A stretch of 64,000 nucleotides of DNA. It comes from an uncultured Methanosarcinales archaeon (GTDB taxonomy: Archaea; Nanobdellota; Nanobdellia; Woesearchaeales; JAGVZT01). The position numbers were made by a program, and so were the translations under genes. The notes beneath the pieces are model-generated. The model saw only the letters and a program-made list of their open reading frames with translations. It did no database searches and was not told where the DNA came from. Numbering within the stretch: the stretch's first letter is position 1; each line of letters opens with the position of its first letter. The stretch spans positions 8,054 to 72,053 of the forward strand of contig CAYQPU010000003.1 in assembly GCA_964419615.1 (NCBI GenBank), in the 5' to 3' direction. This document shows, piece by piece, positions 1 through 64,000 of the stretch.

Positions 1-2
1 AA

Positions 3-1580
3 AATCTTGTAGACCAATTTTTAGAAAAGGGTTATTTAATTAGTCCAGATTTGTTTGAATCAAATACTTGTTTTGAAGATTGTGATTTAATCTTTAAAAC
101 ATTGGAAAATCATCCTAATTTAATGGTATTTACCAAGTATCTAAATGAATTTTTAGTAAGTAAACAAATAGATAATTTTAATTGGGATGAAATGGAAAAA
201 TCAAGAGCCTTGTTTGAAAGAAGGAAAAAAAAAGAAGTTTATGAAAAATTCTTAGATTATCTTAATAATCAATCAAATGAATCCTTAGGGGATAGTGAAA
301 ATTTATATAATAATCTCCCAGAGAATATTTCTATATTAAATGAATATACTGAAAATACTAGTAAAAGATCTATTCAAGATTTTATTAATTTGTTTAATAT
401 AAGATATAATAATATTAGAAAATTTCTTGTTAATAGAAGAGAACTTCAAAGTGTAAATTCTATTGGAAGACTTAGAAATAAAACAGATAGACAAAGTGTT
501 TCAATAATTGGTATGGTTACGGATAAAAGATTAACTAAAAATAAACATCTGATGTTAAGATTAGAGGATCCCACAGGATCTATTAATGTTCTTATAAATA
601 AAAATAGATCTGAATTAATGAATATGGGTAAAGATGTTGTATTAGATGAAATTATTGGAGTTACAGGTACTAGTGCTGGAAATATTATTTTTGTAGATAA
701 TTTTGTTTATCCTGATTTACCATCTTATACAGAACTTAAAAAAGCTCCTTTAGAATCTTATTTATTGATTTTATCTGATCTTCATGTAGGTTCAGGAAAT
801 TTTATGGAAGAAGAATTTAATAGGTTCTTAGATTGGATAAATGGTAAGGTTGGTAATGATAAACAAAAATCTTTAGCAAGTAAAATTACTCATATAGTTA
901 TTCTTGGTGATTTGGTAGAAGGAGTTGGGATTTATCCTGGTCAAGAAGATGAATTAGTTATTTTGGATATTGTTGATCAATATAAAAAATGTGCAGATCT
1001 TTTAAGTAAAATTCCAACTCATATTAAATTGATAATTATTCCTGGAAATCATGATGTGGCAAGAATGGCTGAACCTCAACCTCCACTTTACAAAGACCTT
1101 GCAGCTCCTATTTGGAAACTACCAAATTCAATTATGTTAGGTAATCCTTCATTCATTAATATTATGTCAACAGATACTTTCCCTGGATTTGATCTTTTAT
1201 TATATCATGGATATAGTTTTATTTATTATGCTGAAAATGTGGATTCTATTAGACAAAATGGTGGAGTGGATAGAGCTGACTTAATCATGAAATTTTTACT
1301 GCAAAGAAGACATATTGCACCAACACATTCTTCAAATCTTTATATCCCACATGCAGACAAAGATCCTCTCTTAATTAGTAAATCTCCTGATTTCTTTTTA
1401 ACAGGACATCTTCATAAATGTATTGCAGCTAATTACAAAAATACTACTATGATATCTGGAAGTTGTTGGGAATCCAACACTAGTTTTATGGATAAGTTGG
1501 GAGTACAAGCTGAACCTGCAAGAGTTCCAATTATTAATTTACAAACCAGAAAAGTAAAAATAATGAGGTTTGAAAAATGA
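3..1580 (+). CDS. dp1: DNA polymerase D small subunit DP1 (5'-partial; frame open to window edge)
   Basis: OB-fold plus calcineurin-like phosphoesterase motifs DLHVG, GDLVEG, PGNHD, YHG, GHLH; frame reads NLVDQFLEKGYLISPD upstream of the track start at 51. Confidence 0.95.
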   Translation, partial: NLVDQFLEKGYLISPDLFESNTCFEDCDLIFKTLENHPNLMVFTKYLNEFLVSKQIDNFNWDEMEKSRALFERRKKKEVYEKFLDYLNNQSNESLGDSENLYNNLPENISILNEYTENTSKRSIQDFINLFNIRYNNIRKFLVNRRELQSVNSIGRLRNKTDRQSVSIIGMVTDKRLTKNKHLMLRLEDPTGSINVLINKNRSELMNMGKDVVLDEIIGVTGTSAGNIIFVDNFVYPDLPSYTELKKAPLESYLLILSDLHVGSGNFMEEEFNRFLDWINGKVGNDKQKSLASKITHIVILGDLVEGVGIYPGQEDELVILDIVDQYKKCADLLSKIPTHIKLIIIPGNHDVARMAEPQPPLYKDLAAPIWKLPNSIMLGNPSFINIMSTDTFPGFDLLLYHGYSFIYYAENVDSIRQNGGVDRADLIMKFLLQRRHIAPTHSSNLYIPHADKDPLLISKSPDFFLTGHLHKCIAANYKNTTMISGSCWESNTSFMDKLGVQAEPARVPIINLQTRKVKIMRFEK

Positions 1581-4500
1581 TTGCAGCAAGTGCTGAGATA
1601 AAATCTTACTTTAAGAAAATTGAAGGAGATCTTAATAAATCTTATAAATTTGCAGAATTAGCAAGAAAAAAAGGATATGATCCCGAAGATAAAGTAGATA
1701 TTCCTCTTGCAAGAAATATGCAGGAAAGAGTAGAGGGTTTAATTTCAATTGTTGCACCACAGCTTGTCGATTCTGGAATGATTGATAGGATTCATGAACT
1801 TGAAAAAAACTACAGTATCTTGGATTGGAGAGTTGCTTTGATTATAGCTGTGGAAGTTGCTCAAGAAAAATTTTGTAAATTTAAAACAAAAAAAGAAGCA
1901 TTAGAAGTTGGGATAAGAACTGGATTTGCATACCACACATTAGGTATAGTTGCAGCCCCCTTAGAAGGATTTATTGAATTAGAAATTAAAAAAAGACAAG
2001 ATGGAAAAGAGTACTTATCTCCAAAATATGCAGGTCCAATAAGAGGTGCAGGAGGAACGGCTGCTGCATTTTCAGTTATTTTAACAGATTATGTAAGAAA
2101 ACAAATGGGTTATCATCCTTATGACCCTACTGACAAGGAAATTGAGAGGTATGCAGTTGAGATTAGAGATTATCATGAAAGAGTAACCAATTTACAATAT
2201 TATCCTTCTGAGGATGAAATTAAGTTTTTGATTAAAAATATCCCTGTTGAGGTTAATGGTGATCCTACTGAAAAAATTGAAGTTTCTCAACATAAGGATC
2301 TCCCCAGAGTTGATACTCCCCGAGTTAGAGGAGGTGTGTGTTTGGTTGTTGCAGAAGGTTTAACACAAAAAGCACCTAAACTTTGGAAACGACTTGCAAG
2401 CTGGGGAGAAGAATTTGGTTTAGAATGGGGATTTTTGTCAGAGTTTATTGATTTACAAAAAAAGATTAAGGCAGGAGTTAAGGTAAAAAAAGAAGTTGAT
2501 CAAAAGGTTACACCTAATTATACTTATATTAAGGACTTGGTTGCAGGAAGACCAGTATTAACACATCCACTAAGAAAAGGAGGATTCAGACTCAGATATG
2601 GACATAGTAGAGTAAATGGAATGTCAAGTGCTTCAATTCATCCAGCAACACAATTTGTATTAGATAAGTACATTGCATCAGGAACACAATTAAAAGTTGA
2701 AAGACCTGGTAAAGCTGCTGCTGTTACAACATGTGATACTATTGAAGGTCCTATTGTAAAATTAAAAGATTCAAGTGTTGTTCAAATTAATTCAGTAAAA
2801 GAAGCTAAGCAGTATTTGGGAGCTGTTTCTGAAATTATTTATTTGGGGGATATTTTGTTTAATTATGGAGATTTTAGTGAAAATAATCATGTGCTGATTC
2901 CTCCTGGTTATTGTGAAGAATGGTGGGTTAAGGAACTTGAAAAAGATGTTGTTAACATGTTTGGTTCACTTGATTATGAAAAATTAAGTGAATTATTAGA
3001 TGTTCAAACTAATAAAATAAATAATCTGATTAATTCAAATGAATTTGATGTTAATGTATGTTTTCAAATTAGTAATCAGACAAAAGTACCTTTACATCCA
3101 AAATTTACTTTTTTTTGGAACTCAATTAATCCAGATGAATTAAGTCAATTAGTATCTTGGTTTGAAAAAATTAGAATTATTAAAGATGGAGATAAAATTA
3201 AAAGATTTGTACTTCCATTAACAGATGAAAAATTAATTATTGAAAAATTAGGGGTTCCCTATAAAGTTGTTACAAATGAATTTGTGATTTTAAGTGCAGA
3301 GTTGGGTATTACTTTTATGAATATTTTAAATCTTGAAAAATTAACTCTTTTGGAATGTAAAAACATAATTAAGACTAATAAAAATAAAGATACTTTAGAA
3401 ATAATTAATATGATTTCTCCTGTAATTATTCGGGATAAAGGAGGCACATTTATTGGTGCAAGGATGGGAAGACCTGAAAAAGCTAAGATGAGAACTTTAA
3501 GAGGATCTCCCCATGTTTTGTTTCCTGTTGGAGATGAAGGAGGTAGGTTAAGGTCAATTTTGGCAGCTAGAGATGTTGGACAAATAACTGCAGATTTTCC
3601 AATTTATTATTGTGATAGTTGTGATAAGGAATCAGTTTTTAGCGTATGTGATATTTGTGATAAAAAAATAAATAAAAAGTTTTATTGTAAAGAATGTGGA
3701 GTTGTAGATAATGAAGAATGTCAACATGGTCCAACTTATACTTATTCAAAAAGAAGCATAGATATCAATAACCTTTTATCATCATCTTTAAAAAAAATTA
3801 AATTTAGGGCAACACCTGATCTTATTAAGGGAGTAAGGGGAACTTCAAACAAAGATCATATTCCTGAACATATAATTAAGGGGATATTAAGAGCAAAACA
3901 TGATATCTTTGTTAACAAAGATGGAACAACAAGATATGATATGTCTGAACTGGCCATTTCCCATTTTAAACCAAAAGAGATAGGTACAAATGTTGAAACA
4001 CTCATTAAATTAGGATATAAAAAAGATATAACTGGAAAACCTTTGGAAAATGAAGATCAATTACTTGAGATTAAGCCTCAAGATATAATTCTTCCTGGAA
4101 ATAGAAATAATCCTGATGAAGCAGCTGATGTTGTTTTGTTTAGAACTGCAAATTTTGTTGATGAATTATTAAGAAAGTTTTATGGTCAAAAATCTTTTTA
4201 CAAACTAAAGCAACCTACTGATATTGTAGGACATTTAGTCATTGGATTAGCCCCACACATATCCGCAGGTATGGTGGGAAGAATTATAGGTTTTTCAAAG
4301 ATTCAAGGCTGTTTTGCGCATCCCCTTTGGCATGCAGCTTTGAGAAGAGATTGTGATGGAGATGAATGTTGTGTTATATTATTAATGGATGCATTACTTA
4401 ATTTTTCAAGACAATTTCTTCCAGATAAAAGGGGTGGAAGAACAATGGATGCTCCTTTGGTATTAAGTTCAAAATTAATACCTTCAGAAGTAGATGATAT

Positions 4501-5101
4501 GGTTCATGGAATAGATGTTGTATGGAGTTATCCTTTGGAGTTTTATGAGGCTTGTATGAATTACAAATATCCAAGAGAAGTGGATATTGATCAAATAGGA
4601 GATAGATTAGATACTCCTGGTCAATATGAGTCAATGGGATTTACCCATGATACAACTAATTTTAATCATGGAGTTTTATGTTCTGCCTATAAAATCCTTC
4701 CAACAATGCAGGAAAAACTGTCTGGACAGATGGAAATTGCTAAGAAAGTAAGAGCTGTTGATCAAAGGCATGTTGCAGATCTAGTTATAAATAAACATTT
4801 TATAAAAGATATAAAGGGTAATCTTAGAAAATTTTCAATGCAACAATTCAGATGTGTTAAATGTAATACAAAATACAGAAGACCTCCTCTTGCTGGTAAA
4901 TGTAGATGTGGTGGGAAAATAATATTTACTATTTCTGAAGGTTCTATTGTCAAATATCTTGAGCCAAGTATAAGTTTGGCTGAAAAATATGAAGTTTCAG
5001 ATTACCTTAAACAAACTCTAGATTTGACAAAAAGAAGGATTGAGGCTGTATTTGGTAAAGATAAAGAAAAACAAGAAGATTTGGGTAAATGGTTTGATTA
5101 A
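1577..5101 (+). CDS. dp2: DNA polymerase D large subunit DP2
   Basis: DLVAGRPV, RRDCDGDE catalytic motif, Zn fingers, C-terminal PIP-like QEDLGKWF; overlaps dp1 stop; no intein. Confidence 0.97.
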   Translation: MIAASAEIKSYFKKIEGDLNKSYKFAELARKKGYDPEDKVDIPLARNMQERVEGLISIVAPQLVDSGMIDRIHELEKNYSILDWRVALIIAVEVAQEKFCKFKTKKEALEVGIRTGFAYHTLGIVAAPLEGFIELEIKKRQDGKEYLSPKYAGPIRGAGGTAAAFSVILTDYVRKQMGYHPYDPTDKEIERYAVEIRDYHERVTNLQYYPSEDEIKFLIKNIPVEVNGDPTEKIEVSQHKDLPRVDTPRVRGGVCLVVAEGLTQKAPKLWKRLASWGEEFGLEWGFLSEFIDLQKKIKAGVKVKKEVDQKVTPNYTYIKDLVAGRPVLTHPLRKGGFRLRYGHSRVNGMSSASIHPATQFVLDKYIASGTQLKVERPGKAAAVTTCDTIEGPIVKLKDSSVVQINSVKEAKQYLGAVSEIIYLGDILFNYGDFSENNHVLIPPGYCEEWWVKELEKDVVNMFGSLDYEKLSELLDVQTNKINNLINSNEFDVNVCFQISNQTKVPLHPKFTFFWNSINPDELSQLVSWFEKIRIIKDGDKIKRFVLPLTDEKLIIEKLGVPYKVVTNEFVILSAELGITFMNILNLEKLTLLECKNIIKTNKNKDTLEIINMISPVIIRDKGGTFIGARMGRPEKAKMRTLRGSPHVLFPVGDEGGRLRSILAARDVGQITADFPIYYCDSCDKESVFSVCDICDKKINKKFYCKECGVVDNEECQHGPTYTYSKRSIDINNLLSSSLKKIKFRATPDLIKGVRGTSNKDHIPEHIIKGILRAKHDIFVNKDGTTRYDMSELAISHFKPKEIGTNVETLIKLGYKKDITGKPLENEDQLLEIKPQDIILPGNRNNPDEAADVVLFRTANFVDELLRKFYGQKSFYKLKQPTDIVGHLVIGLAPHISAGMVGRIIGFSKIQGCFAHPLWHAALRRDCDGDECCVILLMDALLNFSRQFLPDKRGGRTMDAPLVLSSKLIPSEVDDMVHGIDVVWSYPLEFYEACMNYKYPREVDIDQIGDRLDTPGQYESMGFTHDTTNFNHGVLCSAYKILPTMQEKLSGQMEIAKKVRAVDQRHVADLVINKHFIKDIKGNLRKFSMQQFRCVKCNTKYRRPPLAGKCRCGGKIIFTISEGSIVKYLEPSISLAEKYEVSDYLKQTLDLTKRRIEAVFGKDKEKQEDLGKWFD

Positions 5102-5119
5102 GCTATGACAAATTGAATT

Positions 5120-5413
5120 TCACATTCTTATCATGTAAGCATAGGGGATGTTTTGTATTCTCTGTATATTTTCTTTATGTACTACACCACATTCAATACA
5201 TAAACTTACTGATTTTTTACCTACTGCATTAATTGAGTAAGCAGTTTTTGTTAACTCTTTAATTTGTTTTGGATCTTCTTCTTGTCCATTATAAAAATCA
5301 GCTGATGTGTCAATTACTTTTTCATCTTGCTCAAATTTCTGTCCAATTAGTTCTTTATCACAAATTACTAAAATCAGTTTATTATCAGGAGAAATGTGTT
5401 TCTTTATTATCAT
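5120..5413 (-). CDS. DUF424-like protein
   Basis: LVICDKELIG...FYNG...INAVGKKSV pattern; coupled to aIF2b. Confidence 0.75.
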   Translation of the reverse strand: MIIKKHISPDNKLILVICDKELIGQKFEQDEKVIDTSADFYNGQEEDPKQIKELTKTAYSINAVGKKSVSLCIECGVVHKENIQRIQNIPYAYMIRM

Positions 5414-5817
5414 ATTTTGGTTTTAATGGGATGTCTAGCTCCGCATGCTGTACATTTGATAAAATCTATCCTACCTTCAGTAACAATTTTGGTATCTGGT
5501 TTATTACATTCCTTACATGTTACAAATTCCTTGACATATTTTGATATTTTCTGGTTAATCATAGATGCAGATACTTTTCTACCCAGAATTAAGCCTTTAG
5601 TTTTAATATCTCCAGGAGTTGCTAATTCTTTCAAAATAAACTTAAGAATATGTTGTGGTTCTCTTCTTAGTGTAGAAGCGATTAAATTAAAGTTTCTAAT
5701 AATTGTTTTATTTCCTTGAATATGTCCCCTTACCTTTGGAACTTCAAATCTTTCCTGACTTTTAGTTGTATCTGGTAGTTCTTGTTTAGCCTTTTTTAGT
5801 AAATCTTTGTAATCCAT
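5410..5817 (-). CDS. eif2b: translation initiation factor aIF-2 beta
   Basis: RFEVP..GNKTII.NF, ELATPG, C-terminal CxxC..PDT..CxxCG zinc ribbon. Confidence 0.93.
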   Translation of the reverse strand: MDYKDLLKKAKQELPDTTKSQERFEVPKVRGHIQGNKTIIRNFNLIASTLRREPQHILKFILKELATPGDIKTKGLILGRKVSASMINQKISKYVKEFVTCKECNKPDTKIVTEGRIDFIKCTACGARHPIKTKI

Positions 5818-5901
5818 ATGATCAAGAAATATGGTTTTGTTTTTAAAGATTGTGGGCTAAGTAGTAAATTATATATATCTCTATTTGGATTTTTAATAGT
5901 A

Positions 5902-6771
5902 ATGGTATTAGAGAGTCTGATTGATCCAATAAATGCAAGTAAAAGCAAATTAAATCTAATTGCCTTAGGATTTTTATATGCATCTGTTGGCTTGTTTGTT
6001 GGTTTGCTTGCTTGGCCAGGTCAGGCAAGTTTAGTATTAGTTTTCTTAACAGTAATGGCTTCTATGCCTTTTGTATATAATTTACTAAAAATAGAAGAAG
6101 AAAAAGATACCAAAATCAAAGAAGAAGTAATATTATTAAAAGAGCATTCAAAGGCACTTGGTTCATTAATGCTTTTATTCTTAGGTTTTACAATTGGTTT
6201 TGCCTTTTGGTATAGTACTCTTCCTTCTGCTGTTGTTCAACCAAGTTTTAGTACTCAAGTAAACACAATAGTTAATCTTAATTCAAATGTTGTAGGTTAT
6301 ACTTCTTCTGGATTAAATGATTTTACGAGAGTCTTATTGAACAATGTTAAAGTTCTTATGTTTTGTATACTCTTTGCTTTCTTATATGGTGTAGGTGCAA
6401 TTTTTATTCTTGTATGGAATGCATCTGTGATAGGAGTTGCAATTGGAAATTTTATTAGAAAAGAGATTAGTCTAATTGCTAGTAAGCTTCACTTAACTGT
6501 GGTTTCAAATTATTTTAGAATAGTAAGTGTTGGTTTTTTACAATATATTTTACACGCTATTCCTGAAATATTAGCATATTTTACAGGAGGAATGGCAGGT
6601 GCAATAATATCAATAGCAGTTATTAATCATGAATTTGGTACAGAAAAATTTGAAAAGGTGTTAATTGATTCAATAGATCTTATACTTATTGCAATTGGTT
6701 TATTAATAGTTGCAGCTTTTATTGAGGTTTATATAACTCCTCCATTTAGATATTTTATTCTAGGACTTTAA
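5902..6771 (+). CDS. SpoIIM-family multi-pass membrane protein
   Basis: NNVKV, ILVWNASVIG, HAIPEI, AAFIEVYITP motifs; start moved to ATG 5902 (MVLESLID). Confidence 0.8.
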   Translation: MVLESLIDPINASKSKLNLIALGFLYASVGLFVGLLAWPGQASLVLVFLTVMASMPFVYNLLKIEEEKDTKIKEEVILLKEHSKALGSLMLLFLGFTIGFAFWYSTLPSAVVQPSFSTQVNTIVNLNSNVVGYTSSGLNDFTRVLLNNVKVLMFCILFAFLYGVGAIFILVWNASVIGVAIGNFIRKEISLIASKLHLTVVSNYFRIVSVGFLQYILHAIPEILAYFTGGMAGAIISIAVINHEFGTEKFEKVLIDSIDLILIAIGLLIVAAFIEVYITPPFRYFILGL

Positions 6772-7468
6772 GCCTACCACTTTTTATTTCAAATATCTCT
6801 CCTTCTTTTAAAAGATTTTTTATAATATCCTCTCCATCAGTTAAACCATATGATTCTACAACTTCATCAAAATCTGCTCCCTCTCCCTTGTCAAGTTTTT
6901 TTATTAAATCAAATACTGATTGAGTTTTTTCTACAGGTTGATGATTATTAGGAGTTTCCTTTTTAGTTATTTTTTGAGAAGTTTTATTTGTATTTTGATT
7001 TAATTTCCCTTTTTCTTTATCTTGAAGGTTAACTGATTTTGTTTTTTTAAGTTCTTTTATTGATAATCTTTTTTTCCAAACGTCCACCCATCTTTTATCT
7101 TCTACTTTTTTAACAATTTCAGGAATAATATATTTATCATCATTAAATTCTCTTGGTTTACCAATAATGTTTACTATGTCTCCCATTTGAATATCCTTTA
7201 ATTGCTTAATTTCTTCAAAAGCTCTAACTTGGATGTTTCCAGTACCATCATCAACTAAAAAGCTTTTATTATCCAGACTAATATCTATTATAACTCCCAT
7301 TAAATTAACTCTTGATATCTCATTATTATCTTTGGTTAGAATATAATTTGGTTGCCATCCATCTTGTCTAATATACTTGCCTTGAATAAGAGTGTTTATA
7401 CTGACTATGCAGGCTACTTGCCTTTTCTGAACAGTACTAGATTTTTTGGATGTATCCTCTTCTTGGTT
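6755..7468 (-). CDS. RPA32-like OB-fold protein with C-terminal winged helix
   Basis: RVNLMGVI, DDGTGNIQVR, VNIIGKPREF OB-fold; C-terminal EGEIFE wHTH; probable TTG start at 7468 with GGTGA SD inside the mcm 3' end. Confidence 0.75.
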   Translation of the reverse strand, partial: NQEEDTSKKSSTVQKRQVACIVSINTLIQGKYIRQDGWQPNYILTKDNNEISRVNLMGVIIDISLDNKSFLVDDGTGNIQVRAFEEIKQLKDIQMGDIVNIIGKPREFNDDKYIIPEIVKKVEDKRWVDVWKKRLSIKELKKTKSVNLQDKEKGKLNQNTNKTSQKITKKETPNNHQPVEKTQSVFDLIKKLDKGEGADFDEVVESYGLTDGEDIIKNLLKEGEIFEIKSGRLKVLE

Positions 7469-9455
7469 CAAATAAATCACCAGATCGTTTGAGTTTTTCA
7501 ATAACCTCTTCTACTTCACTATCTTCAACACCTTTTTCTGCAGCTTGTCTTAAAATATCTTCAATTGGAATTGTTTTAATTCCTTTGTTTTCAATTTCAG
7601 ATATGATCTCTCTTATTAATACAATTTTGCTTCTTTGGGTTGCAGCAACCCCAGTTGCAATTCTATCAATATCTATCTTACCTGTTTCTTTATCAACTCC
7701 CACTTGAGTTAAACAGTAATGAAGTAAAGATATAGCTCTTTTAGCATCTGCTTTGGTTACTTTTCCAGCCAATCTAACTCTTGCACTAGCTTCAGATAAT
7801 CTAACTAAAGCTTCAAGTTGTCTTGGACTAATAGGGATGGATTTGATTAAATCTTCTTCAGAAGAGCCTTTATTTCTTAAATCAACATAATATGTCTTAA
7901 TCTCTTTTATGGCTGCATTTGTCAAAACAGGTTTAACTCCTTGTTTTGCATATGCAATATATTTTTTTATTAAATCAGTTTCAATTTCAGGTTCAACTGT
8001 TTCTAAATTTTTGTGGATTTCTAAAATAAATGATGCCATCTTGTCATCTTTTTTTTCATCAGGCATATCTTTTATTGGAAATATTAAGTCAAATCTGTTA
8101 ATAAGAGTTGGAGGTAATTCAATTTGCTTTGCTAACATCTCATAAGGATCAAATCTACCAAATTTAGGGTTAGCTGCTGCTAGTACTGTGGTTTTTGCAA
8201 GTAATGTAGCTTGAATATTGGCTTTAGATACAGTCACAGTTTGTTGCTCTAAAGCTTCATGCATTGCGCTCCTATCTTCAGAACTCATTTTATCTAATTC
8301 ATCAATACAACAGATTCCTTTGTTTGCTAGAACAAGAGCACCTGCCTCTAGAGCATACCCTTTCATAAATTCATCTTTAACAACACTTGCTGTTAAACCA
8401 ACACCAGTTGCACCTTTACCAGAAACATACATACCTTTTGGAGCTATTACTTGTATTCTTTTTAAAAGCTGAGATTTACCAGCTCCTGGATCTCCAATAA
8501 GTAACACATGAATGTCTCCTCTTGTTACAACCCCATCATTTCTCTTTTTTTGAACTCCAGCAAAAAGCTGTAAAATTAATGCTTCTTTTACTCTATCATG
8601 ACCATAAATTGAAGGTGCTATTGACTGAAGGAATTTATCATATATTTTTGGATCTTGAGAAAGTTCTTGTATCTTTTTTTCTTCTTTCTTTGAAATTTTG
8701 ATTTCAGTAAAATCTTCTTCCAAGGCTTTTACATGGTTTGAATCTATTACCAGATCATATCTTGTTGAGGTACCACCTGTTCTTAGAACAATTGGAACTT
8801 CTCGAATTATTCCTGTAACTAGAATTTTTGATCCAGGATTGGTTTTCTTTTCAGAGATAGGACTTACAAGATCTTGCTTAAGAAATATGCTTATTCTTTT
8901 TGGTTGCTCACTGCCTTCCAGATTTTCAGGTGCTTCTTCTAGTACTATTCTTTGGGCATCAACTAATTCTTTACTAATAACTCTGAATTTGCCTTTTCTT
9001 CCACAACCACATCTTGATGGTTCCTTAAACTTGGTATCTACCTGCAAAATGTTGATAATATTCCCACAAGAAGGACATTCAAATTGACTAGAAATCACTT
9101 GGGGCCGGACATCTGATTTTTGTCTTACTAATCCGTCAACTAAGACAAATATTCCTAAATGCTTTGCTCTCACGTCCCTAATTCTTACTCTCTGAGATTC
9201 AGGGATATTTGAAAATCTGACTTTGAATCTTTCTGTTTCTTTAATATCAAAATTTTCTACAGATAACTCAGCTGCTTTAATTACTTCTTCTGGTTGTTCT
9301 AAAAGTTCTTCAGCTAAGCTAGGATCAAACTTTAAAAGTTCTTTAAAATCAACAATTAAAAAACTCTTGTCAGACTGAACATTTTGGAGAATTTGGGTTT
9401 TATAATTAATGTCAAGAAACTCATCAAATCTCTTAATCTGTTCTGCAGCCTCCAT
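7437..9455 (-). CDS. mcm: replicative helicase MCM
   Basis: C4 Zn finger, GDPGAGKSQ Walker A, IDELDKM, RFDL arginine finger, ISPRQLE; no intein. Confidence 0.97.
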   Translation of the reverse strand: MEAAEQIKRFDEFLDINYKTQILQNVQSDKSFLIVDFKELLKFDPSLAEELLEQPEEVIKAAELSVENFDIKETERFKVRFSNIPESQRVRIRDVRAKHLGIFVLVDGLVRQKSDVRPQVISSQFECPSCGNIINILQVDTKFKEPSRCGCGRKGKFRVISKELVDAQRIVLEEAPENLEGSEQPKRISIFLKQDLVSPISEKKTNPGSKILVTGIIREVPIVLRTGGTSTRYDLVIDSNHVKALEEDFTEIKISKKEEKKIQELSQDPKIYDKFLQSIAPSIYGHDRVKEALILQLFAGVQKKRNDGVVTRGDIHVLLIGDPGAGKSQLLKRIQVIAPKGMYVSGKGATGVGLTASVVKDEFMKGYALEAGALVLANKGICCIDELDKMSSEDRSAMHEALEQQTVTVSKANIQATLLAKTTVLAAANPKFGRFDPYEMLAKQIELPPTLINRFDLIFPIKDMPDEKKDDKMASFILEIHKNLETVEPEIETDLIKKYIAYAKQGVKPVLTNAAIKEIKTYYVDLRNKGSSEEDLIKSIPISPRQLEALVRLSEASARVRLAGKVTKADAKRAISLLHYCLTQVGVDKETGKIDIDRIATGVAATQRSKIVLIREIISEIENKGIKTIPIEDILRQAAEKGVEDSEVEEVIEKLKRSGDLFEPRRGYIQKI

Positions 9456-9459
9456 ACTG

Positions 9460-10035
9460 TTACATTACTTTTTTTAGGTTTAAGATTAATTTATCAAGTG
9501 CTGCATGTACTTCAGCTTCACTTTTTGTACCAGTACATACAACTTTTCCATTAGTAAATAACAGGAATGTTGCCTTAGCATCAATTAACTTGAAAACCAA
9601 TCCTGGAAATTGTTCAGGTTCATATTCTGTATTCTTAAGCTTCATTGCTAAAGTGTTCAAATTCAGATCCATTCCAACTGAACCAGATGCAACAATGTTT
9701 TGAATCTTGATTTCAGGTTCAATGTCAATATTTACATTGATCTTTTTAAGATTAATAATTATCTTTTTTATTGATTCCTCTACTTTATCCATAGATTTTG
9801 CGCCAGTACACACAACTTTTCCGGAACTAAAGATTAATGCAGATGTTTTTGGTTCTCTGATTCTAATAACTAATCCTGGAAATTGTTCTGGATTATACTC
9901 TGTGTTTGGAAGAGTTGCGGCCATCTTTTCAAGAGGAATGTCTTGTTCTAAAGAGGTGCTAACTACAATATTTACAACTCTAATATCTCGATTTTTACCT
10001 TCTTTCCATGTATCTACTTTCTTTTTGTTAGTCAT
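9460..10035 (-). CDS. tbp: TATA-box binding protein
   Basis: two direct repeats of NIVxS..EYxPEQFPGLV..LxFxxGKVVCTG. Confidence 0.97.
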   Translation of the reverse strand: MTNKKKVDTWKEGKNRDIRVVNIVVSTSLEQDIPLEKMAATLPNTEYNPEQFPGLVIRIREPKTSALIFSSGKVVCTGAKSMDKVEESIKKIIINLKKINVNIDIEPEIKIQNIVASGSVGMDLNLNTLAMKLKNTEYEPEQFPGLVFKLIDAKATFLLFTNGKVVCTGTKSEAEVHAALDKLILNLKKVM

Positions 10036-10152
10036 TTTTTATACCCCCGTAATTTGGCAAATGCCAACTTTTCATTTATAAATGAAAATTCATTTATAAA
10101 TACTTTTATTTTTAAATGATATTTAAACAAAATATATGTTAAAAAAGGGATG

Positions 10153-10257
10153 CCCCCCTGGTTTCCAATAGAATTATGGGCTTTAGATACTGTTAAACCC
10201 TTGTTTTTTAATATATGATCATTTAATACATAGTTGACCCCTCAATTTCCAGTGGAG
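10153..10257 (-). other. candidate replication origin with two ORB-like elements and adjacent AT-rich tract
   Basis: minus strand TTCTATTGGAAACCAGGGGGG (10173-10153) and CTCCACTGGAAATTGAGGGG (10257-10238) match the archaeal ORB pattern TCCAxTGGAAA+G-string; AT-rich 10065-10146. Confidence 0.55.
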
Positions 10258-10337
10258 AGTTTAATATATTTTTTACTAAATTTTAATATATATTGTAAAC
10301 CAAAATTATAAATATAAGTTAACAATAGTTAATTTTC

Positions 10338-11519
10338 ATGAAAGTTTATCTTGATAATGGAGCTACAACTAAGGTTGCTCCTGAAGTATTAAAGGAGATG
10401 ATCCCTTATTTTTCAGAAAAGTATGGTAATTCTTCTTCTTTGCATAAGTTTGGGAAAGAAGCAAAAAAAGCAATTGAGCAAGCCAGAGCTACAATAGCTA
10501 AACAGATTAATGCTGATCCCGCTGAAATTATTTTCACATCTGGAGGCACAGAATCTGATAATCTTGCTATAAAAGGAATTGCCTATGCTAATAAGAACAA
10601 AGGTAATCATATTATAACCACTAAATTTGAGCATCCTGCAATTGAAAAGACTTGTGAAATTCTTTTAAAACAAGGATTTGAAGTTACTTTTTTAAACGTG
10701 TCTAAACAAGGTTTTGTCCGTGTTGAGGATGTTAAAGCTGCAATAACAGACAAAACCATATTAGTTAGTATTATGCATGCTAACAACGAGATTGGAACAA
10801 TTCAACCTATTGAAGAAATCGGAAAAATTTGTAAAGATAAAGGAATTTATTTTCACACAGATGCAGTACAAAGTTTTACAAAAATCCCAATTGATGTTAA
10901 AAAAATGAATATAGACTTGGCATCATTTTCTTCTCATAAGATCCACGGTCCAAAAGGAGTTGGTGCTTTATATTTGAAAAGTGGAACTAAGATAGAACCT
11001 CAATCCATAGGAGGATCACATGAATTTGGAAAAAGAGCTGGAACTGAGAATATTTCAGGAATTGTTGGATTTGCAAAAGCTTCGATTATTATTTCACAAG
11101 AAGATATTAATAATATGAAAAGATTAAGAAATAAATTAATAGATTCTCTTTTGGAAATACCACATGTTCAGTTAAATGGTTCTAAGGATAATAGGCTTTG
11201 TAATAATGCAAATTTAAGATTTAATTTAATTGAGGGTGAAGCCATGCTTATTCACTTGGATATGCTAGGAATAGCTGTTTCGACTGGTTCAGCCTGTTCT
11301 GCTAAAGATCTTAAACCAAGTCATGTGTTATTAGCAATTGGTTTATCTCATGATGTAGCACACGGATCTATTAGATTTACATTAAGTAAATTTACAACTG
11401 ATGAAGAAATTGATTATACAATTTCAAAAGTAAAAGAAGTTGTAGACAAGCTTAGGAAGATGAGTCCTTTAAAACCAGGATATAATGCAGATGATTTTCC
11501 AAAACATGATCCCCATTAA
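10338..11519 (+). CDS. iscS: cysteine desulfurase IscS/NifS
   Basis: YLDNGATT, HTDAVQ, SSHKIHGPKG PLP lysine, STGSACS catalytic Cys. Confidence 0.95.
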   Translation: MKVYLDNGATTKVAPEVLKEMIPYFSEKYGNSSSLHKFGKEAKKAIEQARATIAKQINADPAEIIFTSGGTESDNLAIKGIAYANKNKGNHIITTKFEHPAIEKTCEILLKQGFEVTFLNVSKQGFVRVEDVKAAITDKTILVSIMHANNEIGTIQPIEEIGKICKDKGIYFHTDAVQSFTKIPIDVKKMNIDLASFSSHKIHGPKGVGALYLKSGTKIEPQSIGGSHEFGKRAGTENISGIVGFAKASIIISQEDINNMKRLRNKLIDSLLEIPHVQLNGSKDNRLCNNANLRFNLIEGEAMLIHLDMLGIAVSTGSACSAKDLKPSHVLLAIGLSHDVAHGSIRFTLSKFTTDEEIDYTISKVKEVVDKLRKMSPLKPGYNADDFPKHDPH

Positions 11520-11585
11520 ATCTTATTAAATCAAATGTATATCTCTTTGAAAAAGCTTAAATATCATTAGATTACACCTTATTTA

Positions 11586-12020
11586 ATGGAAGAAAATAAC
11601 AACACAAAAAAAGGAGTATCAGCAATTATCTATGATGATAAAGGCAGCAATCACTATTTTTTAATTCTGAGAAGAGCAGATGGTAGAAAAAGGTTTGAGT
11701 TTGTTAAAGGAGACTGTGAACCTGGGGAAGATCCAATTGATGCAGTAAAAAGAATAGTTAAAGAGTTTGCTGGACTTAGGAATTTTGAGGTTAAAGGGAA
11801 TTTGGTTGGAGAAAGGAGTACGGGTTCTGATGATAAGAAATATACAACTTTTTTAGTGGAGGCCAATATGAACGTAGTTGTTGATATTAGTCAATCAGAA
11901 AATCATGATAGCTACCTTTGGACAGCTAAGGAAAATGTTACTGAAAAGCTCATTTTAGATGATGAGATAGCTAGTTTTACACAAGCCTTGAAAATCTTGA
12001 ATTCAGGTCAGCTTAAGTAA
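11586..12020 (+). CDS. NUDIX hydrolase
   Basis: degenerate Nudix box FVKGDCEPGEDPIDAVKRIVKEFAG; ENHDSYLW. Confidence 0.75.
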   Translation: MEENNNTKKGVSAIIYDDKGSNHYFLILRRADGRKRFEFVKGDCEPGEDPIDAVKRIVKEFAGLRNFEVKGNLVGERSTGSDDKKYTTFLVEANMNVVVDISQSENHDSYLWTAKENVTEKLILDDEIASFTQALKILNSGQLK

Positions 12021-12026
12021 TAGTTA

Positions 12027-12365
12027 CTACATTGCTAATAAATCCGGAACTTCTTCCACATAAAACCCAAAATGATTTACAAAACTTTCTACTAATTCAG
12101 GATTTTTAGACTCAATTAGTTTTAACAAGTCTGTTGTAACACAAAAAGTACATACTTTTACTTGTTCTCCACATAAAATACACTTTGTTGATGTCTCTTG
12201 AGCATGTTTATCCATTACTGTATCAACTAAAGGTGCAATTGAGGGAGCTCTTTCACATACCCACACTGTTAATTGTTCTTTTAGGCAATCTACACAGATT
12301 GGATTTGTGATTGAATCCTCACAACTGACACATAATGCTTCCCAATTTTGGTGTTTGTTTTCCAT
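12027..12365 (-). CDS. Cys-rich probable Zn-binding hypothetical protein
   Basis: CVSC..ITNPICVDC and CILC..VCTFC; ATG 12365 preceded by GAGGGG SD. Confidence 0.65.
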   Translation of the reverse strand: MENKHQNWEALCVSCEDSITNPICVDCLKEQLTVWVCERAPSIAPLVDTVMDKHAQETSTKCILCGEQVKVCTFCVTTDLLKLIESKNPELVESFVNHFGFYVEEVPDLLAM

Positions 12366-12659
12366 TTTCCCCTCATAGCTCACAAAACACCTGGGTACAG
12401 ATTGATTAGAACAACAATCAAAGATTTCTGCAATCCCAGGCACCGACCCGAGCTCACATATCTTTGATATCTTTTGTGTATTTGATGGTATCCACACATA
12501 AAGATACATCTACCAGAAAGTTAAAAATAATATCTGTATGTGCAAACATAAGCTTAAAGATAATTATAAGGTATAAATACTTTTCGTAATTTTTTCCAAA
12601 AAATAATCTATATTTTTATTAAGGAAATATTTAAAAGCTATTTTGGGTTTGTTTATTAT

Positions 12660-12854
12660 ATGAAGGTATATATTGAATATAATGATGAAGAAAAAGAAGT
12701 TGATTTTCAGGGTACTGCAAAGGATCTTTTAAAGCAACTAAATATAAATCCAATTACTGTAGTTCTTGTGAAAAACAATAAATTAGTTTCAGAGAAAACA
12801 ACTTTTAATAATAAAGATAGCTTAAGAATACTTTCAGTTGTCTCTGGAGGTTAA
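12660..12854 (+). CDS. ThiS/MoaD/SAMP ubiquitin-like sulfur carrier
   Basis: 64 aa beta-grasp size, C-terminal VVSGG. Confidence 0.88.
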   Translation: MKVYIEYNDEEKEVDFQGTAKDLLKQLNINPITVVLVKNNKLVSEKTTFNNKDSLRILSVVSGG

Positions 12855-13526
12855 AGTAATTCCGTCAATAATCTTATTTCCTTTTTTGTAATCAATATTA
12901 TCCTTAATTTTATTGTGTGTATTATTTACTACATTTTTTGATTCCAAGGTATTCATACCAAGCATCACAGCCACACTTTTAATATCATTTTCTGATCTCA
13001 TCTCCCATTTATTATATGCAAAAGATGCTAGCAATAAGTCTACATTGTATTTTCTACAATATTTAACATTTTGATTAATCCTTCCTATTCTTTCTTTGGA
13101 TTTATTGTTAAGAATATCTGAGAAAGAAAAACCAATCATTATTTTATTCTTATTGGCAAGCTTGCATAAAACTTGATTAAGACCTGCTCTTTTATAATGG
13201 ACTTTGTCAGATCTTTTATCAGACTCCAAATTATATATAATATCTGGTTTGTATTTTTCAAAAGCTTCCCTGTTTTGGGTACTAGATTTCACAATTACTA
13301 AATCTGCTAGTTTTCTAGCTTTTGATGCTTGTTTTGGCTTTACCAACAGTCCCAAATAAATTTGCATGTCACTTTTTTTATTTAATTCCATGATTCTTTG
13401 CTGAATCTTGCTTATATTATTAGGTTGATAATCATAAACAAAGCAAATACCTTTGATTTCTAGAGCAGAGCATGTACTAAGAAAATCTTTTTCATTATTA
13501 TTTGGAAATACAATATCTACGTACAT
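12834..13526 (-). CDS. rnp3: RNase P protein subunit Rpp30
   Basis: GLNQVLCKLA.KNKIMIGFSFSDIL, ASFAYNKWEMRS pattern. Confidence 0.8.
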   Translation of the reverse strand: MYVDIVFPNNNEKDFLSTCSALEIKGICFVYDYQPNNISKIQQRIMELNKKSDMQIYLGLLVKPKQASKARKLADLVIVKSSTQNREAFEKYKPDIIYNLESDKRSDKVHYKRAGLNQVLCKLANKNKIMIGFSFSDILNNKSKERIGRINQNVKYCRKYNVDLLLASFAYNKWEMRSENDIKSVAVMLGMNTLESKNVVNNTHNKIKDNIDYKKGNKIIDGITLTSRDN

Positions 13527-13540
13527 ATTTAATTCTAATC

Positions 13541-14431
13541 TTATTTTTTATTTAAAATTGTTGGTTTAATTTGATTAACTAATACACAACAGCTACATAT
13601 CTCTCCTGTACTTGGTTCTCCACACTCCTTACAATGTGTTAGTTTTGTTTTGACATTATGAATTGCTGATAAATCAAGTTTCAAGTAATTATTAATAAGA
13701 TTAATTTTAGCTCCCTGATTTATTAATTCATAATTATTCAAAATATCTCTAACCTTACTCCTAATAGAGCTTGATGCATATGGACATTCAATATGCCTAA
13801 TATTAAATTCTTTAATAAAACTGTAGATTTTAACTTCTTTTTCAGAAATAAAATAAAGTGGTTTTACTCTTGGAACAAATTTTTCATCTTGTATTACTCC
13901 AGATACAGGACCTAATCTAACAAGTGAGTTCATATTTGTTTTTAGCAGATTCATTAAGACATTTTGAGCTTCATCATCAAGGTTATGTCCAGTAACAAGT
14001 TTATCATATTCTCTTGCATATTTATTAATCATGTATCTTCTGAATGTACCACAAACAGTACATAATCTTTTTTTATCCACTTGGTCTAAATCAAAACCAA
14101 ATTCTTCTTTGAATGAAATTACCTTAAGTTTAATTTTATGTTTTTGGCAGAATTCTTTTAAGTCTTCTAATGTATATTTTCTGTATCCTTTGATACCTTC
14201 ATCAATAGCTAGTGCTTCAACATTTTCAAACACTTTGCTAACTAAATAAAGCGCAACTGTTGAGTCTTTACCTCCACTACATGCAACAGCAATTTTGTCT
14301 GAAGATTTTATTAGATTATATTTATTGATGGTCTCATAGAACCTTTTTTCAAAAAACTCAATAAAGTGATCTGTACAATAAGCCTTGTCTGTTTCATAAA
14401 TTGAATCCTTTTTACAACAACTGCATTTCAT
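13541..14431 (-). CDS. ttuA: tRNA 2-thiolation protein TtuA/NcsA
   Basis: N-terminal Zn finger, SGGKDS PP-loop, CxxC, GHNLDD, CPYA, C-terminal CxxC..CxxC. Confidence 0.9.
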   Translation of the reverse strand: MKCSCCKKDSIYETDKAYCTDHFIEFFEKRFYETINKYNLIKSSDKIAVACSGGKDSTVALYLVSKVFENVEALAIDEGIKGYRKYTLEDLKEFCQKHKIKLKVISFKEEFGFDLDQVDKKRLCTVCGTFRRYMINKYAREYDKLVTGHNLDDEAQNVLMNLLKTNMNSLVRLGPVSGVIQDEKFVPRVKPLYFISEKEVKIYSFIKEFNIRHIECPYASSSIRSKVRDILNNYELINQGAKINLINNYLKLDLSAIHNVKTKLTHCKECGEPSTGEICSCCVLVNQIKPTILNKK

Positions 14432-14463
14432 GTTTTACCTTTTGTTTCACTAAATAGATTTTA

Positions 14464-15390
14464 TTATGTGGGATTTATAAAAACCAAATCTTTTTTAATT
14501 ATTCTAGTTAATGGTTTGTTATTATTATATATTACTGCTCCTTTTGGAGTTATTTTAATTATGTTACCTTCAACAAGTTTTTGTAATACAACATTTCCCT
14601 GTTTAGTATTTATAAATTGAGAGTTAGGAGTATCTGCATGGTAATAAACTGTTTTGTATTTTAATAGAGTTTCATTTTCATAATGACCATTAAATGAAAA
14701 GGAAACACTATCTCCTACTGTTCTATGTGGAGATTTATCTTTATACAAAATTAATAAAGGCATTTTTAAGATTTTATTATATTGTGAATGTAATTCTGGA
14801 AATCTTTTTTCAACAAATAAGAGTACTCTTTGTGCATAATCAATAGATTCTTGACAATTATAATTACACACATAGTGCCTTATTATTGATAAGTTTGAAC
14901 CACCTCTATTGTAAAAATTATTTATTCTGTAATCAATTTCATTTACTTTATCAATTTGAAAAAAATCAGTATATGACTTGTTTATCCAAGATGCCCTTGT
15001 ACAGCAAATTGGATAGGATAAGCCTTCTCCAACCTCATCACAGTATTCTTTTGGAGATTTATAATATTTGTCAAATTGTTTTAGATTTTCTCCTCTTTGT
15101 CCAATAAATACATTGTACTTATAGTCTACATTGTGTTTTTTTATCCAATGATAACCTTTTGTTGTTAATGAACAGAATTTTTTTGTAGGATCTAATGTAT
15201 GTAACATATCTAATAGTTTTTTTGCCAGATAAGGATCTGAAGTTTCCAATGCTGCAATATTTTTCACACCAGATATTAATCCAATAAATTCTGAAAGATA
15301 CCCTGATAATAAAGGTCTTGAATTATACCTAAGTTGAAAAAACAAATCTTTTATATTACCATGAATGCTTACTTGTTTGTTTGAATGCAT
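14464..15390 (-). CDS. hypothetical protein, DUF483-like Cys motifs
   Basis: LSYPICC and HYVCNYNCQES motifs; very AT-rich. Confidence 0.45.
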   Translation of the reverse strand: MHSNKQVSIHGNIKDLFFQLRYNSRPLLSGYLSEFIGLISGVKNIAALETSDPYLAKKLLDMLHTLDPTKKFCSLTTKGYHWIKKHNVDYKYNVFIGQRGENLKQFDKYYKSPKEYCDEVGEGLSYPICCTRASWINKSYTDFFQIDKVNEIDYRINNFYNRGGSNLSIIRHYVCNYNCQESIDYAQRVLLFVEKRFPELHSQYNKILKMPLLILYKDKSPHRTVGDSVSFSFNGHYENETLLKYKTVYYHADTPNSQFINTKQGNVVLQKLVEGNIIKITPKGAVIYNNNKPLTRIIKKDLVFINPT

Positions 15391-15480
15391 CTTAAGCTTT
15401 AGTTGTTATAATTAACTATATAATCATTTCTTTGATCCTATTAAAAAGATTTATAAAACATCCTTAATTAACTTTAGATC

Positions 15481-16890
15481 ATGCAAAAGGACCTAGCTGA
15501 TTTCGCAGTTTCATATGCTCAAAGATTAGGAGCAAGTTATGCTGAAGCTAGATTGGAAAGCTCAAAAAGTAACTCTTTTTTGTTAAAAAATGGTAATCTT
15601 GAATCCTCAGGTTTTTCAGATATTAATGGACTTGGGATACGTTTAATATGTAAAAAAGGATTAGGATTTGTATCAACCAATAATTTAGAAAAATCCAAGA
15701 TTAAAGGTCTTATTAATACTGCAATAAACTCAGCAAAATCTTCATCTCATAGAGAGGAAGTTACTTTGGCTGAAGATACATCAAATAAAAAGAAGTATGA
15801 AGTTAAACAAAAGATCAAATTAGCTGATGTTGATCCTTCTGAAAAAATTCAACTTTTGTTGGATGCAGAAAAAGCGATTAAAGAAACAGGAATCAAAACA
15901 CCAGGAAGGTACTTTACATTAAATGATCACACAACAACTGAATATCTTGTTAATTCAGAAGGAACTCAATTACTTGCAAGTGTTCCAAAGGTTGCATTTA
16001 TGTATTTTTTAACAATAACCAAAGGAGACCAATCTGTTCAAAGATATTGGCAATATGGTAATTCTGGAGGTTTTGAATTTGTAAAGGGTTGGAATATTAG
16101 TGAATTAGTTGCAAGTGAGGTTAAAGCTTGTTATGATAATCTTAAGAATGGGAAAAAACTCAAAAAAGAGAAATTAGATGTAATTGCAGCTCCTCAAGTT
16201 GTGGGAATTATGGTTCATGAAAGTGTTGGTCATCCATATGAGGCAGATAGAATCTTGGGAAGAGAGGGAGCTCAGGCAGGAGAGTCGTTTGTGACACCTG
16301 ATATGATTGGACAAAAAATTGGAAGTGATGTTGTAACAGTTGTTGATGACCCTACTGTTGAGAACAGTTATGGTTATTATTTATATGATAACGAAGGTGT
16401 TAAAGCAAAAAGAAAATACTTAATGAAAAATGGATTAATAAATGAATTTTTACATAATCGACAGACAGCTGTTCCAATGGGAGTTAAAAGTAATGGTTCC
16501 TCCAGATCAGTAGATTATGATAAAGAAAGTATTGTTAGAATGTCTAATACTTTTATGCTTCCATCAAAACAAACAGAGGAAGAATTAATTGAAGATATTA
16601 AAAGAGGAGTTTACATTAAGAATTTCATGGAATGGAACATTGATGATAAAAGAGTTAACCAAAAATATGTAGGGGCTGAAGCATACTTGATTGAAAATGG
16701 TCAATTGGGAGCTCCTGTAAAAAGCCCAGTAATGGAAGTTTCAACTTTTGATTTGTACAAAGCTGTTGATGCAGTAGCAAATAATATGGAATATCACGCA
16801 GGTAATTGTGGTAAAGGTGAACCAATGCAGGCAATCCCTGTATGGTTTGGGGGACCTTCAATTAGATTAAGGGGATTGTGGATAAAATGA
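15481..16890 (+). CDS. tldD: TldD-family metalloprotease
   Basis: HESVGHPYEAD (HExxxH), DxEGV, RMSNT, GKGEP. Confidence 0.92.
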   Translation: MQKDLADFAVSYAQRLGASYAEARLESSKSNSFLLKNGNLESSGFSDINGLGIRLICKKGLGFVSTNNLEKSKIKGLINTAINSAKSSSHREEVTLAEDTSNKKKYEVKQKIKLADVDPSEKIQLLLDAEKAIKETGIKTPGRYFTLNDHTTTEYLVNSEGTQLLASVPKVAFMYFLTITKGDQSVQRYWQYGNSGGFEFVKGWNISELVASEVKACYDNLKNGKKLKKEKLDVIAAPQVVGIMVHESVGHPYEADRILGREGAQAGESFVTPDMIGQKIGSDVVTVVDDPTVENSYGYYLYDNEGVKAKRKYLMKNGLINEFLHNRQTAVPMGVKSNGSSRSVDYDKESIVRMSNTFMLPSKQTEEELIEDIKRGVYIKNFMEWNIDDKRVNQKYVGAEAYLIENGQLGAPVKSPVMEVSTFDLYKAVDAVANNMEYHAGNCGKGEPMQAIPVWFGGPSIRLRGLWIK

Positions 16891-18215
16891 GAGATGTTGC
16901 AAAGCAGGTTATGAATACCCTTTTAAAAAAAGGAGCTGATGATGTAGCAATTCTTGCTTCATCAAGTAGAGCCTCTCAAATTAAGTATTCTAATAGTCAT
17001 ATTAATGCCACTAAAAATTGGGAATTAGAATTTCTAAATATTTTTTTGGCAAAAGATAGAAGACTTGTTTCAACAACCCTTAGAGATCTATCTAAACAGT
17101 CAGCTGAAAAAGCAGCTGATAAACTAATAAAATTTGCAAAGTCTGCACCTGAGAACAAGTCGTATAGGGGAATTGCGCAAGGTCCTTTTGAGTATCCAAA
17201 TATTAAAGATACTTATGATTCTACTATAGATGAACTTGGTGCAGGATGTATTACAAAGGTTGAAGAGGCATTAGAACTTGCTGATGAACTTGGAGCTAAA
17301 AGAGCTGCAGGTGTTTTTGAATCATATTCAGATAAATCCTATGTTCTTACTTCAAACAATGTAGAAGCAGAGCAAAAAGGAACTGGAGTTTATTTTTCAA
17401 TAAGAGGTTTTGCATCAAAACATGCTTCTGGACATATGGTTGCAGTTGCAAGAAAACTAGATTTACTTGAGATGGAACAGGCAGTTAGAAAGGCAGTGCA
17501 AATTGCAAAAGACTCACAGAATCCAAAAACCGTAGATACTGGAAAATATGATATCTTATTTGATCACTTGCCCTTTTCAAATTTAATTGATTATTTTGGA
17601 AATGCAACATCCATTTTTTCAGTAGAAGCAGGATTATCCTGTCTTGCAAATAAGGTTGGAGAACAAGTAGCTTGTCCAGAATTTAATTTAAGTGACGATG
17701 GCACATTTACTAATGGTTTTAGTTCAACAAAATTTGATGAAGAAGGAGCTCCAACAAGAAATACACCTATTGTTGAGAATGGAGTCTTAAAAACCTATCT
17801 ACATAATACCTCATCTGCAATTAGACACAATACAAAAACTACAGCTAATGCAGGGATTGTATCACCTGATCCACATAATCTTGTTTTACAAGCAGGAAAT
17901 TATTCTAAGGATGAGTTAATTAGTTCAATTGACAAAGGTATCTATATTACTAATATTTGGTATACCAGGTTTCAAAACTATCATACTGGTGATTTTTCAA
18001 CAATTCCAAGAGATGGTGCATTTTTAATTGAAAATGGAAAAATTGTTCATCCTGTTAAAGATATTAGACTGAGTGATAATCTGTTAAATATAATGAAGTC
18101 TGTGTCTAAGCTAGGAAAAGAAAGAAAACAAGTGTATGGTTGGGAAGTTGAAACTCCAACTATAACTCCAATGGCTGTAGTAAGTGATGTTAGTATTACT
18201 AAGTCTGAAAGGTAA
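16878..18215 (+). CDS. pmbA: PmbA/TldE-family partner subunit
   Basis: FDEEG, same fold without HExxxH; directly follows tldD. Confidence 0.88.
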   Translation: MDKMRDVAKQVMNTLLKKGADDVAILASSSRASQIKYSNSHINATKNWELEFLNIFLAKDRRLVSTTLRDLSKQSAEKAADKLIKFAKSAPENKSYRGIAQGPFEYPNIKDTYDSTIDELGAGCITKVEEALELADELGAKRAAGVFESYSDKSYVLTSNNVEAEQKGTGVYFSIRGFASKHASGHMVAVARKLDLLEMEQAVRKAVQIAKDSQNPKTVDTGKYDILFDHLPFSNLIDYFGNATSIFSVEAGLSCLANKVGEQVACPEFNLSDDGTFTNGFSSTKFDEEGAPTRNTPIVENGVLKTYLHNTSSAIRHNTKTTANAGIVSPDPHNLVLQAGNYSKDELISSIDKGIYITNIWYTRFQNYHTGDFSTIPRDGAFLIENGKIVHPVKDIRLSDNLLNIMKSVSKLGKERKQVYGWEVETPTITPMAVVSDVSITKSER

Positions 18216-18219
18216 AATC

Positions 18220-19356
18220 ATGGAAGATAAAACAAAAAAATTAGAAGATGCATTTTACAGTTTTTCAACTAATTTTCCTTCTATTGAAGAAGAAAATAAG
18301 ATGTTAAAGCAAACTGTAGCAAGACAAAGGGATGAACTGAACAAATTTAGAAATCCTCCTTTATTAGTTGCGGAAGTAAAAGAGATTAATAAAGATAAGG
18401 CTATGGTCAGGCTTCCAAATGGTAATATGTTTTATGTAAATATGAGTGAATCTTGTAAAGGATTAAAACCAGGAGATTTTGCACTTGCAGAGCAAAAAAA
18501 TCTTACTTTGATAAAAAAAGTTCCTCTGACTCAAAAGTTTAATGTGGAAAAATTTGTTATTATGGAAAAACCAATAATAGGCTGGGAAGATATTGGAGGT
18601 TTAGATGAGGCGATTGAGGAAATTAAAGAAGTTATTGAATTACCTTTGAAAAAACCAGAATTATTTGAAAAAATAGGAATTACTCCTCCAAAAGCAATTT
18701 TGCTTTATGGCCCGCCAGGTACTGGTAAAACTTTGCTTGCTAAGGCTGTGGCAAAATCAACAGACTCTACGTTTATTGAAATAGTTGGTTCAGAGTTAGT
18801 ACAAAAGTTTATTGGAGAAGGAGCAAAACTTGTTAAAGAAATTTTCGAGTTGGCAAGAAACAAATCTCCTTCAATCATATTTATTGATGAGCTTGATGCA
18901 ATTGCTGCAACAAGAATTGAAATTGGAACTTCTGGTGAACGGGAAGTACAAAGAACTTTTATGCAGCTCTTAGCAGAAATTGACGGTTTCAAACCACTTG
19001 GAGATGTTAAAGTGATTGGATGCACAAACAGAAGAGATGTGTTAGATCCAGCTGTTTTACGGCCAGGCAGACTTGATAGGCAGATTCAGGTTTCAATTCC
19101 AGATAAAAAAGCTCAAAAAGAAATTTTCAAAATTCACACAAAAAGAATGAAAATTGAGAAATTTGATATTAAAAAATTATTACCTAAAATGGAAGACTTT
19201 TCTGGAGCTGAAATCAGAGCAATGTGCACAGAAGCAGGTTATTTTGCTATAAGATCAAATAGAAAGAAAGTCAAATTACAAGACTTCTTGGATGCAGTAG
19301 ATAAAGTTAAGCAAAGGGAAGATCTTGATGAAAGTTACTTGAAAATGTTTGGGTAA
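18220..19356 (+). CDS. pan: proteasome-activating nucleotidase
   Basis: coiled coil + OB + AAA ([31 protein letters not shown]); start at ATG 18220. Confidence 0.93.
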   Translation: MEDKTKKLEDAFYSFSTNFPSIEEENKMLKQTVARQRDELNKFRNPPLLVAEVKEINKDKAMVRLPNGNMFYVNMSESCKGLKPGDFALAEQKNLTLIKKVPLTQKFNVEKFVIMEKPIIGWEDIGGLDEAIEEIKEVIELPLKKPELFEKIGITPPKAILLYGPPGTGKTLLAKAVAKSTDSTFIEIVGSELVQKFIGEGAKLVKEIFELARNKSPSIIFIDELDAIAATRIEIGTSGEREVQRTFMQLLAEIDGFKPLGDVKVIGCTNRRDVLDPAVLRPGRLDRQIQVSIPDKKAQKEIFKIHTKRMKIEKFDIKKLLPKMEDFSGAEIRAMCTEAGYFAIRSNRKKVKLQDFLDAVDKVKQREDLDESYLKMFG

Positions 19357-19527
19357 ACAAAGGTTTACTTGAGAATAGATATTTCTATGCTTTCAGCTAT
19401 GCTGAAAGTTAGGAACAGAGCAAAGTGGAGTGAGATTATCTTTGTTATCTATTTTAAAGTAGTAAAATATCTAAAGATTTATATATTTTTATGGTTTCTT
19501 AGAGATTAATTTAAAGGTTTGATAAAA

Positions 19528-20781
19528 ATGTCTTTAGTATCAAGAGTTGACAAATTAGTAAAAGCACCAGGGAATTGGTTTAGAGGTTGGTATAAAACTA
19601 ATGTTCTCAATTCAAAAAAAGGCAAGAATCGGGCTGAGGTTGCTTATTGGTCTTTAGCTGAAACTGTCACAGTGCTTGACCAATTTGCTGAAGATGTTGC
19701 TGAAGGTCATGGTGCTGATTTTGGGACATTTGTTAATGGAGGAACTGTAACACTGGGAGCACTTCTTTTTATTGAAAAATTAGCTGATGCAGTTGAAGGT
19801 GATGTTAAAGCTGATAAGGGAGTTTCAAGTGTCAAATATAAATTTGCATATGGAGTATCTGAATCTGTTAGTTTAGCTCAATATGCCTATTCAAGATTTA
19901 GTTATATTTCAACAGGCATTATGTTTGTTACTCCATTAATTGCTCCATTTCTTGGAGAAGGAGCTTATCCAGTAGTTTATGCAACATTTGAAATAATGGA
20001 ATTTTTTTACAATAGAAATTTTGGAATCTCTTTTATTCATGGATATGTTGCGGATTTTATGGCAAAAAAGGAACCAAATGCAAGATCTGGAACTGCAAGA
20101 AAGAAAACAGCAAAAAAGACTTCAAGTAGAAAATCAAGTTCTAGAAAAAGTACATCAAGGAAGAGTACTGCTCGAAAAAGTAGTTCAAGAACTTCTACTG
20201 AGAAAAAGCCAGGAAGAGGTATAAAAGGAATACTTCCTAAATTGGGTAGAAAAGCCAAAGAAGAAGAATCTTCTTCCCAAACAGGAACATATAGTCGCGT
20301 TAGTAGAAATGCTGCTGCGTCATCAGGTAAATATTCTGATACACAATTAAATAGGCTTGTTAATACTGCATACAATAATGGAATCAATTTTTATGAATCA
20401 GGAGACATAGATAGAGGTACTGCAATATCAAGTAGATATTTAACAAGACAGATTACAAATAATGCTCGTGCACTACAAGTAGCTAAAGGTTTACTTGAAC
20501 AAAAGATAGAAGATTCATTGGGAAGTCAAGATCCAACTTATCATCCTGTTGGATCTGATCGAAATCGTCAAAGCCAAACAGAGGCAGGCTATAGTAAACT
20601 AGTAGATGAAGCGCACAGAACATTTATCCGTCAATATCGTAATGATAAAAAAGAATTAAAAAATCAGATGATGACATATATTGCACAGGATATAGATGAT
20701 AATACAGTTTTATTAGAGATTGAAAAACTTGTTAATCAAAAAATAATTGGTCCAAGCGGAGGAAGAAAACGTAGAAGGTAA
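19528..20781 (+). CDS. hypothetical protein with hydrophobic N-half and Lys/Arg/Ser repeat tract
   Basis: long ORF; SSRKS/STSRK/STARK repeats at about 20090-20200. Confidence 0.75.
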   Translation: MSLVSRVDKLVKAPGNWFRGWYKTNVLNSKKGKNRAEVAYWSLAETVTVLDQFAEDVAEGHGADFGTFVNGGTVTLGALLFIEKLADAVEGDVKADKGVSSVKYKFAYGVSESVSLAQYAYSRFSYISTGIMFVTPLIAPFLGEGAYPVVYATFEIMEFFYNRNFGISFIHGYVADFMAKKEPNARSGTARKKTAKKTSSRKSSSRKSTSRKSTARKSSSRTSTEKKPGRGIKGILPKLGRKAKEEESSSQTGTYSRVSRNAAASSGKYSDTQLNRLVNTAYNNGINFYESGDIDRGTAISSRYLTRQITNNARALQVAKGLLEQKIEDSLGSQDPTYHPVGSDRNRQSQTEAGYSKLVDEAHRTFIRQYRNDKKELKNQMMTYIAQDIDDNTVLLEIEKLVNQKIIGPSGGRKRRR

Positions 20782-20820
20782 TGAAAATTTAATCATCCCT
20801 TTACTGATTTTAAATTGAAA

Positions 20821-20894
20821 TGGTGCGTGCTCGGCAGTTACTACCGTAGTTCACAGCCGAGGCTCACAGGGTGTTCACTTCCTCATCGCACGCA
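20821..20894 (-). ncRNA. probable box C/D sRNA, 74 nt
   Basis: GC-rich island; 7-bp terminal stem UGCGUGC/GCACGCA; C-like GCGAUGA, D-like CCGA; internal K-turn geometry; TTTATATA 22 nt upstream; T-rich tail. Confidence 0.6.
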
Positions 20895-20951
20895 TAAAGA
20901 ATTAATCTAAGTTATTATATAAATGATTTGTATTTCTAGGCAATGTTTATC

Positions 20952-21968
20952 TTATTCAATCTTAAAGTCAATACATATTCTAATTACACCTGGAGAATAA
21001 ACTCCACACTTAACAGAATCTAGAACTTTGAATTGAATTTTTTTCTTATCACAAACAGTTTTGATTTTTTCAATGGATTTTTCTGGAAATTTTTCTTCTT
21101 TTGAAAAATCATAGAAATGGATTATTGTTCCATTATCAGCTGCATTAAGTGCAATATCTAAGAAATCTTCACTAGTTTTAGGAAGTGGCATTAGAATCCT
21201 ATCAAATTTACCAAGTTTAGGAACAATTTCTTTTACATCTCCTTGTTGTAATTCAACATTATCAAGTTTGTTTAGAATAACATTTTCCTGTGCATATTCA
21301 TGTGCTATTGGATTAAGTTCAATTCCAACAACTTTTTTAGCTTCTGTGTTTTTAGAAATAACTAAAACAAAAGGACCACAACCAGAAAACATTACAAGCA
21401 CGTTTTCATTAGTCTTAACTAGTCCAGCTATTCGTTTTCGTTCAGTTGCTGATCTTGGAGAATAGTATACTTTCTCAACATTTAGTTTGATTCTGACACT
21501 ATTCTCCTTATGTATTGTTTCTTTAGTATTTTCTCCAGCAATTAATTCTAACTTTTGTGTTCTAAATTCTCCTTTATGAATTCCAGATTTTTTAAAGACA
21601 GTTTTGATAATGGGGTTTACTTTTAAAAGGCATTCACCTATCACATTCTGTTTTTGGCTTAATTCATCTGGGATATCAATTATTACTATATTCCCAATCA
21701 TATCATAGCTAGAAATAAACTTATCCAATTCATCATCTGACAAGTGTTTTTTTAGCATTTCTATTAGATTTTGTTTTGGCTCAACTTTTTCTAATTCTTT
21801 TTCAACAATTTCAAAATCTGGAAATACTGATTTTACTTTTGCATTAACAGCTATGTACACATGTTCATTATCAGCTGTAGTTTTATAACCAGGAACAATC
21901 AGATCTTTTTCAGCTAACAGTTTTCTGACATTTTCTGCATCTTGTTTTTTGATCTTTATTGTTATCAT
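20952..21968 (-). CDS. trm5: Trm5/Taw2-family SAM-dependent tRNA methyltransferase
   Basis: SYDMIGNI, YYSPR..TER, VMFSGCGPF, ELNP, RILMPLP. Confidence 0.8.
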   Translation of the reverse strand: MITIKIKKQDAENVRKLLAEKDLIVPGYKTTADNEHVYIAVNAKVKSVFPDFEIVEKELEKVEPKQNLIEMLKKHLSDDELDKFISSYDMIGNIVIIDIPDELSQKQNVIGECLLKVNPIIKTVFKKSGIHKGEFRTQKLELIAGENTKETIHKENSVRIKLNVEKVYYSPRSATERKRIAGLVKTNENVLVMFSGCGPFVLVISKNTEAKKVVGIELNPIAHEYAQENVILNKLDNVELQQGDVKEIVPKLGKFDRILMPLPKTSEDFLDIALNAADNGTIIHFYDFSKEEKFPEKSIEKIKTVCDKKKIQFKVLDSVKCGVYSPGVIRICIDFKIE

Positions 21969-22984
21969 ATAAAATCACCAAGCCCTGTTTGTTGTTTTGT
22001 TTTAGATATTTTATCTAATCTATCTTTTATTCTATTAATCCTTTCCTCTGAAAAATCATGTTCTGATAGCATGCTTTTAAGGTTATCTAACTTTGGTTGA
22101 TTCCAAACAAGCTCATATTCGTCAGTTGTTGGCATGTTAATAAAAATGTTGTATATCTCTTTCCAGCTAACATCAAAGCTCCAGTCTAACTCTGAAAAAA
22201 TCTCTTCAGGATTTTTTTCTTTTACTAGTTTAAAAGCTTTTTTAGGTCCAATTCCTTTAACTCCTCCAATATTATAGTCTGTACCTACTAAAATTGCAAG
22301 AATAATAAGCTGCTCTTTGCTAATTCCCCAATTTTGCAGGTTTTTTTCAGTTTCAATAATTATGGGTCCTTGGATCTTGTATACTAATTTTCCTTTTTGT
22401 TTTGTTTTCCCGGAGATAGATAGGTTTTTTAATATTCTTTTAGCACCATAAAGCAGACTATCATAATCCTCGCTGACAACAGCAAATGCCTCTCCTTGAT
22501 TTACAATATATGCTGCTTGGGCTTCACCTTCTGATGGAGCCTGAATAACAGGACATCCAAGTGCATTAACAAGATCTTTTGCTTCATTTATCATCTCAGT
22601 AGTTAATCTTGATGTTCTTGAAGCGTACTTTTTCATGTCTTCAATATTCCCCTTTGCTTTGGCTTGATTATATTGAATTTTTGCCACTTGTTTTAATTCT
22701 TTTCTTCGCTTTCTTTCCTGCTGCTTTAATTTTGGAGGAACACCATCAAAGACAAAAGCAGGTTTTAAACCCATCTCTAGGAATTTTATTGTTCGACCAA
22801 GTAAACCAGTTAAATGACTAGTCACATTACCTTTGGAATCTTTAAGCAAACTTCCATCTCTTTGCCTGATATTACTTAAGAATTGATAGAGCATGTTAAA
22901 AGTATCAATTACAACGATCTTGTTTTTTAATTCATCAAATGTAATCTCTTTAAATTCAATAAGATCTTTAAGATTAGTCCCCAT
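21965..22984 (-). CDS. fen: flap endonuclease 1
   Basis: QFLSNIRQRDG, APSEGEAQAA, SEDYDSLLYG, GTDYN.GG..GIGPK, PIP box QTGLGDF. Confidence 0.97.
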   Translation of the reverse strand: MGTNLKDLIEFKEITFDELKNKIVVIDTFNMLYQFLSNIRQRDGSLLKDSKGNVTSHLTGLLGRTIKFLEMGLKPAFVFDGVPPKLKQQERKRRKELKQVAKIQYNQAKAKGNIEDMKKYASRTSRLTTEMINEAKDLVNALGCPVIQAPSEGEAQAAYIVNQGEAFAVVSEDYDSLLYGAKRILKNLSISGKTKQKGKLVYKIQGPIIIETEKNLQNWGISKEQLIILAILVGTDYNIGGVKGIGPKKAFKLVKEKNPEEIFSELDWSFDVSWKEIYNIFINMPTTDEYELVWNQPKLDNLKSMLSEHDFSEERINRIKDRLDKISKTKQQTGLGDFI

Positions 22985-23963
22985 TGTTCATAAAAATTAT
23001 TTTGATTGCATTAAAATCTTTGTTTAATTGTTCTTGTACTTTTTTTGTTAATTTTCCTTTTGTTAGGTAAATTACAGGTAGTTTTTTGTTTTGACCTTGA
23101 ATTAACGCTGCTGCAAGATCTGTGTCATTACTTGTTTTCTTGCTCTTTGCCTTACAATAGTATTTTAGGTCTCCAAGCTTAGATGGAACATTAATGATTA
23201 AATCAATTTCTGAACCTTTTCTAATTATTTCTGATTTTATTATTTCAATATTTTTCTTTGAAAGAAACTTGCTTATTTGTCCAAAGAAACTATCTTTAAT
23301 TGTATCATCTTCTGGTTTTAATTCTTTTTTTGGTTTTTCTACTTCTTGTTCTATTGTTTCTTTTGCTTCTTTTTTTATTGGCACTATTTTTTCAGGTTTT
23401 ATTTCTTCTTTTTGAGGTTCTGGTTTAGGTTTTGTCTGAACAGGTTGAAACAACTCTTCAGGTCTTTGTTCTTTTTCAATTGGTTCTTTTTTAGCAATAG
23501 GTTTTTTGATTTGCTGTTCAGGTGTTTTAAACATAGACTGCAAGTGTTGTTGAGCAACATCATTTGAGATTGTATACCATTTCCAAAAAATCTCTTTATT
23601 TTCTCCTACTCTTACATTCAGAGGTTTAGCAAAATCTTTTATTCTTCTTAAAGAAACTCTTTCAATAGGTTGTAGAGCAACATCTCGAACAACTTTTTTT
23701 TCTTTAAGCATCTGCAAAGTTTGTCTATCCTTTGGATTGAGCTTATCTTTGAATTTTTCCAGTTGGCTTTCCTGGCCTTTTATGTAATATAGGGGCGAGC
23801 CACCATACTTTAAATTAGAAACTTTTAATTCTCCCCTTGAGACCATCTCAGAAATAATAGCTGATGCCATCAATATACTTGTATCAATTTGTTTTGAAAC
23901 ATGAACTGGAAGAGAAGGCCCCCTCATCCGTATAAAACTTAGAATTTTCTGTTTTTTATCCAT
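22974..23963 (-). CDS. conserved hypothetical protein (N-terminal wHTH-like, K/E/P-rich linker, C-terminal nuclease-like domain)
   Basis: GPSLP..GGSPLYY..FWKW N-terminal block; C-terminal EIDLI..YYCKAK. Confidence 0.6.
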   Translation of the reverse strand: MDKKQKILSFIRMRGPSLPVHVSKQIDTSILMASAIISEMVSRGELKVSNLKYGGSPLYYIKGQESQLEKFKDKLNPKDRQTLQMLKEKKVVRDVALQPIERVSLRRIKDFAKPLNVRVGENKEIFWKWYTISNDVAQQHLQSMFKTPEQQIKKPIAKKEPIEKEQRPEELFQPVQTKPKPEPQKEEIKPEKIVPIKKEAKETIEQEVEKPKKELKPEDDTIKDSFFGQISKFLSKKNIEIIKSEIIRKGSEIDLIINVPSKLGDLKYYCKAKSKKTSNDTDLAAALIQGQNKKLPVIYLTKGKLTKKVQEQLNKDFNAIKIIFMNNGD

Positions 23964-24001
23964 GATTTTATAGAAGTAAATAATGTTTAAAAACCTTTGC
24001 T

Positions 24002-24661
24002 CTAAGGTCTCATCCACCTAATCTCATAATAAGTGACATCTCCTTCATCATCAACAACACCTATTAAAAGACGCTTTTTTGTTGAGTGAGCAACTCTGTT
24101 TTTTGCAGCAAATTCATACCAAGTAAGAACATTTCCTTCATGAACTGGATAAATAATCCACCTAGCATGATCCTCTCCTGGTTTAATTCCACGGTCATAA
24201 ACTCTAAAATCTGCTCCAAATTTCAATGCAGTTTTTACAACATAACCTCTGTTCCTCATGTTCTTATAAACACAGTACCTAATCCAGAAATTTGGCTCAA
24301 CTTTTCTTGCCCTTAGAATATAAGTTCTTGATGTTAGCTTTTTTTTCCTATAATCTGTAATGACTAATTTGCCTTTTTCCATTAAAAAAAGGCCTTCACA
24401 TAAAGAAAGTTGGACTTTTCCACCTTCAATTATCTTTCCAAAACAACTTTGATTAAAAAATTCTCTTGCAGCATCACTATCTTCGGTTAGTACACGTTCT
24501 CTTGCAAAGATAGCTTTAACTATTTCTTTTTTCTTTTTAACTTGTTCAGCAGCAGATTTTTCTACATTTTTATCTGTTTTTTTAGTTGTAGCTTTTTTGG
24601 TTTTTTTAGCTACTTTCTTCTTTGTTATTTTCTTTTCAACTGCTTTCTTTTTACGTGGCAT
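24002..24661 (-). CDS. endA: tRNA-splicing endonuclease, single catalytic unit with Lys-rich N-terminal tail
   Basis: VYKNMRNRGYVVKTALKFGADFRVY, H in EDHA, RVAHSTKK, YYEIRW. Confidence 0.93.
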   Translation of the reverse strand: MPRKKKAVEKKITKKKVAKKTKKATTKKTDKNVEKSAAEQVKKKKEIVKAIFARERVLTEDSDAAREFFNQSCFGKIIEGGKVQLSLCEGLFLMEKGKLVITDYRKKKLTSRTYILRARKVEPNFWIRYCVYKNMRNRGYVVKTALKFGADFRVYDRGIKPGEDHARWIIYPVHEGNVLTWYEFAAKNRVAHSTKKRLLIGVVDDEGDVTYYEIRWMRP

Positions 24662-24723
24662 GTTATTTAAAAACTACTCTGAAATGCTTTATATACTTTG
24701 CTCTTTTAGTGCAAATAAGTAGG

Positions 24724-24871
24724 ATTAGCTCCCATAGGCCGGTTCATGAGCCAGTTTGTTAGCTTGTTTAGAATAGTAATCTTAGATTATTATCATGATT
24801 ACAAACTGTTCCTTATTGTTTCTTACGATTTTCACAGTCTCATTCACTTAATTGGCCTTTATGGAGCTAAT
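24724..24871. ncRNA. unassigned structured element, copy A (paralog of 52720-52866)
   Basis: terminal stem ATTAGCTCCCATAGGCC/GGCCTTTATGGAGCTAAT; core blocks shared with copy B with compensatory changes; G-U pairs favour + strand. Confidence 0.7.
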
Positions 24872-24931
24872 TTCCAATTATTACGTTTTGTTTTAGAAAC
24901 ATTTAAAAGAATATTTTGATTAATCATATAT

Positions 24932-25203
24932 GGTAAGCTAGATTGGGGGGTTAGCCGTCTCTTGTTACCATAAATCGGCTTTATGATGGAATCGAAGCTT
25001 GAGAAGAGGTAACTTTTCAAGTTGTTGGTCTTGGTTTGGACAGTGAAGTTCTGTCCTGTTGGACTTATGTTTGTAAGAATCATGTCAGGTCAGGAATGAA
25101 GCAGCATTAATTATATTCACAGGTGCTAATAGGGTAGCAGAACCAAGAAAGAACTAAGGTAGCTGGCTTCTTGTTTGGCTATCGATTTTTGAGCGTGCTT
25201 ACC
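24932..25203 (+). ncRNA. ffs: archaeal SRP (7S) RNA
   Basis: helix 1 GGTAAGC/GCTTACC; Alu-like GCTAGATTGGGGGGTTAGCCGTCTCTTGTTACC; helix 8 CAGGTCAGGAATGAAGCAGC (25086-25105). Confidence 0.9.
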
Positions 25204-25210
25204 TCTTTAT

Positions 25211-26005
25211 TTATCTTTTTGTTGAATTGATGAATACTTCTACTTGTTCTGTAATATCTGCTCTACCTGTAGTTTCCAAAGCAAAATGAACCGCTCTTCT
25301 TTTATCATTATTGTATTCTATTTTTTCAGGATATACAGTACCATAATCATTTGAGTATGGATCCTCTTTATAGGAGTAATATATTTTATTGCTATGAGTA
25401 TCATTTATTAAGTCTAAACTCCACCTAACTGCTAAATTTGTTAGGTCTGACACCAGTTCTGAATCATTGTTATAACCAAATCTGTAAGCAGTTCCATCTT
25501 TGGTTCTGACTAGCCAGTATGAATCTTTTTCATTATTGCCACTTGTCTTGTTCTCAACATACATGTATGTTTCAATCTTAGTGTGGAATCTATCTTCGTT
25601 CAGTACATATATTAAATCATATGAAGCTCCATTTAAAGTTAAAGTAAATGTGTCATCAGAAGTATTTATGTTGGTATAGTTAACATCTCTTTGGATGTTG
25701 TTTTGAGTGATTGACCAAGCGTTTCCTAGGATTTCAGATTGTTTTGTTGCTTGACTATTATATACTAAGCCTAATGAAGGTTGAAGATTACTCGTTCCAG
25801 GCGGTATTCTTATTCCATATGAGTAAGTTGCTGAGCCAGTGAACAAGCTTGGATTGAGTTGTCCTTGGAGGTCTAGTTTATTTCCTTGTGGGACTGAAGG
25901 GTTTGAGAAATAGGATTTGGGTTCTCCTGCATATGTGTGATGAATGAATATATTAAATATTATAATTAAAAACATTATTTTGCATATTTTATTTTTATTA
26001 TTCAT
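25211..26005 (-). pseudogene. N-terminal fragment of secreted SpvB/RHS-type protein
   Basis: signal peptide, LFTGSATYSY.I.IPPG..LQPSLGLVYNSQ, WSLD.I.D..SN.I.Y.Y; ends abruptly 8 nt from SRP RNA 3' end. Confidence 0.75.
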
Positions 26006-26244
26006 TTTTTAATTAACCACCAGCCTTTTCCTTCGTATGGGTCGGATAGGTTTGATAAAGCTAATATTATAAAAATCAAAAGAATGTACTTTGAATAAGC
26101 AATTTCCTTCTTGGTATAAAAAGAAAAAGTAAGGAAAAATATAATTACGATTAATAATAATAATAATAATGGATACTTTCTAACTATACTTTTAGGTGAT
26201 TCATCAAGTAACTTTAATATATACTTTAAATATCCCATTGACAT
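26002..26244 (-). CDS. small 2-TM membrane protein, candidate immunity protein
   Basis: two hydrophobic segments; coupled within the RHS array. Confidence 0.5.
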   Translation of the reverse strand: MSMGYLKYILKLLDESPKSIVRKYPLLLLLLIVIIFFLTFSFYTKKEIAYSKYILLIFIILALSNLSDPYEGKGWWLIKK

Positions 26245-26654
26245 TTAGGTTCCTCCTTTGTGATTAAGTACAGAGAATATATGATACAGATACAAGGAAA
26301 AAAATACAATAAAACCATCTCACTAGATACAACTTTTATTATTGGGAAAAATAATCCATAGATCAAAGGAACAATTGTACTTATCAAGACAAGAGCCATA
26401 AGAATTAAGTTATTGGTCTTGAGGACTCTCATGTTTAATAGCAAGTACACAAGATTAAATCCTGAAAACAATACATAAAGAGACAATGAAAAGGTTGCCA
26501 TAATTATATTAAACCTCCTATCTTGTGTTAAGTAAATAAGGTCTAGTATAAAAGCTAGCACAAAGAAAATAATCTGCAAGGCTTTAAGCCATACAGGCAC
26601 TAACTTGTGTCGCTTTTTCCTAATTTTAGCCATCTTGGTTTGTTTCTTCTTCAT
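26226..26654 (-). CDS. 4-TM membrane protein, candidate immunity protein for RHS-CT2
   Basis: overlaps the 3' end of the RHS-CT2 gene; four hydrophobic segments. Confidence 0.6.
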   Translation of the reverse strand: MKKKQTKMAKIRKKRHKLVPVWLKALQIIFFVLAFILDLIYLTQDRRFNIIMATFSLSLYVLFSGFNLVYLLLNMRVLKTNNLILMALVLISTIVPLIYGLFFPIIKVVSSEMVLLYFFPCICIIYSLYLITKEEPKCQWDI

Positions 26655-27645
26655 CTTTTTTATCTGAACTAATTGGCTCTTCTAAATATGTTCCTTCAGT
26701 GAAGCTCTCAAAAGATTCATAAGTGTCTCTATAAATATTTTTATGAAACAAAAATGCATATAATTGGTCTGATTTTAAAACTATATCACTCATATAAGGC
26801 TCAATGCCAGATCCACTTAATATTTGTCCTGCACCTAAAGATACACCTGCCCAACCAGCATCTTCTCTCAGTCCACCAATTTCTTCCATATTTTTAGGAC
26901 CAAATAGTTTTGCAGAACTATCTTTCTCAACTTGCCACCACATTTCAGCTACAGCCCATTCGGAGATATCTAAAACATCTGGTATGGGACTCATCTGGTA
27001 TACTCCTTCCAACAACTCATTCGCTGGAACCTCACTCCATGCTTGATTAATTCCTTCACTAAATGAATTAATTGCATATTCAATTCGTTCCCTGGGGTAT
27101 CTAGATATGTCAGCAAAGAATGCAAAGAAATTCCCACTAGGATCCACATACTTATAGGGATTATTCAACACATAAGAGTATCTATTTAGATTCTGTGGAT
27201 TATAGGGATCTTGGATTACTGTATCAGGCTCTACAAACTGCCTCATATAAGCATAGTAATATCTTGCTTCATAATAATATAGTCCAGTATCATCTCTTTC
27301 CTTGCCTGTGTAGAGGTGGGTTTCTTCTTCTCCACCTGAATTTACGTCTCCAAAAGGAAGATAAGTTGTTTCCTCAACCACACCACCTGTTTCATTTGTT
27401 ATTAGAGTAGTGCTTCCTAAGTGATCAGGATGATAGAACCATTTAGAACCATCAGGATTTTTCCTAGCTAATAATTTACCATTGACCCAGATATAAGTAT
27501 AATTATAGACACCAGAACTGTTCCTGATTTGCATAAAGTATTGGCTTATGTAGTATGTGGTTTCATTAGTGCCATCCAAATTATAATGGATTTTTCTTAG
27601 TCTGTTTATCGACTTTCTGAAGTTTTTTTGGGTTGTGGTTTTCAT
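26626..27645 (-). CDS. orphan RHS core plus variable C-terminal toxin (CT2)
   Basis: FYHPDHLGSTT, YLPFG, YTGKERDDTGLYYYEARYY, LNRYSYVLNNPYKYVDPSG. Confidence 0.88.
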   Translation of the reverse strand: MKTTTQKNFRKSINRLRKIHYNLDGTNETTYYISQYFMQIRNSSGVYNYTYIWVNGKLLARKNPDGSKWFYHPDHLGSTTLITNETGGVVEETTYLPFGDVNSGGEEETHLYTGKERDDTGLYYYEARYYYAYMRQFVEPDTVIQDPYNPQNLNRYSYVLNNPYKYVDPSGNFFAFFADISRYPRERIEYAINSFSEGINQAWSEVPANELLEGVYQMSPIPDVLDISEWAVAEMWWQVEKDSSAKLFGPKNMEEIGGLREDAGWAGVSLGAGQILSGSGIEPYMSDIVLKSDQLYAFLFHKNIYRDTYESFESFTEGTYLEEPISSDKKDEEETNQDG

Positions 27646-27730
27646 TCTTTTTAAACTAAACTAATCTTCCTAACACTTTTTTGATTCTGATTTCAAAAAA
27701 ATTTAAATAATCCAATTTACATTTTATCAT

Positions 27731-28021
27731 TTGATGCAACCTTTCAAGTATTTCATATATCCACTAAATTTTCTGAGTTTGTCTTTAATTTATGCACTGA
27801 TTTATTTTATTATCATCTCATCTACTTCTGGTACAGTTAATCTTTTAATGCTAATTGTTGGGTATTTAATTTTTGCAATTTTACTTACAATAGTTTTATC
27901 CAAATGGATAATAGACATATATTCAAAGAACAGATTAAAAAATCCCCTCTTGTTTTGGATTTTGTATGTTCTTGTTAACTTGATAATCTGGTTAATAGTA
28001 ACCTCTTTTTTTCTCCCATGA
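27731..28021 (+). CDS. small 3-TM membrane protein, candidate immunity protein for CT1
   Basis: three hydrophobic segments; convergent on the CT1 stop. Confidence 0.55.
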   Translation: MMQPFKYFIYPLNFLSLSLIYALIYFIIISSTSGTVNLLMLIVGYLIFAILLTIVLSKWIIDIYSKNRLKNPLLFWILYVLVNLIIWLIVTSFFLP

Positions 28022-28078
28022 AATTGTAAATAGTTAGGACTCTTCTTATTCTTCTTCTTGAATTCACATAGTATTGTT

Positions 28079-29343
28079 TTAACTCTCACCATTATCATTA
28101 TCCTCATCCTTAAGTTTATTCCATTTATTCGCTCTAGTCTTAGCATAATGATTATGAATCATTGTAGAAACATGGGATGGAATGTTTATACCCAGTGCAT
28201 TTATTGTATCAGTTACATAATCCTGACAGATATATTCACCAGAGACATATTCATTCTTAGCATTCTGTTCTGCAACTGAAATCAGGTATTTATCTTCAGT
28301 TAACGATGTTTTAAATGTGGTACTCGCCTTAAAATCAGGATTATCGGGTGCACCTAGATCTTCATTGAAATTCTGTATGGCATTCAGTATGTCTATTGTT
28401 TCTTGAGCAGTATCTGCATGAATAGGTTGAGGATTTAGATTACCTCCTGTTTGACTGTTTGGAGCGAAGGAGTACAGTGTATAACCTTCTCCACCTTTAC
28501 TTCTTTCTTGCCCAATTACTATCACTTCATGAGGTTCTTTTATAGGTTTTCCCACAGCTTTCCTAAGTAAGTTAAATAAGGTGTGATGCTTCAAAGGATG
28601 AAAATTATTTACTAGTATCGCATCATTCCCGCTCGGATCCACATCTTATACGGATTATTTCTCACATAACTATATCTATTCAGTTGTTGTGGATCATAAA
28701 CATCAGGTAAGAGTGTATCAGGCTCTACAAACTGTCTCATATGTGGATCATAATATCTTGCTTCATAGTAATATAGGCCAGTATCATCTTTCTCTTTGCC
28801 AGTATAGAGGTGAGTTTCTCTAGAACCACCTGCATTAACATCACCAAAAGGAAGGTAAGTTGTTTCTTCAACCACACCACCTGTTTCATTAGTTATCAAA
28901 GTAGTACTTCCCAAGTGATCTGGATGATAGAACCATTTGGAGCCATCGGGATTCTTCCTTGCTAAAAGTTTTCCATTAACCCAAACATAAGTATAGTTAT
29001 AAACACCTGAACTGTTCCTGATTTGCATAAAGTATTGGCTTATGTAATATGTTGTCTCATTAGTGCCATCCAAATTATAATGGATTTTTCTTAGTCTGTT
29101 ACCTTCATGATCATAAAGATATTCCTCTAGAATTGTGCCAGTTGCATTTCCTTCTCGTACTCTTATTAACTGGTTAAATTCATTATACTCAAAATGATTA
29201 TCTTTGCCTTGGATTAAGTTTCCATTACCATCATAAGTTAGTTCATGATGATTGTTTAATGCTGATGCATGAGAAATTGTAACAAGAACTATTAGACTAA
29301 TTATAAATAAAGATAAGTTCTGTTTGTGTTTGTTTTTTGAAAT
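28079..29343 (-). pseudogene. signal-peptide mini-RHS toxin with frameshift at the core/CT1 junction
   Basis: open frame from 29343 (signal-like NISKNKHKQNLSLFIISLIVLVTISHASA, YD repeats, RHS core); one base missing at 28644/28645 relative to the paralogous AAGTATGTGGATCC. Confidence 0.8.
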
Positions 29344-29479
29344 ATTAAGCCCCCTCTTTTATGGGTCGCACTGTTTATACTAATTCACTTAATTTTCCCC
29401 CCTAAGTTAAACCAATTGTTTAATTATTTAAATGTTTGTGTTAACATAAAATCTCTTGTGAAAAGAGTAGTATCTTCTA

Positions 29480-32275
29480 TTATTCAACCAATATTGCAGG
29501 CTTACCAGGCATTGCTTTTCTTGCTTTGCTTTCTTTTGATTTATCTGCATTAATTAGATCAATTGGACATTTGAAATCATCTTTAAAGAATTCAACACTC
29601 TCTCTAATTGCTTTAAACTCAATGTCTTGAGACAATACATTATCAATACCTTTCTTTAATGCATGTTGAATCATAGTAGTTACTTGCTTGCCATGTTTTT
29701 TAAATTCATCATCCTGCATAACTTTGCCCATAATCTCTTTCATATCTCTTGTTTGTTCAAGTAAGACTTTCAACTCACTAAACAATTTATACTTCCATTT
29801 CTCTGCAACAAACAATTGAATCTTTTTTGGCTTACTTACATTTGCTAATTTAAGAACAGCAAATATATCTTCTCTTGTTGACCTGATCATTTCTTCAGCA
29901 AGTTCTGCATTTGAATCAATCTTTGTCTCATCAAACTCAGGCCATGGTGCAACTGAAACTAATCCTTGCTTGCCAATCCTTTCCCAAGCTTCTTCTGCAA
30001 AAAATGGAATAAATGGCGCCAATAATAAAATCTGAGCCTCAATCACTTTATTCATCATATCTTTATTAGGCTCACCACATCTTCTTTGATACCATTTAAT
30101 TGCTCTTTGTAATTCAAAATAACTTATCTGCAATGCACTTCTAAAATTAGTTTTTTCCATTACATCTGTTGCTTGTTTAATAATTCTATTTAGTGTGGAT
30201 TCCATCCAAGTATCAATAGCTCTAACTTGATCTGTTCCTTTGTTATAGTTTTCAACACAAAACTCTAGCAACTTTCTAATCTTTGGTTTCATGCTTTTAG
30301 CAAGTTCAGTATCCCAATTAGCATCATCTAATCCTTCTCCTCCACTTAGTACTGTGAATCTTGAAGCATCTGGTCCAAACTCTTTGACCATGTTTCTCAT
30401 AGGTATAAAATTACCAAGAGACTTAGACATCTTATTACCATCAACAGTCACCCAACCATTAACACCAAATGAACCTGGCCAATTCTCTTTTTTGAAAATT
30501 GCAGTATGAATAAAAATACTAAACGTCAAATGATTTTGTATAAGATCTTTACCTGAATTTCTAAAATCCATAGGATACCAATAATCAAACTCAGCCTTCA
30601 TCTCATCCCAAACAGGATCCTTACAATCACCCTTTCCTAACAATACATAATCAAAAAGTTCATCAGTGACATCATCTGGATTTAACTTCTGCAGCTTATG
30701 AACTATAGTATAATAAGCCATGTAAATAGTACTATCTGACAAAGACTCAATTAACCATTTCTCATCCCATGGAAGTTTTGTACCTAGACCAGTCTCCCTT
30801 GTACAAGCCCATTCATGAAGCCAATCAATAACATGATTGAATTGCTGCCTAGATTTTTCAGGGTATAATTTCATCTGATCTAAGCATTCATGAGCAAGCT
30901 TTTTCCATTCAGGATTAGCATAATCAACAAACCATTGATCTGAAACAACATTTACAACAGCTTCTGTCAGGCACCTACATACAACCTTACCAGACAATTC
31001 ATAAAACATCACAGCTTCATTAGCTTCAATAAGGTGCTTTTTTAAGTAAACTAGAGCATCTTGAACAGTCATACCTGCACAAGCTCCACAATTATTTTTC
31101 ATAACACCTTTTCTAAACACTCTTTTGTTTAATTCACCTTTAGCTTCTTCAATTCTTTTCTTGTCATCAGGAGATTTTACTCCAAACTCATCTCCAATCT
31201 CTTTTCCTAAATTCTCACCCATTCCTGGAATATCAATTATGGAAATTGGTTTTAATTTGGCAATAACCTCTTCATCAAGATTATACTGTCTTATCAAATC
31301 CATATCATTATGAATCCTTTCAAGTTCATACAAATCAACAGGATCTTCAAGTGCAGAATAAACAATACCTGATCCAACATTTGCATCAATAAACCATGCT
31401 GGAACAATATATGTATCATAATCAACTAAAGGACCTCTTGTCCATTTCCCCATTAACTCTTTTGCATGAATTTCTCCAATCACTCCTGTTTTATCATACT
31501 GATCCTCAATCTTTTTTACAGCTTCAGGCCCAACAACCCATTTTTCATCCTTTACTTTAACAATCTTGTAGGTTGCATCAGGATCAATCCAAATATGAGT
31601 TTGACCATAAAATGCATCTGGCCTGGTTGTACCTGCCATTAAAATCAAATCAGAATCTTTTAGTCTGAATTTACCCCAAATAAAGTCTTGAGTAGTTTCT
31701 CCTTCTCCTTCTTTTCTTGCATGATCTCCTATTGCAGTTTCACACTTAGGACACCAAACAACCGGGAATTTTCCCTTTATAACATAATTTTTTTCTTTTA
31801 ATTTTCTAAATTGCCATCTGATAAATTTATCATAATGTGGATTCAAGCTCGTTGTATGAAATGATCTTCTCCAGTCAACACTCATACCCATTGATTTGTA
31901 ATCTTTTTCACATTCCGGTTCAAAAAATTCAATCCAAAATTCAGGTTTTTCAAATTTTGCTAACAAATCTCCTGTAATCCCCATATCTTTCATTATCTTG
32001 ATTTGCTTAGGTTCCTTGGCAATAACTCTTTCAGTTGCACTAATAATAGGACTACCTGTTGCATGCCAGGCTTGGGGAAACAAAACATTAAATCCCTTCA
32101 TTCGTTTATATCTAACAAAAGCCTCAGTTCTCATTAATGAATATAAATGACCAACATGAAGATAAGCATTGATATAAGGATAGGGAAAAGTTGCAAAGAA
32201 TTTAGGTCTATTGTTGTCTATTTCAGGCTCAAATATTTTGGCATCAGCCCATTTCTTAATCCATTTTTGTTCCAT
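29480..32275 (-). CDS. leuS: leucyl-tRNA synthetase, archaeal type
   Basis: PYPYINAYLHVGH, CP1 TTRPD, KMSKSLGN. Confidence 0.96.
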   Translation of the reverse strand: MEQKWIKKWADAKIFEPEIDNNRPKFFATFPYPYINAYLHVGHLYSLMRTEAFVRYKRMKGFNVLFPQAWHATGSPIISATERVIAKEPKQIKIMKDMGITGDLLAKFEKPEFWIEFFEPECEKDYKSMGMSVDWRRSFHTTSLNPHYDKFIRWQFRKLKEKNYVIKGKFPVVWCPKCETAIGDHARKEGEGETTQDFIWGKFRLKDSDLILMAGTTRPDAFYGQTHIWIDPDATYKIVKVKDEKWVVGPEAVKKIEDQYDKTGVIGEIHAKELMGKWTRGPLVDYDTYIVPAWFIDANVGSGIVYSALEDPVDLYELERIHNDMDLIRQYNLDEEVIAKLKPISIIDIPGMGENLGKEIGDEFGVKSPDDKKRIEEAKGELNKRVFRKGVMKNNCGACAGMTVQDALVYLKKHLIEANEAVMFYELSGKVVCRCLTEAVVNVVSDQWFVDYANPEWKKLAHECLDQMKLYPEKSRQQFNHVIDWLHEWACTRETGLGTKLPWDEKWLIESLSDSTIYMAYYTIVHKLQKLNPDDVTDELFDYVLLGKGDCKDPVWDEMKAEFDYWYPMDFRNSGKDLIQNHLTFSIFIHTAIFKKENWPGSFGVNGWVTVDGNKMSKSLGNFIPMRNMVKEFGPDASRFTVLSGGEGLDDANWDTELAKSMKPKIRKLLEFCVENYNKGTDQVRAIDTWMESTLNRIIKQATDVMEKTNFRSALQISYFELQRAIKWYQRRCGEPNKDMMNKVIEAQILLLAPFIPFFAEEAWERIGKQGLVSVAPWPEFDETKIDSNAELAEEMIRSTREDIFAVLKLANVSKPKKIQLFVAEKWKYKLFSELKVLLEQTRDMKEIMGKVMQDDEFKKHGKQVTTMIQHALKKGIDNVLSQDIEFKAIRESVEFFKDDFKCPIDLINADKSKESKARKAMPGKPAILVE

Positions 32276-32377
32276 TAGATTCACCTTGATTAGTTATGTT
32301 TTAAAGAAAAAAAGGTAGAACTACTTAAATATTTATTCCAGTAAAGGCTTTAATCTTTCAAAACTAGACTTCATATT

Positions 32378-32575
32378 CTAAACCTTTTTGAAATGAGCAG
32401 TTGTGTCAATCAAATCCACTTGTCCCAAAAACATTGCTCTACAGCAATATCTTTCTAAACCAAGGCTATCAAGCACTTTTTTCTTGTCTTCACAAGCTTC
32501 AGCCCGCTCTTTAAACTCTTCCCAAAGGTGGGCAATTGGTTTTCCACAACTCCAGCATCTTATTGGTATAATCAT
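32378..32575 (-). CDS. rpoN: RNA polymerase subunit Rpo10 (RpoN)
   Basis: [12 protein letters not shown]...RYCCR. Confidence 0.96.
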
Positions 32576-32628
32576 TTTCTTTAAGTATTATTTTTGGTAT
32601 TATTTGATATATATAAATATTTGCAGAA

Positions 32629-33024
32629 TCATCTGTAAGATTTCTGCCTCTTAGCCCTAGCTTTACTTCGGCCAGGTTTATTTACTTCTTTTCTTCGAAC
32701 ATCTGCAACTAACATATTTCTATCATAATCAAGGAACATTTTCTCAATTTTTTTATCTTTGGAAAAATCAACAATTCCTCTAGCAATAGCAAGTCTTACT
32801 GCATCTGCTTGAGAACTTTGTCCTCCTCCCATAACGTTTACATCAACATCTATTTTTGAACTAATACTTGGTATTAGCATCATAGGTTCTTTTATCTTTA
32901 ATCTTATATGTTCTGGTTGAATTGTCTCAAGAAGCTTTTTATTAATTCTTATTTTTCCAGTTCCTTTTCTAATAGTAGCTCTTGCTATAGCTTCCTTTCT
33001 TTTTCCTGATGCATGTGTACTCAT
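32629..33024 (-). CDS. rps9: ribosomal protein uS9
   Basis: GKRKEAIARA, GGG..SQA, C-terminal QKSYR. Confidence 0.96.
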   Translation of the reverse strand: MSTHASGKRKEAIARATIRKGTGKIRINKKLLETIQPEHIRLKIKEPMMLIPSISSKIDVDVNVMGGGQSSQADAVRLAIARGIVDFSKDKKIEKMFLDYDRNMLVADVRRKEVNKPGRSKARAKRQKSYR

Positions 33025-33440
33025 ACTTTACCACCTATTGCTCGGCATATTTGTTCAACTGTAACATATTTTAGTTTTTGAAGCTTAGACATGTCTGCAG
33101 CTTCAATTCTTTGAATTTTTTCTTTTTCAAATTCTTCAGGTAATCCAACATAACACCTAATTCTTTTATACGCATTACTTCCTCTTTGTCTTTTGTATGG
33201 AAGCATTCCTCTAATAGTTCTTCTAACAACCTTATCTGGTGTCCTTTGATAAAAAGGCCCGCTTGTTGGAATCCCTCTTGCTCTTCTTTCTTGGTAAATA
33301 GATAAAACTTGAGCCTTATTACCTGTAATAATTACCTTTTCGCAATTAACAACATCTACTCTTTCTCCCAAAAGTGCCATCTTTGCAACTTTTGCGCTCA
33401 GTCTTCCTAAGATCATATTACTTGCATCTATTACTACCAT
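33021..33440 (-). CDS. rpl13: ribosomal protein uL13
   Basis: IDASNMILGRL, VNCEK, RTIRGMLPYK. Confidence 0.95.
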   Translation of the reverse strand: MVVIDASNMILGRLSAKVAKMALLGERVDVVNCEKVIITGNKAQVLSIYQERRARGIPTSGPFYQRTPDKVVRRTIRGMLPYKRQRGSNAYKRIRCYVGLPEEFEKEKIQRIEAADMSKLQKLKYVTVEQICRAIGGKV

Positions 33441-33441
33441 T

Positions 33442-33792
33442 TTAACCAATAATCCTAACTTTTTTCCCCTTTATATTTGACTTCATAAGTTCATTAATGG
33501 ATATTGCTTTTGATTTGTTACTTAAAATCTTGCTTTTAGCTTCTTTTGAGAACCTCCAAGCAGCAACAGTTAATTTATGATTAAGATCTCCTGCACCAAG
33601 AACTTTTCCAGGTATAACAATAATCTCGCCTTCTTTTGTATATCTACTGATTTTTGATAAATTAACAATTCTTCTTTGTCTATTTGGCTTTTCTAAGTCA
33701 GAGGCAACCCTCTTCCAAATAGGTTGATTGTTCTTTATTGACTGGGTTTTTAATTCCCTGATCAGTTCCTGTAAGTTTATGTTTGATGTCAT
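33442..33792 (-). CDS. rpl18e: ribosomal protein eL18
   Basis: VNLSKI, PGKVLGAG, FSKEAKSKI. Confidence 0.95.
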   Translation of the reverse strand: MTSNINLQELIRELKTQSIKNNQPIWKRVASDLEKPNRQRRIVNLSKISRYTKEGEIIVIPGKVLGAGDLNHKLTVAAWRFSKEAKSKILSNKSKAISINELMKSNIKGKKVRIIG

Positions 33793-33801
33793 TTTTAATC
33801 A

Positions 33802-34036
33802 TGCGGGGGACGGGACTTTCAAGGACCTTTTAATAGCTTGAGTCATGGTCATCTTGTTTTTTGATACACCATGTTATGGGACTTTAAGTCCCATTGTTTT
33901 GGTCAAGCTTTTACCCTTGGGTAAAAGGTTGATTTGAACCCGCGTAGCCACTAAGGCCTACGGCCCTCGACCGTAGTCGTTTTATCTCAAACCAAGATTT
34001 TTTTGGTTTGAATTGACCAGGCTCCGACACCCCCGC
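33802..34036 (-). tRNA. tRNA-Leu(GAG) with introns at 21/22 (34012-33981, 32 nt) and 59/60 (33932-33816, 117 nt)
   Basis: spliced product GCGGGGG-TG-TCG-GAGCCTGGTCAAA-CGA-C-TACGG-TCGAGGG-CCGTA-variable arm-GCGGG-TTCAAAT-CCCGT-CCCCCGC-A; BHB-like motifs at both junctions; conserved position between rpoD and rpl18e. Confidence 0.9.
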
Positions 34037-34060
34037 TTAAATGTTTAAGCGTATTGGAAA

Positions 34061-34846
34061 TTACTTATTAAACTCTTTACCAAAAATGTTTAACTTTTCC
34101 TCGAGGTATTCTGAGGCTTTGATCATGATTTCTTTACCAGTTAATTGTCCCCAGGATTCAACAAAGAACACAAATTCATTAACATCTCTGTTTACTTTGA
34201 CTTCTCCTTTTGACACTTCTTCACATGCACCACAAAGATGGCAGTTCATCCTTTTTTTCTCATTTATTGCTAATTTTTTTGCTTTTTCTACAAAAACATC
34301 TTGTGGACAAATATCAACACATTCCAAGCATGTTGTTCCCTTTTTGGAAATTTTTATTTCTGGTAAATATTTGTAGTAAACAGAACCTGGATTCCATTTG
34401 CTATGGTTTTTTCCTTGACCAAGCATAGCAGTCATTTCTGCTTCAAAGCTTTGTCCTTTTAGTAATTTAGCAATTGGTGTTTTACCGTAAACAGGTTTTG
34501 CTTTTGGATCTTTACTTTTGATATCAGATGCATAAACTGTTTTTGGACCTTTCTCTTTAACAGTTAATTTTAATTGGCATTGAGCACAGCCAGTGCCTTT
34601 ACAAGGGCATTTTTCTGGTAGATTGTATGATTTTAAATCAGTCTTGATAGGAATTAATCCAAGTCGGTGAGCTACCACTTCATCATATAAAACTGAAGTG
34701 TTTTTCCTAAACTCAACTGTTTTAACAGCAAGTGTGGGTACTTCTTCAATTGCAGATCTTCTAAGAGCATTTGCAAAAGAAACTCTGCAACCCTTTAATA
34801 CAAATGAAAGCTTTTCTTTTTGTTTACCTAAAAGAGATATTTGCAT
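34061..34846 (-). CDS. rpoD: RNA polymerase subunit Rpo3 (RpoD) with Fe-S cluster domain
   Basis: FANALRR, LYDEVVAHRLGLIP, HSKWNP, ferredoxin-like CxxCxxxCP. Confidence 0.95.
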   Translation of the reverse strand: MQISLLGKQKEKLSFVLKGCRVSFANALRRSAIEEVPTLAVKTVEFRKNTSVLYDEVVAHRLGLIPIKTDLKSYNLPEKCPCKGTGCAQCQLKLTVKEKGPKTVYASDIKSKDPKAKPVYGKTPIAKLLKGQSFEAEMTAMLGQGKNHSKWNPGSVYYKYLPEIKISKKGTTCLECVDICPQDVFVEKAKKLAINEKKRMNCHLCGACEEVSKGEVKVNRDVNEFVFFVESWGQLTGKEIMIKASEYLEEKLNIFGKEFNK

Positions 34847-35244
34847 TATACTCTCCTCCCTCTTCGTCCACCTTTTTTTCTGCATCCATCATGTGCAACA
34901 GGTGTTACTTCCTGAATTGTTCCAATTTTAATACCTATTCTTGACAAAGCTCTAATCGCAGCTTGTGCTCCTGGTCCAGGATTATATGGTCCATTATGGC
35001 CCCCTGGAGCTTTAATCTTAACATGTAAACCTTGAATTCCTCTTTCAATAGCTGTTTCAGCAGCTTTTTTAGCTGCAGCCATAGCTGCTGTTGGAGAACT
35101 TTGAAGTCTATCTGCCTTAACAACCATGCCTCCAGAACATTTTGCAATAGTCTGTGTTCCAGTTACATCAGTAATATGAACAATTGTATTATTATATGAG
35201 GCATAAATGTGTGCTACTCCCCATCTCATTTTTCTATGTTTCAT
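34846..35244 (-). CDS. rps11: ribosomal protein uS11
   Basis: [35 protein letters not shown]. Confidence 0.97.
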
Positions 35245-35759
35245 TTTCCAATAGTTTTTTCCTCAGTAAGTGTTGCTGGAATTGTTGAATTAGCAACAAA
35301 ACTTATTGCATCCTCTTCATCTCTTTTAACAATGTAAGAGGGTAATGTTACTTTTTTTTCTCCAACCATAATATGACCGTGAACAATAAATTGTCTAGCT
35401 TGATTTACTGATTTTGCTAAATTTTTTCTAAAAACAAAAGTTTGAAGCCTTCTTTCAATAATATCTTTTGTAGTAAGACTAAGTACATCATCTAAGTCAG
35501 CTTCTTTTGGAAGTAAGCCAATTGAAAAGAGTCGAGTTAACATTTGCTCTTTTTCTTTAAGACCTTGTGAAGTAGTACTTGCAATAAGATTCTTTGCTTG
35601 TCTTGAAAAGCTCCTGATTTTAGAGGCCATTTTCCAAATCTCTTTTTTATTTTTAAGACCATACGATCTCATAAGTGCTTTTTCTTCTTCAATTCTAGCC
35701 TTTTGCCAAGGATGAATTGGAGTACTATACTTTTTTCTATGTTTTTTCGGATCTCCCAT
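35241..35759 (-). CDS. rps4: ribosomal protein uS4
   Basis: [32 protein letters not shown]. Confidence 0.96.
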
Positions 35760-35812
35760 TTTGTTAAACTCTCTGAGTTTTATGACTGAAAAAATGTAAT
35801 TCTTTAATTTTT

Positions 35813-36298
35813 TTAGACTCTACCAGACCTTGCACCTTTCTTACGCTTCACACCAATAACTCTTCCTTTATTTTTTCTAAAATTTGATCGCGTTCTTTGT
35901 CCTCGTGAAGGTAATCCCCATGCATGCCTGAACCCACGGTAGGCCCTTATCTTTTGTAATCTTTTAACATTATTATCCTTATTTAGTACTAAGTCTGTAC
36001 CAACAAGATGGATGTCTTCACCAGTTTCCATATTTTTTCTTTGGTTTAATATCCATGTAGGAATATCATATTTTAAAGGATTAGTAATAACATCATTAAT
36101 TTTCTTGATTTCTGATTCATTTAAATGTCCAGTTTTTTTGGTTTCATCAATTTTAGTCTTTGTGCAAATAATCTTTGCTAAAGAGTAATTTATACCTTTG
36201 ACCTTTCTTAGGGCAATAGCAACTGTTCTATTTCCATCTAAATCAGCGTTAGCAATTCTTACAATGTGTCTAAAATCTTCTTTGTTCATTTTACCCAT
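35813..36298 (-). CDS. rps13: ribosomal protein uS13
   Basis: VRIANADLDG, YRGFRHAWGLPSRGQRTRSN. Confidence 0.96.
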   Translation of the reverse strand: MGKMNKEDFRHIVRIANADLDGNRTVAIALRKVKGINYSLAKIICTKTKIDETKKTGHLNESEIKKINDVITNPLKYDIPTWILNQRKNMETGEDIHLVGTDLVLNKDNNVKRLQKIRAYRGFRHAWGLPSRGQRTRSNFRKNKGRVIGVKRKKGARSGRV

Positions 36299-36418
36299 AA
36301 TATATCATAGCCAGAATGTGTGAAACCCTAAACACGCTCACAATGAACTCGGGCTAATATATATCTATATATGGGAACAAGTGTTTGTATATAAAGGTTG
36401 CTGTTAAAAACAAAAAGA

Positions 36419-36865
36419 TCAATGCTTTTTCTTTAGCAAAGACAGTACATAAGGCAGCGCACACATTAATACATATATTACACCCGCAACAACAAATCCC
36501 ATGTTGTTTCCAGTTACTGTACTGTTAATAGTCTGGTAAAAAGATAATAGTAAAGCCATATTAATTATGGAAATTATGGGGATAAATAAAACCGCGAATA
36601 TGTGATGTTTTGGTTCCAAATGATCAATATCTCTAATTAAAAAGTTTAGGATTAGACCAAAAACAAGACCAATTGAACCTACAATAACATATAACTGAAT
36701 GTTCTGTATTATTTGTATAATTGGCAGCAAAATTAAAAAAATCAAAAAGTTGAGAACAACAATTACTAACAAAGCTAACCAGTAAACAACCTTGGCAGAA
36801 TTCTTTGCATATTTCGTATACTTATTCTTGTCATATTTTGTGTTAATCTTGAATGTTTTTTTCAT
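36419..36865 (-). CDS. 4-TM hypothetical membrane protein
   Basis: four hydrophobic segments. Confidence 0.65.
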   Translation of the reverse strand: MKKTFKINTKYDKNKYTKYAKNSAKVVYWLALLVIVVLNFLIFLILLPIIQIIQNIQLYVIVGSIGLVFGLILNFLIRDIDHLEPKHHIFAVLFIPIISIINMALLLSFYQTINSTVTGNNMGFVVAGVIYVLMCALPYVLSLLKKKH

Positions 36866-37372
36866 TTAAACCCTCTCAAAATCAATTTCAGCTTTTGATC
36901 TATTTAGCAGTTCTTTTATAGACTGTTCTTCTCCTTCAACCATTTTACATACAAGCTTGTAAAACACTTTTGATGTTTTAAAATAAGATGTTACAACATC
37001 AATAGTTATCTCAACAGGACCTTCCTTTAAAAATGCTGTCATAGTAACATGCCTTCTAAACTCTCTGCTTCGTTCAAAATTTGCTCTACTAAGATCTCTT
37101 AAATGATGATAAAAGTTAATAAACTCAATAATCTCTTTTTCTTTTTCATACTTTTCTCTCAATATCTTAGTCCTTAAACCTGGGCTTTTTGGGATATCTT
37201 CTTCATCTTTGTCTTCAGCTAATAAGACCAAAAAGCAAAAATCAAAGCAATTTATTAATCTATTAAGTACATTTTTTAGTACATCAACAGTTCGAGTGTA
37301 TTTAAGACTAACATGAATAAGGTGATCTACTCTTCTAAGTTCTCCGTTTGCATCATCTAAATATTCGTTCAT
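36866..37372 (-). CDS. conserved hypothetical helical protein (paralog of 37353-37847)
   Basis: A..ELRRVDHLIHVSLKY resembles A...LKIADHMLTMTYP of neighbour; shared F.R...M/F..A pattern. Confidence 0.6.
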   Translation of the reverse strand: MNEYLDDANGELRRVDHLIHVSLKYTRTVDVLKNVLNRLINCFDFCFLVLLAEDKDEEDIPKSPGLRTKILREKYEKEKEIIEFINFYHHLRDLSRANFERSREFRRHVTMTAFLKEGPVEITIDVVTSYFKTSKVFYKLVCKMVEGEEQSIKELLNRSKAEIDFERV

Positions 37373-37847
37373 TCTTACTCACTATATCCTCCATTTTTGC
37401 AATAAAAAGTTTTGTTTTTTTAATGTATTCTCTAATTTGCTCTACTGTAATTGTTTTTATCTTGTAACTTTCAGAGGCAATCACAAACTTATCCTTTCGG
37501 GTAAATTCCACAGGACTTTTTTTGTGCATAATAATGATATCTTTGATCTCTTTAATCATAGTCACGTATTCCATTTCAATTTTGTATTTTGGTACAACCT
37601 TTGCTCTGAACATATTAAATTTTGATTCAAATGTATCATGGAAAGGTGGAATTCTCTTAAAAAGTCTTTCATAGTGAAGTACAGAAGCAACAGAGTTAGT
37701 TAAAGATAAAAAGAGATTTTCAAGAACTGCTAACAATAATTTACTATCTTTAACTAGTGGGTAAGTCATGGTTAGCATATGATCTGCAATTTTTAAACGC
37801 TTTTGGGCATTATGTTTAGCAGTCTGGAACTTCTCCATATAGAACAT
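37353..37847 (-). CDS. conserved hypothetical helical protein
   Basis: intact ORF with tandem paralog. Confidence 0.6.
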   Translation of the reverse strand: MFYMEKFQTAKHNAQKRLKIADHMLTMTYPLVKDSKLLLAVLENLFLSLTNSVASVLHYERLFKRIPPFHDTFESKFNMFRAKVVPKYKIEMEYVTMIKEIKDIIIMHKKSPVEFTRKDKFVIASESYKIKTITVEQIREYIKKTKLFIAKMEDIVSKNERIFR

Positions 37848-37912
37848 TATTTGAAAATAACTTTTTAAACTTTCCTATTAAGTTGGTCTAATATGTTAAT
37901 TACTGAGTTGTT

Positions 37913-38851
37913 TTAAGGAATTTGCATAAAACTATGATCTAGTTTAACCTGTTGTTTTATAGGTCTTAGTTCACTGCAACCATAGATCTTTGCATAGTTT
38001 TTCCAGATGCCTGAGCAAATTTCGTTTTTTGAGCACATCTTGCATTGTGCACCTTTCTTTTTGTTTTTTGTTATTCTTTGTTTATAACTAGTTTTACCTC
38101 TAAGAATTATGTCTATATGATTATTTGGATTAGTCATTTTTTCAATTTCAGGAACATATTTTTCATATCCTATTAGATAGCATAAAGGCAGGCCACAGTC
38201 ACTTATTAAAAAGTCAATATTTTCCATGATACAGTATTTTATCATTTGCATCAAGTAGGGTTCAACTTCAGACATTTTTGGAATGATCCAAGTGTTATTG
38301 AGTGCACTAGCTGCAGGCATTACAAAACTGGTCTGTATTTTTGGAGGATTGCTGAATTCTTTTTTTAGCCATTTACAGAAATCAACTGCTTCTTTGTGAT
38401 TAGTAGAACAAAGCACGTGACTTATAAAAACAGGAAATTTTAAGTCTTGTAAATTATGTATAGCTTTGATGGTTTTTTTGAAAGTACCTGGTGCCTGGGT
38501 AAGAAAATCTGATACTTTTTCTTTGTGAGAGTGTAAAGAGACCAGTGCTTCATTAAGACCAGCATTAATTAAATTTTTACAGTACTCTTTGTCTGCAAGT
38601 TTCACACCATTTGTTAGTAAAGTTACCTGAATTTTTTTATTAGAGATAAACTCAATTAAACCTAGCAAATCTTCTCTTATAGTTGGTTCTCCTCCGCTAA
38701 GCAAAATGTTCTCTACATTCTGATTAGATAAATTTTTTAGTTTATCTTTTACTTGCAAAGTCGTCAGTGCTGGTTCAGTGCTATCTCTATTACAAAAAAA
38801 ACATTTTTGGTTACACTTTGTCTCAAAATTCAAACAAATTTGCTGGTTCAT
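37913..38851 (-). CDS. radical SAM protein with C-terminal Cys cluster
   Basis: CNQKCFFC, GGEPT, TNG, C-terminal CKMC.....CSG. Confidence 0.85.
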   Translation of the reverse strand: MNQQICLNFETKCNQKCFFCNRDSTEPALTTLQVKDKLKNLSNQNVENILLSGGEPTIREDLLGLIEFISNKKIQVTLLTNGVKLADKEYCKNLINAGLNEALVSLHSHKEKVSDFLTQAPGTFKKTIKAIHNLQDLKFPVFISHVLCSTNHKEAVDFCKWLKKEFSNPPKIQTSFVMPAASALNNTWIIPKMSEVEPYLMQMIKYCIMENIDFLISDCGLPLCYLIGYEKYVPEIEKMTNPNNHIDIILRGKTSYKQRITKNKKKGAQCKMCSKNEICSGIWKNYAKIYGCSELRPIKQQVKLDHSFMQIP

Positions 38852-38934
38852 ATTTTGTTAAATCTTTTTTCCACAATAATAAATATAATTAATCTAAATT
38901 TTTTTGAATTGTTTTTTATCAGTAAAAACCAAAG

Positions 38935-39267
38935 TCATTCCGAAAGCTCGAGTATTGCTTTTGCAAGATCTCCTTGGTTTTTTTCAAGGCTCTCTAGCGC
39001 TTTCTCTCTGTCAACACCTGATTTTTCCATCACTGTTATCACATCTTCTTCATCAATTTGGATGCTTGTTTCTTGTTCCGAAATATCTCCTGTTATTTGG
39101 AAAGTTTCTTGACCCATCATGTTAACTTTAACAACTTGAGGATTAGAAATAATAATCTCTTTTTCTTCAGAACTAATTACAACTCTTTTTGCTGGGACAT
39201 CTACCTGTTTGATTCCCATCTGTTTCATCATCTTTTTCATCTGTCTGGGATTCATGCCAGGCATCAT
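38935..39267 (-). CDS. nac: nascent polypeptide-associated complex protein
   Basis: MNPRQMKKMMKQMGI, MMGQETFQITG, C-terminal UBA-like GDLAKAI. Confidence 0.93.
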   Translation of the reverse strand: MMPGMNPRQMKKMMKQMGIKQVDVPAKRVVISSEEKEIIISNPQVVKVNMMGQETFQITGDISEQETSIQIDEEDVITVMEKSGVDREKALESLEKNQGDLAKAILELSE

Positions 39268-39434
39268 CCTAACCAACTCTTACCATATACTTGCAGAATA
39301 ATGATTAGAATAATTACAATAACACTTGCAATTATAACTAAACCTGGAGAAATTTCTATTTTGCTTTTGTATTCATCAAAGTATCTGGTCAATCCTCCCA
39401 TTGAGGAGGGCATTGTAATTTTGTTTTTTGCCAT
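39264..39434 (-). CDS. secG: preprotein translocase Sec61beta/SecG, 56 aa (not in ORF track)
   Basis: own translation MAKNKITMPSSMGGLTRYFDEYKSKIEISPGLVIIASVIVIILIIILQVYGKSWLG. Confidence 0.9.
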   Translation of the reverse strand: MAKNKITMPSSMGGLTRYFDEYKSKIEISPGLVIIASVIVIILIIILQVYGKSWLG

Positions 39435-39453
39435 TTTTCTTCACCATTAAAAA

Positions 39454-39874
39454 GGTAGAGTGGCTATAAGCCACCTTTTGTAAAACCTCCTATTGAAAGG
39501 AATGGTTTTCCTCAACATTCAACTAAGCGCGTATGCTTGCACTGGCCAGGGCTCACCGTTTCACCAATTCCCTAAAGAACGTCTGCAGAGTCCAGATCTG
39601 TCACCAAATTTGTTTACTGCTTCATTCTCCTTTAAGGCTGTATCGTTTCTGAGTGGTTGCCTTCCATTACAGAACTCCCGTATGGGAGTGGCCTTAATAG
39701 TGGGTGGACTTTCCTCACAAACTTTTAAGAAAAGTTTGATCAAAACAAATGCGACACAAGGTCGCATATCGCGGCTATCTTGCTTAAGAGCAAGCCGCGT
39801 CAAGGGGCTGTAAGCCCTTTATGTTTTGTTCGACCTTTTCTTAAAAGGTCGCGGAAGTTGAGCACCACTCTACC
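39454..39874 (-). ncRNA. rnpB: RNase P RNA with expanded P3
   Basis: P1 GGTAGAGTGG/CCACTCTACC; P4 GAGGAAAGTCCACC and ACAAAAGGTGGCTTA; AGAAAC, TGAAACGG, TGCAAG conserved elements. Confidence 0.92.
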
Positions 39875-39964
39875 AATATATAGGGAGATATTTGGTTTTT
39901 AAAAAGGTTTTGGTAATATTTCGTTCTAAAAAGGTTTTTATACCTATAAAACTTAGCCAAAATA

Positions 39965-40621
39965 ATGAAATTCTCATCTGGAACCAAATTACTGGATAAT
40001 TTACTGAATGGTGGCTATCAGCCCCAAATGATTAATACTATATTTGGAGTTGCAGCTTCTGGTAAAACAACAGCATGTTTATTAGCTTGCATAGCTTGTG
40101 CAAATAGAGGGAAAAAAGTAATATATATTGATACTGAAAATGCATTCCCAGTTGATAGGTTAAAACAATTAACTCCTGATTATAATAAAGTTCTAGAGAA
40201 AATTTTTCTTATTAAAGCCAAATCATTTGAACAACAATCAAAAGTATTTACTAGGTTAAAGGACATTGCTTTTAATACAAATATTGGACTAATAATTGTG
40301 GACACAATTGGTTCTCAATATAGATCTGACACACAAGACTTAAAATTAAAAAATAAAGTTTTGGGAGATCAATTAGATACATTAAGAGAAATCTACAAAA
40401 CAAGTGATTGTATAGTAATATTAACAAATCAAGTTTACTCAAATCTTAAGGAAAATGAAGTAAAACCTATTGGTGGAAGAACCTTAGTTAATCGAAGCAG
40501 GTGTATGATTCAACTTGATAAAGTAGAAGAACATAGATATGCTTACTTAATAAAACATCCAAATGAAAATAAAAATGAAATACAATTCACAATAACAAAT
40601 AAAGGATTTGAGATACTATGA
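39965..40621 (+). CDS. radB: RadB recombination protein
   Basis: GVAASGKT, YIDTE, ILTNQVY, KHP motif; lacks N-terminal HhH domain. Confidence 0.88.
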   Translation: MKFSSGTKLLDNLLNGGYQPQMINTIFGVAASGKTTACLLACIACANRGKKVIYIDTENAFPVDRLKQLTPDYNKVLEKIFLIKAKSFEQQSKVFTRLKDIAFNTNIGLIIVDTIGSQYRSDTQDLKLKNKVLGDQLDTLREIYKTSDCIVILTNQVYSNLKENEVKPIGGRTLVNRSRCMIQLDKVEEHRYAYLIKHPNENKNEIQFTITNKGFEIL

Positions 40622-40634
40622 ATATTGATTAAAT

Positions 40635-41237
40635 CTATTCCTCTGTAAAATCTGCAATAGGAGTATCAATATCTTTTCCTTTTTCAACAATGCCTTTGCT
40701 TTTGAGATATTCATTTGTTAATATCCAGAAAATTAAACCCAAGCTTTTCTTACCTTTGTTATTACATGGAATCACAAGGTCAATATTATTTGTTTGATTG
40801 TTTGTGTCACATAGAGCAATAATCGGAATCCCTGCTGTAATCCCATCATTGACAGCATTCCTATCAGGCCATGCATCTGTAATTAATATAACCTTAGCTT
40901 CAGCATATTTGTCAAGATTAGGATTTGTCAGAACACCTGGTGGATATCTACCTGGAATAACATTCATTCCAGTTAATTCTCCAAGTTTTTTAACAGCTTT
41001 CCAACCATTCTCACGTCTGCATAAAACCATTATGTCCTTTGGTTCATAATTAGCTAAAAACTTAGATGCAATTCTTAATCTTTCATCAATCTTTTGCAGA
41101 TTCAGCACAGATAATCCATCTGATCTGGTCTTATATATGAATCTATTCATATATTTTGTTTTAAACTTGGTACCTATGTGTATTCCTGCCTTAAGATATT
41201 GATCTTGCGGAACTAATAATTTTTCTGATTCATCCAT
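40635..41237 (-). CDS. rps2: ribosomal protein uS2
   Basis: YLKAGIHIGTK, RYPPGVLTNP, IALCDTNN, PCNNKG. Confidence 0.96.
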   Translation of the reverse strand: MDESEKLLVPQDQYLKAGIHIGTKFKTKYMNRFIYKTRSDGLSVLNLQKIDERLRIASKFLANYEPKDIMVLCRRENGWKAVKKLGELTGMNVIPGRYPPGVLTNPNLDKYAEAKVILITDAWPDRNAVNDGITAGIPIIALCDTNNQTNNIDLVIPCNNKGKKSLGLIFWILTNEYLKSKGIVEKGKDIDTPIADFTEE

Positions 41238-41349
41238 TTTATCGTAACCTCATTAAATTAGCAGCAGAATAGGCTGCCTTATTATCGCCCAGCAGCTCTG
41301 TACAAAATACATGTACATGGGCAATGATTATTCGGAAGTCTAATTTGAT

Positions 41350-41874
41350 TTATAAAGGTTTGCTTTGAAAAGTTTTAACAGTTTCATAAACCGGTCCATT
41401 TGGTGTGAGTGTGCTTTTGATAAGCTCAAAACCAAAAACTTGAAACTCACAAGTATTGAAAATTATAACTTTATAATGCTTGAATTGATCCCAATCTTTA
41501 ATATATCTAACTCTTGCTAAGGTAACATGGGGATGAAAAGGATTACTTTTTTGAAAACCCAGTTTATTACAATTTGATTCAATTGTATTTTGTAATTCTA
41601 ATAATTGTTTTGACTGAGCACCTATCCAAATTACTCTTGGCTTTCCTTTTATTGGAAAACTTCCCAGATTATCTAATGTGACAGAAAACCTCCTAAATTT
41701 AATACTACTTAAGGATCTAACAAGTTCATTAAGTTGACTATCTTTAACATCTCCAAGAAATTTTAATGTAATGTGAAACTCCTTTGTTAACTTTAAGTTT
41801 GCTCCAGATAACTGCTCTTGAACAGCTTTGAACTCATCTTGAAAAGGAGTTTGCACTGCAATAAATAATCTCAT
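41350..41874 (-). CDS. thpR: RNA 2',3'-cyclic phosphodiesterase (2H family)
   Basis: MRLFIAV, HITL and HVTL motifs, STLTPNGPVY. Confidence 0.92.
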   Translation of the reverse strand: MRLFIAVQTPFQDEFKAVQEQLSGANLKLTKEFHITLKFLGDVKDSQLNELVRSLSSIKFRRFSVTLDNLGSFPIKGKPRVIWIGAQSKQLLELQNTIESNCNKLGFQKSNPFHPHVTLARVRYIKDWDQFKHYKVIIFNTCEFQVFGFELIKSTLTPNGPVYETVKTFQSKPL

Positions 41875-41905
41875 ATATTCAAACAATAAACTATTTTATT
41901 TAAAT

Positions 41906-42247
41906 TTACTGTTCTAGTTCTTCACCAAAGTCTTCTGAATCTTCAGGTTCAGGTTCTTGGGCAACTTCTTCCTCTTGAGTTTCTTGCTCAACAAGCGTTT
42001 CTTCGGCAGGTTCTTCTGATGCAACAGATTCTTGTGCAGCTCCGATTGACTCAGCAAAGCCAACTCTTCGAAGGACTCTTGTTATTCTAACTCTAATCTC
42101 ATCTCCTTCTTTTGTACCAGGTACAAACAAAACAAATCCATCTACTCTGGCAATTCCATCGCCTTTTTCGCCTACACTTTCTATTTTTACATCTATTTCT
42201 TGCCCCTCTTTTACTGGAGCCATTCTTCCGAAATCATTTCCATACAT
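41906..42247 (-). CDS. single TRAM-domain protein with acidic tail
   Basis: PVKEG..IESVGEKGDGIARVDGFVLFVP. Confidence 0.9.
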   Translation of the reverse strand: MYGNDFGRMAPVKEGQEIDVKIESVGEKGDGIARVDGFVLFVPGTKEGDEIRVRITRVLRRVGFAESIGAAQESVASEEPAEETLVEQETQEEEVAQEPEPEDSEDFGEELEQ

Positions 42248-42344
42248 ATATTTTCACCTTCTATCTTTAAATTAGAAATAGTATTTACTACTCTAACTTA
42301 TTACTAATAAAATATATTGATATTTATAAATTTAATGAAAAAAA

Positions 42345-43286
42345 TTAAATATCCACTAAACCTCCCTTTTCAATGAAGAATGAACACTCACCTTCTGGAA
42401 GATTTGGACTGTCAACAAGCTTTGCAACTCTGCTTCCTTTTTTACCTTTTCTTAAGTAAATTCTGAAAGTAGATGCATGTGCAACAATATGTCCGCCAAT
42501 GGCTTTAGTTGGATCTCCAAAAAACATATCTGGTCTAGATAATACTTGATTAGTTACATACACACAAACATTATAATTTCCAGCAATATTTAGAAGTGTC
42601 CTCATATGCTTGTTTAGCTTTTGTTGTCTTTCAGCTAATGCTCCTCTTCCAATGAATTCTGCTCTAAAGTGACCTGTGAGCGAATCAACCATCACTAATT
42701 TGATGTTTTCACCGTTTCTGATTAACTCTTCTGCTTTTTCTGCAAGCAGCATCTGGTGATCAGAATTAAATGCTCTAGCAACTCTTATGTTCTTTAAAAT
42801 TTTGTCCGGTTCAAGACCTGCACTTTCAGCTATTTCTACAATCCTTTCTGGTCTAAATGTATTTTCAGTATCTATGAAAATTACTAATGCATCTGGATCA
42901 CTTTTCTGAACATTTACAGCCATGATATGACTCAATTGTGTTTTTCCAGAACCAAATTCACCAAAACATTCAGTTATTGCACCTGTTTCAAAACCACCAC
43001 CAACCAAAACATCAAATGATTCTGATCCTGTAGTAATTTTTTGAACATTTTCCCTTTTCTTTAATAATTGATCTCCAGATTCAAATCCCATATCCATTGA
43101 GTTTCTGGCGGCATGAATAACTTTTCTTGCCACACTCTCACTCATACCTGTTGATTCCATCAACTCACCTGGGCTTGCAACTGCAATGCTCATAAGAGTT
43201 GAAAAGCCAGTGCTCTCAAGCTTTTCTGCTGTTGCAGCTCCTACTCCTGGCAAGTCTTGTACTGAACTTATTTCTTTTTTTGACAT
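42345..43286 (-). CDS. radA: RadA recombinase
   Basis: N-terminal Hh[37 protein letters not shown]. Confidence 0.97.
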
Positions 43287-43367
43287 ATGATCACCTTTTG
43301 TTAGTTTTTGTTTTCTGATTTATTAGTGTTATCAAAGTGTTACCGAAAAAATAAAAAAAATAAAAAA

Positions 43368-43634
43368 CTAAGCTTTGTATTCATGGTCACTTCCATCTCT
43401 AAGAACTATATGCTCATAGGCTTTGTTTAATACTAAAACTGCCTTTGGTAAGTCACTAGTTCTCAAAGAATTAGTTGATTGCCACTTTCCATCTTTATCC
43501 TGGTAACGTCTCTGCAAAGAAACTGTATTATATTCTGCAGTTTCTCCAGTTTTTTTAGTTGTTGTGTTCTTCCATACAGTGGCATTTATTACCCCTGTTG
43601 AAAACCTTTTTTCAGGTGTATTTTTTTCTTCCAT
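43368..43634 (-). CDS. small PC4-like ssDNA-binding protein
   Basis: INATVWKN..VSLQRRYQDKDGKWQSTNSLRTSDLPKA; upstream of radA. Confidence 0.6.
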   Translation of the reverse strand: MEEKNTPEKRFSTGVINATVWKNTTTKKTGETAEYNTVSLQRRYQDKDGKWQSTNSLRTSDLPKAVLVLNKAYEHIVLRDGSDHEYKA

Positions 43635-43724
43635 ATTTACCAACCTCCTTGCTATTCGCTTTTTATTTCAACCCCCTTATATTATGGTCCCAGATAATTT
43701 TCTGAGACCCAGGGGCAGATTGGT

Positions 43725-43854
43725 TAGGCACATTGCCTATGGATAGTAATCTCTAATAGATTTATATACCTTACGCGTGAATGTCCAGTGGGTTTTTTGT
43801 TCTGTCCAGTGCACTTTGTAATCAAGAGCAGTGGACTTTTGGTCATGTCCAGTT
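43725..43854. promoter_or_regulatory. promoter of ssb-like/radA unit with palindrome and repeats
   Basis: TAGGCA-N3-TGCCTA 43725-43739; minus-strand TATATAAA 43768-43761; TGTCCAGT at 43782, 43803, 43846. Confidence 0.5.
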
Positions 43855-44926
43855 AGTTTTTTCCATCTGAACTTTTTTCCAAAACAGATCCTTCTACAGC
43901 TTTACTCTCTGTTTTAGGATCTTTGACTGATTCTTCTTTTTTTGACTGATTATTAAGATTCCTCAGTTCTGCTTCTGGATCTGGATTTGTATCAACATAT
44001 CTTGAAATAATCTCCAATCTGTCGAACATTTGGTTTCTAACAACCCTTCCGTTTAATTTGATAATATTTCCAAGAACATCCATCTTTGCACTTTCAAATT
44101 CTTCAGGATTATCCTTATACTTTAACATCTTGTCTTCATCAGCACCAAGTAAGGTTCTTGCTTGATCTCTGAAAAAAACTGCTCTTATGTTTTCAGTACC
44201 ATCATCCAAAAACGCATTTAGAACATAACCTAATTTGGGTGTGATCTTTCCATGACCATCACAAGCAAAAGAACCGTCTTTTAACTGGACTTTTTTATTA
44301 CATTCAGGACAAGTTTCATAGTATCTTGGTTCAAAAATCTGAACAATTGTTGCTAGCAATTCAACATCATTCATATTCTCTTTCAGTTCATTTATTTTCT
44401 TTCTATCTGTGGTCTGCTTAACACCTTCAATTGTCAATCCTGTTGGATTTACCGCCAGATTCCCTTTTGTTCCAAGGTGAAGCTCTTTTTGATTATTACG
44501 TTCTTTTACATAACTTCCCATGACTTTGATAGTATGACCTTGTTTAATATTTTCAACTTTGTCTGCATGTTCTCCCCAAAGAACTAATCGTGTGCTTCCG
44601 GTTTCATCAGCAATAACCAGATTAGCTACTTTTCCTGATCTTCCTTCAACTTCAAATTCTCTAGCAGGATAAACTTGCATTACTTTCCCAGCTGTTTCCA
44701 CATCTCTCATACCAGTAACAATATTCTTGATTTGTAGCTTTCCTGAAACTTGCTCTAGTAGTTTAATACCAAGTTGATTAGCTACAATGTGTGCAGCTCC
44801 TTCCTTACTAATTAATCCAGAAAGCTGTTTTAATTTTGTGTCTATCTTATTTTCAATTTCTGCTTTGCTTAATTCTGATTTTTCTACTATTTTTTCAATA
44901 ATTTCTTCATAACCAAGTTTTATCAT
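43853..44926 (-). CDS. rpa: replication protein A large subunit (OB folds + Zn finger)
   Basis: N-terminal GLIS.EGAA, DETGSTRLVLW, CPEC..C..H, DDGTENIRAVFF. Confidence 0.88.
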   Translation of the reverse strand: MIKLGYEEIIEKIVEKSELSKAEIENKIDTKLKQLSGLISKEGAAHIVANQLGIKLLEQVSGKLQIKNIVTGMRDVETAGKVMQVYPAREFEVEGRSGKVANLVIADETGSTRLVLWGEHADKVENIKQGHTIKVMGSYVKERNNQKELHLGTKGNLAVNPTGLTIEGVKQTTDRKKINELKENMNDVELLATIVQIFEPRYYETCPECNKKVQLKDGSFACDGHGKITPKLGYVLNAFLDDGTENIRAVFFRDQARTLLGADEDKMLKYKDNPEEFESAKMDVLGNIIKLNGRVVRNQMFDRLEIISRYVDTNPDPEAELRNLNNQSKKEESVKDPKTESKAVEGSVLEKSSDGKN

Positions 44927-45003
44927 AAAATCCCCTCAATTAGCAGAAACAAATATCGGTTTATATATTTTTAGATTTTGTTTCCAAAAGTTTTTGGCAT
45001 AAA

Positions 45004-46473
45004 TCAGTTTAAAATGTGAAGAGCAAACCTATACTTTATCGGTTTAACAGAAACAGTTTCTTCTTGTGAATCATAATATTGAATCTCTTGCTTGCTTTCT
45101 ACTTCATATGCGTAGTAATTATTCTCATATTCGATTAAGTTCCAGTCATCGGGTAAATTAGATATAATACATGAATACATATTAGGTGGGCCACCAGGAG
45201 TTCCAACCCAGAATTTACACAGATTTACTTCCTGTAAAAATAATTCTTTGTCTTCCCATATTTTACCATACTCCTCAAAGTCGTATTCCAGCTCAACTTT
45301 AAAACTTGGATATATTGAATAAACACCTTTTGCATTATCTGGAATATCTCCCGTTGTCTTGGGACCACTTTGTCCAACAAGTTTGGAATTGTCACAAACA
45401 TTTAGTGAGCAGTAGGTAGGATCACTATAGAAACTAAAAAACATGCTTGCTGGAGTAAAGCAAGATCTGCCTACTGGCAGGCCAGTATAGCTATCTACCC
45501 AACCAATTGAACTAGCAAACACTTGCTCACCAGAATCGTCAGGTATAAACTCTGTAAAACATCTGTCCATCCAAAAAGGATCTGGATTATTAACTTCTCC
45601 TTTTCCAATATATACTGCAGTATGACCCTCTTCTTCTCCTTTTTCTCCGGGATAGGTTACTGAAACAAAACTTCCAGGTTCTAATCTATTTTTTTCTATC
45701 TCTTTTGTTAAGTCATACACATTTCCATGCTCACAAAATCTTTTTGCAGGTCCGCTGATTTTAGGCTGAGGTGTATTTATTTGTGTTAGTGCAAAGTTAT
45801 TAAAATCAACAGAATTAAGACCTTTTTCACAATAAACCATATCTGGATCCCCTCTCTCAACGTAAGGACAATTTCTTTCTACAGCTCTGATTGCAGCTTT
45901 GGTTACTTCTTCACAGATATTTTCATCAGGAGTTTCAATTGAGGTTGTGTACTCGATTTCATTACCCGCAACGAAAAGATATTCTTTATCATCTTCATCC
46001 ACTTCTTCTTTGAGGATAATTATGTTTGTCATGTTTTTTGGTTTTGCAATAAACCATTTTTCATCAAATTCTAGATTATACTCTAATTCTAACTCTTCTT
46101 GAAAACTTAAGATATATGGAATTAGATTATTGTTAAAAACAAATTCAAATTCAGCAACAGGATCTGGTTTGCACTCTTTTCCAAGAAGATTCCATAGATT
46201 ATAATCTTTAAATTTTCCACATTCGGATTCAGCTGCAATCCCTCCCATCTCTGCAAGATCTTGGACTGTTTGCTCAGCTGCATATTTACCTGCAAGTTCT
46301 GTGTACAAAATGAAACCTTCTCCTTTACTATAAGCTTCAAACAATTCTAATTGTTCATCTCCTATCTCTTTTTCAATAAGATCCTTTGAAATTAGAATCT
46401 GGTAGCTCCACACAAGTGCAGCAATAGCTATAATAATAATCAAGGCTGGAAATGCTGATCCTTTTTTATTCAT
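45004..46473 (-). CDS. pilin-like protein (class III signal) with degenerate NlpC/P60 domain
   Basis: MNKKG-SAFPALIIII; PY..G, GLNSVDF, LEPGSFV, GHTAVYIG. Confidence 0.65.
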   Translation of the reverse strand: MNKKGSAFPALIIIIAIAALVWSYQILISKDLIEKEIGDEQLELFEAYSKGEGFILYTELAGKYAAEQTVQDLAEMGGIAAESECGKFKDYNLWNLLGKECKPDPVAEFEFVFNNNLIPYILSFQEELELEYNLEFDEKWFIAKPKNMTNIIILKEEVDEDDKEYLFVAGNEIEYTTSIETPDENICEEVTKAAIRAVERNCPYVERGDPDMVYCEKGLNSVDFNNFALTQINTPQPKISGPAKRFCEHGNVYDLTKEIEKNRLEPGSFVSVTYPGEKGEEEGHTAVYIGKGEVNNPDPFWMDRCFTEFIPDDSGEQVFASSIGWVDSYTGLPVGRSCFTPASMFFSFYSDPTYCSLNVCDNSKLVGQSGPKTTGDIPDNAKGVYSIYPSFKVELEYDFEEYGKIWEDKELFLQEVNLCKFWVGTPGGPPNMYSCIISNLPDDWNLIEYENNYYAYEVESKQEIQYYDSQEETVSVKPIKYRFALHILN

Positions 46474-47004
46474 CTAAGCATCCCCCTCTTTTTGTAGAAG
46501 AATCACATCAACTTTGTCAGGTGAATCTGAGTAAAACAAAGGAATACTGATCTTCCCAAAATTTGCATTCATTAAATCTTCAGAACTTATTGGACTACTA
46601 GAACATGATTCTGATCTTATTATTTTAAGTATGCTTTTCTTATTGATAATTGTTAATTGAGAACATTTGTTAGCTCCAAGTTCATCATAATATCCAAAAG
46701 TATCTTTGGTTACTATTTCTAGTTCATCATAATTATCATTTTCTACTGAATCTGCAATAAGCTTGGCAATCAAAACTATTTCACCTTCAATCTCCACTTC
46801 TGTTCGAAGGAAGTTTAACAAATTTTGATTCTGTTTTATTGAACTATCAAAATCACTAACTAGCTCATATTCTCTAGAATATTGATTACCACAACCTCTA
46901 AAATGCATTGAAAAAATTATAAAAAATAAAAGGAAAATGATTACATAAATACCTAAAGCTATGAAATCAGCAAGATAGTCAGTGTAAAATCCTCTTTTGT
47001 TCAT
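46474..47004 (-). CDS. pilin-like protein
   Basis: MNKRG-FYTDYLADFIALGIYVIIF. Confidence 0.65.
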   Translation of the reverse strand: MNKRGFYTDYLADFIALGIYVIIFLLFFIIFSMHFRGCGNQYSREYELVSDFDSSIKQNQNLLNFLRTEVEIEGEIVLIAKLIADSVENDNYDELEIVTKDTFGYYDELGANKCSQLTIINKKSILKIIRSESCSSSPISSEDLMNANFGKISIPLFYSDSPDKVDVILLQKEGDA

Positions 47005-47005
47005 T

Positions 47006-47518
47006 TTAACTGCTTGGCATTAATAATTTAATATGAATTATTCCAGGTTCCATTACATCATCGTTTTTTATTAATATGTATCTTAATTCTTCAAATTTAA
47101 TTACTGAACCAGAACCACTGAATCCTAGTCTTGGTTCTAGTAGTTCATAACCTTCTTTGTTGTAAAAAATCTGATGTTCAGAACTGTCCTCTTTTTTTAT
47201 TAAAGTGATCTGGGCTGCTGCAAAATCATTGGTCTCTCCAAAATAAGCGCAGTCATCCGCAACTTTGCTTGTGAACTTAAATGGATCAATAACCCCTGGT
47301 AATGGTCTGTCCAGTTCCAAGTCATAATATGAAAAACAATTATTTGAAAACAAAAAATTATTGATTAGTATACTAGATTGTGCTTCTTGGATGTTAATGT
47401 TTACCATTAGCATGCTTCGTACAAGAAACACAATGCTAAGAGCAACAAACAGTGTAAAAATATATCTAAATATCCTCCATACTTGGTTAAATGTTAAAGT
47501 ACCAGATTCATCATCCAT
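47006..47518 (-). CDS. pilin-like protein
   Basis: MDDESG-TLTF followed by hydrophobic helix; within cluster. Confidence 0.55.
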   Translation of the reverse strand: MDDESGTLTFNQVWRIFRYIFTLFVALSIVFLVRSMLMVNINIQEAQSSILINNFLFSNNCFSYYDLELDRPLPGVIDPFKFTSKVADDCAYFGETNDFAAAQITLIKKEDSSEHQIFYNKEGYELLEPRLGFSGSGSVIKFEELRYILIKNDDVMEPGIIHIKLLMPSS

Positions 47519-47918
47519 TTATTTCTAGTGCCTCTTCTTTTGCAAAAAACAATTGATCATTATTCTCGGGACCATATTCTATGTCATTGTCAATTTCTAT
47601 AGCATACCAGTATCTATTTGGAACAGTAGCCTCTTCACCAAGATCCCATACTCTTACTGTATTCTCACTGATTCCAATAGTAAAATTGGTTATGTTTTCT
47701 GGGTATTCATAATTAAGCAGATGCGGACTTGCAATAACTGTTTCAATCATAAGCGAGATATCTCTAGTAAGGTAATTTTTCTCAAATATTGTGTTATCTT
47801 TAACACTCCTCACAAATCCAAAAATCGCCATAAAAAAGAAAAATGCAACAGCAACATCAAGGATTAGCATAAAGGTCTCATTAGTCATACCTTTTTTATT
47901 CAACCTCTTTTTTCTCAT
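47511..47918 (-). CDS. pilin-like protein
   Basis: LNKKG-MTNETFMLILDVAV. Confidence 0.65.
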   Translation of the reverse strand: MRKKRLNKKGMTNETFMLILDVAVAFFFFMAIFGFVRSVKDNTIFEKNYLTRDISLMIETVIASPHLLNYEYPENITNFTIGISENTVRVWDLGEEATVPNRYWYAIEIDNDIEYGPENNDQLFFAKEEALEING

Positions 47919-47978
47919 TAGAAAGAATCTAGAAACAGTTATTTATAATATTTTTGAAAAAGCACTTAATTTAACTAG

Positions 47979-48656
47979 TTATTCTTCAATAGAACGAGAC
48001 TCTGCGTCTTTTTCTTTTCCAAGGTAGACAAAAATTTTACCACTTGTATCTTTTGTTCTTTGAATATAGATGTTCTGAGTTTCCCAGTTTTGTTCATCAA
48101 TTCCTTTTCCACCGTTTATTTGTAGGCAATGTGCATTTTTTCCAGTAGCAGGATCAATTTTACTCATTTCCTCTCCTTCATATGGATTTAAAACACCTGG
48201 TTTTCCCCCAATAAAATAATCTACTCCTTTATATGGTACACACAACTTTTCTTCACACATCTTCTCATCTTCATTTTCACATAAACATAAGCAAGCCTTT
48301 TTTCTGCAAACACCCGGTGGTTCAATAAATTCATCACCTTTGATGCAATCATTTACTTCTTTATCTTTATTAAATCCAATAAGCATATATTTTGTTCCAA
48401 TTGTGTAAACAATAGTTCTCTCTGAATGATCTGACTCTAATAAAATTTCAATGTCTTGGCTAAGTCTACTAAAACTATCTGGTGATGCAAGTGCATAAAC
48501 CTCTTGGACTATTCCTGGGTTTATTCTGGGAAGTAATGTATCCACACTACGTTGATAAATCACAACTAGACCCAAAATAACAATGATAACCATAACTAAA
48601 CCAATAAGTGCTCGAATAATACTGTTCCCTTTTTTATTCAGTTTTTCCAACAACAA
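47979..48656 (-). CDS. pilin-like protein with Cys-rich domain
   Basis: LNKKG-NSIIRALIGLV; CLCLC motif. Confidence 0.65.
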   Translation of the reverse strand: MLLEKLNKKGNSIIRALIGLVMVIIVILGLVVIYQRSVDTLLPRINPGIVQEVYALASPDSFSRLSQDIEILLESDHSERTIVYTIGTKYMLIGFNKDKEVNDCIKGDEFIEPPGVCRKKACLCLCENEDEKMCEEKLCVPYKGVDYFIGGKPGVLNPYEGEEMSKIDPATGKNAHCLQINGGKGIDEQNWETQNIYIQRTKDTSGKIFVYLGKEKDAESRSIEE

Positions 48657-48898
48657 AATTCATCAGCTCCACAACCACCAAATGCAGGTACACAGTTTAG
48701 ATTATCCCTTGAATCCCCAAGAGCATAGCATTGACCAGTTCCATCTCCCATTGCTGGACAATCAGTTAGTCCATGAATATCATCACTTGTTTTTCCAAAC
48801 CAATTAGTAAATACTCCAATTATAACAAACAAAACCACAATGCATATTGCGGCAATTATTATTGTGTTTAATGACAGTTCCATTCCTTTTTTTTTCAT
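48638..48898 (-). CDS. small type IV pilin-like protein with C-terminal Cys cluster
   Basis: MKKKG-MELSLNTIIIAAICIVVL; ends DEFCCW. Confidence 0.75.
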   Translation of the reverse strand: MKKKGMELSLNTIIIAAICIVVLFVIIGVFTNWFGKTSDDIHGLTDCPAMGDGTGQCYALGDSRDNLNCVPAFGGCGADEFCCWKN

Positions 48899-48908
48899 AG
48901 TATCTCCT

Positions 48909-49895
48909 TTATTCAATATTAATAAAAATAACGTTTCCATCAGCTGTCTCTGGTGAGCCTTTCATTTTAATGCTAGCAGGTTGTTGGGCTACCCTTAGGC
49001 CTTTGGGAATTTCATTCCAATTTTTTCCAACAGCACATCTACCCATCAGAACAGTGCCAATTGGTTTACTATCTGCTGGATTACCTGTGTGAATCTCATA
49101 ATCTAAAGATTCACCTCTCTGTAGTCTATTTTTTTCGGTTGTGAAAATATCATGACTATAGATTAATTTAACATCAAATTCTTGGCAAAGACTTACCTTT
49201 TGACAATCCTTCTTACCAATTCCACCACAAAGACATAAGCAGTTTTTGCCAGCACACTCAGGTGGCATTAACACTTTTGAAGATCCAAAACCACACAGTA
49301 ATCTTTTTGTATCCTCTCCGTTAAATGCAACGATCATGTGATCTTTGTGTAGCCAGAAATGTGGGAATATTTTTTCTTTATCTCCAGCTATAAGAAGATT
49401 ATAACCAATGTAATTATCAATAAGTCCAGTAAAATCAGTAAATGTAGTAAAATCCATTCCTTGTATAAAAGTAACAAGCTTTTTATCATAATCAATCTCA
49501 CCCATCCCATCTTCAGTGACTTTCAACGTGATTGTATGATCTCTATACGTAGGGAGTTCATATTCTAGCCTGTGAATACCTTGATTTTCTTTTTTACCTG
49601 AAAGATCAATAGGTTCTTTTATTCCAGAAGTATCATTATAATATAAGTCAAAATCTAGTTTCTCATCATTTACCAGGACCCACTCAATAATTACATCTCT
49701 TCCAAAGCCTCGCTCAACTGTGAATTTTTGAATTGGACTATTTGTATCATCTGTAGGTAATCCAATGAGTTTCCTGAATATTGTGGGAATGTCATCTACT
49801 TCTCCTCGAATTGGGTATATAATCACTGCAATAATAATCAACATAACAACAACTCCTATTGCAGCTTCAATTATGTTTCTAAGCGATAATCCCAT
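48909..49895 (-). CDS. membrane-anchored pilin-associated protein, Cys-rich
   Basis: N-terminal hydrophobic helix, CLCLC motif shared with 47979-48656. Confidence 0.6.
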   Translation of the reverse strand: MGLSLRNIIEAAIGVVVMLIIIAVIIYPIRGEVDDIPTIFRKLIGLPTDDTNSPIQKFTVERGFGRDVIIEWVLVNDEKLDFDLYYNDTSGIKEPIDLSGKKENQGIHRLEYELPTYRDHTITLKVTEDGMGEIDYDKKLVTFIQGMDFTTFTDFTGLIDNYIGYNLLIAGDKEKIFPHFWLHKDHMIVAFNGEDTKRLLCGFGSSKVLMPPECAGKNCLCLCGGIGKKDCQKVSLCQEFDVKLIYSHDIFTTEKNRLQRGESLDYEIHTGNPADSKPIGTVLMGRCAVGKNWNEIPKGLRVAQQPASIKMKGSPETADGNVIFINIE

Positions 49896-49896
49896 T

Positions 49897-50049
49897 TTAT
49901 CTGAACCTCAAAAAGCTTGTTAGATCTTTCCATAAATCTTTTATTGAATCTCTCATAAAGTAGATTATTCCAATTAATACTAATAATAACAATAAGATTA
50001 ATGCAATATTAATCAACTTAGACCATACTAACTGTCCTTTTTTCCTCAT
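49897..50049 (-). CDS. 50-aa pilin-like peptide (not in ORF track)
   Basis: own translation MRKKG-QLVWSKLINIALILLLLLVLIGIIYFMRDSIKDLWKDLTSFLRFR. Confidence 0.75.
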   Translation of the reverse strand: MRKKGQLVWSKLINIALILLLLLVLIGIIYFMRDSIKDLWKDLTSFLRFR

Positions 50050-50078
50050 TTTGTATATTTTTGATTAATTAGTTTAAA

Positions 50079-50975
50079 TTATTTTTGCATAACTTGTAGT
50101 GGTGTAGATTTTGCTTCCAATCTTGTACATCCTAATGAATTTAGATTATCATAATCTCCAAGATAGACATATGCATTGTATTCAGCACTTTTATCAGCGC
50201 CTATCATATAACCAGATCCAGCGCCCGCCCCTAATCCTAATATGACAAATGTTGCACCACAAACTGGAGCAGTAAGGCCACAAGTAACTAATCCTACAAC
50301 AGTTCCAGCTGCAATACCTGCCCCTCCCATTTTTAGAGTCTCAACTTTTTTTGTTTGGTAGACCCATTTCCAGGCACCAGGATATGCATCTTTGTCCATA
50401 AAGAAAATAACAGCTAAAGGATCTGATGTGGTAAAGCGGTCATATGATTCAAATTCAGAATTAAGGTAGTGGTCAGTCTCAAAGCTTTCTATATCAGTTC
50501 CATAAAAATACTCCCAATATGTATCTTCTCTTGTTGGAATTTTGGTTTCTCTCAAAAATAACATGAACTGGTTGATCTTAACATCCTCTTCAAAGGTTAA
50601 CCTAGAACAAACTGCACAATAAGCACCATCCTTTGTTTCAAATAACTCCTTTTCACCTTCAAGATACATATCCCAACAATCGTACATCTTGTTGGCAATT
50701 ATTCTCTTAACAACTTCTGGATCATCTTCATCATAATTGATGTATTCTGTTGAGCATTCTATTTGAGCAGCATTACCATATGGATCAAACAAACCCTCAA
50801 TTTCTTCTTTTAGCTTGTTTGAACTCATCTGAATGCTTGATTTACATATTTCCTTGTTGGCAATTTCATTACCTGAAACAATAGTGTCCTTAAAGAAAAA
50901 CATAATCACAACAGTTACAATTAGTGCAAATATTATCCAGCCAAGAGTACTCATTGACATGGCTCTTTTTGACAT
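50079..50975 (-). CDS. pilin-like protein
   Basis: MSKRA-MSMSTLGWIIFALIV; paralogous to 51844-52524 (IANKMYDCW vs MANKVVQCW, CAVC vs CLIC). Confidence 0.65.
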   Translation of the reverse strand: MSKRAMSMSTLGWIIFALIVTVVIMFFFKDTIVSGNEIANKEICKSSIQMSSNKLKEEIEGLFDPYGNAAQIECSTEYINYDEDDPEVVKRIIANKMYDCWDMYLEGEKELFETKDGAYCAVCSRLTFEEDVKINQFMLFLRETKIPTREDTYWEYFYGTDIESFETDHYLNSEFESYDRFTTSDPLAVIFFMDKDAYPGAWKWVYQTKKVETLKMGGAGIAAGTVVGLVTCGLTAPVCGATFVILGLGAGAGSGYMIGADKSAEYNAYVYLGDYDNLNSLGCTRLEAKSTPLQVMQK

Positions 50976-51842
50976 TTATGCCACCACCAAATATGTTCCA
51001 ATAAACATAATGACTGCAATTCCCAGTCTAAACATCAAATTCTGTTCATTAAAAAACTTCCCACCAAGCAGAACTACAAACAAGGTTGATAAAGTTAATA
51101 TTGGCGTTACAAGTGAAACAAAAGTCATTGAAACAGCTTTGATTGCTAAAAACCAGGATACTACAGATAAGAATGAAATAAAAAATACAAGAAATTTTTC
51201 ATCTTTAATGCATTTGATAACCTCTTTAAATCCGTGTTTGTAAGTATGATATACGTTTAGATTAATAGTTACAAAAAACCAAATCAATGAACCATATGTG
51301 AATATATTCATTTCTCCTGTGAAAAATTTGTCAAAAACAGATCCAATACTGAAAATAAAAATTGCTATAATATAATAAAGACTATACTTATCCTTAAGCA
51401 GGTTTTTTAGAGGCTGAATAATGTTTGAAAAATGGTGATCTGCCTGAAGTACATATGCTGAAATAAAAATAACTCCAATTCCAATCATTTGAGTTAAAGT
51501 TAGGGATTCTCCTAGAAATATAACTGCAATTAAAGCAACAAAAGCAGGCTTGATATTTGACAAAGGTGCTATTAATGAAATCTCTCCGTGTCTAAAAGCT
51601 TTTGATGCAAGGAGTATACCAATTGCTGATATAAATGAGTTAAAATATATCAAGTACAATAATTTGAAATCAAAATTAAAATCTAAAAAAGGAATAATAA
51701 ATATGCAGAACACTGAATTTAGTAATAGTCTTGTTGATTCAAAATTTAGTGCGTGTTCATGACATAAGGCCTTTTTTCTTAGTATAGTAAATAAAGTAGC
51801 AAAGATTACAGACATCAATGCATAAGCATACCATGGTATCAT
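50976..51842 (-). CDS. EamA/DMT family transporter
   Basis: about 10 TM segments, GEISLIAPL, FLGE, GGKFFNE. Confidence 0.85.
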   Translation of the reverse strand: MIPWYAYALMSVIFATLFTILRKKALCHEHALNFESTRLLLNSVFCIFIIPFLDFNFDFKLLYLIYFNSFISAIGILLASKAFRHGEISLIAPLSNIKPAFVALIAVIFLGESLTLTQMIGIGVIFISAYVLQADHHFSNIIQPLKNLLKDKYSLYYIIAIFIFSIGSVFDKFFTGEMNIFTYGSLIWFFVTINLNVYHTYKHGFKEVIKCIKDEKFLVFFISFLSVVSWFLAIKAVSMTFVSLVTPILTLSTLFVVLLGGKFFNEQNLMFRLGIAVIMFIGTYLVVA

Positions 51843-51843
51843 T

Positions 51844-52524
51844 TTAATTCATCACAATTGTACATTTTTCAGATAAGTCATAATAAGGAACTATTTCAAT
51901 CTCTTGATCATCATAAGTGCCGTGCATAAAAGTTGATTTCCAAATAACTGCTAATGGTGCTGATGTGTCATAAACATCATCTAGCTTTGTGAACTCTTCC
52001 ATTTCATCTGAGTCTGGATTTCTTGAGTACAGATGTTGAAAATAAGTTTTATCTTTTGTTGTTGGTTTATTCCTAACCATCCAAAGATCCAAACCTTGGA
52101 TTGGACTAATATCTTCAAAATCAATGATGTTGCAAATTAAACAGTAGCTTCCAACACCTGTAGTTACTAAAGGAGTACTTGGATAAGGTTGGTTTTCTCC
52201 TGCTCCAACAGTATACCAACATTGCACCACCTTGTTAGCCATTTTTCTTTTAACAAGATTTTCATAATTATCAGCATCACTCCCTGTAAAATCTTCTTTA
52301 CTAATTGTATCTCTAGCTGCAAGACAATCAAAATCCGGAATCTTTTCTTTTCCTATAAGTTTATCTTTTGTTGAGGTTGCAATACTAAACGAACATGCCT
52401 GATTCATGATGAAATCATCAGCATCGCTGGCCATTTGCTTATTTAGTGATACAAGTACAAATCCTCCAATCAAGGCTAATATAATAGAAGCCAAAACAGC
52501 CAAAGACATTGATCCTTTTTTCAT
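51844..52524 (-). CDS. pilin-like protein
   Basis: MKKG-SMSLAVLASIILALIGG; ATG at 52524. Confidence 0.65.
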   Translation of the reverse strand: MKKGSMSLAVLASIILALIGGFVLVSLNKQMASDADDFIMNQACSFSIATSTKDKLIGKEKIPDFDCLAARDTISKEDFTGSDADNYENLVKRKMANKVVQCWYTVGAGENQPYPSTPLVTTGVGSYCLICNIIDFEDISPIQGLDLWMVRNKPTTKDKTYFQHLYSRNPDSDEMEEFTKLDDVYDTSAPLAVIWKSTFMHGTYDDQEIEIVPYYDLSEKCTIVMN

Positions 52525-52531
52525 TTTGGTA

Positions 52532-52660
52532 TTATGGATGAATAATCTTATCCAAACCTCCTTTAAAAAATAAAAACAGTAATAACATACCCAAAAGAGA
52601 TAATATAACAATGATAAGTGTCATGATTGATTGTTTATGACCTTCTCCTCTTTTATTCAT
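52532..52660 (-). CDS. 42-aa pilin-like peptide, first gene of cluster (not in ORF track)
   Basis: own translation MNKRG-EGHKQSIMTLIIVILSLLGMLLLFLFFKGGLDKIIHP; BRE-TATA GAAAAACTTATATA about 23 nt upstream. Confidence 0.65.
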   Translation of the reverse strand: MNKRGEGHKQSIMTLIIVILSLLGMLLLFLFFKGGLDKIIHP

Positions 52661-52719
52661 AATATTAAACCATTTTTAAGGATATATAAGTTTTTCTAAT
52701 AATACTAATACAGAATGGC

Positions 52720-52866
52720 TAGCTGTACCTGGCCTGTTCGTGAGCCAGTTTATTTGATGTTTAATGATTTTGAATTCAAACCTAGATTCAATCTGATAAA
52801 CTGTTCTTTTTTGTCTCTTACGATGAGTCAAGTCTCACTCACTCAAATCTGGCCAAGGTGCAGCTA
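52720..52866. ncRNA. unassigned structured element, copy B (paralog of 24724-24871)
   Basis: terminal stem TAGCTGTACCTGGCC/GGCCAAGGTGCAGCTA; shared core with compensatory changes. Confidence 0.7.
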
Positions 52867-52930
52867 TCTTATCTTATTGATATTTACTAAAACCATAACC
52901 TTTTTAAGCAAAACATTACTCCTAGTTGAT

Positions 52931-53107
52931 ATGGCAAATAATGATTTAACATGTGCATCATGTGGCATTAGAGTTACTAATGATCAGGCAACTGTTAGTT
53001 TTCCCTGCCCAAATTGTGCAAAAACAACTATTACAAGATGTAAGCATTGCAGAGAAAAGGCTAGCAGATACAAATGTACTGAATGTGGATTTGAGGGACC
53101 TAATTAA
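52931..53107 (+). CDS. DUF1610-type zinc-ribbon protein
   Basis: CASCG..FPCPNC..RCKHCR..YKCTECGFEGPN; conserved position before aEF-1beta. Confidence 0.9.
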   Translation: MANNDLTCASCGIRVTNDQATVSFPCPNCAKTTITRCKHCREKASRYKCTECGFEGPN

Positions 53108-53108
53108 A

Positions 53109-53384
53109 ATGGCAGATGTGATCATAACTCTTAAGGTAATGCCAGAATCTCTTGAAACTGATTTGGATGAACTCCAAACTCAAATAAAGCAGAAGATTGA
53201 AGCTTTTGAAGGGGAAGTTGGAAAAGTGGAGATTCAACCAGTTGCATTTGGTTTGAAATCATTGAACATTTTCTTTGTTCGAGATGAATCAAAAGGTTCA
53301 GTAGACAATCTTGAAGCAGAAGTTGAAGCTATGGAGAATGTAGCATCAGTTGAAGTGACAGATGTTAGAAGAGCTATTGGTTAA
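53109..53384 (+). CDS. ef1b: elongation factor aEF-1 beta
   Basis: MADVIITLKVMPES, PVAFGLKSL, VEVTDVRR. Confidence 0.95.
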   Translation: MADVIITLKVMPESLETDLDELQTQIKQKIEAFEGEVGKVEIQPVAFGLKSLNIFFVRDESKGSVDNLEAEVEAMENVASVEVTDVRRAIG

Positions 53385-53443
53385 TTCTTATAATCATATT
53401 TTTATCAGTTTATTTTATATATAGAGTTTGATTATCTATTCTT

Positions 53444-54610
53444 ATGAAAGTACAAGCAGAAATTTTCAATGATCTCTATTTAGGATTCAGAAGAACTCCT
53501 AATTGGGAGAATGATCCAAGTCAATTATTTAATGATATTACTAGTCTCGTAGTTTTTGGGTTGTCAGAATGCATTTGGAGATGCTGTCATTGTGCAATTG
53601 ATTATGATTTTTTTGAAAATGGAGAAGGTGCAACAGTTATGGATGAGGATGTAGCCTTATCTTTGGTTGAAATGGTACCAAAACTTCAACAAACCACAGC
53701 AGCTGGAACTGAATTTCCATTGCTAGATGAAAGCATTCGAACAAATGCAATTAGTAATAAACTAATTCCAAAAAAAATTAATAAAAAATTACATGGAATT
53801 GATTATGCAGAACAGTTGCTTGGTGATATGGTAGATCATGTGTGGAGAGACTGGGGGATTATTGGACAAATGCTTCCAAAAATCCGAGCTACAAAACATG
53901 AACGGTTTGTTCGAGTCCCGACAAATGGCTGGGTATTTCCATGGCTTTGGCATGAAGGAATAGACATTTTTGATAGTTATTCAGATGATGATTTAAGACA
54001 ATCTTTGTTATATCAGACTTTGGAGAAATATATTGGAGTTACTTTTGTAGTATCCATAGGTCCATTTAATCATGTTGAATATATCAAAAGAAATGTTGGA
54101 AATAAAGAGCAGTTGACAATGGAGCGAAGAATAACAGAGTTTAATGAAGTCGCTGCTTTAATTAAAGAAGATTATCAAGATATTCAAGGTAAACCTGAGG
54201 GTGCAGTAACACTTGGATTAGGTTATATTTTTACCCATGCTCAACCAAGTGGTGTTAAGATTGATGATATTGATTGGGATCAAGTTGATAAAGAAATGGG
54301 TGAATTTTGGGGAATTGAAAATCCTCCTTCTAATCTATTAGATAGAAATGAGGTTGTGCAGTTCATAAGGTCATGGGGGTACGATTATGAACTTGAAAAG
54401 CAGGAAGTGTATTTTGAGGGAGAAGCAAAACAGTTTCCTTGGGCTTATAAAGGACACAGAACCACAAAATTGGGACCTCATGAGTCTTATCTAGTTGAGT
54501 TATATGCAGTACCTGTTGCTGATGGAAAAACAGTTTGGTTTTTTGACAATACTGTTGACATGTATGGACCGTGTAAAGAGAATGCACATTTTGCATTAAG
54601 ATTTAATTAA
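53444..54610 (+). CDS. divergent radical-SAM-like protein
   Basis: CIWRCCHC (CX3CX2C) near N-terminus, PTNG; no clear GGE motif. Confidence 0.5.
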   Translation: MKVQAEIFNDLYLGFRRTPNWENDPSQLFNDITSLVVFGLSECIWRCCHCAIDYDFFENGEGATVMDEDVALSLVEMVPKLQQTTAAGTEFPLLDESIRTNAISNKLIPKKINKKLHGIDYAEQLLGDMVDHVWRDWGIIGQMLPKIRATKHERFVRVPTNGWVFPWLWHEGIDIFDSYSDDDLRQSLLYQTLEKYIGVTFVVSIGPFNHVEYIKRNVGNKEQLTMERRITEFNEVAALIKEDYQDIQGKPEGAVTLGLGYIFTHAQPSGVKIDDIDWDQVDKEMGEFWGIENPPSNLLDRNEVVQFIRSWGYDYELEKQEVYFEGEAKQFPWAYKGHRTTKLGPHESYLVELYAVPVADGKTVWFFDNTVDMYGPCKENAHFALRFN

Positions 54611-55644
54611 GGTTGTTGTTTAGATCTAACTCCCCAACCTAGAAAATGAGTCCTTGTTACATCTTTACTTAAGACTGATTCAATCTTTGGTATAGATTTA
54701 CCTGTTTTTTTTGCTAGTTTATGTAAGTCCCAAAAACCAACAGCATCAATCTTGCACTCTTCATTGATTAGGGTAATTAGATTATGAAGTTCTGTATTAC
54801 TAATGTTATGTCTTTTGTACATCTTGCTGACAAGTTTTGGATCCCATAATTGACCAACCCACAATGGACCAGTATAATCATATCCTTTCTTGAGATTTTG
54901 GTCTGATACTTCTCGGTCAAGAGTTTTTGGATTATGTAAAAGGTATTTGTGTTGTTTCAAAATATTATCAGCTTTGATCCTTCCTTTTTCACATTTGAAA
55001 AAAACACGATAATAATGTTGATGAGTATAAGAAAACACAGGGACAAGTGCCTTTTCAAATGCTGCTCCAATTAATTGAACTTTTCTTATCAAAATTCTAA
55101 TTCCACTCTCATGCATGAATTCATTTTTTAGTGGTTTTGCCCAATACTTACGTTTGCATGCTTTTGGAGAGGATCCAGATAAAGCACTTGTGTCAGTGGC
55201 AGTAACTGCTAAGATTCCGCCTCTACCTAATCTAATAATTGAACTCTCCAAAAATGGATTTGGACTTCCAAATGGATCAACATCAATGTAATCAAAACCT
55301 TTGCTCTGCAGTAAAAATAAGTTTGCATCCTTATTTTCAAGTTCAAAACCTTTTAAATTATTTAACTTAAGATTATGTTTAATAAGCTCAATTGATTTAG
55401 GACTATAATCATTAAAGACAATTCTCTTTACAATATTTTTCTTCAGTTCAAGCAAAAACCTAATTCCTCTTACTCCTGATCCTGCAAGAGGCAATGCAAT
55501 CTGCATATCCTTCATACTTGAAGAATTTAATAATAACACAGAAACATCTCTATTTAATTTCATTACAGGATTGTAAAAAACCTCTAATTTTTTTGAGATT
55601 TTTCCTTTGTGAACATTTAATTTTGCTTTACCTTCTTGTATCAT
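54607..55644 (-). CDS. trm1: tRNA G26 N2,N2-dimethyltransferase
   Basis: VFYNPVMKLNRD, GSGVRGIR, IDVDPFGSP, VTATD. Confidence 0.93.
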   Translation of the reverse strand: MIQEGKAKLNVHKGKISKKLEVFYNPVMKLNRDVSVLLLNSSSMKDMQIALPLAGSGVRGIRFLLELKKNIVKRIVFNDYSPKSIELIKHNLKLNNLKGFELENKDANLFLLQSKGFDYIDVDPFGSPNPFLESSIIRLGRGGILAVTATDTSALSGSSPKACKRKYWAKPLKNEFMHESGIRILIRKVQLIGAAFEKALVPVFSYTHQHYYRVFFKCEKGRIKADNILKQHKYLLHNPKTLDREVSDQNLKKGYDYTGPLWVGQLWDPKLVSKMYKRHNISNTELHNLITLINEECKIDAVGFWDLHKLAKKTGKSIPKIESVLSKDVTRTHFLGWGVRSKQQP

Positions 55645-55679
55645 AAGGAAAAGTATCCTTTAATAGAATAAAAACCTTC

Positions 55680-55985
55680 CTACAACTTCTTTCGAATTCT
55701 TCTAATTGACTTTTGTTGCTCTCTAGCCCACCTAATGGTATTCTTAACTCTTTCTTCCATGTCATTCAAATATTTTCTTTCATCATGGATTATTTTCTTA
55801 GCTTCTTTTGCAATACTTTCTGTATCTTCTAATCTTTTTAGATGAGAAATTCTTTTTTCTAGGTGCTTGGTTCGATTTTCCATGTCATGGAGTTTGTTAA
55901 TATCTAATCTTATTGTGTGTTGCTTAGATTTTATTCTTCTATAACTTCGTAGAATTCTGTCCAAGTTTCTATGAAAATCTTTCAT
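55680..55985 (-). CDS. basic coiled-coil hypothetical protein
   Basis: heptad-like K/R/E-rich ORF. Confidence 0.55.
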   Translation of the reverse strand: MKDFHRNLDRILRSYRRIKSKQHTIRLDINKLHDMENRTKHLEKRISHLKRLEDTESIAKEAKKIIHDERKYLNDMEERVKNTIRWAREQQKSIRRIRKKL

Positions 55986-55995
55986 TGTTTAACCA

Positions 55996-58263
55996 TTAAC
56001 CATAATAAGATGGTTTTTCTTCTTTCATTTCTTTGCCACGTGCTGATCTAAATGCTGTTCCAAACTCTTCATAAGCCTTTTGAATATCTTTTGTTATTGA
56101 TGGTTTAACTTTAACCATTGCCTCTTTAAAATGTTTTGCTTGTACATGCTTAGTTTTAATATCTTCTCTTAAAGCAAGAATTGCAGCTTCTCTGCAAATT
56201 GCTTCAATATCTGCCCCAGCATAACCTTGAGTTTTTTCAGCTAAATCACTCACTTTTACACCTTTAAGTGGCATTCCTTTTGTATGAACTTTAAATATTT
56301 CCTCTCTAGCTTTTTTGTCAGGAGTTGGTGTAAGGATTAACCTGTCAAATCTTCCAGGTCGAAGTAAAGCAGTATCAATAATATCTGGTCTATTGGTTGC
56401 AGCAATAACAACAACATCATTAAGATCTACCAGACCATCCATTTCAGTTAATATTTGATTAACAACTCTTTCTGTCACAGGATTATCTGATCTTGTACCT
56501 CTTCTTGGAACTAATGAATCCAATTCATCAAAGAAAATAATTGTTGGTGCAGTTTGTCTTGCTTTTTCAAAAACTTTTCTAACAGCTTTTTCACTCTCTC
56601 CAACCCACTTGCTTAATAATTCAGGACCTTTAACTAAAATAAAATTCGCTTCTGATTCAGTAGCAACAGCCTTAGCCAACAATGTTTTACCAGTTCCAGG
56701 TGCACCATATAACAAAATACCTTTTGGAGGTTTAACTCCAAGCCTTTTGAATGCTTGTGGGTTTTTTAATGGCCATTCCACAGCTTCTATTAACTCTTGC
56801 TGCACATTTTTTAATCCGCCAACGTCAGTCCACTTGACATTAGGAACCTCAACTAATACCTCTCTCATAGCACTTGGTCTAACAACTTTTAATGCTTCCT
56901 TGAAATCTTTATGTTTAACTCTTAATTTTTCAAGTACTTCTGTTGGAATTGGTTCTTCTTCCTTAAACTGTAATTTAGGTAGTAATCTTCTTAAAACAAT
57001 CATGGCAGCTTCCTTGGCGAGTGATGCAAGATCAGCACCAACAAAACCATGAGTTACTTTTGCTAATTGTTTTAAATTTACATCTTCTGCAAGCGGCATA
57101 CCTCTTGTGTGAATCTTTAAAATGTTCAATCTGCCTTCTTTTCCAGGAACCCCAATCTCAAGTTCTCGATCAAACCTACCTGGTCTTCTTAGGGCAGAAT
57201 CTAATAAATTTGGAACATTTGTTGCAGCAATAACAATAACTTTTCCTCTGGATTTTAAACCATCCATCAAGGCTAGCATCTGAGCTACAACTCTTCTTTC
57301 AACTTCTCCTTGAACTTCCTCTCTTTTCGCTGCAATAGCATCAATTTCATCAATAAAAATAATTGAAGGTGCATTTTTTTCAGCTTCTTCAAACTTTTTT
57401 CTCAAATTCTGTTCGCTTTGGCCATAATATTTACTCATTATTTCCGGGCCATTAATTAGAATAAAATGTGAATTTGTTTCAGAGGCAACAGCTTTTGCTA
57501 ATAAAGTCTTACCTGTTCCAGGTGGTCCTTGAAGTAAAACACCTTTTGGAGGTTCAATACCTAATCTTTCAAAAATTTCAGGATGCTTTAAAGGAAGTTC
57601 AACCATTTCCCTTATTTTAATAATCTCTTCTTCTAGTCCTCCAATATCTTCATATGTGGCTTCAAGTACACTATCCTCTGCAACCTCAATAGCTTCAGGA
57701 TTAAAAACAACTTCTGTTAGATCTGAAATTATTACAGCTTTTTTTGGCTGTGTATCTACTACTCTAAATTTTAAATCACCAAATCCAAATCCTAACAACT
57801 CATTTGGAATATTAAACACATCTTCAAACATAGAACTTTCAGATAATGTATTACGCCTGCTCTTGGATCCACCTAAACTTACAATATCTCCCTTAATTAC
57901 AGCTCTTCCCATCAGCCCTCTTTTAAATATCTCTGATGAAGCTCTAACTAAAATTCCTTTTCGGTCTGGGGCGATTATAACTTTTTTAGCTTCTTTTACC
58001 TCAGCTTTGTTAACTTGGACAATCTCACCAATACCTGCTTTTGCGTTTCTTCTGATGATTCCATCCATTCTAATAATATCAAGACCAATATCACCCGGAT
58101 AAGCTCGGTCAACAATCGCAACAGTCATCCGCTCTCCAGAAATCTCAACAATATCGCCTGGCCTAACACCAATATCATGCATATTAGTAGTATCAATTCT
58201 AACAATTCCCTTGTTTACATCATCCTGAATTGCTTCTGCAACTTTTAATTTTTTACTTGTCAT
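55996..58263 (-). CDS. cdc48: CDC48/VAT AAA ATPase
   Basis: N-domain plus two AAA modules ([16 protein letters not shown]); C-terminal YYG HbYX-type motif. Confidence 0.96.
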
Positions 58264-58325
58264 AGCTAGTTGTAATATCTTTTAATAAATAAATCTTTTG
58301 TAGAAGAGTATATTCAATACTCCTA

Positions 58326-58751
58326 TCATCCAATATAATTTTGGCTTCTTGATTCTACTTTAGGTAGAGGGATTGGAGGCGGCAGATTTATTTCTTTACT
58401 TAGCATAATTGCCTGGATATTGCTTTTTGTTAAAGCAGCATTTAAAACAGGTTGCACAAGCTCTTTTGCTACTTTTTTCTCAGCTTTCCAATCCTTTTCA
58501 GCTTGTTTAATTGTTTTTTCATCAGCTAAAAATAAAACTTCTCCAAATATGTTTATAGATGCAATATTTGGGCTATAATCTGAAACATACTCAAAAGTAA
58601 ACTTTAATCCGTTTTCTTTAACATTACCCAAAGCTAACTCGGTCTTCTCCACTTTTTTAATACGAATATTATTTTTTATGTTAAGTTTACCCTTAGCTTG
58701 GTTCTTTTTTTCAACGTTTATTTTTGTAAAACTCATACCCACAACAGCCAT
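58326..58751 (-). CDS. conserved hypothetical protein (SecB-like pattern)
   Basis: FTFEYVSDY..INIFGEVLF, EINLPPPIPLP. Confidence 0.6.
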   Translation of the reverse strand: MAVVGMSFTKINVEKKNQAKGKLNIKNNIRIKKVEKTELALGNVKENGLKFTFEYVSDYSPNIASINIFGEVLFLADEKTIKQAEKDWKAEKKVAKELVQPVLNAALTKSNIQAIMLSKEINLPPPIPLPKVESRSQNYIG

Positions 58752-58860
58752 TAAAATCACCGATTCTAGCAAATGTTCCAAGCTTTATAAATTTATCGTC
58801 TTCTGTAATTTCGGATTGTTTCTAGAAAGCTTTAAATAGCTGTAAATCAGTATCTAGAGT

Positions 58861-59166
58861 ATGGCATTTAGTAAGAATTTTCCAAGAACTGTTAAAGGCA
58901 CAACCTACCCAATTTGGGAAGAGATATTTCTTACAGATGAGGAAGAAAGTAAGGAAGAGAAGAAAGCCAGACAAGAAAATATTAATCTAATGAAAGAATG
59001 TATTGATGATACTAAAAGTATTTTTAAGAATAAAGATTTAAAACAATATCAATCGGATTTAATCAATATTGCAATTGCATTATTTGAAAAAAGGGCTTCT
59101 CATACCGTATATTGGAAAGAAAGCAAAGCAAAAGAAAAATTTGATAAATTGTTTGGCAATAAGTAG
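58861..59166 (+). CDS. conserved hypothetical protein
   Basis: intact ORF MAFSKNFPRT..IALFEKRASH. Confidence 0.6.
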   Translation: MAFSKNFPRTVKGTTYPIWEEIFLTDEEESKEEKKARQENINLMKECIDDTKSIFKNKDLKQYQSDLINIAIALFEKRASHTVYWKESKAKEKFDKLFGNK

Positions 59167-59355
59167 TTACTTTAGCTTTGCTTGTGTTGGACCATATGTC
59201 ATAGATACAAGGGAGGAAACAAACATAATTCCAAAAACCAGCATTAATGTAAAACCCCATGTTTTACTGTATTTAAAAACATATAATCCCGACACCATCA
59301 ATCCAATAATCGAACCTGCCATAAATCCGCCTGATAAAGGAGCAATCTTATTCAT
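59167..59355 (-). CDS. small 2-TM membrane protein
   Basis: two hydrophobic segments, SD GAGGTG upstream. Confidence 0.55.
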   Translation of the reverse strand: MNKIAPLSGGFMAGSIIGLMVSGLYVFKYSKTWGFTLMLVFGIMFVSSLVSMTYGPTQAKLK

Positions 59356-59410
59356 TTAAAACACCTCTTTTTATTAACTTGGTAATAATTGTTTATATAC
59401 TTTGCTGAAC

Positions 59411-61204
59411 TTAGTCTCTTAACATGAATTTTTCTAAGTGTTTTTTAGCCTTTATTCTTTCTTTTTGATGATTTGTTAGGAATTTGTTCAGCTTGTCAAT
59501 TAACATTTGTTTAAGCTCACCAGATAGTAAATCCCCGTTTTTATAACTGTGATAAACTTCTTCTAATTTTTTGTCGCTTTTTTCAAACACAGAAAGCCAT
59601 TGATAAGAATAATCCACATCAGGATTACCTCCTAATTCTCTATGCTTCTTGAGGGTATCTTGTCCACCTGAGAAAGCATACTTCATAATCTTTTTCTTAA
59701 CTTCTTGGGGAGTATCTGTTGTAAATATTGCCGTATGTTTTTGTGAGGCAGACATTTTTTCTTTAGAAGTTCCAAGCCCTGGTAAAAACCTGTTGTGAAT
59801 TTGTGCTGGTTTATAGTATCCCAATTTTGGAGCAACCTCTCTTGCAATACCTCTCCAATATGCATCTTGATCTATTGCTGCGGGAATAAGAACTGGAATA
59901 TTCTTCTTTTTTAGAACGCTTGGCAGGAAACAAGGAGCAGCCTGCATACTTGTATAAAAAATAATCCCAATATTTGATTGGTTAGTAAAACCAAAAACAC
60001 CTTTTGCTTGGGAATAAGTGATTCTCTTGGCAATTTTTAAGGCAATTTTATACAATGTTTTGGAATACTCTGTATTGATAATTATTTTTGTTTTTTTGGG
60101 TTTGAATCCTAATGCGATTAAGTCTAAAGCATTATCATATCCATAAGCTGTTGTTTGCTCCAATGTAAGATCTTTAACAAGGAATTTTTCATCATCAACT
60201 ATCTGGAAGTAAAATTCAGATCCAAATTTATCTTGAATCCATTTTGTGAACATCCATGGAACCAAATGTCCTATGTGGGTTGTTCCAGAAGGACCTCTAC
60301 CAGTGTACAAAGCAAATTTATTTCCTTTTTCATATTCATTTAGTATGAAATCCATATCTCTGTGACTAAAGAAAATCTTTCTTGTCAAAAAGTGATGTAA
60401 CTCACCTACATTTGATTCAATTCGTTTAAGTAGTTTATTTGTAATCGGTTTTGTTCCAAATTCAACAATTAATCGATTATAATCAATATCTCCTTTAACT
60501 TCCCAAGGTGTTACAACAAATTCTTGGCCCAAGGATTCTTCAATTTCCTTAACTTTGAAAGTCTCAATTGTTGATTTTTTTTGAGATATTCCTTTCAGGT
60601 ATTTTACAAGTGTATTTATCATTGATTTGCTTTCAGAGTCTGTGACTTTTCCAAAAAACCAAAAAAAGTAAACTGTGTTCTTTGTCTTATCAGTTATCTT
60701 TGTGGCATTATCCTGGCCATACAACAGACTAGTAATACAAATGTTGTTTTGTTTTAGAATAATATCATTAGGAACCAAATCTTGCTTCTTATTTGCAATG
60801 TTAGTAAAAGGCTCATCTCCATCAGTAATATCAAAAATGAGTGTATCTTTGATTGTGTCAAGATCATGTCCAGATACTAAACAATAATGCTTCATCTCTG
60901 TTATAAACAAAATATCTTTTAAAACAGAGTCAGTAGGAATCTCTTTACCTCCTTTAATGGAGTCTAATTGATATTGAATTGGATTAGTCTTTCCAAAATT
61001 TTTAAAGAACACATTATCTTTCCTGACAATTGGTATTTTAGAGGAATCTTTGATTTTGCATATCTTTTTTTCAATTAATTTTTTCTCTTTTTCTAATGAA
61101 ACATCCTTTTGTTTATTTGAAAGGTTCTGTGCTGTCACAGTAAAAAACTTTACATTTGGATACTTTGACAGTAACCTTTTAGTTAGTTTAACTTGTGTTT
61201 TCAT
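59411..61204 (-). CDS. trpS: tryptophanyl-tRNA synthetase fused to N-terminal B3/4-like domain
   Basis: YTGRGPSG..HIGH, DDEK, QAAP, AIDQD, KMSAS; about 225-aa N-extension with HDLDTI..GDE.F..DII..D.AT.IT..TKN pattern. Confidence 0.9.
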   Translation of the reverse strand: MKTQVKLTKRLLSKYPNVKFFTVTAQNLSNKQKDVSLEKEKKLIEKKICKIKDSSKIPIVRKDNVFFKNFGKTNPIQYQLDSIKGGKEIPTDSVLKDILFITEMKHYCLVSGHDLDTIKDTLIFDITDGDEPFTNIANKKQDLVPNDIILKQNNICITSLLYGQDNATKITDKTKNTVYFFWFFGKVTDSESKSMINTLVKYLKGISQKKSTIETFKVKEIEESLGQEFVVTPWEVKGDIDYNRLIVEFGTKPITNKLLKRIESNVGELHHFLTRKIFFSHRDMDFILNEYEKGNKFALYTGRGPSGTTHIGHLVPWMFTKWIQDKFGSEFYFQIVDDEKFLVKDLTLEQTTAYGYDNALDLIALGFKPKKTKIIINTEYSKTLYKIALKIAKRITYSQAKGVFGFTNQSNIGIIFYTSMQAAPCFLPSVLKKKNIPVLIPAAIDQDAYWRGIAREVAPKLGYYKPAQIHNRFLPGLGTSKEKMSASQKHTAIFTTDTPQEVKKKIMKYAFSGGQDTLKKHRELGGNPDVDYSYQWLSVFEKSDKKLEEVYHSYKNGDLLSGELKQMLIDKLNKFLTNHQKERIKAKKHLEKFMLRD

Positions 61205-61250
61205 CTTATCTTTCGGTGTTTAGGATAATATTTAAAAGTTTTGGAAATAT

Positions 61251-62153
61251 TCATTGCTCATCCATAGCATTTCTATATGGTTTAATTATATTGTCAATCA
61301 CTAATCTTCGAGCTTTTCTTCTTAGTTTTTTTCCTTTTAGTCTCCTAATATAATCCTGAGTAAAGTAATCTTTCCCAAGTATTTGCCCTGCAAGGGAAGC
61401 TACAGTTAGCAAGTACCTTGATGCGGTTTCAGGTCCCATCTGGGATCTGTTCTTAGAAATATACATTACATCATCAAAAAATATTCTCTGACCATTTGTT
61501 GTTCCCCTATGGGTTGGAACGTAATGAACCACTTTTTCTGGAACTCTTGATCCAACTGCATAAGCATCAATAAGATACCCAAAACTTAGATCCATTCCTA
61601 GTCTCTTCATAATGAGATCATATTGTTTCTCTTTGTCGGGACCAATCTTTGTTTCAATTCCAAGAGTTCTTTGAAGATACTCAACACAAGCGATCTCATG
61701 TAGTGTGTATAAATATGCTGACTGATTTTCTTGATACATTTCAGGAATTGTATCTCTAACTAGATCTTCAAGACCAAGGGAATGTATGTCTGACAATATC
61801 TCTTTAAATACTCCTTTGTACTCATCTGTATTCAGAAACTGAGAACAGGACAAAATATTTGGCTCAAACCCAAAAACTTTTTGTAGTACCTGTAAAGTTT
61901 CCAATATTGCATTATGTCCTTTTGTAACCTGTTCATTTGGTACCTAGTTAAACATGTGGAATACATCAGTTATTAGAATATGGTACTCTTTTGTACCTAT
62001 TCCAGCAAAAAAGGTTGTGATAATATCAATTGGTACACCTTGGTGCCCAAAACCTAAACCAGTAAGAACTATCTTTCCTTCTAGATCTATTCCAACTGGA
62101 TTTGTTTCTTTGATAAGACTGCCAAAGACAACCACCTTTTGAAGTATTTCCAA
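61251..62153 (-). pseudogene. class Ic aaRS-fold/CDPS-like protein B, interrupted by one in-frame TAG (61946-61944)
   Basis: track ORFs 61944-62153 and 61251-61904 share a frame; YTLHE, KIGPDKE..YD; no HIGH or KMSKS. Confidence 0.6.
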
Positions 62154-62161
62154 AACAATCT

Positions 62162-63325
62162 CTAATCATTTTTCTTTTCTCCTTCTGATTCATATCTAGT
62201 AAATGAAGTTAATTTTTTATTCAATATGAATCTATCAATTCCATTCTTAGATGCTAAAACTTTTTTTTGGTGGATATCTAGTAATTCAATTATGAAATCT
62301 GTTGTAATCTTTTTAATCTCAGATGCATTCATCTCTCCAGATTTGTATTTACCATGAATATTATTTACAAATTCAGTATTTGGGTGATGGTAATTTAACA
62401 GTTGAAAAACACTACAAATCTCTGGAATCGCACCATACTTTTTGTGATCTTCAAGTTTGTCTAAACATCCTGTAAATGCTTGATTTATCTTTTCCTGTAC
62501 TTGTTTTGGTGTGTCAGACAGGAAAATCGCTGTCTCTGGTTTTGAGCCAGACATCTTCTTCTCTGGATCTCTCAAACCTTGCAAAAAATTAACTGTAATT
62601 TCTGATGGAGGAATCATACCAAATCTTTTAGCAATTTTTCTGGCAAGCAATATGTATGGATGCTGGTCAGGTCCAACTGGGATGAGTGTGTGTTTTGGAC
62701 CACCAGATTCATTTAATTGAGGAAGTAAAATCTGAGCAACTTGTACAGAACCTCTGTAGGTCATTTGAGAGACATTCTTTAAAGCTCTGTCTCCAAATAA
62801 TTGCTGAACAGTCTTTACTGAAATTTCTTTGCCAAGATGCATAGCAAAATTATACAATTCAGGAAAATCAGAGTCCACAAATATTTTTGTCTTTTCTGGA
62901 TCAAATCCAAAGGCAATTATGTTTGGGATAATCTCTTCATAAGCCATTCTTCTGCTCTCTTTTAAACTCTCACTTTTTCCATCAGCATAAGACTCATCAT
63001 TAGTCACAGGAATTATTATGTTTGCACCTATTTTCTGAAGAGAAATCAACAAGTCAAATAGTACTTTGTGACCCAGGTGAAGCTGTGAAGATGAATTTAG
63101 GCCAGAAACCACAGTGAACTCTTCATTATTCGCAATATACTTAGCAATCTTTTCAAAATCAAGATGAGCAATAACAATATCTCTATCAAATTGAATACTT
63201 TTCCCTTCAAAATATTTTTTTATTCTCGAAAATGATTCCAAATTACTTGAATCAAGCTTTTCTGTAAGATCTTTTTCAAGCTTTCTTTGAATTTTCAACT
63301 TCTTTTCATACTCTGGACAAGTCAT
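62162..63325 (-). CDS. second, divergent TrpRS-like synthetase
   Basis: SGLNSSSQLHLGH, NDES, QVAQILLPQL..GGP, PVGPDQHPY, KMSGS. Confidence 0.85.
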   Translation of the reverse strand: MTCPEYEKKLKIQRKLEKDLTEKLDSSNLESFSRIKKYFEGKSIQFDRDIVIAHLDFEKIAKYIANNEEFTVVSGLNSSSQLHLGHKVLFDLLISLQKIGANIIIPVTNDESYADGKSESLKESRRMAYEEIIPNIIAFGFDPEKTKIFVDSDFPELYNFAMHLGKEISVKTVQQLFGDRALKNVSQMTYRGSVQVAQILLPQLNESGGPKHTLIPVGPDQHPYILLARKIAKRFGMIPPSEITVNFLQGLRDPEKKMSGSKPETAIFLSDTPKQVQEKINQAFTGCLDKLEDHKKYGAIPEICSVFQLLNYHHPNTEFVNNIHGKYKSGEMNASEIKKITTDFIIELLDIHQKKVLASKNGIDRFILNKKLTSFTRYESEGEKKND

Positions 63326-63999
63326 TTTAACCTCTGGATGATATCTTCTTGCACTTGATGTGGAATCATCTTAATGTTCTGTTTGTCTAATTCAAATTCT
63401 TTGAATTCACTAAAATTATCCTCTCTGCATCTCTTTGCTAAATCAAGAATAATCTGTAAATCAAGCAGAGGGTTTGGGAGTGAATCATCAGAAGGGATAA
63501 ATGTTTTTTCAATTAATTTCTTTGAATCTTCTAATCTTGTTTTGTCCAAAATAATTCTATATCCCTGTAGTCTATTACTGCCAGCCTTGTAAGGTGTAAC
63601 TCCAAACTCATCTATCTGGGGATTTTCTAAAAAGAAGTCAAAATTTTTCCCCAATGGATAAGTTGGTTTAACATAAATGCCAATTAGTTTATTCTTGTTA
63701 AGCTTGTTTGCAATTTCTTGAGCAATAATATCATAATTAATCTCTCTGGGTGGTCCAATTTTAACATCATACCCCAAAATTAATGCAACTTCTTCTCTAG
63801 TATACAGATAATCTTTTTCCTCTTCCTCCTTAATCTTACTAGTGATCACAGTTGAACTCAGCATTTCTTTTATATCCTTACTTTCCAAGATGCATTGAGT
63901 TACTTTTTTAAAATCAGTTTTAAACTGCTCAGTTTCAAATAATTCACTCATCAAAATTATATTTGATTTGAGATTAAAAACAAGTTTTATCTTTTTTAT
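63322..63999 (-). CDS. class Ic aaRS-fold/CDPS-like protein A (5'-partial, open to window edge)
   Basis: YTREE, KIGPPRE..YD, YPLG, VTPY, GYRIILD align with protein B; frame open upstream as IKKIKLVFNLKSNII. Confidence 0.65.
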   Translation of the reverse strand: MKKIKLVFNLKSNIILMSELFETEQFKTDFKKVTQCILESKDIKEMLSSTVITSKIKEEEEKDYLYTREEVALILGYDVKIGPPREINYDIIAQEIANKLNKNKLIGIYVKPTYPLGKNFDFFLENPQIDEFGVTPYKAGSNRLQGYRIILDKTRLEDSKKLIEKTFIPSDDSLPNPLLDLQIILDLAKRCREDNFSEFKEFELDKQNIKMIPHQVQEDIIQRLK

Positions 64000-64000
64000 T

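Follow-up and report, generated by a model that had tools for sequence, protein, structure and literature searches.

In archaea, non-autonomous DNA transposons of the MITE type are known from Sulfolobus, where the families SM1-SM4 have 25-44 copies, and from Haloquadratum and Halobacterium (PMC10969869); a very high MITE density has been reported for a Woesearchaea genome (PMC11602168). These archaeal MITEs are relatives in kind of a repeat family with two members, copies A and B, in the window (the whole 64,000-nt stretch of DNA that was analyzed). The family has in common with prokaryotic MITEs that its members are small, non-coding, intergenic, present in tens of copies, and foldable into a long hairpin, and that terminal inverted repeats, a duplication of fixed length, and filled and empty orthologous sites are found. 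Unlike prokaryotic MITEs, no parent insertion sequence was found for the family, its internal core is conserved beyond the ends and across host families, and it has three covarying helices together with a variable loop of constant length. Further likenesses are found in the ERIC/IRU and Correia elements of bacteria, which are palindromic MITE-like repeats with transcripts that fold (PMC10969869, PMC3184786). Both they and the family described here are imperfect palindromes of ~130-150 bp, are conserved past their termini, and also occur as larger variants in which insertions occupy fixed internal positions. The sequences are unrelated and the host domain is different, but should the fold of the family matter as RNA, the bacterial elements would be its closest functional analogs. 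The effects of ERIC and Correia elements need co-transcription (RNase E or RNase III sites), whereas copies of this family pair equally well when they lie between divergent promoters and in either orientation. Archaea of this type are not generally known to possess RNase III.

Copy A lies between endA and the SRP RNA gene, as described in an earlier sequence-only reading of this DNA. The endA gene, which encodes the tRNA-intron endonuclease, is located upstream of the copy on the minus strand (24002-24661; PF01974, 2.6e-28), and the SRP RNA follows on the plus strand (24931-25204; Rfam match). Together with the RNase P RNA (39458-39770), the latter provided the only Rfam matches at gathering score in the window. 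With bounds set by alignment, the conserved core of copy A, from closing stem to closing stem, occupies 150 nt of the plus strand (24723-24872; covariance model R1, 131.6 bits, E = 3.8e-34), and that of copy B occupies 153 nt of the same strand (52717-52869; R1, 137.7 bits, E = 6.2e-36). The scored pairs that are formed number 25/29 in copy A and 27/29 in copy B. The placement of both copies was correct and they are homologous, with 80% column identity over 195 aligned positions, flanks included; every shared motif quoted for them was found. Just past the SRP RNA, an open reading frame of 264 amino acids (25211-26005, minus strand) matched the SpvB domain family (PF03534, 1.2e-12), which is surprising for a small DPANN genome. 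Near copy B, a small gene for an HVO_2753-type zinc-finger protein (PF07754, 6.6e-16) has its true start at 52931, and its frame (52715-53107, plus strand) is open backwards across all of copy B, up to an ATG at 52715. The open frame running through the copy is probably due to chance; the zinc-finger gene in the congener (G001, the one other species of the genus) has no such extension.

The claim that the element is present twice is true of the window only. A profile made from copies A and B identified 25 copies across ~20 contigs of the source genome (G000; 1.48 Mb, 99% complete), and the covariance model assigned these to 24 full copies (146-155 nt) and one truncated copy. All 25 are intergenic, and the copies in tandem gene contexts are divided 5 to 5 between the two orientations, showing no bias. 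In the congener, model R1 recovered ~24 full and 4 partial copies (~28 in total), and the same model found none in 59 other genera. A broader model (R2) detected at least 8 copies in G150 and a single copy in G122, both of which are genomes from other families of the same order, and none in ~140 further genera sampled. A weak match in G138 (E=0.003) was set aside and supports none of the conclusions. The spread across the order is patchy. A scan of genome contigs by a loose DNA pattern returned 119 matches, mostly chance, of which the model confirmed 0; scans of metagenome and viral sequences with a stricter DNA pattern gave no matches.

The copies differ in age. Those in the source genome, A and B included, are old, and decay has brought their outer repeats and duplications down to the level of chance; the flanks at the expected positions of the outer repeats are 0.31 identical between copies, compared to 0.30 expected for random sequence, and the mean pairwise identity of the loops (0.37) is close to the 0.30 that base composition predicts. 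The congener has a dozen copies that are near-identical, loop included, and represent a young subfamily that is absent from the source genome. The congener also contains long variants with ~190 nt of extra sequence within the P3 loop (described below) or ~300 nt after TCTTACGAT, and in some copies the P3 loop reaches ~230 nt. No match was found when the cargo of the long variants was compared with Rfam at E≤0.1.

The core is organized around a closing stem, P1, that consists of 13 bp and an invariant GGCC/GGCC clamp, with a small internal loop separating the two helices. In copy A, the 5′ strand of this region (24723-24740, plus strand) comprises the P1 arm (24723-24735), which pairs with 24860-24872, and the clamp (24737-24740), which pairs with 24854-24857; the equivalent helices of copy B are formed by 52717-52729 with 52857-52869 and by 52731-52734 with 52851-52854. 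After the clamp, a short junction (nGTTC) leads to P2, which has six positions, the central two of which are often mismatched. In copy A, the 5′ arm of P2 (ATGAGC, 24746-24751) pairs with TCTCAT at 24838-24843; in copy B, 52740-52745 pairs with 52833-52838. P3 (CAGTTTGYT/RRCAAACTG) follows and encloses a loop of ~40 nt that is free in sequence and constrained in length, being kept at ~39-46 nt among the source-genome copies. P3 of copy A (24752-24808) is formed by 24752-24760 and 24800-24808 and encloses a 39-nt variable, A+T-rich loop (24761-24799), and P3 of copy B is formed by 52746-52754 and 52795-52803 around the loop at 52755-52794. On the 3′ side of P3 lies a conserved single strand of 30 nt, J3/2 (TTCC...TCTTACGAT...), followed by the 3′ arm of P2 and a near-invariant TCAC; in copy A, these segments make up the conserved 3′ half of the core (24809-24853, plus strand).

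The compensatory changes on which the sequence-only reading was built are real. Copies A and B differ by CAGTTTGT/ACAAACTG versus CAGTTTAT/ATAAACTG and by ATGAG/CTCAT versus GTGAG/CTCAC, and their outer stems differ in sequence, yet both pair. Compared to dinucleotide shuffles, the plus-strand fold gave z-scores of -4.9 for copy A and -5.6 for copy B, with 0/200 shuffles as stable, and the minus-strand fold gave -4.3 and -3.3, respectively. Over 24 copies from the source genome, the three-helix structure is 88% paired and 21 of its 32 pairs are changed on both sides; none of 500 shuffles was as good, and slid controls were 28-47% paired. When 46 copies from the two species were considered, the values were 84.5% paired and 25/32 pairs changed on both sides. 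P1 alone is 92% paired over the 24 copies, with changes on both sides at 14 of 17 pairs. In P2, pairs 24-127 and 25-126 covary (GC/AU and UA/CG/GC), and in P3, which is 97% paired, pair 37-84 covaries (UA/CG). GGCC, nGTTC, P3, and TCAC are 0.78-0.96 identical between copies, with TCAC the highest at 0.96, and J3/2 is 0.53-0.60 identical. Pairing is 91-94% for copies located between divergent promoters, behind a co-oriented gene, or in the opposite orientation, and no dependence of pairing on orientation or gene context was found among source-genome copies. The fold is truly constrained: between copies, the arms of P1 have an identity of just 0.55-0.58, and their pairing is nonetheless ~92%, whatever the neighbor or orientation. 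The strand was also considered in the earlier reading, which took several G-U pairs to favor the plus strand and a tandem GA to favor the minus strand; both strand readings have some support. The counts of G-U and A-C show no consistent asymmetry and do not pick a strand. The minus strand folds better in 17 of 24 copies, and in the alignment, positions that are conserved as mismatches (GUUC facing UCAC, and UC facing UC in P2) could form tandem G.A pairs (GUGA/GAAC) on that strand, but the motif is not kept in G150.

Evidence for mobility was provided by the congener. Its young copies have outer terminal inverted repeats, GGCAAAGTCAAC(TTAA) and (CAGAGTA)GTTGACTTTGCC, and the outer-repeat pattern had 28 matches in that genome, compared to 3 in the control. 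The ends of a second congener subfamily are related to these (GGTTGAGTCAAG...), and the ends of the element in G150 are GTCAACTTAAGG. In the source genome, the outer-repeat pattern of the young congener copies was found at chance level (6 matches versus 3 in the control) and only the inner inverted repeat, P1, remains. Six congener elements are flanked, outside the terminal inverted repeats, by perfect 9/9 direct repeats (CTATAACTT, TTATTGAGA, CTTTGTAGG, TTTAGAATG, AAAGTTCTC, and CAAAAAAAG), and control 9-mers taken directly outward of these duplications match at only 1-6 of 9 positions. In G150, one duplication is perfect (9/9) and three more match at 8/9 positions, with offsets that are similar. 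Around the source-genome copies, target duplications occur at the same level as in the null of that search. Copy A has a candidate left target-site duplication, CTCTTTTAG (24701-24709), with the putative partner TTGTTTTAG (24888-24896); the two are 7/9 identical, not above the null, and are separated from the core by decayed outer ends (24710-24722 and 24873-24887). The candidate for copy B is TACTAATAC (52703-52711), with the putative partner TACTAAAAC (52885-52893), and the 8/9 identity of this pair is by itself not above the null.

Comparison of orthologous sites in the two species revealed insertion polymorphism. The congener lacks the element at the site of copy B, where well-conserved flanks are 43 nt apart instead of ~187 nt, and this empty site contains a single related 9-mer (TAGTAAAAG), which corroborates the candidate duplication of copy B. 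Copy C12a is likewise missing at the orthologous site of the congener. In the reverse direction, eight congener insertions have flanks that are contiguous or no more than ~70 nt apart in the source genome. Two empty sites of this kind lie in the window, at 58798-58808 and 12596-12659, orthologous to the positions of congener insertions L070 and L073; the flanks there are spaced by ~10 nt and ~60 nt, respectively. Only ~7 of the 25 sites are occupied in both species. In the spacer between endA and the SRP RNA gene, the flanks are conserved and the contents differ: the congener carries a young family member of 197 nt, which is oriented oppositely and flanked by a perfect duplication (CTTTTTTTG). 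The left junction of this congener element (CTTTTTTTG) coincides with the candidate duplication of copy A (CTCTTTTAG), so that this T-rich 9-mer, located upstream of the promoter of the SRP RNA, looks like a target that was used repeatedly. The same congener spacer contains a segment of ~137 nt (L082:1818-1955) that is more G+C-rich, has several hairpins and an unrelated core, and ends in the same type of inverted repeat (GGCAATGTCAAG). This suggests that structured miniature elements of more than one kind are mobilized by a shared transposition machinery.

Collectively, the 9-bp duplications and terminal repeats of the congener and the filled and empty sites indicate that the family is a MITE. 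Its members are short, non-coding, multi-copy, and dispersed, terminal inverted repeats and a duplication of fixed length are present in both the congener and G150, and occupancy of orthologous sites varies between the source genome and the congener. For copies A and B, MITE status rests on membership of the family and on the empty site of copy B, and the two are very probably old members of a family of non-autonomous DNA transposons that occurs in a few lineages within the Woesearchaeota order. The mobile unit is the 150-nt core, bracketed in young copies by the terminal inverted repeats, and it inserts into A+T-rich intergenic DNA, duplicating 9 bp of the target. A DDE-type transposase making 9-bp staggered cuts, supplied in trans, presumably moves the element. 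The "outer stem" of the sequence-only reading corresponds to the subterminal inverted repeat, P2 and P3 to inverted repeats nested further in, and the "variable hairpin" to a position that tolerates cargo or spacer.

A search of the four element-bearing genomes for an autonomous partner sharing these ends found none; metagenome-derived genomes often leave repeats unassembled, which makes this absence weak evidence. Several contigs of the congener break at the repeats, namely C25 at its end and C30, C46, and C60 at their starts. Insertion sequences of the IS1 family produce a 9-bp target duplication, as does this family. The ends of IS1 contain CAACTTA, as the repeats of the family do, and this is a lead only. 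An IS1-type DDE transposase gene was found in one of the four host genomes, the congener, which has the young, active-looking copies; it lacks matching inverted repeats, and there is none in the source genome, G150, or G122. This gene (L092:1190-1911, G001:C10), the sole IS1-family transposase gene among the four genomes, comprises an InsA-like zinc-finger frame and, downstream of it in a different phase, a DDE frame; clear inverted repeats were not seen around it. DDE_Tnp_1 genes of the source genome and the congener were rejected as partners as they have no repeat match nearby. Repeat-pattern scans in G150 gave results at control level.

The sequence-only reading had proposed a free-standing, novel ncRNA, ribozyme, or guide RNA, a family of genes in which each copy has its own promoter and the variable loop serves as the guide. 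The covariation is real and neither copy has a match in Rfam at gathering score, including the families that the earlier reading had been unable to match (tRNA, 5S, C/D, H/ACA, hammerhead, twister, and pistol). The only Rfam model to score at all was Y RNA (RF00019), which shares with the element a long stem formed from the 5′ and 3′ ends and a large internal region; its score of 16 bits, compared to a gathering score of 38 (E=0.98), is at chance level and the element is not a member. No ribozyme family matched at E values up to 10. A C/D box sRNA was rejected because C-box-like sequences (ACGAUGA/AUGAUGA) occur in J3/2 of many copies with no conserved CUGA, and the size and architecture are wrong. 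A guide function was likewise rejected, as the longest genome matches of the loops (14.25 nt) equal those of shuffles (13.99 nt). TATA-like boxes, which the earlier reading had placed on both sides of copy A, do occur 15-42 nt upstream of many copies, but they lie outside the mobile unit, and no recognizable promoter was seen in the sequences within the element. The boxes belong to neighboring genes in promoter-rich intergenic DNA and are not specific evidence for transcription of the element. In two small metatranscriptome runs from one study, contigs covered the SRP RNA only (24932-25120) and are uninformative for the element; these contigs start at 24932 and 24935, in agreement with the predicted 5′ end of the SRP RNA at 24931. 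The family has the target-site duplications of a MITE, an observation that the sequence-only reading had itself named as one that would refute its proposal, together with terminal inverted repeats and filled and empty sites, and it is patchy across the order, so that a free-standing RNA gene family is now very unlikely. Far less probable still, and close to negligible, is a tRNA-related gene or an RNA processed by EndA at a bulge-helix-bulge. Such a reading is prompted by the presence of only 10 tRNA matches (RF00005, Rfam cut-off) beside 25 elements in a 99%-complete genome and by the position of endA next to copy A. ARAGORN reported 5-10 tRNAs in this genome and 0 in the window. However, tRNAs are just as scarce in related genera without the element (G002, G003, G008, and G009, with 9-17 matches), the tRNAs that were detected carry long introns, and the element is A+T-rich with the same core in all copies. 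Its 13-bp helix and 4-bp GGCC helix, separated by a small internal loop, do not form a bulge-helix-bulge, defined as a 3-nt bulge, a 4-bp helix, and a 3-nt bulge. Hidden tRNA genes were rejected on the same grounds, namely that tRNA paucity extends to related genera without the element and that the real tRNAs are intron-bearing. The paucity of tRNAs and the element are unrelated facts. The introns in source-genome tRNAs are 13-84 nt long and some appear to lie outside the anticodon loop; among related genera, several have 9-17 tRNA matches and others 33-42, and a tally that includes G006 was set aside.

Assignment of the family to the MITEs leaves the source of the constraint on its fold to be considered. 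An internal fold is not required for plain cut-and-paste transposition, yet conservation of the core extends to old copies with fully randomized flanks. At one site that is occupied in both species (C12b in the source genome and L053 in the congener), the core and its pairing are kept and the loops share nothing. Together, the core kept in old copies and the C12b/L053 pair look like selection in place, where a model of purely selfish DNA predicts otherwise. At four other shared sites, the congener carries the young subfamily, so that what looks like conservation could stem from replacement or gene conversion. We somewhat favor a constraint at the level of the element itself, exerted either on its folded single-stranded form or on its matched sites for the transposase. 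Chief among the alternatives is a role as RNA, which is possible but clearly less probable. In a rival explanation, the element began as a MITE and was domesticated, with immobile source-genome copies kept for a host function of the folded core; this function could be exerted as RNA (protein-binding, kink-turn-like, on the minus strand, where the tandem G.A pairs are possible) or as a DNA site near promoters. Core motifs that are well conserved beside flanks and loops at random level, pairing that is maintained in every context, the C12b/L053 pair with its unalignable loops, and the narrow range of loop length all agree with domestication, as does the lack of a transposase candidate or young subfamily in the source genome. 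On the other hand, the same core architecture is found in congener copies that are actively transposing and in a further family, so the constraint travels with the element and is not host-specific. The absence of an orientation bias and of a promoter in the element also argues against a host function, and conservation at shared sites could again reflect replacement or gene conversion; domestication is accordingly judged unlikely. It is rather improbable that the transposon carries a functional RNA in the form of its conserved core of 110 nt. Such an RNA could be a transposase cofactor in an RNA-dependent form of cut-and-paste, or a mobile small-RNA gene in which the loop of constant length provides a swappable cargo or specificity module. 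If true, this would account for the persistence of the fold in copies that are old and immobile, as well as in different host families.

With a MITE as the preferred assignment, a tempting false positive is removed: what appeared, in a DPANN archaeon, to be a structured and covarying orphan RNA is a transposon family, and compensatory changes between the arms of inverted repeats can mimic an RNA gene. The family is an uncatalogued one in Woesearchaeota, and its recent movement is clear from the 9-bp duplications and from the filled and empty sites in sister species. Its internal fold, unpaired motifs, and loop length are conserved far past the needs of cut-and-paste transposition, even in copies that appear to be immobile. 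If this constraint acts on DNA, the family would inform how a transposase recognizes its substrate; if it acts on RNA, the family would represent a mobile structured RNA in archaea.

Follow-up and report, generated by a model that had tools for sequence, protein, structure and literature searches.

A twice-interrupted archaeal tRNA-Leu(GAG) gene whose T-loop intron belongs to a structured, multi-copy element family

The 64,000-nucleotide stretch of archaeal DNA analysed here (the window) carries, on its minus strand at positions 34036..33802, a tRNA-Leu(GAG) gene of 235 nt that is interrupted twice. Its neighbours are an rpoD-like open reading frame 24 nt upstream and rpl18e 9 nt downstream, within an rpoD-tRNA-rpl18e-rpl13-rps9 cluster. 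Exon 1 (34013..34036, minus strand; pre-tRNA positions 1-24) supplies the 5′ strand of the acceptor stem, positions 8-9, the 5′ strand of the D-stem and the D-loop to A21. It is followed by intron 1 (33981..34012, minus strand; pre-tRNA 25-56), a 32-nt insertion between D-loop positions 21 and 22 whose exact junction, owing to flanking A residues, can be placed only to within 2 nt. Exon 2 (33933..33980, minus strand; pre-tRNA 57-104) runs from the 3′ strand of the D-stem through the anticodon arm, a long variable arm and the 5′ strand of the T-stem to T-loop positions 54-59. Its anticodon loop reads UCGAGGG, with the anticodon GAG and a C at position 33 (window position 33969). Intron 2 (33816..33932, minus strand; pre-tRNA 105-221) measures 117 nt and separates T-loop positions 59 and 60. 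Exon 3 (33802..33815, minus strand) contributes U60, the 3′ strands of the T-stem and acceptor stem, and the discriminator A73; CCA is not encoded.

Removal of both introns leaves an 86-nt RNA that ARAGORN calls as tRNA-Leu(gag), with a 7-bp acceptor stem, a long variable arm and A73, whereas the unspliced gene and both singly spliced forms receive no ARAGORN call. The predicted exon junction at the intron 1 site joins GGUCAA to ACGAC (also written GGUCAA joined to ACGACUAC), and that at the intron 2 site joins GGUUCAAA to UCCCGUC (also written GGGUUCAAA joined to UCCCGUCC). ARAGORN finds no tRNA when run over the whole window, and Rfam, permissive scan included, finds none at the locus and returns only SRP RNA and RNase P RNA from the window. 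Such blanks on the raw locus are expected from non-canonical introns. A BLAST census with the 44 tRNAs of a relative (G049) as queries confirmed the three-exon chain of Leu(GAG); the census is informative only in part because G049 is too divergent. An automated excise-and-test solver, which combined candidate bulge-helix-bulge (BHB) motifs with ARAGORN, gave many wrong splice solutions, including one for intron 1 here, and was not used for tRNA identities.

The rpoD-tRNA-rpl18e synteny is kept throughout the order. In at least nine genomes of other families (L004, L009, L010, L011, L012, L014, L023, L026 and L027) the orthologous tRNA gene is uninterrupted, and these intron-less sequences, in which GGUCAAA is followed directly by YGAC and GGUUCRAA directly by UCCCG, equal both predicted junctions. 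Every member of the family to which the present genome (G000) belongs has an intron at T-loop 59/60 in this tRNA. Its length is 13 nt in G004 and G002, 24 nt in G006 (statements about which rest on a genome flagged as unpublished), 30 and 41 nt in G007, 35 nt in G003 and ~70 nt in the congener G001. These T-loop introns, which range from 13 to 117 nt overall, are mutually unrelated in sequence, the short one of G004 being of the AAAAGCUUGAAAG kind. Intron 1, which is present in a single copy in the genome, has a homologous 31-nt counterpart in G001 with two compensatory double changes in a 9-bp helix. The same D-loop site holds introns of 13 nt in G006, 12 nt in G003 and 23 nt in G002, and is without an intron in G004, G007 and all other families examined.

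The exons are 90-100% identical to those of relatives while the introns vary. Exon 1 matches G001 at 24 of 24 positions and is 92-96% identical in other relatives, and exon 2 is 90-98% identical to its orthologues. Conserved exons, intron-less orthologues and variable introns together make up the pattern of real introns in a gene under selection. An earlier sequence-only reading had called this locus a tRNA-Leu(GAG) gene with two non-canonical introns, at D-loop 21/22 and T-loop 59/60, and the intron-less and differently interrupted orthologues bear it out: the gene is an interrupted tRNA-Leu(GAG) with the junctions given above. Intron 1 is a small, lineage-specific D-loop intron whose 9-bp helix is kept by compensatory change. 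The 59/60 site of this tRNA is always occupied in the family, with an intron content that turns over.

The motifs at which these introns would be excised are relaxed. Intron 1 has a central helix GGUC/GAUA with bulges AA^U and AA^A; beyond the bulges lies a 9-bp intron helix (TCAAACCAA/TTGGTTTGA), and there is no outer helix on the exon side, which makes this a relaxed BHB motif of the HBh′ type. In intron 2 the central helix UUCA/UGAA has 4 of 4 positions paired, with bulges AA^U and AG^U, and adjoins the T-stem in a relaxed motif of the hBH type. The motifs that the sequence-only reading had listed are all present, with two qualifications: a 5x3 internal loop, rather than a clean 3-nt bulge, surrounds the 5′ splice site of intron 2, and the intron 1 helix forms only 3 of 4 pairs, with one G.A. 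Neither intron shows the strict hBHBh′ arrangement of two 3-nt bulges, a 4-bp helix and two outer helices. What is found is at least one canonical bulge beside a 4-bp helix, with predicted splice sites 2 nt into each bulge.

The body of intron 2 is ordered as hairpin hp1, a GACCAAAAC linker, hairpins hp2 and hp3, and the closing stems AGCUUGA/UCAAGCU and ACCUUUU/AAAAGGU. At the DNA level its hairpins include ATGGGACT/AGTCCCAT and CATGGT/ACCATG alongside the stem AGCTTGA/TCAAGCT, and two of its pairings, CTTTTACC/GGTAAAAG and ACCTTTT/AAAAGGT, are mutually exclusive. The intron folds at −34.8 kcal/mol (z = −5.4), and none of 200 shuffled sequences folds as well. For the whole precursor, the minimum free energy (MFE) fold is not a cloverleaf. 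Enforcing the cloverleaf and both splice motifs gives −88.7 kcal/mol, compared with −91.0 kcal/mol for the unconstrained MFE; with a gap of 2.3 kcal/mol, a splicing-competent fold is predicted to be accessible.

One tRNA-splicing endonuclease gene is present. The endA gene (24002..24661, minus strand) encodes 219 amino acids, comprising a Lys-rich extension of ~50 residues and one alpha unit (Pfam PF02778 and PF01974), and accounts for the single PF01974 match in this 99.4%-complete genome. The best relatives of the protein among solved structures are the alpha subunit of N. equitans (3IEY_A) and the alpha4 enzyme of M. jannaschii (1A79). It lacks the 6-residue insertion of the N. equitans alpha subunit and has the Lys-rich N-terminal extension instead. 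As the only candidate of its kind, this EndA is the expected enzyme for cutting both introns. One RtcB is also encoded. One-unit, alpha-type EndA is usually described as needing strict hBHBh′ motifs, and since both motifs here are relaxed, this counts against the splicing reading. Nonetheless, we consider that the pre-tRNA is probably cut at the two relaxed BHB motifs by the alpha-type EndA and rejoined by RtcB, which would give an 86-nt class II tRNA to which CCA is added later. EndA and RtcB would in the same course release the excised intron 2 as a circle, for which the predicted back-splice junction joins CUUGAAAG to UCAACCUUUU.

The T-loop intron of tRNA-Leu(GAG) is one of many in this genome, which comprises 1.48 Mb in 64 contigs. 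ARAGORN, run with its intron search, detects only ~10 tRNAs, and so does the Rfam tRNA model. When the genome is scanned for a T-stem followed by UUCRA, an insert, RAARG and the T-stem's complementary strand, at least 28 tRNA genes prove to be interrupted at 59/60; the introns are long (111-191 nt) in 14, medium (82-92 nt) in 5 and short (25-43 nt) in 9. All 28 display the T-stem, an AG^Y bulge, a 4-bp helix and an AA^N bulge, although the uniformity of the 3′ bulge and boundary is partly built in, the pattern having required RAARG and T-stem pairing. The helix is paired at 4 of 4 positions in 25 of the 28, and a second outer helix in strict register occurs in only 4. The central helix covaries with the T-loop, with A57:U in 18 introns, G57:C in 4 and G57:U in 3. 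Most tRNA genes carry a T-loop 59/60 intron, often together with others, and this is why standard tools find only ~10 tRNAs. Among 60 relatives from the order, near-complete genomes yield anywhere from 0 to 43 detectable tRNAs, so that heavy disruption of tRNA genes is patchy but widespread. Incomplete tRNA sets have been reported for some DPANN genomes and left unresolved (Kaneta et al. 2018, PMC5829648). In the full-text literature we found no description of a Woesearchaeota tRNA intron family.

The unusual C33, the relaxed splice motifs and a precursor whose MFE fold is not a cloverleaf lend some weight to a different reading, namely that the locus is a decaying, never-spliced pseudogene and that CUY codons are read by another tRNA. 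Position 33 of tRNAs is near-universally U. However, C33 recurs in the orthologues of G002 and G008, the latter intron-less, with U33 in most relatives, so that C33 seems to be tolerated in this tRNA. Decay also sits poorly with order-wide synteny and with exons that are 90-100% conserved beside introns free to vary. At least 27 other tRNA genes have the same T-loop architecture, and nearly all of them would have to be dead as well. Moreover, no paralogue of exons 1-2 was found elsewhere in the genome. The sequence-only reading had pointed to a second intact tRNA-Leu(GAG) gene as the finding that would make this copy a pseudogene; a genome-wide pattern search for GAG tRNA-like anticodon arms returned only the one described here. 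The other leucine tRNA genes are Leu(UAG) (C5:37407-37541), which was revealed by the G049-query census and has D-loop and 37/38 introns, no T-loop intron and an encoded CCA; Leu(UAA), on contig C7; and Leu(CAA), on C5 near 1.5 kb. We regard the pseudogene reading as extremely improbable.

Intron 2 is a copy of a ~100-nt non-coding, modular element with paralogues across the genome. A covariance model of this element (R1) matches its core at 33837..33912 (minus strand) with 86.4 bits, a span that contains the 3′ strand of hp1, the linker, hp2 (33876-33894) and hp3 (33844-33873). The first module, hp1, has the form CUUUU-loop-AAAAG, with a variable loop that holds nested mini-inserts in some copies. 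It is followed by a conserved tail, YGAYCAAAAC, and then by hp2 (e.g. GGGAC/GUCCC) and hp3 (e.g. CGUGGC/GCCACG), the loop of the latter ending in ACAAGAUR. Further modules are an optional fourth hairpin and, towards the 3′ end, segments that pair with the tail and with the 5′ ACCUUUU. The copy in the RNase P RNA gene (see below) has inverted-repeat arms of ~25-31 nt (CUUUUAAGAAAAGGUCGAACAAAAC and GUUUUGAUCAAACUUUUCUUAAAAG), and the intron copies have a shortened 3′ arm.

The hairpins of the element covary. Compensatory change is seen in 12 of the 14 pairs of hp2 and hp3, compared with 1-4 of 14 when partners are slid and a mean of 5.9 in shuffles; likewise, 93% of hp2 and hp3 cells are paired, compared with 23-45% with slid partners, and none of 500 shuffles reaches the observed covariation score. 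Hairpin hp1 covaries too (GACC/GGUC, AAAC/GUUU, GAAC/GUUC), and its 5′ strand covaries in addition with an alternative, 3′-terminal partner. Two unpaired motifs, GAYCAAAAC and ACAAGAUR, are highly conserved. Judged from this covariation, the structure of the element is under selection, which leaves room for a role at the RNA level.

The C box (RUGAUGA), D box (CUGA) and H/ACA boxes are absent from the 19-copy consensus, and Rfam gives no match for the intron at E values up to 10. The remark in the sequence-only reading that no clear C/D boxes were seen thus extends to the family. K-turn and H/ACA readings of hp3 were inspected by eye and did not fit. A 147-nt miniature inverted-repeat transposable element (MITE) at window positions 24724-24871 was also considered as the source of the intron, and blastn shows no meaningful similarity between the two.

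The R1 model locates 20 copies in this genome: 14 in T-loop introns, 3 in D-loop introns, 2 in the anticodon region, one of which is the 37/38 intron of tRNA-Thr, and 1 in the RNase P RNA. All 20, that in RNase P included, lie in the sense orientation of the host RNA. A search of relatives, which the sequence-only reading had proposed as a check, returned 9 loci in the congener G001 and one or two each in G002, G006 and G007, representing three other genera, and no copy in 53 other families. On its own, the hp1-plus-tail module has a wider distribution than the full element. It starts a ~140-nt intron in the 16S rRNA gene, where it interrupts the sequence GGAUUAGAU followed by ACCC, and it is found again between rpl23 and rpl2. 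The hp1 loop also hosts other, nested mini-elements.

The copy in the RNase P RNA gene (~39454-39874) lies at 39716..39851 on the minus strand (79.3 bits), where it forms not an intron but an enlarged P3 of ~140 nt. The RNase P RNAs of G001, G002, G003, G004 and G007 have a short, plain P3 hairpin, so that the copy in the present genome is a recent insertion. The P3 of G006 contains an independent insert with an R1 match of 30.5 bits on the opposite strand, and the copies that R1 located in G006 and G007 are intergenic. We considered whether the tRNA introns derive from RNase P P3, as a resemblance between the intron end UGAAAG followed by UCC and the CR-I sequence GGAAAGUCC had suggested. The short P3 of the congener and four further relatives rules this out, and the UGAA at the 3′ end of the intron reflects pairing with the T-loop UUCA rather than an origin in RNase P.

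Occupancy differs between the two congeners. At the T-loop of Asp(GUC), G001 has an intron with the element and G000 an unrelated one of 43 nt. At the Leu(GAG) T-loop the element is found in G000, and G001 has another repeat family that recurs in two more of its T-loop introns. One D-loop intron contains the full element in G000 and only a 21-nt hp1-like hairpin in G001. Many T-loop introns of G000 (25-43 nt) are without the module. Paralogous copies are ~72-84% identical, and because even the closest pairs reach only ~80-84%, there is no sign of very recent movement. The intron is thus a member of a structured, multi-copy family that is restricted to a lineage and polymorphic in its distribution.

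Two features of MITEs and REPINs, terminal inverted repeats and numerous non-coding copies, are found. No target-site duplication was seen at T-loop or P3 sites, and no linked autonomous transposase with matching ends was found. A Y1 transposase gene of the IS200/IS605/RAYT type is present on contig C57 and was considered as the mobiliser, but the hairpins beside this gene show no match to the element. In G053, a related element of the hairpin type lies between the two copies of a 27-nt direct duplication. The 19 intron copies also have the features of transposed tRNA introns, in that they occupy different tRNAs and different sites and their occupancy differs between congeners.

These observations are best accommodated, in our view, by a functional, single-copy tRNA-Leu(GAG) gene with two introns, the T-loop intron of which hosts a MITE/REPIN-like element; we give this reading a probability of roughly 0.7. 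The element would survive where its insertion is harmless, such as in introns that are later removed or in an RNase P RNA helix that is peripheral. What maintains its hairpins is probably that a compact insert lets the ends of the intron meet and build the splice motif, that propagation needs them, or both.

A related possibility is that the family spreads as whole introns, through recombination at T-arm flanks that are nearly identical or through reverse splicing, with the RNase P and intergenic copies as side products. Such spread has reportedly been proposed for Thermoproteales introns. What the T-loop copies have in common extends beyond the module to both intron ends (5′ UCRACC and 3′ GGUNNUGAAAG), and between congeners whole introns appear to have been replaced, rather than filled or emptied. 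In addition, all tRNAs offer GGUUCRAAU/CC flanks, and the absence of target-site duplications is consistent with such spread. However, the flanks are different at the D-loop and 37/38 sites and in RNase P P3, all of which also carry copies. The inverted copy in the RNase P gene of G006, the 27-nt direct duplication around the G053 element and the lack of any detectable reverse transcriptase in the 99.4%-complete genome speak against it as well, and we judge this mode of spread to be somewhat unlikely.

The covariation data bear on another alternative, in which the module is a functional RNA domain. It might act as a stable excised, probably circular, non-coding RNA that binds a protein or guides modification, or as a cis-acting splicing device in which the alternative pairings, locally in hp1 or in the closing helix from which the splice motif is built, time or license splicing of the T-loop intron. 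Compensatory change in 12 of 14 hp2 and hp3 pairs and in hp1 would be accounted for by this view, as would the covariation of the 5′ strand with both alternative partners and the very stable fold (z = −5.4). The invariant single-stranded motifs and the sense orientation of all 20 copies, in RNase P as elsewhere, also fit a function at the RNA level. Nonetheless, guide-RNA boxes and Rfam matches are lacking, and the element is confined to one genus, with a few copies in three others. Orthologous introns of the congeners differ in carrying it, T-loop introns of 25-43 nt manage without it, and copies exist in intergenic DNA and, inverted, in the RNase P gene of G006. Inverted-repeat ends and nested insertions are, moreover, typical of mobile DNA. 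Taken jointly, the two forms of this alternative are unlikely.

A narrower version would make the module an RNA device that renders T-loop introns workable for a one-unit, alpha-type EndA by means of a folding switch. ACCUUUU would pair either within hp1 or within the closing helix, and the splice motif would be displayed only once folding of the precursor or binding of a protein had taken place. This proposal is a long shot. If it were true, tRNA splicing would be linked to further RNA-processing steps through the copies of the module in the RNase P RNA and the 16S rRNA intron.

On the preferred reading, that of a spliced tRNA with an intron-borne mobile element, intron 2, once excised, probably forms a circle that serves no dedicated function in the cell. 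Any intron spliced by EndA and RtcB is expected to circularise, and circle formation says nothing about function. The sequence-only reading had gone further, proposing that the excised intron is a functional circular RNA. That proposal is undercut by an element that is multi-copy, confined to one genus and a few relatives, polymorphic between congeners and present outside introns. A dedicated function for the excised RNA is possible, and nothing specific speaks for it.

Haloferax and its relatives encode a box C/D sRNA within a tRNA-Trp intron. Intron 2 resembles such guide-RNA or circular introns in being a long, structured tRNA intron that would be freed by EndA, ligated by RtcB and probably circular. 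Unlike the Haloferax tRNA-Trp intron, it has no C/D or H/ACA boxes, and it is multi-copy, polymorphic and genus-restricted rather than fixed in one tRNA. REPINs are doublets of REP sequences mobilised by RAYTs, which are Y1 HUH transposases. Like MITEs, REPINs and IS200/IS605-derived palindromes, the element is small and non-coding, with ~20 copies per genome and no obvious target-site duplication. As in MITEs and REPINs, hairpin-plus-tail units are inverted to form a long stem, nested insertions differ between sister genomes, and a Y1 transposase gene is present in the genome. In contrast to those elements, almost all copies here lie inside stable-RNA genes in the sense orientation and keep their internal hairpins by compensatory change, and, unlike in REPINs, no sequence links the element to the ends of the Y1 transposase gene. 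Circular RNAs from tRNA introns are established both for archaeal introns and for metazoan tricRNAs (PMC4536317).

A closer precedent for the arrangement of introns is offered by the Thermoproteales, in which tRNA genes with multiple introns and transposed introns at non-canonical BHB motifs have been described (Sugahara 2008; Fujishima 2010; summarised in PMC4033280). The two systems share several introns per tRNA, non-canonical positions, similar sequences across tRNA species and positions, relatives that differ in which tRNAs bear introns, and splicing that depends on EndA acting at relaxed BHB motifs. The present case differs in several respects. The host is a DPANN archaeon of the Woesearchaeota type and not a crenarchaeon; at least 28 tRNA genes are interrupted at one and the same site, T-loop 59/60; the inserted module is long and structured, with covarying hairpins and inverted-repeat-like ends, and is found also in RNase P P3 and in intergenic DNA; and the EndA is of the one-unit alpha type only, compared with the (alpha-beta)2 enzyme of Thermoproteales.

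In DPANN archaea, tRNA genes are reported to be more disrupted where EndA is of the alpha4 type (Kaneta et al. 2018, PMC5829648), and ARMAN has an epsilon2 EndA (PMC3239211). The present genome, with ~10 tRNAs detectable by standard tools and one alpha-type EndA, resembles the genomes of the former study, in which the T-loop intron family and the shared structured module are not described (PMC5829648).

The findings bear on the biology of this order in three ways. T-loop introns explain how tRNA genes can be hidden in this genome, and many genomes of the order show the same shortfall, a gap left by the earlier DPANN survey (PMC5829648). In addition, one alpha-type EndA would apparently have to process dozens of relaxed motifs, which would challenge the link between EndA architecture and substrate range. 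Finally, the tRNA-Leu(GAG) locus offers a concrete, datable example of archaeal tRNA introns gaining and exchanging content.

The RNase P RNA gene, located on the minus strand at window positions 39454-39874, carries a ∼140-nt copy of the intron element (∼39716-39851) in place of helix P3. The inverted-repeat arms of this copy extend for ∼25-31 nt. Because the element has replaced P3, the Rfam alignment misplaces helices P1-P3 and assigns the gene to positions 39458-39770. The P3 helix is short in the RNase P RNAs of five relatives (the congener G001 together with G002, G003, G004 and G007), and P3 of the unpublished genome G006 holds an insert of independent origin that runs in the inverse orientation.

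A promoter-like box, ACCAAAACCUUUUUAAAA, which precedes the RNase P RNA gene (window ∼39875-39900) and several tRNA genes, is similar to the tail of the element followed by its first hairpin (GACCAAAAC plus (A)ACUUUUAAGAAAA). This likeness could be due to chance, given the A/T-rich sequence, or could hint at the origin of the element.

Hairpin-plus-tail modules also appear at sites that the window does not cover. In the same genome, a ∼140-nt insert splits a conserved sequence of the 16S rRNA gene between GGAUUAGAU and ACCC (G000:C1:∼7690-7830), and it begins with the module formed by the element's first hairpin and tail (CGACCUUUUGUAAACAAAAGCUCGACCAAAAAC). An intergenic region (G000:C40:9250-9560) contains two tandem units of ∼118 nt, each starting with a hairpin-plus-tail module and ending with AUCAAACACCCCAUNGCAUG. 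In G053, the start of rpl18e (locus L022) has received a 62-nt hairpin-plus-tail element (CAACCUUUUAACAAAAGGUUGAUCAAAAAAC...), and the sequence duplicated directly around it, 27 nt long, takes in the start codon.

Two tRNA-Trp(CCA)-like genes are spaced 2 nt apart at G000:C5:56835-57093, outside the window; the first is uninterrupted, and the second bears a 111-nt T-loop intron that holds the element. At least three tRNA genes of the congener G001 (L002, L052 and L069), its tRNA-Leu(GAG) among them, carry a second, unrelated family of T-loop introns (..UUAUUGGCU...AGCCAAUAAA..UGAAAG). Position 33 of the tRNA-Leu(GAG) in the window (33969, minus strand) is C rather than the near-universal U. 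The orthologues in G002 and G008 share C33, and U33 is found in G001 and most others.

The sole tRNA-splicing endonuclease gene of the genome (window 24002-24661, minus strand) encodes a single alpha unit preceded by ∼50 amino acids of Lys-rich N-terminal extension. Relatives align from about residue 1-50 onward, and the extension is therefore variable. Despite this single one-alpha-unit enzyme, the genome requires the cutting of dozens of relaxed, non-canonical splice motifs.

No tRNA-model matches were obtained for G041, but this genome is only 81% complete. Among genomes with a completeness of 95% or more from other families of the order, many likewise yield fewer than 15 matches (G008, 8; G018, 7; G020, 9; G023, 12; G024, 9; G050, 8), whereas other genomes of the order yield 30-43. 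Thus, hidden tRNA genes are common yet patchy in the order.

Follow-up and report, generated by a model that had tools for sequence, protein, structure and literature searches.

At one end of the window, by which we mean the whole 64,000-nucleotide stretch of DNA analysed here, a divergent tryptophanyl-tRNA synthetase (TrpRS) gene lies between the genes of two related proteins, A and B, with a second TrpRS gene beside them. What purpose could such a set of genes serve in a reduced DPANN archaeon? The original prediction saw a natural-product type of locus, in which A and B, described as "CDPS-like" (cyclodipeptide synthase-like), use the aminoacyl-tRNA made by the divergent TrpRS, and considered it unexpected in such an organism. 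The locus belongs to the "tRNATrp(A73)–ORF1–TrpRS-A" cassettes already described from ultra-small archaea and bacteria, and the notion that it is out of place in a DPANN archaeon is not supported. Our preferred reading, to which we assign a probability of roughly one half, is that it represents an archaeal version of the cassette, directly adjoining the housekeeping TrpRS, and that it would serve as a reserve system for tryptophanylation when Trp is scarce, its accessory or sensor subunits being non-adenylating. The earlier interpretation is thus supported in part: the class Ic fold, the missing ATP motifs and the co-occurrence with a TrpRS paralog stand, whereas the CDPS and natural-product components are not supported.

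Layout of the locus

The features of the locus are listed in Table 1. The four genes, A, the divergent TrpRS (TrpRS2), B and the B3/4-TrpRS, are co-oriented as predicted, with A overlapping TrpRS2 by 4 nt. The gene set and the paralogy of A and B were read correctly, but B is not the single open frame it was taken for. The rest of the A gene lies on another contig of this genome, C5; the full-length protein (P0030, L015:4877-5875) has 332 aa and is 100% identical to the portion of A in the window. Joining the ends of contigs C5 and C3, which are bridged by L015 with an 8-bp overlap, gives the order tRNATrp-1, the intron-containing tRNATrp-2, an ORF of 188 aa, A, TrpRS-A, B (with its TAG) and B3/4-TrpRS. 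Two genes of the genome are TrpRS-like and one is TyrRS-like, no more, and 10-11 tRNAs in total are detectable in the assembly.

Table 1. Coordinates of the genes, domains and interrupting codon in the window
Feature	Position	Strand	Remarks
Protein A gene ("ORF1")	63322..64000	-	C-terminal 225 codons in window; rest truncated by contig end
TrpRS2 (TrpRS-A)	62162..63325	-	387 aa; PF00579 132 bits; TIGR00233 219 bits
Protein B	61251..62135/62153	-	second ORF1-like paralog; ~294 codons, split by stop
In-frame TAG within B	61944..61946	-	ordinary stop codon in the genome
597-aa TrpRS, whole gene	59411..61204	-	NF008927 497 bits
N-terminal B3/4-like domain	60521..61204	-	residues 1-228 of the 597-aa TrpRS
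Canonical archaeal TrpRS catalytic and anticodon-binding part	59411..60520	-	residues 229-597

Relationship to the known cassette

The operon has been described from 12 instances, in CPR bacteria as well as in a small number of DPANN archaea (Mukai, Reynolds, Crnkovic, Soll 2017, Life 7:8; PMC5370408), together with an extra canonical TrpRS and an absence of Trp residues. No Rossmann fold was reported for ORF1, the A1 type without the 4-Cys motif was thought to be restricted to bacteria, and the authors raised the idea of a heterodimer or pseudo-dimer (PMC5370408). The present locus shares the gene pair, its order and overlapping frames, the upstream A73 tRNATrp, the proteins without Trp and the coexisting, often adjacent, canonical TrpRS. 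It differs in that an A1-like enzyme is found in an archaeon, that a full TyrRS fold is modelled for ORF1, and that a second ORF1-like paralog (the interrupted B) and a B3/4-fused canonical TrpRS are added. Several features are absent from Mukai et al. 2017 and were not found in the literature searched: the modelled TyrRS fold of ORF1, a passing model of the A–TrpRS-A complex, ORF1::TrpRS-A fusions, a B–racemase module with B::chorismate mutase fusions, and YbaK and/or B3/4 domains on the canonical TrpRS. That paper also does not say what the "small proteins" fused to TrpRS are.

A homologs co-occur with the TrpRS paralog essentially always, as anticipated. Among 32 A-gene loci, a TrpRS2-like gene follows in an overlapping or abutting frame in 28 and is fused in two (L042, 778 aa; L045, 731 aa); of the remaining two, one is truncated and the other deviates in its order, so the genes abut or are fused in 30 of the 30 determinable loci. 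A tRNATrp(CCA) with G1-C72/A73 is located just upstream of the A gene in 26 of the 32, an arrangement also present in the genome studied here, on contig C5. Across about 45 loci, tRNATrp, TrpRS, racemase, aminotransferase and chorismate mutase are found repeatedly as partners, and no tailoring, transport, export or other biosynthetic genes recur, which speaks against a natural-product pathway.

Both synthetases were correctly recognized as TrpRS and pass their NCBIfam cut-offs (478 bits for NF008927); the two share 30% identity. The 597-aa enzyme groups with canonical DPANN TrpRS (support 100) and has five Trp in residues 229-597. TrpRS2 retains HIGH (LHLGH) and KMSKS (KMSGS), contains no Trp, is A1-like in missing the 4-Cys motif, and nests inside the CPR TrpRS-A clade (98 SH-aLRT) as sister to Dojkabacteria (94). 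TrpRS-A invariably occurs in addition to another TrpRS: TyrRS, TrpRS and TrpRS-A are all present in five genomes, and likewise in the present one.

Tryptophan avoidance

Tryptophan avoidance extends, beyond the published observation, across A, TrpRS-A, B, the partners of B and the fused CPR TrpRS. Trp-free proteins account for 86 of 95 A-family members, 26 of 27 B-family members, 22 of 25 TrpRS-A and 10 of 10 B-linked racemases, and all editing-domain-fused CPR TrpRS, one of them 924 aa long, are Trp-free, compared with 38 of 500 ORFs of at least 300 aa in the genome as background. The A protein of this locus also has none. No chorismate synthase, CM_2 or TrpA was detected above cut-off in the genome, which is 99% complete, and to judge from its gene content the host cannot make aromatic amino acids. 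Because A, TrpRS-A, B and the partners of B avoid Trp in an aromatic auxotroph, we read the module as one that may sustain Trp-tRNATrp synthesis under scarcity.

A Trp-free composition fits starvation and rescue from TrpRS inhibition equally well, and the cassette could instead be a self-contained resistance module, in which a second, orthogonal tRNATrp/TrpRS pair and a helper rescue translation when hosts or competitors attack the housekeeping TrpRS or tRNATrp with an inhibitor or toxin. TrpRS-A being always an extra copy agrees with this idea, as does the capacity to make Trp-free proteins despite Trp-tRNATrp depletion, and resistance through a second TrpRS copy is well established (review PMC9437257). 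The pair would be orthogonal in bacteria through A73 versus G73, and the second tRNATrp of L016 and L035 has the bacterial identity A1-U72/G73. In the present archaeon, however, both enzymes are archaeal-type and would share A73 tRNAs; moreover, ORF1 is left without a role and the B-family partners are not accounted for. We consider this explanation very improbable.

Predicted structures of A and B

A and B are paralogs, as predicted (BLASTP E 4e-13; HHalign of the family profiles 97.9%, E 4.8e-13, 259 columns), and B is a member of a family sister to A/ORF1. Neither has any match in Pfam, PF00579 included, or NCBIfam, nor a sequence-level match among PDB chains. By their models, both are tyrosyl-tRNA synthetase look-alikes without the two signature ATP motifs. 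The AlphaFold model of A (pLDDT 93) aligns with TyrRS by VIA-align at Z 23.4 and rmsd 3.2 over 282 of 332 residues, and that of B (pLDDT 88) at Z 23.8 and rmsd 2.5 over 267 of 294, so that the class Ic aaRS fold on which the original prediction had staked itself is recovered in both (Z 23-24). The whole-chain fold is shared with archaeal and eukaryal TyrRS (e.g., M. jannaschii, A. fulgidus 2cyb, P. falciparum 3vgj), the models of A and B both covering it entirely, C-terminal domain included, yet identity to TyrRS is 9-15%. HIGH and KMSKS are absent from both proteins, again as predicted; in the family alignment the HIGH position reads T-I-D-S in A and P-I-D-I in B.

As cyclodipeptide synthases A and B were rejected: among the structural matches listed, 50 of 50 are TyrRS. 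CDPSs (AlbC, YvmC, Rv2275) also contain a Rossmann domain that derives from class Ic and lacks ATP motifs but, unlike A and B, have no C-terminal anticodon-binding-type domain. More broadly, A and intact B-type proteins could still be transferases or modifiers that use Trp-tRNATrp or Trp-AMP from TrpRS-A and the dedicated tRNATrp. The ATP motifs of their aaRS fold are replaced by a new set of invariant residues, and B has a Y-x-x-x-E block (YPLNE) like that of CDPSs, with a similar Y-x-x-E-E in A. The polar residues of A (e.g., the YGETYD, TIDSLKYY, KIGPPRE..YD and TPYKAGS blocks) are so strongly conserved that they resemble an active or ligand site more than a passive scaffold, and catalysis on Trp-AMP or Trp-tRNATrp is therefore conceivable. 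The tRNATrp gene within the operon, the tight coupling or fusion to an active synthetase and the editing-type domains on the canonical TrpRS point the same way; a simple back-up enzyme leaves the dedicated tRNATrp and these domains unexplained. On the other hand, the search for the CDPS Pfam family was negative, the position of the would-be nucleophile is not conserved between the families, with Thr in A and Gly in B, and the surrounding genes belong to translation and amino-acid metabolism, without recurring tailoring or export genes. The partners of B-type proteins (racemase, aminotransferase, chorismate mutase) are unrelated and difficult to fit to one aminoacyl-tRNA chemistry, and some bacteria have a trp repressor linked to the operon (PMC5370408). 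Such a transferase thus appears improbable.

A putative A–TrpRS-A complex

The model of A with TrpRS-A reached an ipSAE of 0.64 (best control 0.00). Of 80 solved complexes 58 attain this mark, as do 2 of 110 mismatched pairs; these counts hold only roughly, as our own alignments were used, and the score is the model's own confidence. The contacts are the same in all three runs (100%), with partner pLDDT of at least 86. From the complex model and the gene fusions we infer that A binds TrpRS-A. The predicted interface pairs an insert of A, at residues 226-237 and 277-281, with residues 34-66 of TrpRS-A, its N-terminal extension.

In the preferred scenario, TrpRS-A, with all adenylation motifs kept, would be the catalytic enzyme. 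A, lacking HIGH and KMSKS, is presumably unable to adenylate; with its new, highly conserved polar residues in place of the ATP motifs, it would dock through the A-specific insert and act as an accessory, ligand-sensing or tRNA-handling subunit, being neither a second active site nor a canonical CP1 pseudo-dimer. The module would then maintain Trp-tRNATrp synthesis while Trp or Trp-tRNATrp is scarce. We infer both this scarcity function and a non-catalytic role of A and B. In trypanosomatid double-length pseudo-dimeric TyrRS (3p0j, 5usf), active and inactive class Ic modules likewise cooperate, and the fused L042 and L045 are comparable. Here, however, the inactive module is TyrRS-like and the active one TrpRS-like, the predicted contact is not the CP1 dimer interface, and the inactive module has strongly conserved pocket residues of its own.

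A related possibility, overlapping the accessory-subunit part of our explanation, is that ORF1-like proteins are allosteric sensors that would detect an aromatic amino acid or uncharged tRNATrp, through the former tyrosine pocket or the surface for tRNA binding, and tune the attached enzyme; HisZ with HisG and GCN2 with its HisRS-like domain would be analogous. Four kinds of partner (TrpRS-A, racemase, HisC-like aminotransferase, chorismate mutase) are coupled or fused to this one fold, gene overlaps are typical of subunits, pocket residues are conserved though the ATP motifs are missing, and the predicted interface involves a regulatory-looking extension rather than the dimer interface. HisZ, a HisRS paralog and regulatory subunit of ATP phosphoribosyltransferase, also lacks aminoacylation motifs and is attached to metabolic enzymes of its cognate area, but it is class II with one fixed partner, whereas ORF1-like proteins, known here from genes and models, have several. 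The aromatic pathway is missing in the present organism, which leaves TrpRS-A as the sole relevant partner here, and as an account in its own right the sensor seems rather unlikely.

The B family and the interrupted B gene

Intact B members occur either in translational coupling with a Trp-free amino-acid racemase or as fusions with chorismate mutase. Downstream of B, a racemase gene is found in 11 of the 13 loci that lie outside the population studied here, and a HisC-like aminotransferase gene in L002. Fusions to chorismate mutase (CM) occur in six clusters, one of them within an operon TrpRS-A-like / ORF1-like / B::CM / ORF1 / TrpRS-A.

The B gene in the window, with a probable GTG start at 62135, was predicted as one uninterrupted frame, and its in-frame TAG, which divides it into 69 and 217 codons, was overlooked. 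Intact homologs of ~295 aa have K, N, G, R or W at this position. The same TAG is present in five further assemblies (L011-L015) and in contigs from three sequencing runs, with zero differences. B is here probably a pseudogene or split gene, and with neither its usual partner nor an intact frame it is most likely decaying. It might still be functional through read-through or recoding of the TAG, or through reassembly of two fragments: the TAG is fixed across all assemblies seen, both fragments are still open and Trp-free, and the break falls between secondary-structure elements, past strand 50-55 and helix 58-62. However, TAG is a common stop that closes 117 of 652 long ORFs of the genome and also closes the adjacent TrpRS2, and ARAGORN gave no tRNA with a CUA anticodon among only 10 detected. 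The customary racemase is missing, same-genus and same-family genomes are without any B, and a close relative (P0006) has its 5' half replaced. A working B is accordingly highly doubtful, and we regard it as probably a decaying copy.

A B3/4-like domain on the canonical TrpRS

The assignment of the TrpRS N-terminus to B3/4 holds, on evidence that is weak but concordant: Pfam B3_4 at E 3.9e-5, under the gathering score; Atlas feature matches (0.85) to stand-alone B3/4 clusters of 222-227 aa; and BLASTP E 7e-6 to the bona fide B3_4 domain of the L016 CPR TrpRS; no other fused homolog was found. At 228 residues, the domain has the size of an entire stand-alone B3/4 protein. YbaK and/or B3/4 domains recur on the canonical TrpRS of cassette-bearing organisms, being YbaK-type in six CPR loci and B3/4 plus two YbaK-type in L016. 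Plasmodium TrpRS similarly bears an editing-type domain at its N-terminus, which there is AlaX-like, compared with B3/4 in the present archaeon and YbaK-type, or B3/4 with two YbaK-type domains, in CPR.

Organization of the locus

The first four genes in the table are co-oriented, as the original prediction described, but that reading passed unnoticed through an in-frame TAG that splits B, the paralog of A, into 69 and 217 codons. Gene A is cut short by the assembly and not by biology, since the end of the window coincides with the end of contig CAYQPU010000003.1 (C3). A JGI contig with an identical locus (L015) connects the ends of C3 and C5, which overlap by 8 bp; C5 belongs to the same genome and carries the rest of A. 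ARAGORN found no tRNA gene within the 64-kb window, and the tRNA genes that accompany A lie beyond the contig end. Both TrpRS2 and the 597-aa protein are genuine TrpRS by NCBIfam, share 30% identity, and make up the entire TrpRS complement of the host genome, which also contains one TyrRS-like gene. Residues 226–596 of the 597-aa enzyme exceed the cut-off set for NF008927, the archaeal TrpRS model, and in a phylogenetic tree this enzyme clusters with canonical DPANN TrpRS (support 100). The 188-aa ORF upstream of A matches no Pfam family.

Coordinates of the features discussed in the text; positions without a contig or locus prefix refer to the window
Feature	Position	Strand	Remarks
A (ORF1)	63322-64000	minus	open at the window end, which is the end of contig C3
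TrpRS2 (TrpRS-A), 387 aa	62162-63325	minus	TrpRS-like; 4-nt overlap with A
B (ORF1-like)	61251-62135/62153	minus	interrupted by TAG at 61944-61946
Canonical TrpRS, 597 aa	59411-61204	minus	extra first 228 residues plus TrpRS part
Two-domain AAA+ ATPase, Cdc48/VCP type, 755 aa	55996-58263	minus	just downstream of the locus; ordinary-looking
tRNATrp-1	C5:56835-56906 = L015:4003-4074		upstream of A, outside the window; A73
Second tRNATrp(CCA)-like gene	L015:4077-4268 = C5:56909-57100		two bases after tRNATrp-1; Rfam tRNA 23.9 bits only
188-aa ORF	L015:4295-4861 (C5)		between the tRNATrp genes and A; good AGGAGG ribosome-binding site; no Trp
TrpRS with editing-type domains, 924 aa	L016:2097-4871		Dojkabacteria
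B::chorismate mutase fusion	L067:9001-10467		in a five-gene operon
CYTH-domain protein	L054:938-1489		downstream of B

Identity with a published tRNATrp–ORF1–TrpRS-A cassette

At least 95 homologs of A, 310–345 aa in length, were detected, mostly in CPR/Patescibacteria and in a few DPANN archaea. Among 32 loci surveyed in species-representative genomes, 28 have A followed by a TrpRS2-type gene in an overlapping or abutting frame and two encode a fusion of the two proteins (L042, 778 aa; L045, 731 aa); one of the remaining loci is cut by a contig end, and one, from Nanohaloarchaea, has a different order. In 26 of the 32 loci ARAGORN located a tRNATrp(CCA) gene upstream of A, at a distance of about 150 nt or less, and all 26 of these tRNAs have the G1-C72 pair and the discriminator base A73. 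A second tRNATrp with A1-U72 and G73 is present in two loci (L016 and L035). The G1-C72/A73 combination is the archaeal/eukaryal identity of tRNATrp, and A1-U72/G73 the bacterial one.

Archaeal versus bacterial tRNATrp identity is what Mukai et al. 2017 (PMC5370408) are concerned with; they reported a tRNATrp(A73)–ORF1–TrpRS-A operon in Microgenomates and in a small number of DPANN archaea, with the canonical TrpRS adjoining the operon or located elsewhere in the genome, as well as archaea with a third paralog, termed TrpRS-A-like. The same authors described the cassette as devoid of Trp residues, gave its function as unknown, found no Rossmann fold in ORF1, and suggested that ORF1 might bind to TrpRS-A or form a heterodimer with it (PMC5370408). 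A 2022 review added no function (PMC9437257). Our locus agrees with the published cassette in the clade of its TrpRS-A, the ORF1 gene directly upstream, the tRNATrp(A73), the coexisting canonical TrpRS, and the Trp-free proteins. The gene order, the upstream tRNATrp(A73) and the match to the published description make it very likely that A is ORF1, that TrpRS2 is TrpRS-A, and that the locus is identical in kind to the published cassette.

TrpRS2 is nested among CPR enzymes that are linked to the operon (98 SH-aLRT) and is placed beside Dojkabacteria (94); the CPR clade was defined here by loci with the published operon structure and not by the accession numbers of the paper. Since TrpRS2 belongs to this CPR clade and has no 4-Cys motif of the A2 type, an A1-like TrpRS-A does occur in an archaeon, a case not seen in the 2017 study (PMC5370408). 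The window itself adds little that is new: it holds one more example of a known cassette, characteristic of CPR and DPANN organisms, in which one paralog is broken. The cassette as such is among the few natural cases of two coexisting tRNA/synthetase pairs for one amino acid, and it has been without a function for nine years.

Predicted structures of A and B

The paralogy of A and B is apparent both in the individual proteins (BLASTP E 4e-13) and in their family profiles (HHalign 97.9%, E 4.8e-13; the 259 aligned columns begin at the first motif and extend to the C-terminus). Neither protein has an NCBIfam match, and no Pfam family was matched at E up to 1 by A, B or the read-through version of B; this includes the class Ic synthetase family PF00579, which matched neither A nor B. 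Searches of PDB sequences with the two family profiles (hmmsearch) returned no synthetase, and the A family aligned with the TrpRS-A profile at an HHalign probability of 0.5%.

The AlphaFold model of B (pLDDT 88, from a 24-sequence alignment) matches archaeal/eukaryal TyrRS with a Foldseek E of 2e-10 and, by VIA-align, with Z 23.8 and an rmsd of 2.5 Å over 267 of 294 residues. For full-length A (P0030, 332 aa; pLDDT 93) the VIA-align comparison with TyrRS gives Z 23.4 and 3.2 Å over 282 of 332 residues. In the models, the alignment with TyrRS spans residues 1–294 of B and 1–332 of A and includes the C-terminal helical domain. The fold of class Ic aminoacyl-tRNA synthetases that had been proposed for both proteins is borne out by these predicted structures. 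The HIGH and KMSKS motifs appear in neither family consensus. When positions are assigned by their order along the fold and not by residue-level superposition, the place of HIGH is taken in the family alignments by ...G-L-T-I-D-S... in A and ...G-V-P-I-D-I... in B, and that of the mobile loop by TPYKAGS in A and PTHRG.TNGQR in B. A complete (predicted) TyrRS fold stripped of both signature ATP motifs is a new description of ORF1.

In cyclodipeptide synthases (CDPSs) the P-loop-equivalent begins with a catalytic serine, a Y-x-x-x-E is conserved, and the synthetase C-terminal domain is missing. The original prediction regarded A and B as CDPS-like and the locus as a candidate for tRNA-dependent biosynthesis. 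Y-x-x-x-E is indeed found in B; the aligned G-x-(S) place is an invariant Thr in A and a Gly in B. Because the models include the TyrRS C-terminal domain, no CDPS profile is matched, the would-be nucleophile differs between the two proteins, and all 50 structural neighbours listed are TyrRS, we reject CDPS membership for A and B. The natural-product reading of the locus is likewise not supported.

Predicted contact between A and TrpRS-A

Beside the coupled genes and the two fusions, binding of A to TrpRS-A is favoured by a model of the complex, which yielded an ipSAE of 0.64 compared to 0.00 for the best control; a value at this level was attained in 58 of 80 solved complexes and in 2 of 110 mismatched pairs, counts that are rough since our own alignments were used. 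Three runs shared 100% of the contacts, with a pLDDT of the partners of at least 86. The confident contacts in the model connect residues 34–40 and 57–66 of TrpRS-A, which are part of a conserved N-terminal extension, with residues 226–237 and 277–281 of A, and the former of the two stretches in A lies within a segment missing in B. This predicted docking on the N-terminal extension, like the ORF1::TrpRS-A fusions in some genomes, is new. We also considered a canonical pseudo-dimer and dropped this picture, because in the model A contacts TrpRS-A elsewhere than at the class Ic (CP1) dimer interface; the term accessory subunit is retained. To judge by its sequence, TrpRS-A is probably an active synthetase, as LHLGH, GxDQ and KMSGS are invariant in its family and it matches solved archaeal TrpRS with E 1e-70.

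The B family and its interrupted copy in the window

Intact B proteins are about 295 aa long and occur sporadically. We found B in 7 of 201 genomes of the order, none of them in the same genus or family, and in 10 of 401 genomes of a phylum sample, where all 10 belong to the same order and have plain B genes only. Among 1.84 billion representatives, 73 clusters belong to the family at E ≤ 1e-30. An Asp/Glu racemase-family gene (TIGR00035 above cut-off) lies downstream of B and overlaps it in 11 of 13 loci outside the population of the window. The canonical TrpRS follows the B–racemase pair in several loci (L003/4, L007/8, L009, L049), and tRNATrp precedes B in L002, L005 and L051. The place of the racemase is occupied by a HisC-like aminotransferase in L002. 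A CYTH-domain protein stands there in one genome of the order (L054).

Six clusters (P0170, P0182, P0183, P0190, P0193 and P0194; 478–494 aa) consist of fusion proteins in which B is followed at the C-terminus by a type II chorismate mutase. One such fusion gene is found on a 1.56-Mb archaeal contig (L067) in an operon of five overlapping genes encoding TrpRS-A-like, ORF1-like, the fusion protein, ORF1 and TrpRS-A. This operon indicates that proteins of the A and B types have a common functional neighbourhood in no fewer than two distant lineages. Upstream of it lies a divergently transcribed class I/II aminotransferase gene. In a metagenome scan for B::chorismate mutase loci, none of 219 pattern matches was confirmed. 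The link of an ORF1 sister family to racemase, aminotransferase and chorismate mutase is new, and the B family and its partners are not found in Mukai et al. 2017 (PMC5370408).

The window contains no racemase gene between B and TrpRS, and three Asp_Glu_race genes are located elsewhere in the host genome. All assemblies of the population carry the TAG in B. We reject recoding of this codon, or insertion of pyrrolysine, because TAG is a normal stop in the host genome, where it ends 18% of long ORFs and the gene adjoining B. A 210-aa protein from a 2203-bp ENA contig (P0006) has a C-terminal half 97% identical to B and an unrelated N-terminal half, which hints that the gene for B has been rearranged in a close relative, its 5' half having been replaced. 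The fixed TAG, its normal use as a stop, the absence of the racemase at the locus and the replaced 5' half in P0006 together lead us to conclude that B is probably decaying in this organism, although it may be split yet functional. In one further B homolog (G092) an apparent TGA may lie at the gene edge, and this homolog was excluded from the pseudogene count.

Tryptophan avoidance and possible role of the cassette

The A, TrpRS2 and B proteins of the window contain no tryptophan; its genome-wide frequency is 1.0%. Tryptophan is absent from 86 of 95 members of the A family, 26 of 27 of the B family, 22 of 25 TrpRS-A, all 10 B-linked racemases and all 7 CPR TrpRS fused to editing domains, including a protein of 924 aa, compared with 38 of 500 ORFs of at least 300 aa in the host genome. 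Chorismate synthase, chorismate mutase and TrpA were not found above cut-off in this genome, which is 99% complete, and the organism must therefore depend on Trp import.

It is mainly the avoidance of Trp, expected of proteins made when Trp-tRNATrp is short, that leads us to view the cassette as a back-up tryptophanylation module for Trp scarcity, in which TyrRS-fold, non-adenylating proteins would act as accessory or sensor subunits. We assign this reading, whose mechanistic part we infer, a probability of roughly one half. The Trp-free pattern suits rescue from a TrpRS inhibitor too. What was an unknown ORF now leads to testable hypotheses on how auxotrophic ultra-small cells protect the decoding of their rarest amino acid, and the cassette is of interest to those who seek orthogonal pairs in nature with a view to expanding the genetic code.

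Canonical TrpRS with added editing-type domains

Two further points are new: the cassette components all avoid tryptophan, and the canonical TrpRS of such organisms repeatedly gains editing-type domains. Residues 1–228 of the 597-aa TrpRS match Pfam B3_4 (PF03483) with 23.8 bits, below the gathering score of 29.3 (E 3.9e-5), resemble stand-alone B3/4 proteins of equal length in Atlas feature matches (0.85), and align with the B3_4 domain (97 bits) fused to a bacterial TrpRS in L016 (BLASTP E 7e-6). These lines of evidence, weak but concordant, together point to a B3/4-like and putative editing-type domain. Among proteins of 328–1045 aa, the window's own was the only B3/4::TrpRS fusion of its kind that was found.

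Six CPR loci (L020, L021, L023, L029, L038, L041) have an N-terminal YbaK-type tRNA_edit domain on a bacterial-type TrpRS beside the cassette. The Dojkabacteria protein of L016 joins B3_4 and two tRNA_edit stretches of the YbaK type to a bacterial TrpRS in 924 aa with no Trp; a tRNATrp(G73) of bacterial identity lies ahead of it and the ORF1–TrpRS-A cassette 1 kb downstream. Two loci (L026 and L044) contain a plain TrpRS. No requirement for editing is known for TrpRS. Of the hints at something beyond a spare enzyme, the strongest is the occurrence of three different domain combinations on the TrpRS of cassette-bearing organisms. These YbaK and B3/4 domains presumably are the "small proteins" fused to TrpRS that a 2017 figure legend mentions, where they were not identified (PMC5370408).

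One could speculate, as a long shot, that TrpRS-A and ORF1 load the dedicated tRNATrp(A73) with a substrate other than free L-Trp, or act on the aminoacyl group once it is bound to the tRNA, that the YbaK and B3/4 domains of the canonical enzyme clear the cross-charged product, and that the B proteins linked to racemase, aminotransferase and chorismate mutase feed or sense the same aromatic pool. The substrate may then be D- or modified tryptophan, or else a precursor that is completed while attached to the tRNA, by analogy with the indirect pathways for Asn, Gln, Cys and Sec. If this were true, the cassette would not be a mere spare TrpRS.

tRNA genes and the assembly break

In our own reading, the T-loop of the second tRNATrp-like gene upstream of A (Rfam 23.9 bits) is apparently broken by an intron-like stretch of ~116 nt. 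Its exons provide an acceptor stem GGGGTTG/CAACCTC of 7 bp with one G-U pair, plus A73, and are followed by a T-run. The acceptor stem is like that of the tRNATrp genes that precede B-family members in L002 and L005. Only 10 (ARAGORN) or 11 (Rfam RF00005) tRNA genes are detectable in the 1.48-Mb host assembly rated 99% complete. Several of the matches extend over 103–164 nt and thus hint at introns, long or in unusual positions, that standard finders overlook. Independent assemblies (end of C3 at window position 64000, end of C5, start of L013) break inside A at nearly the same A-rich place, in the region of AAAAAGATAAAA, and a single JGI contig, L015, is the only one to span this break.
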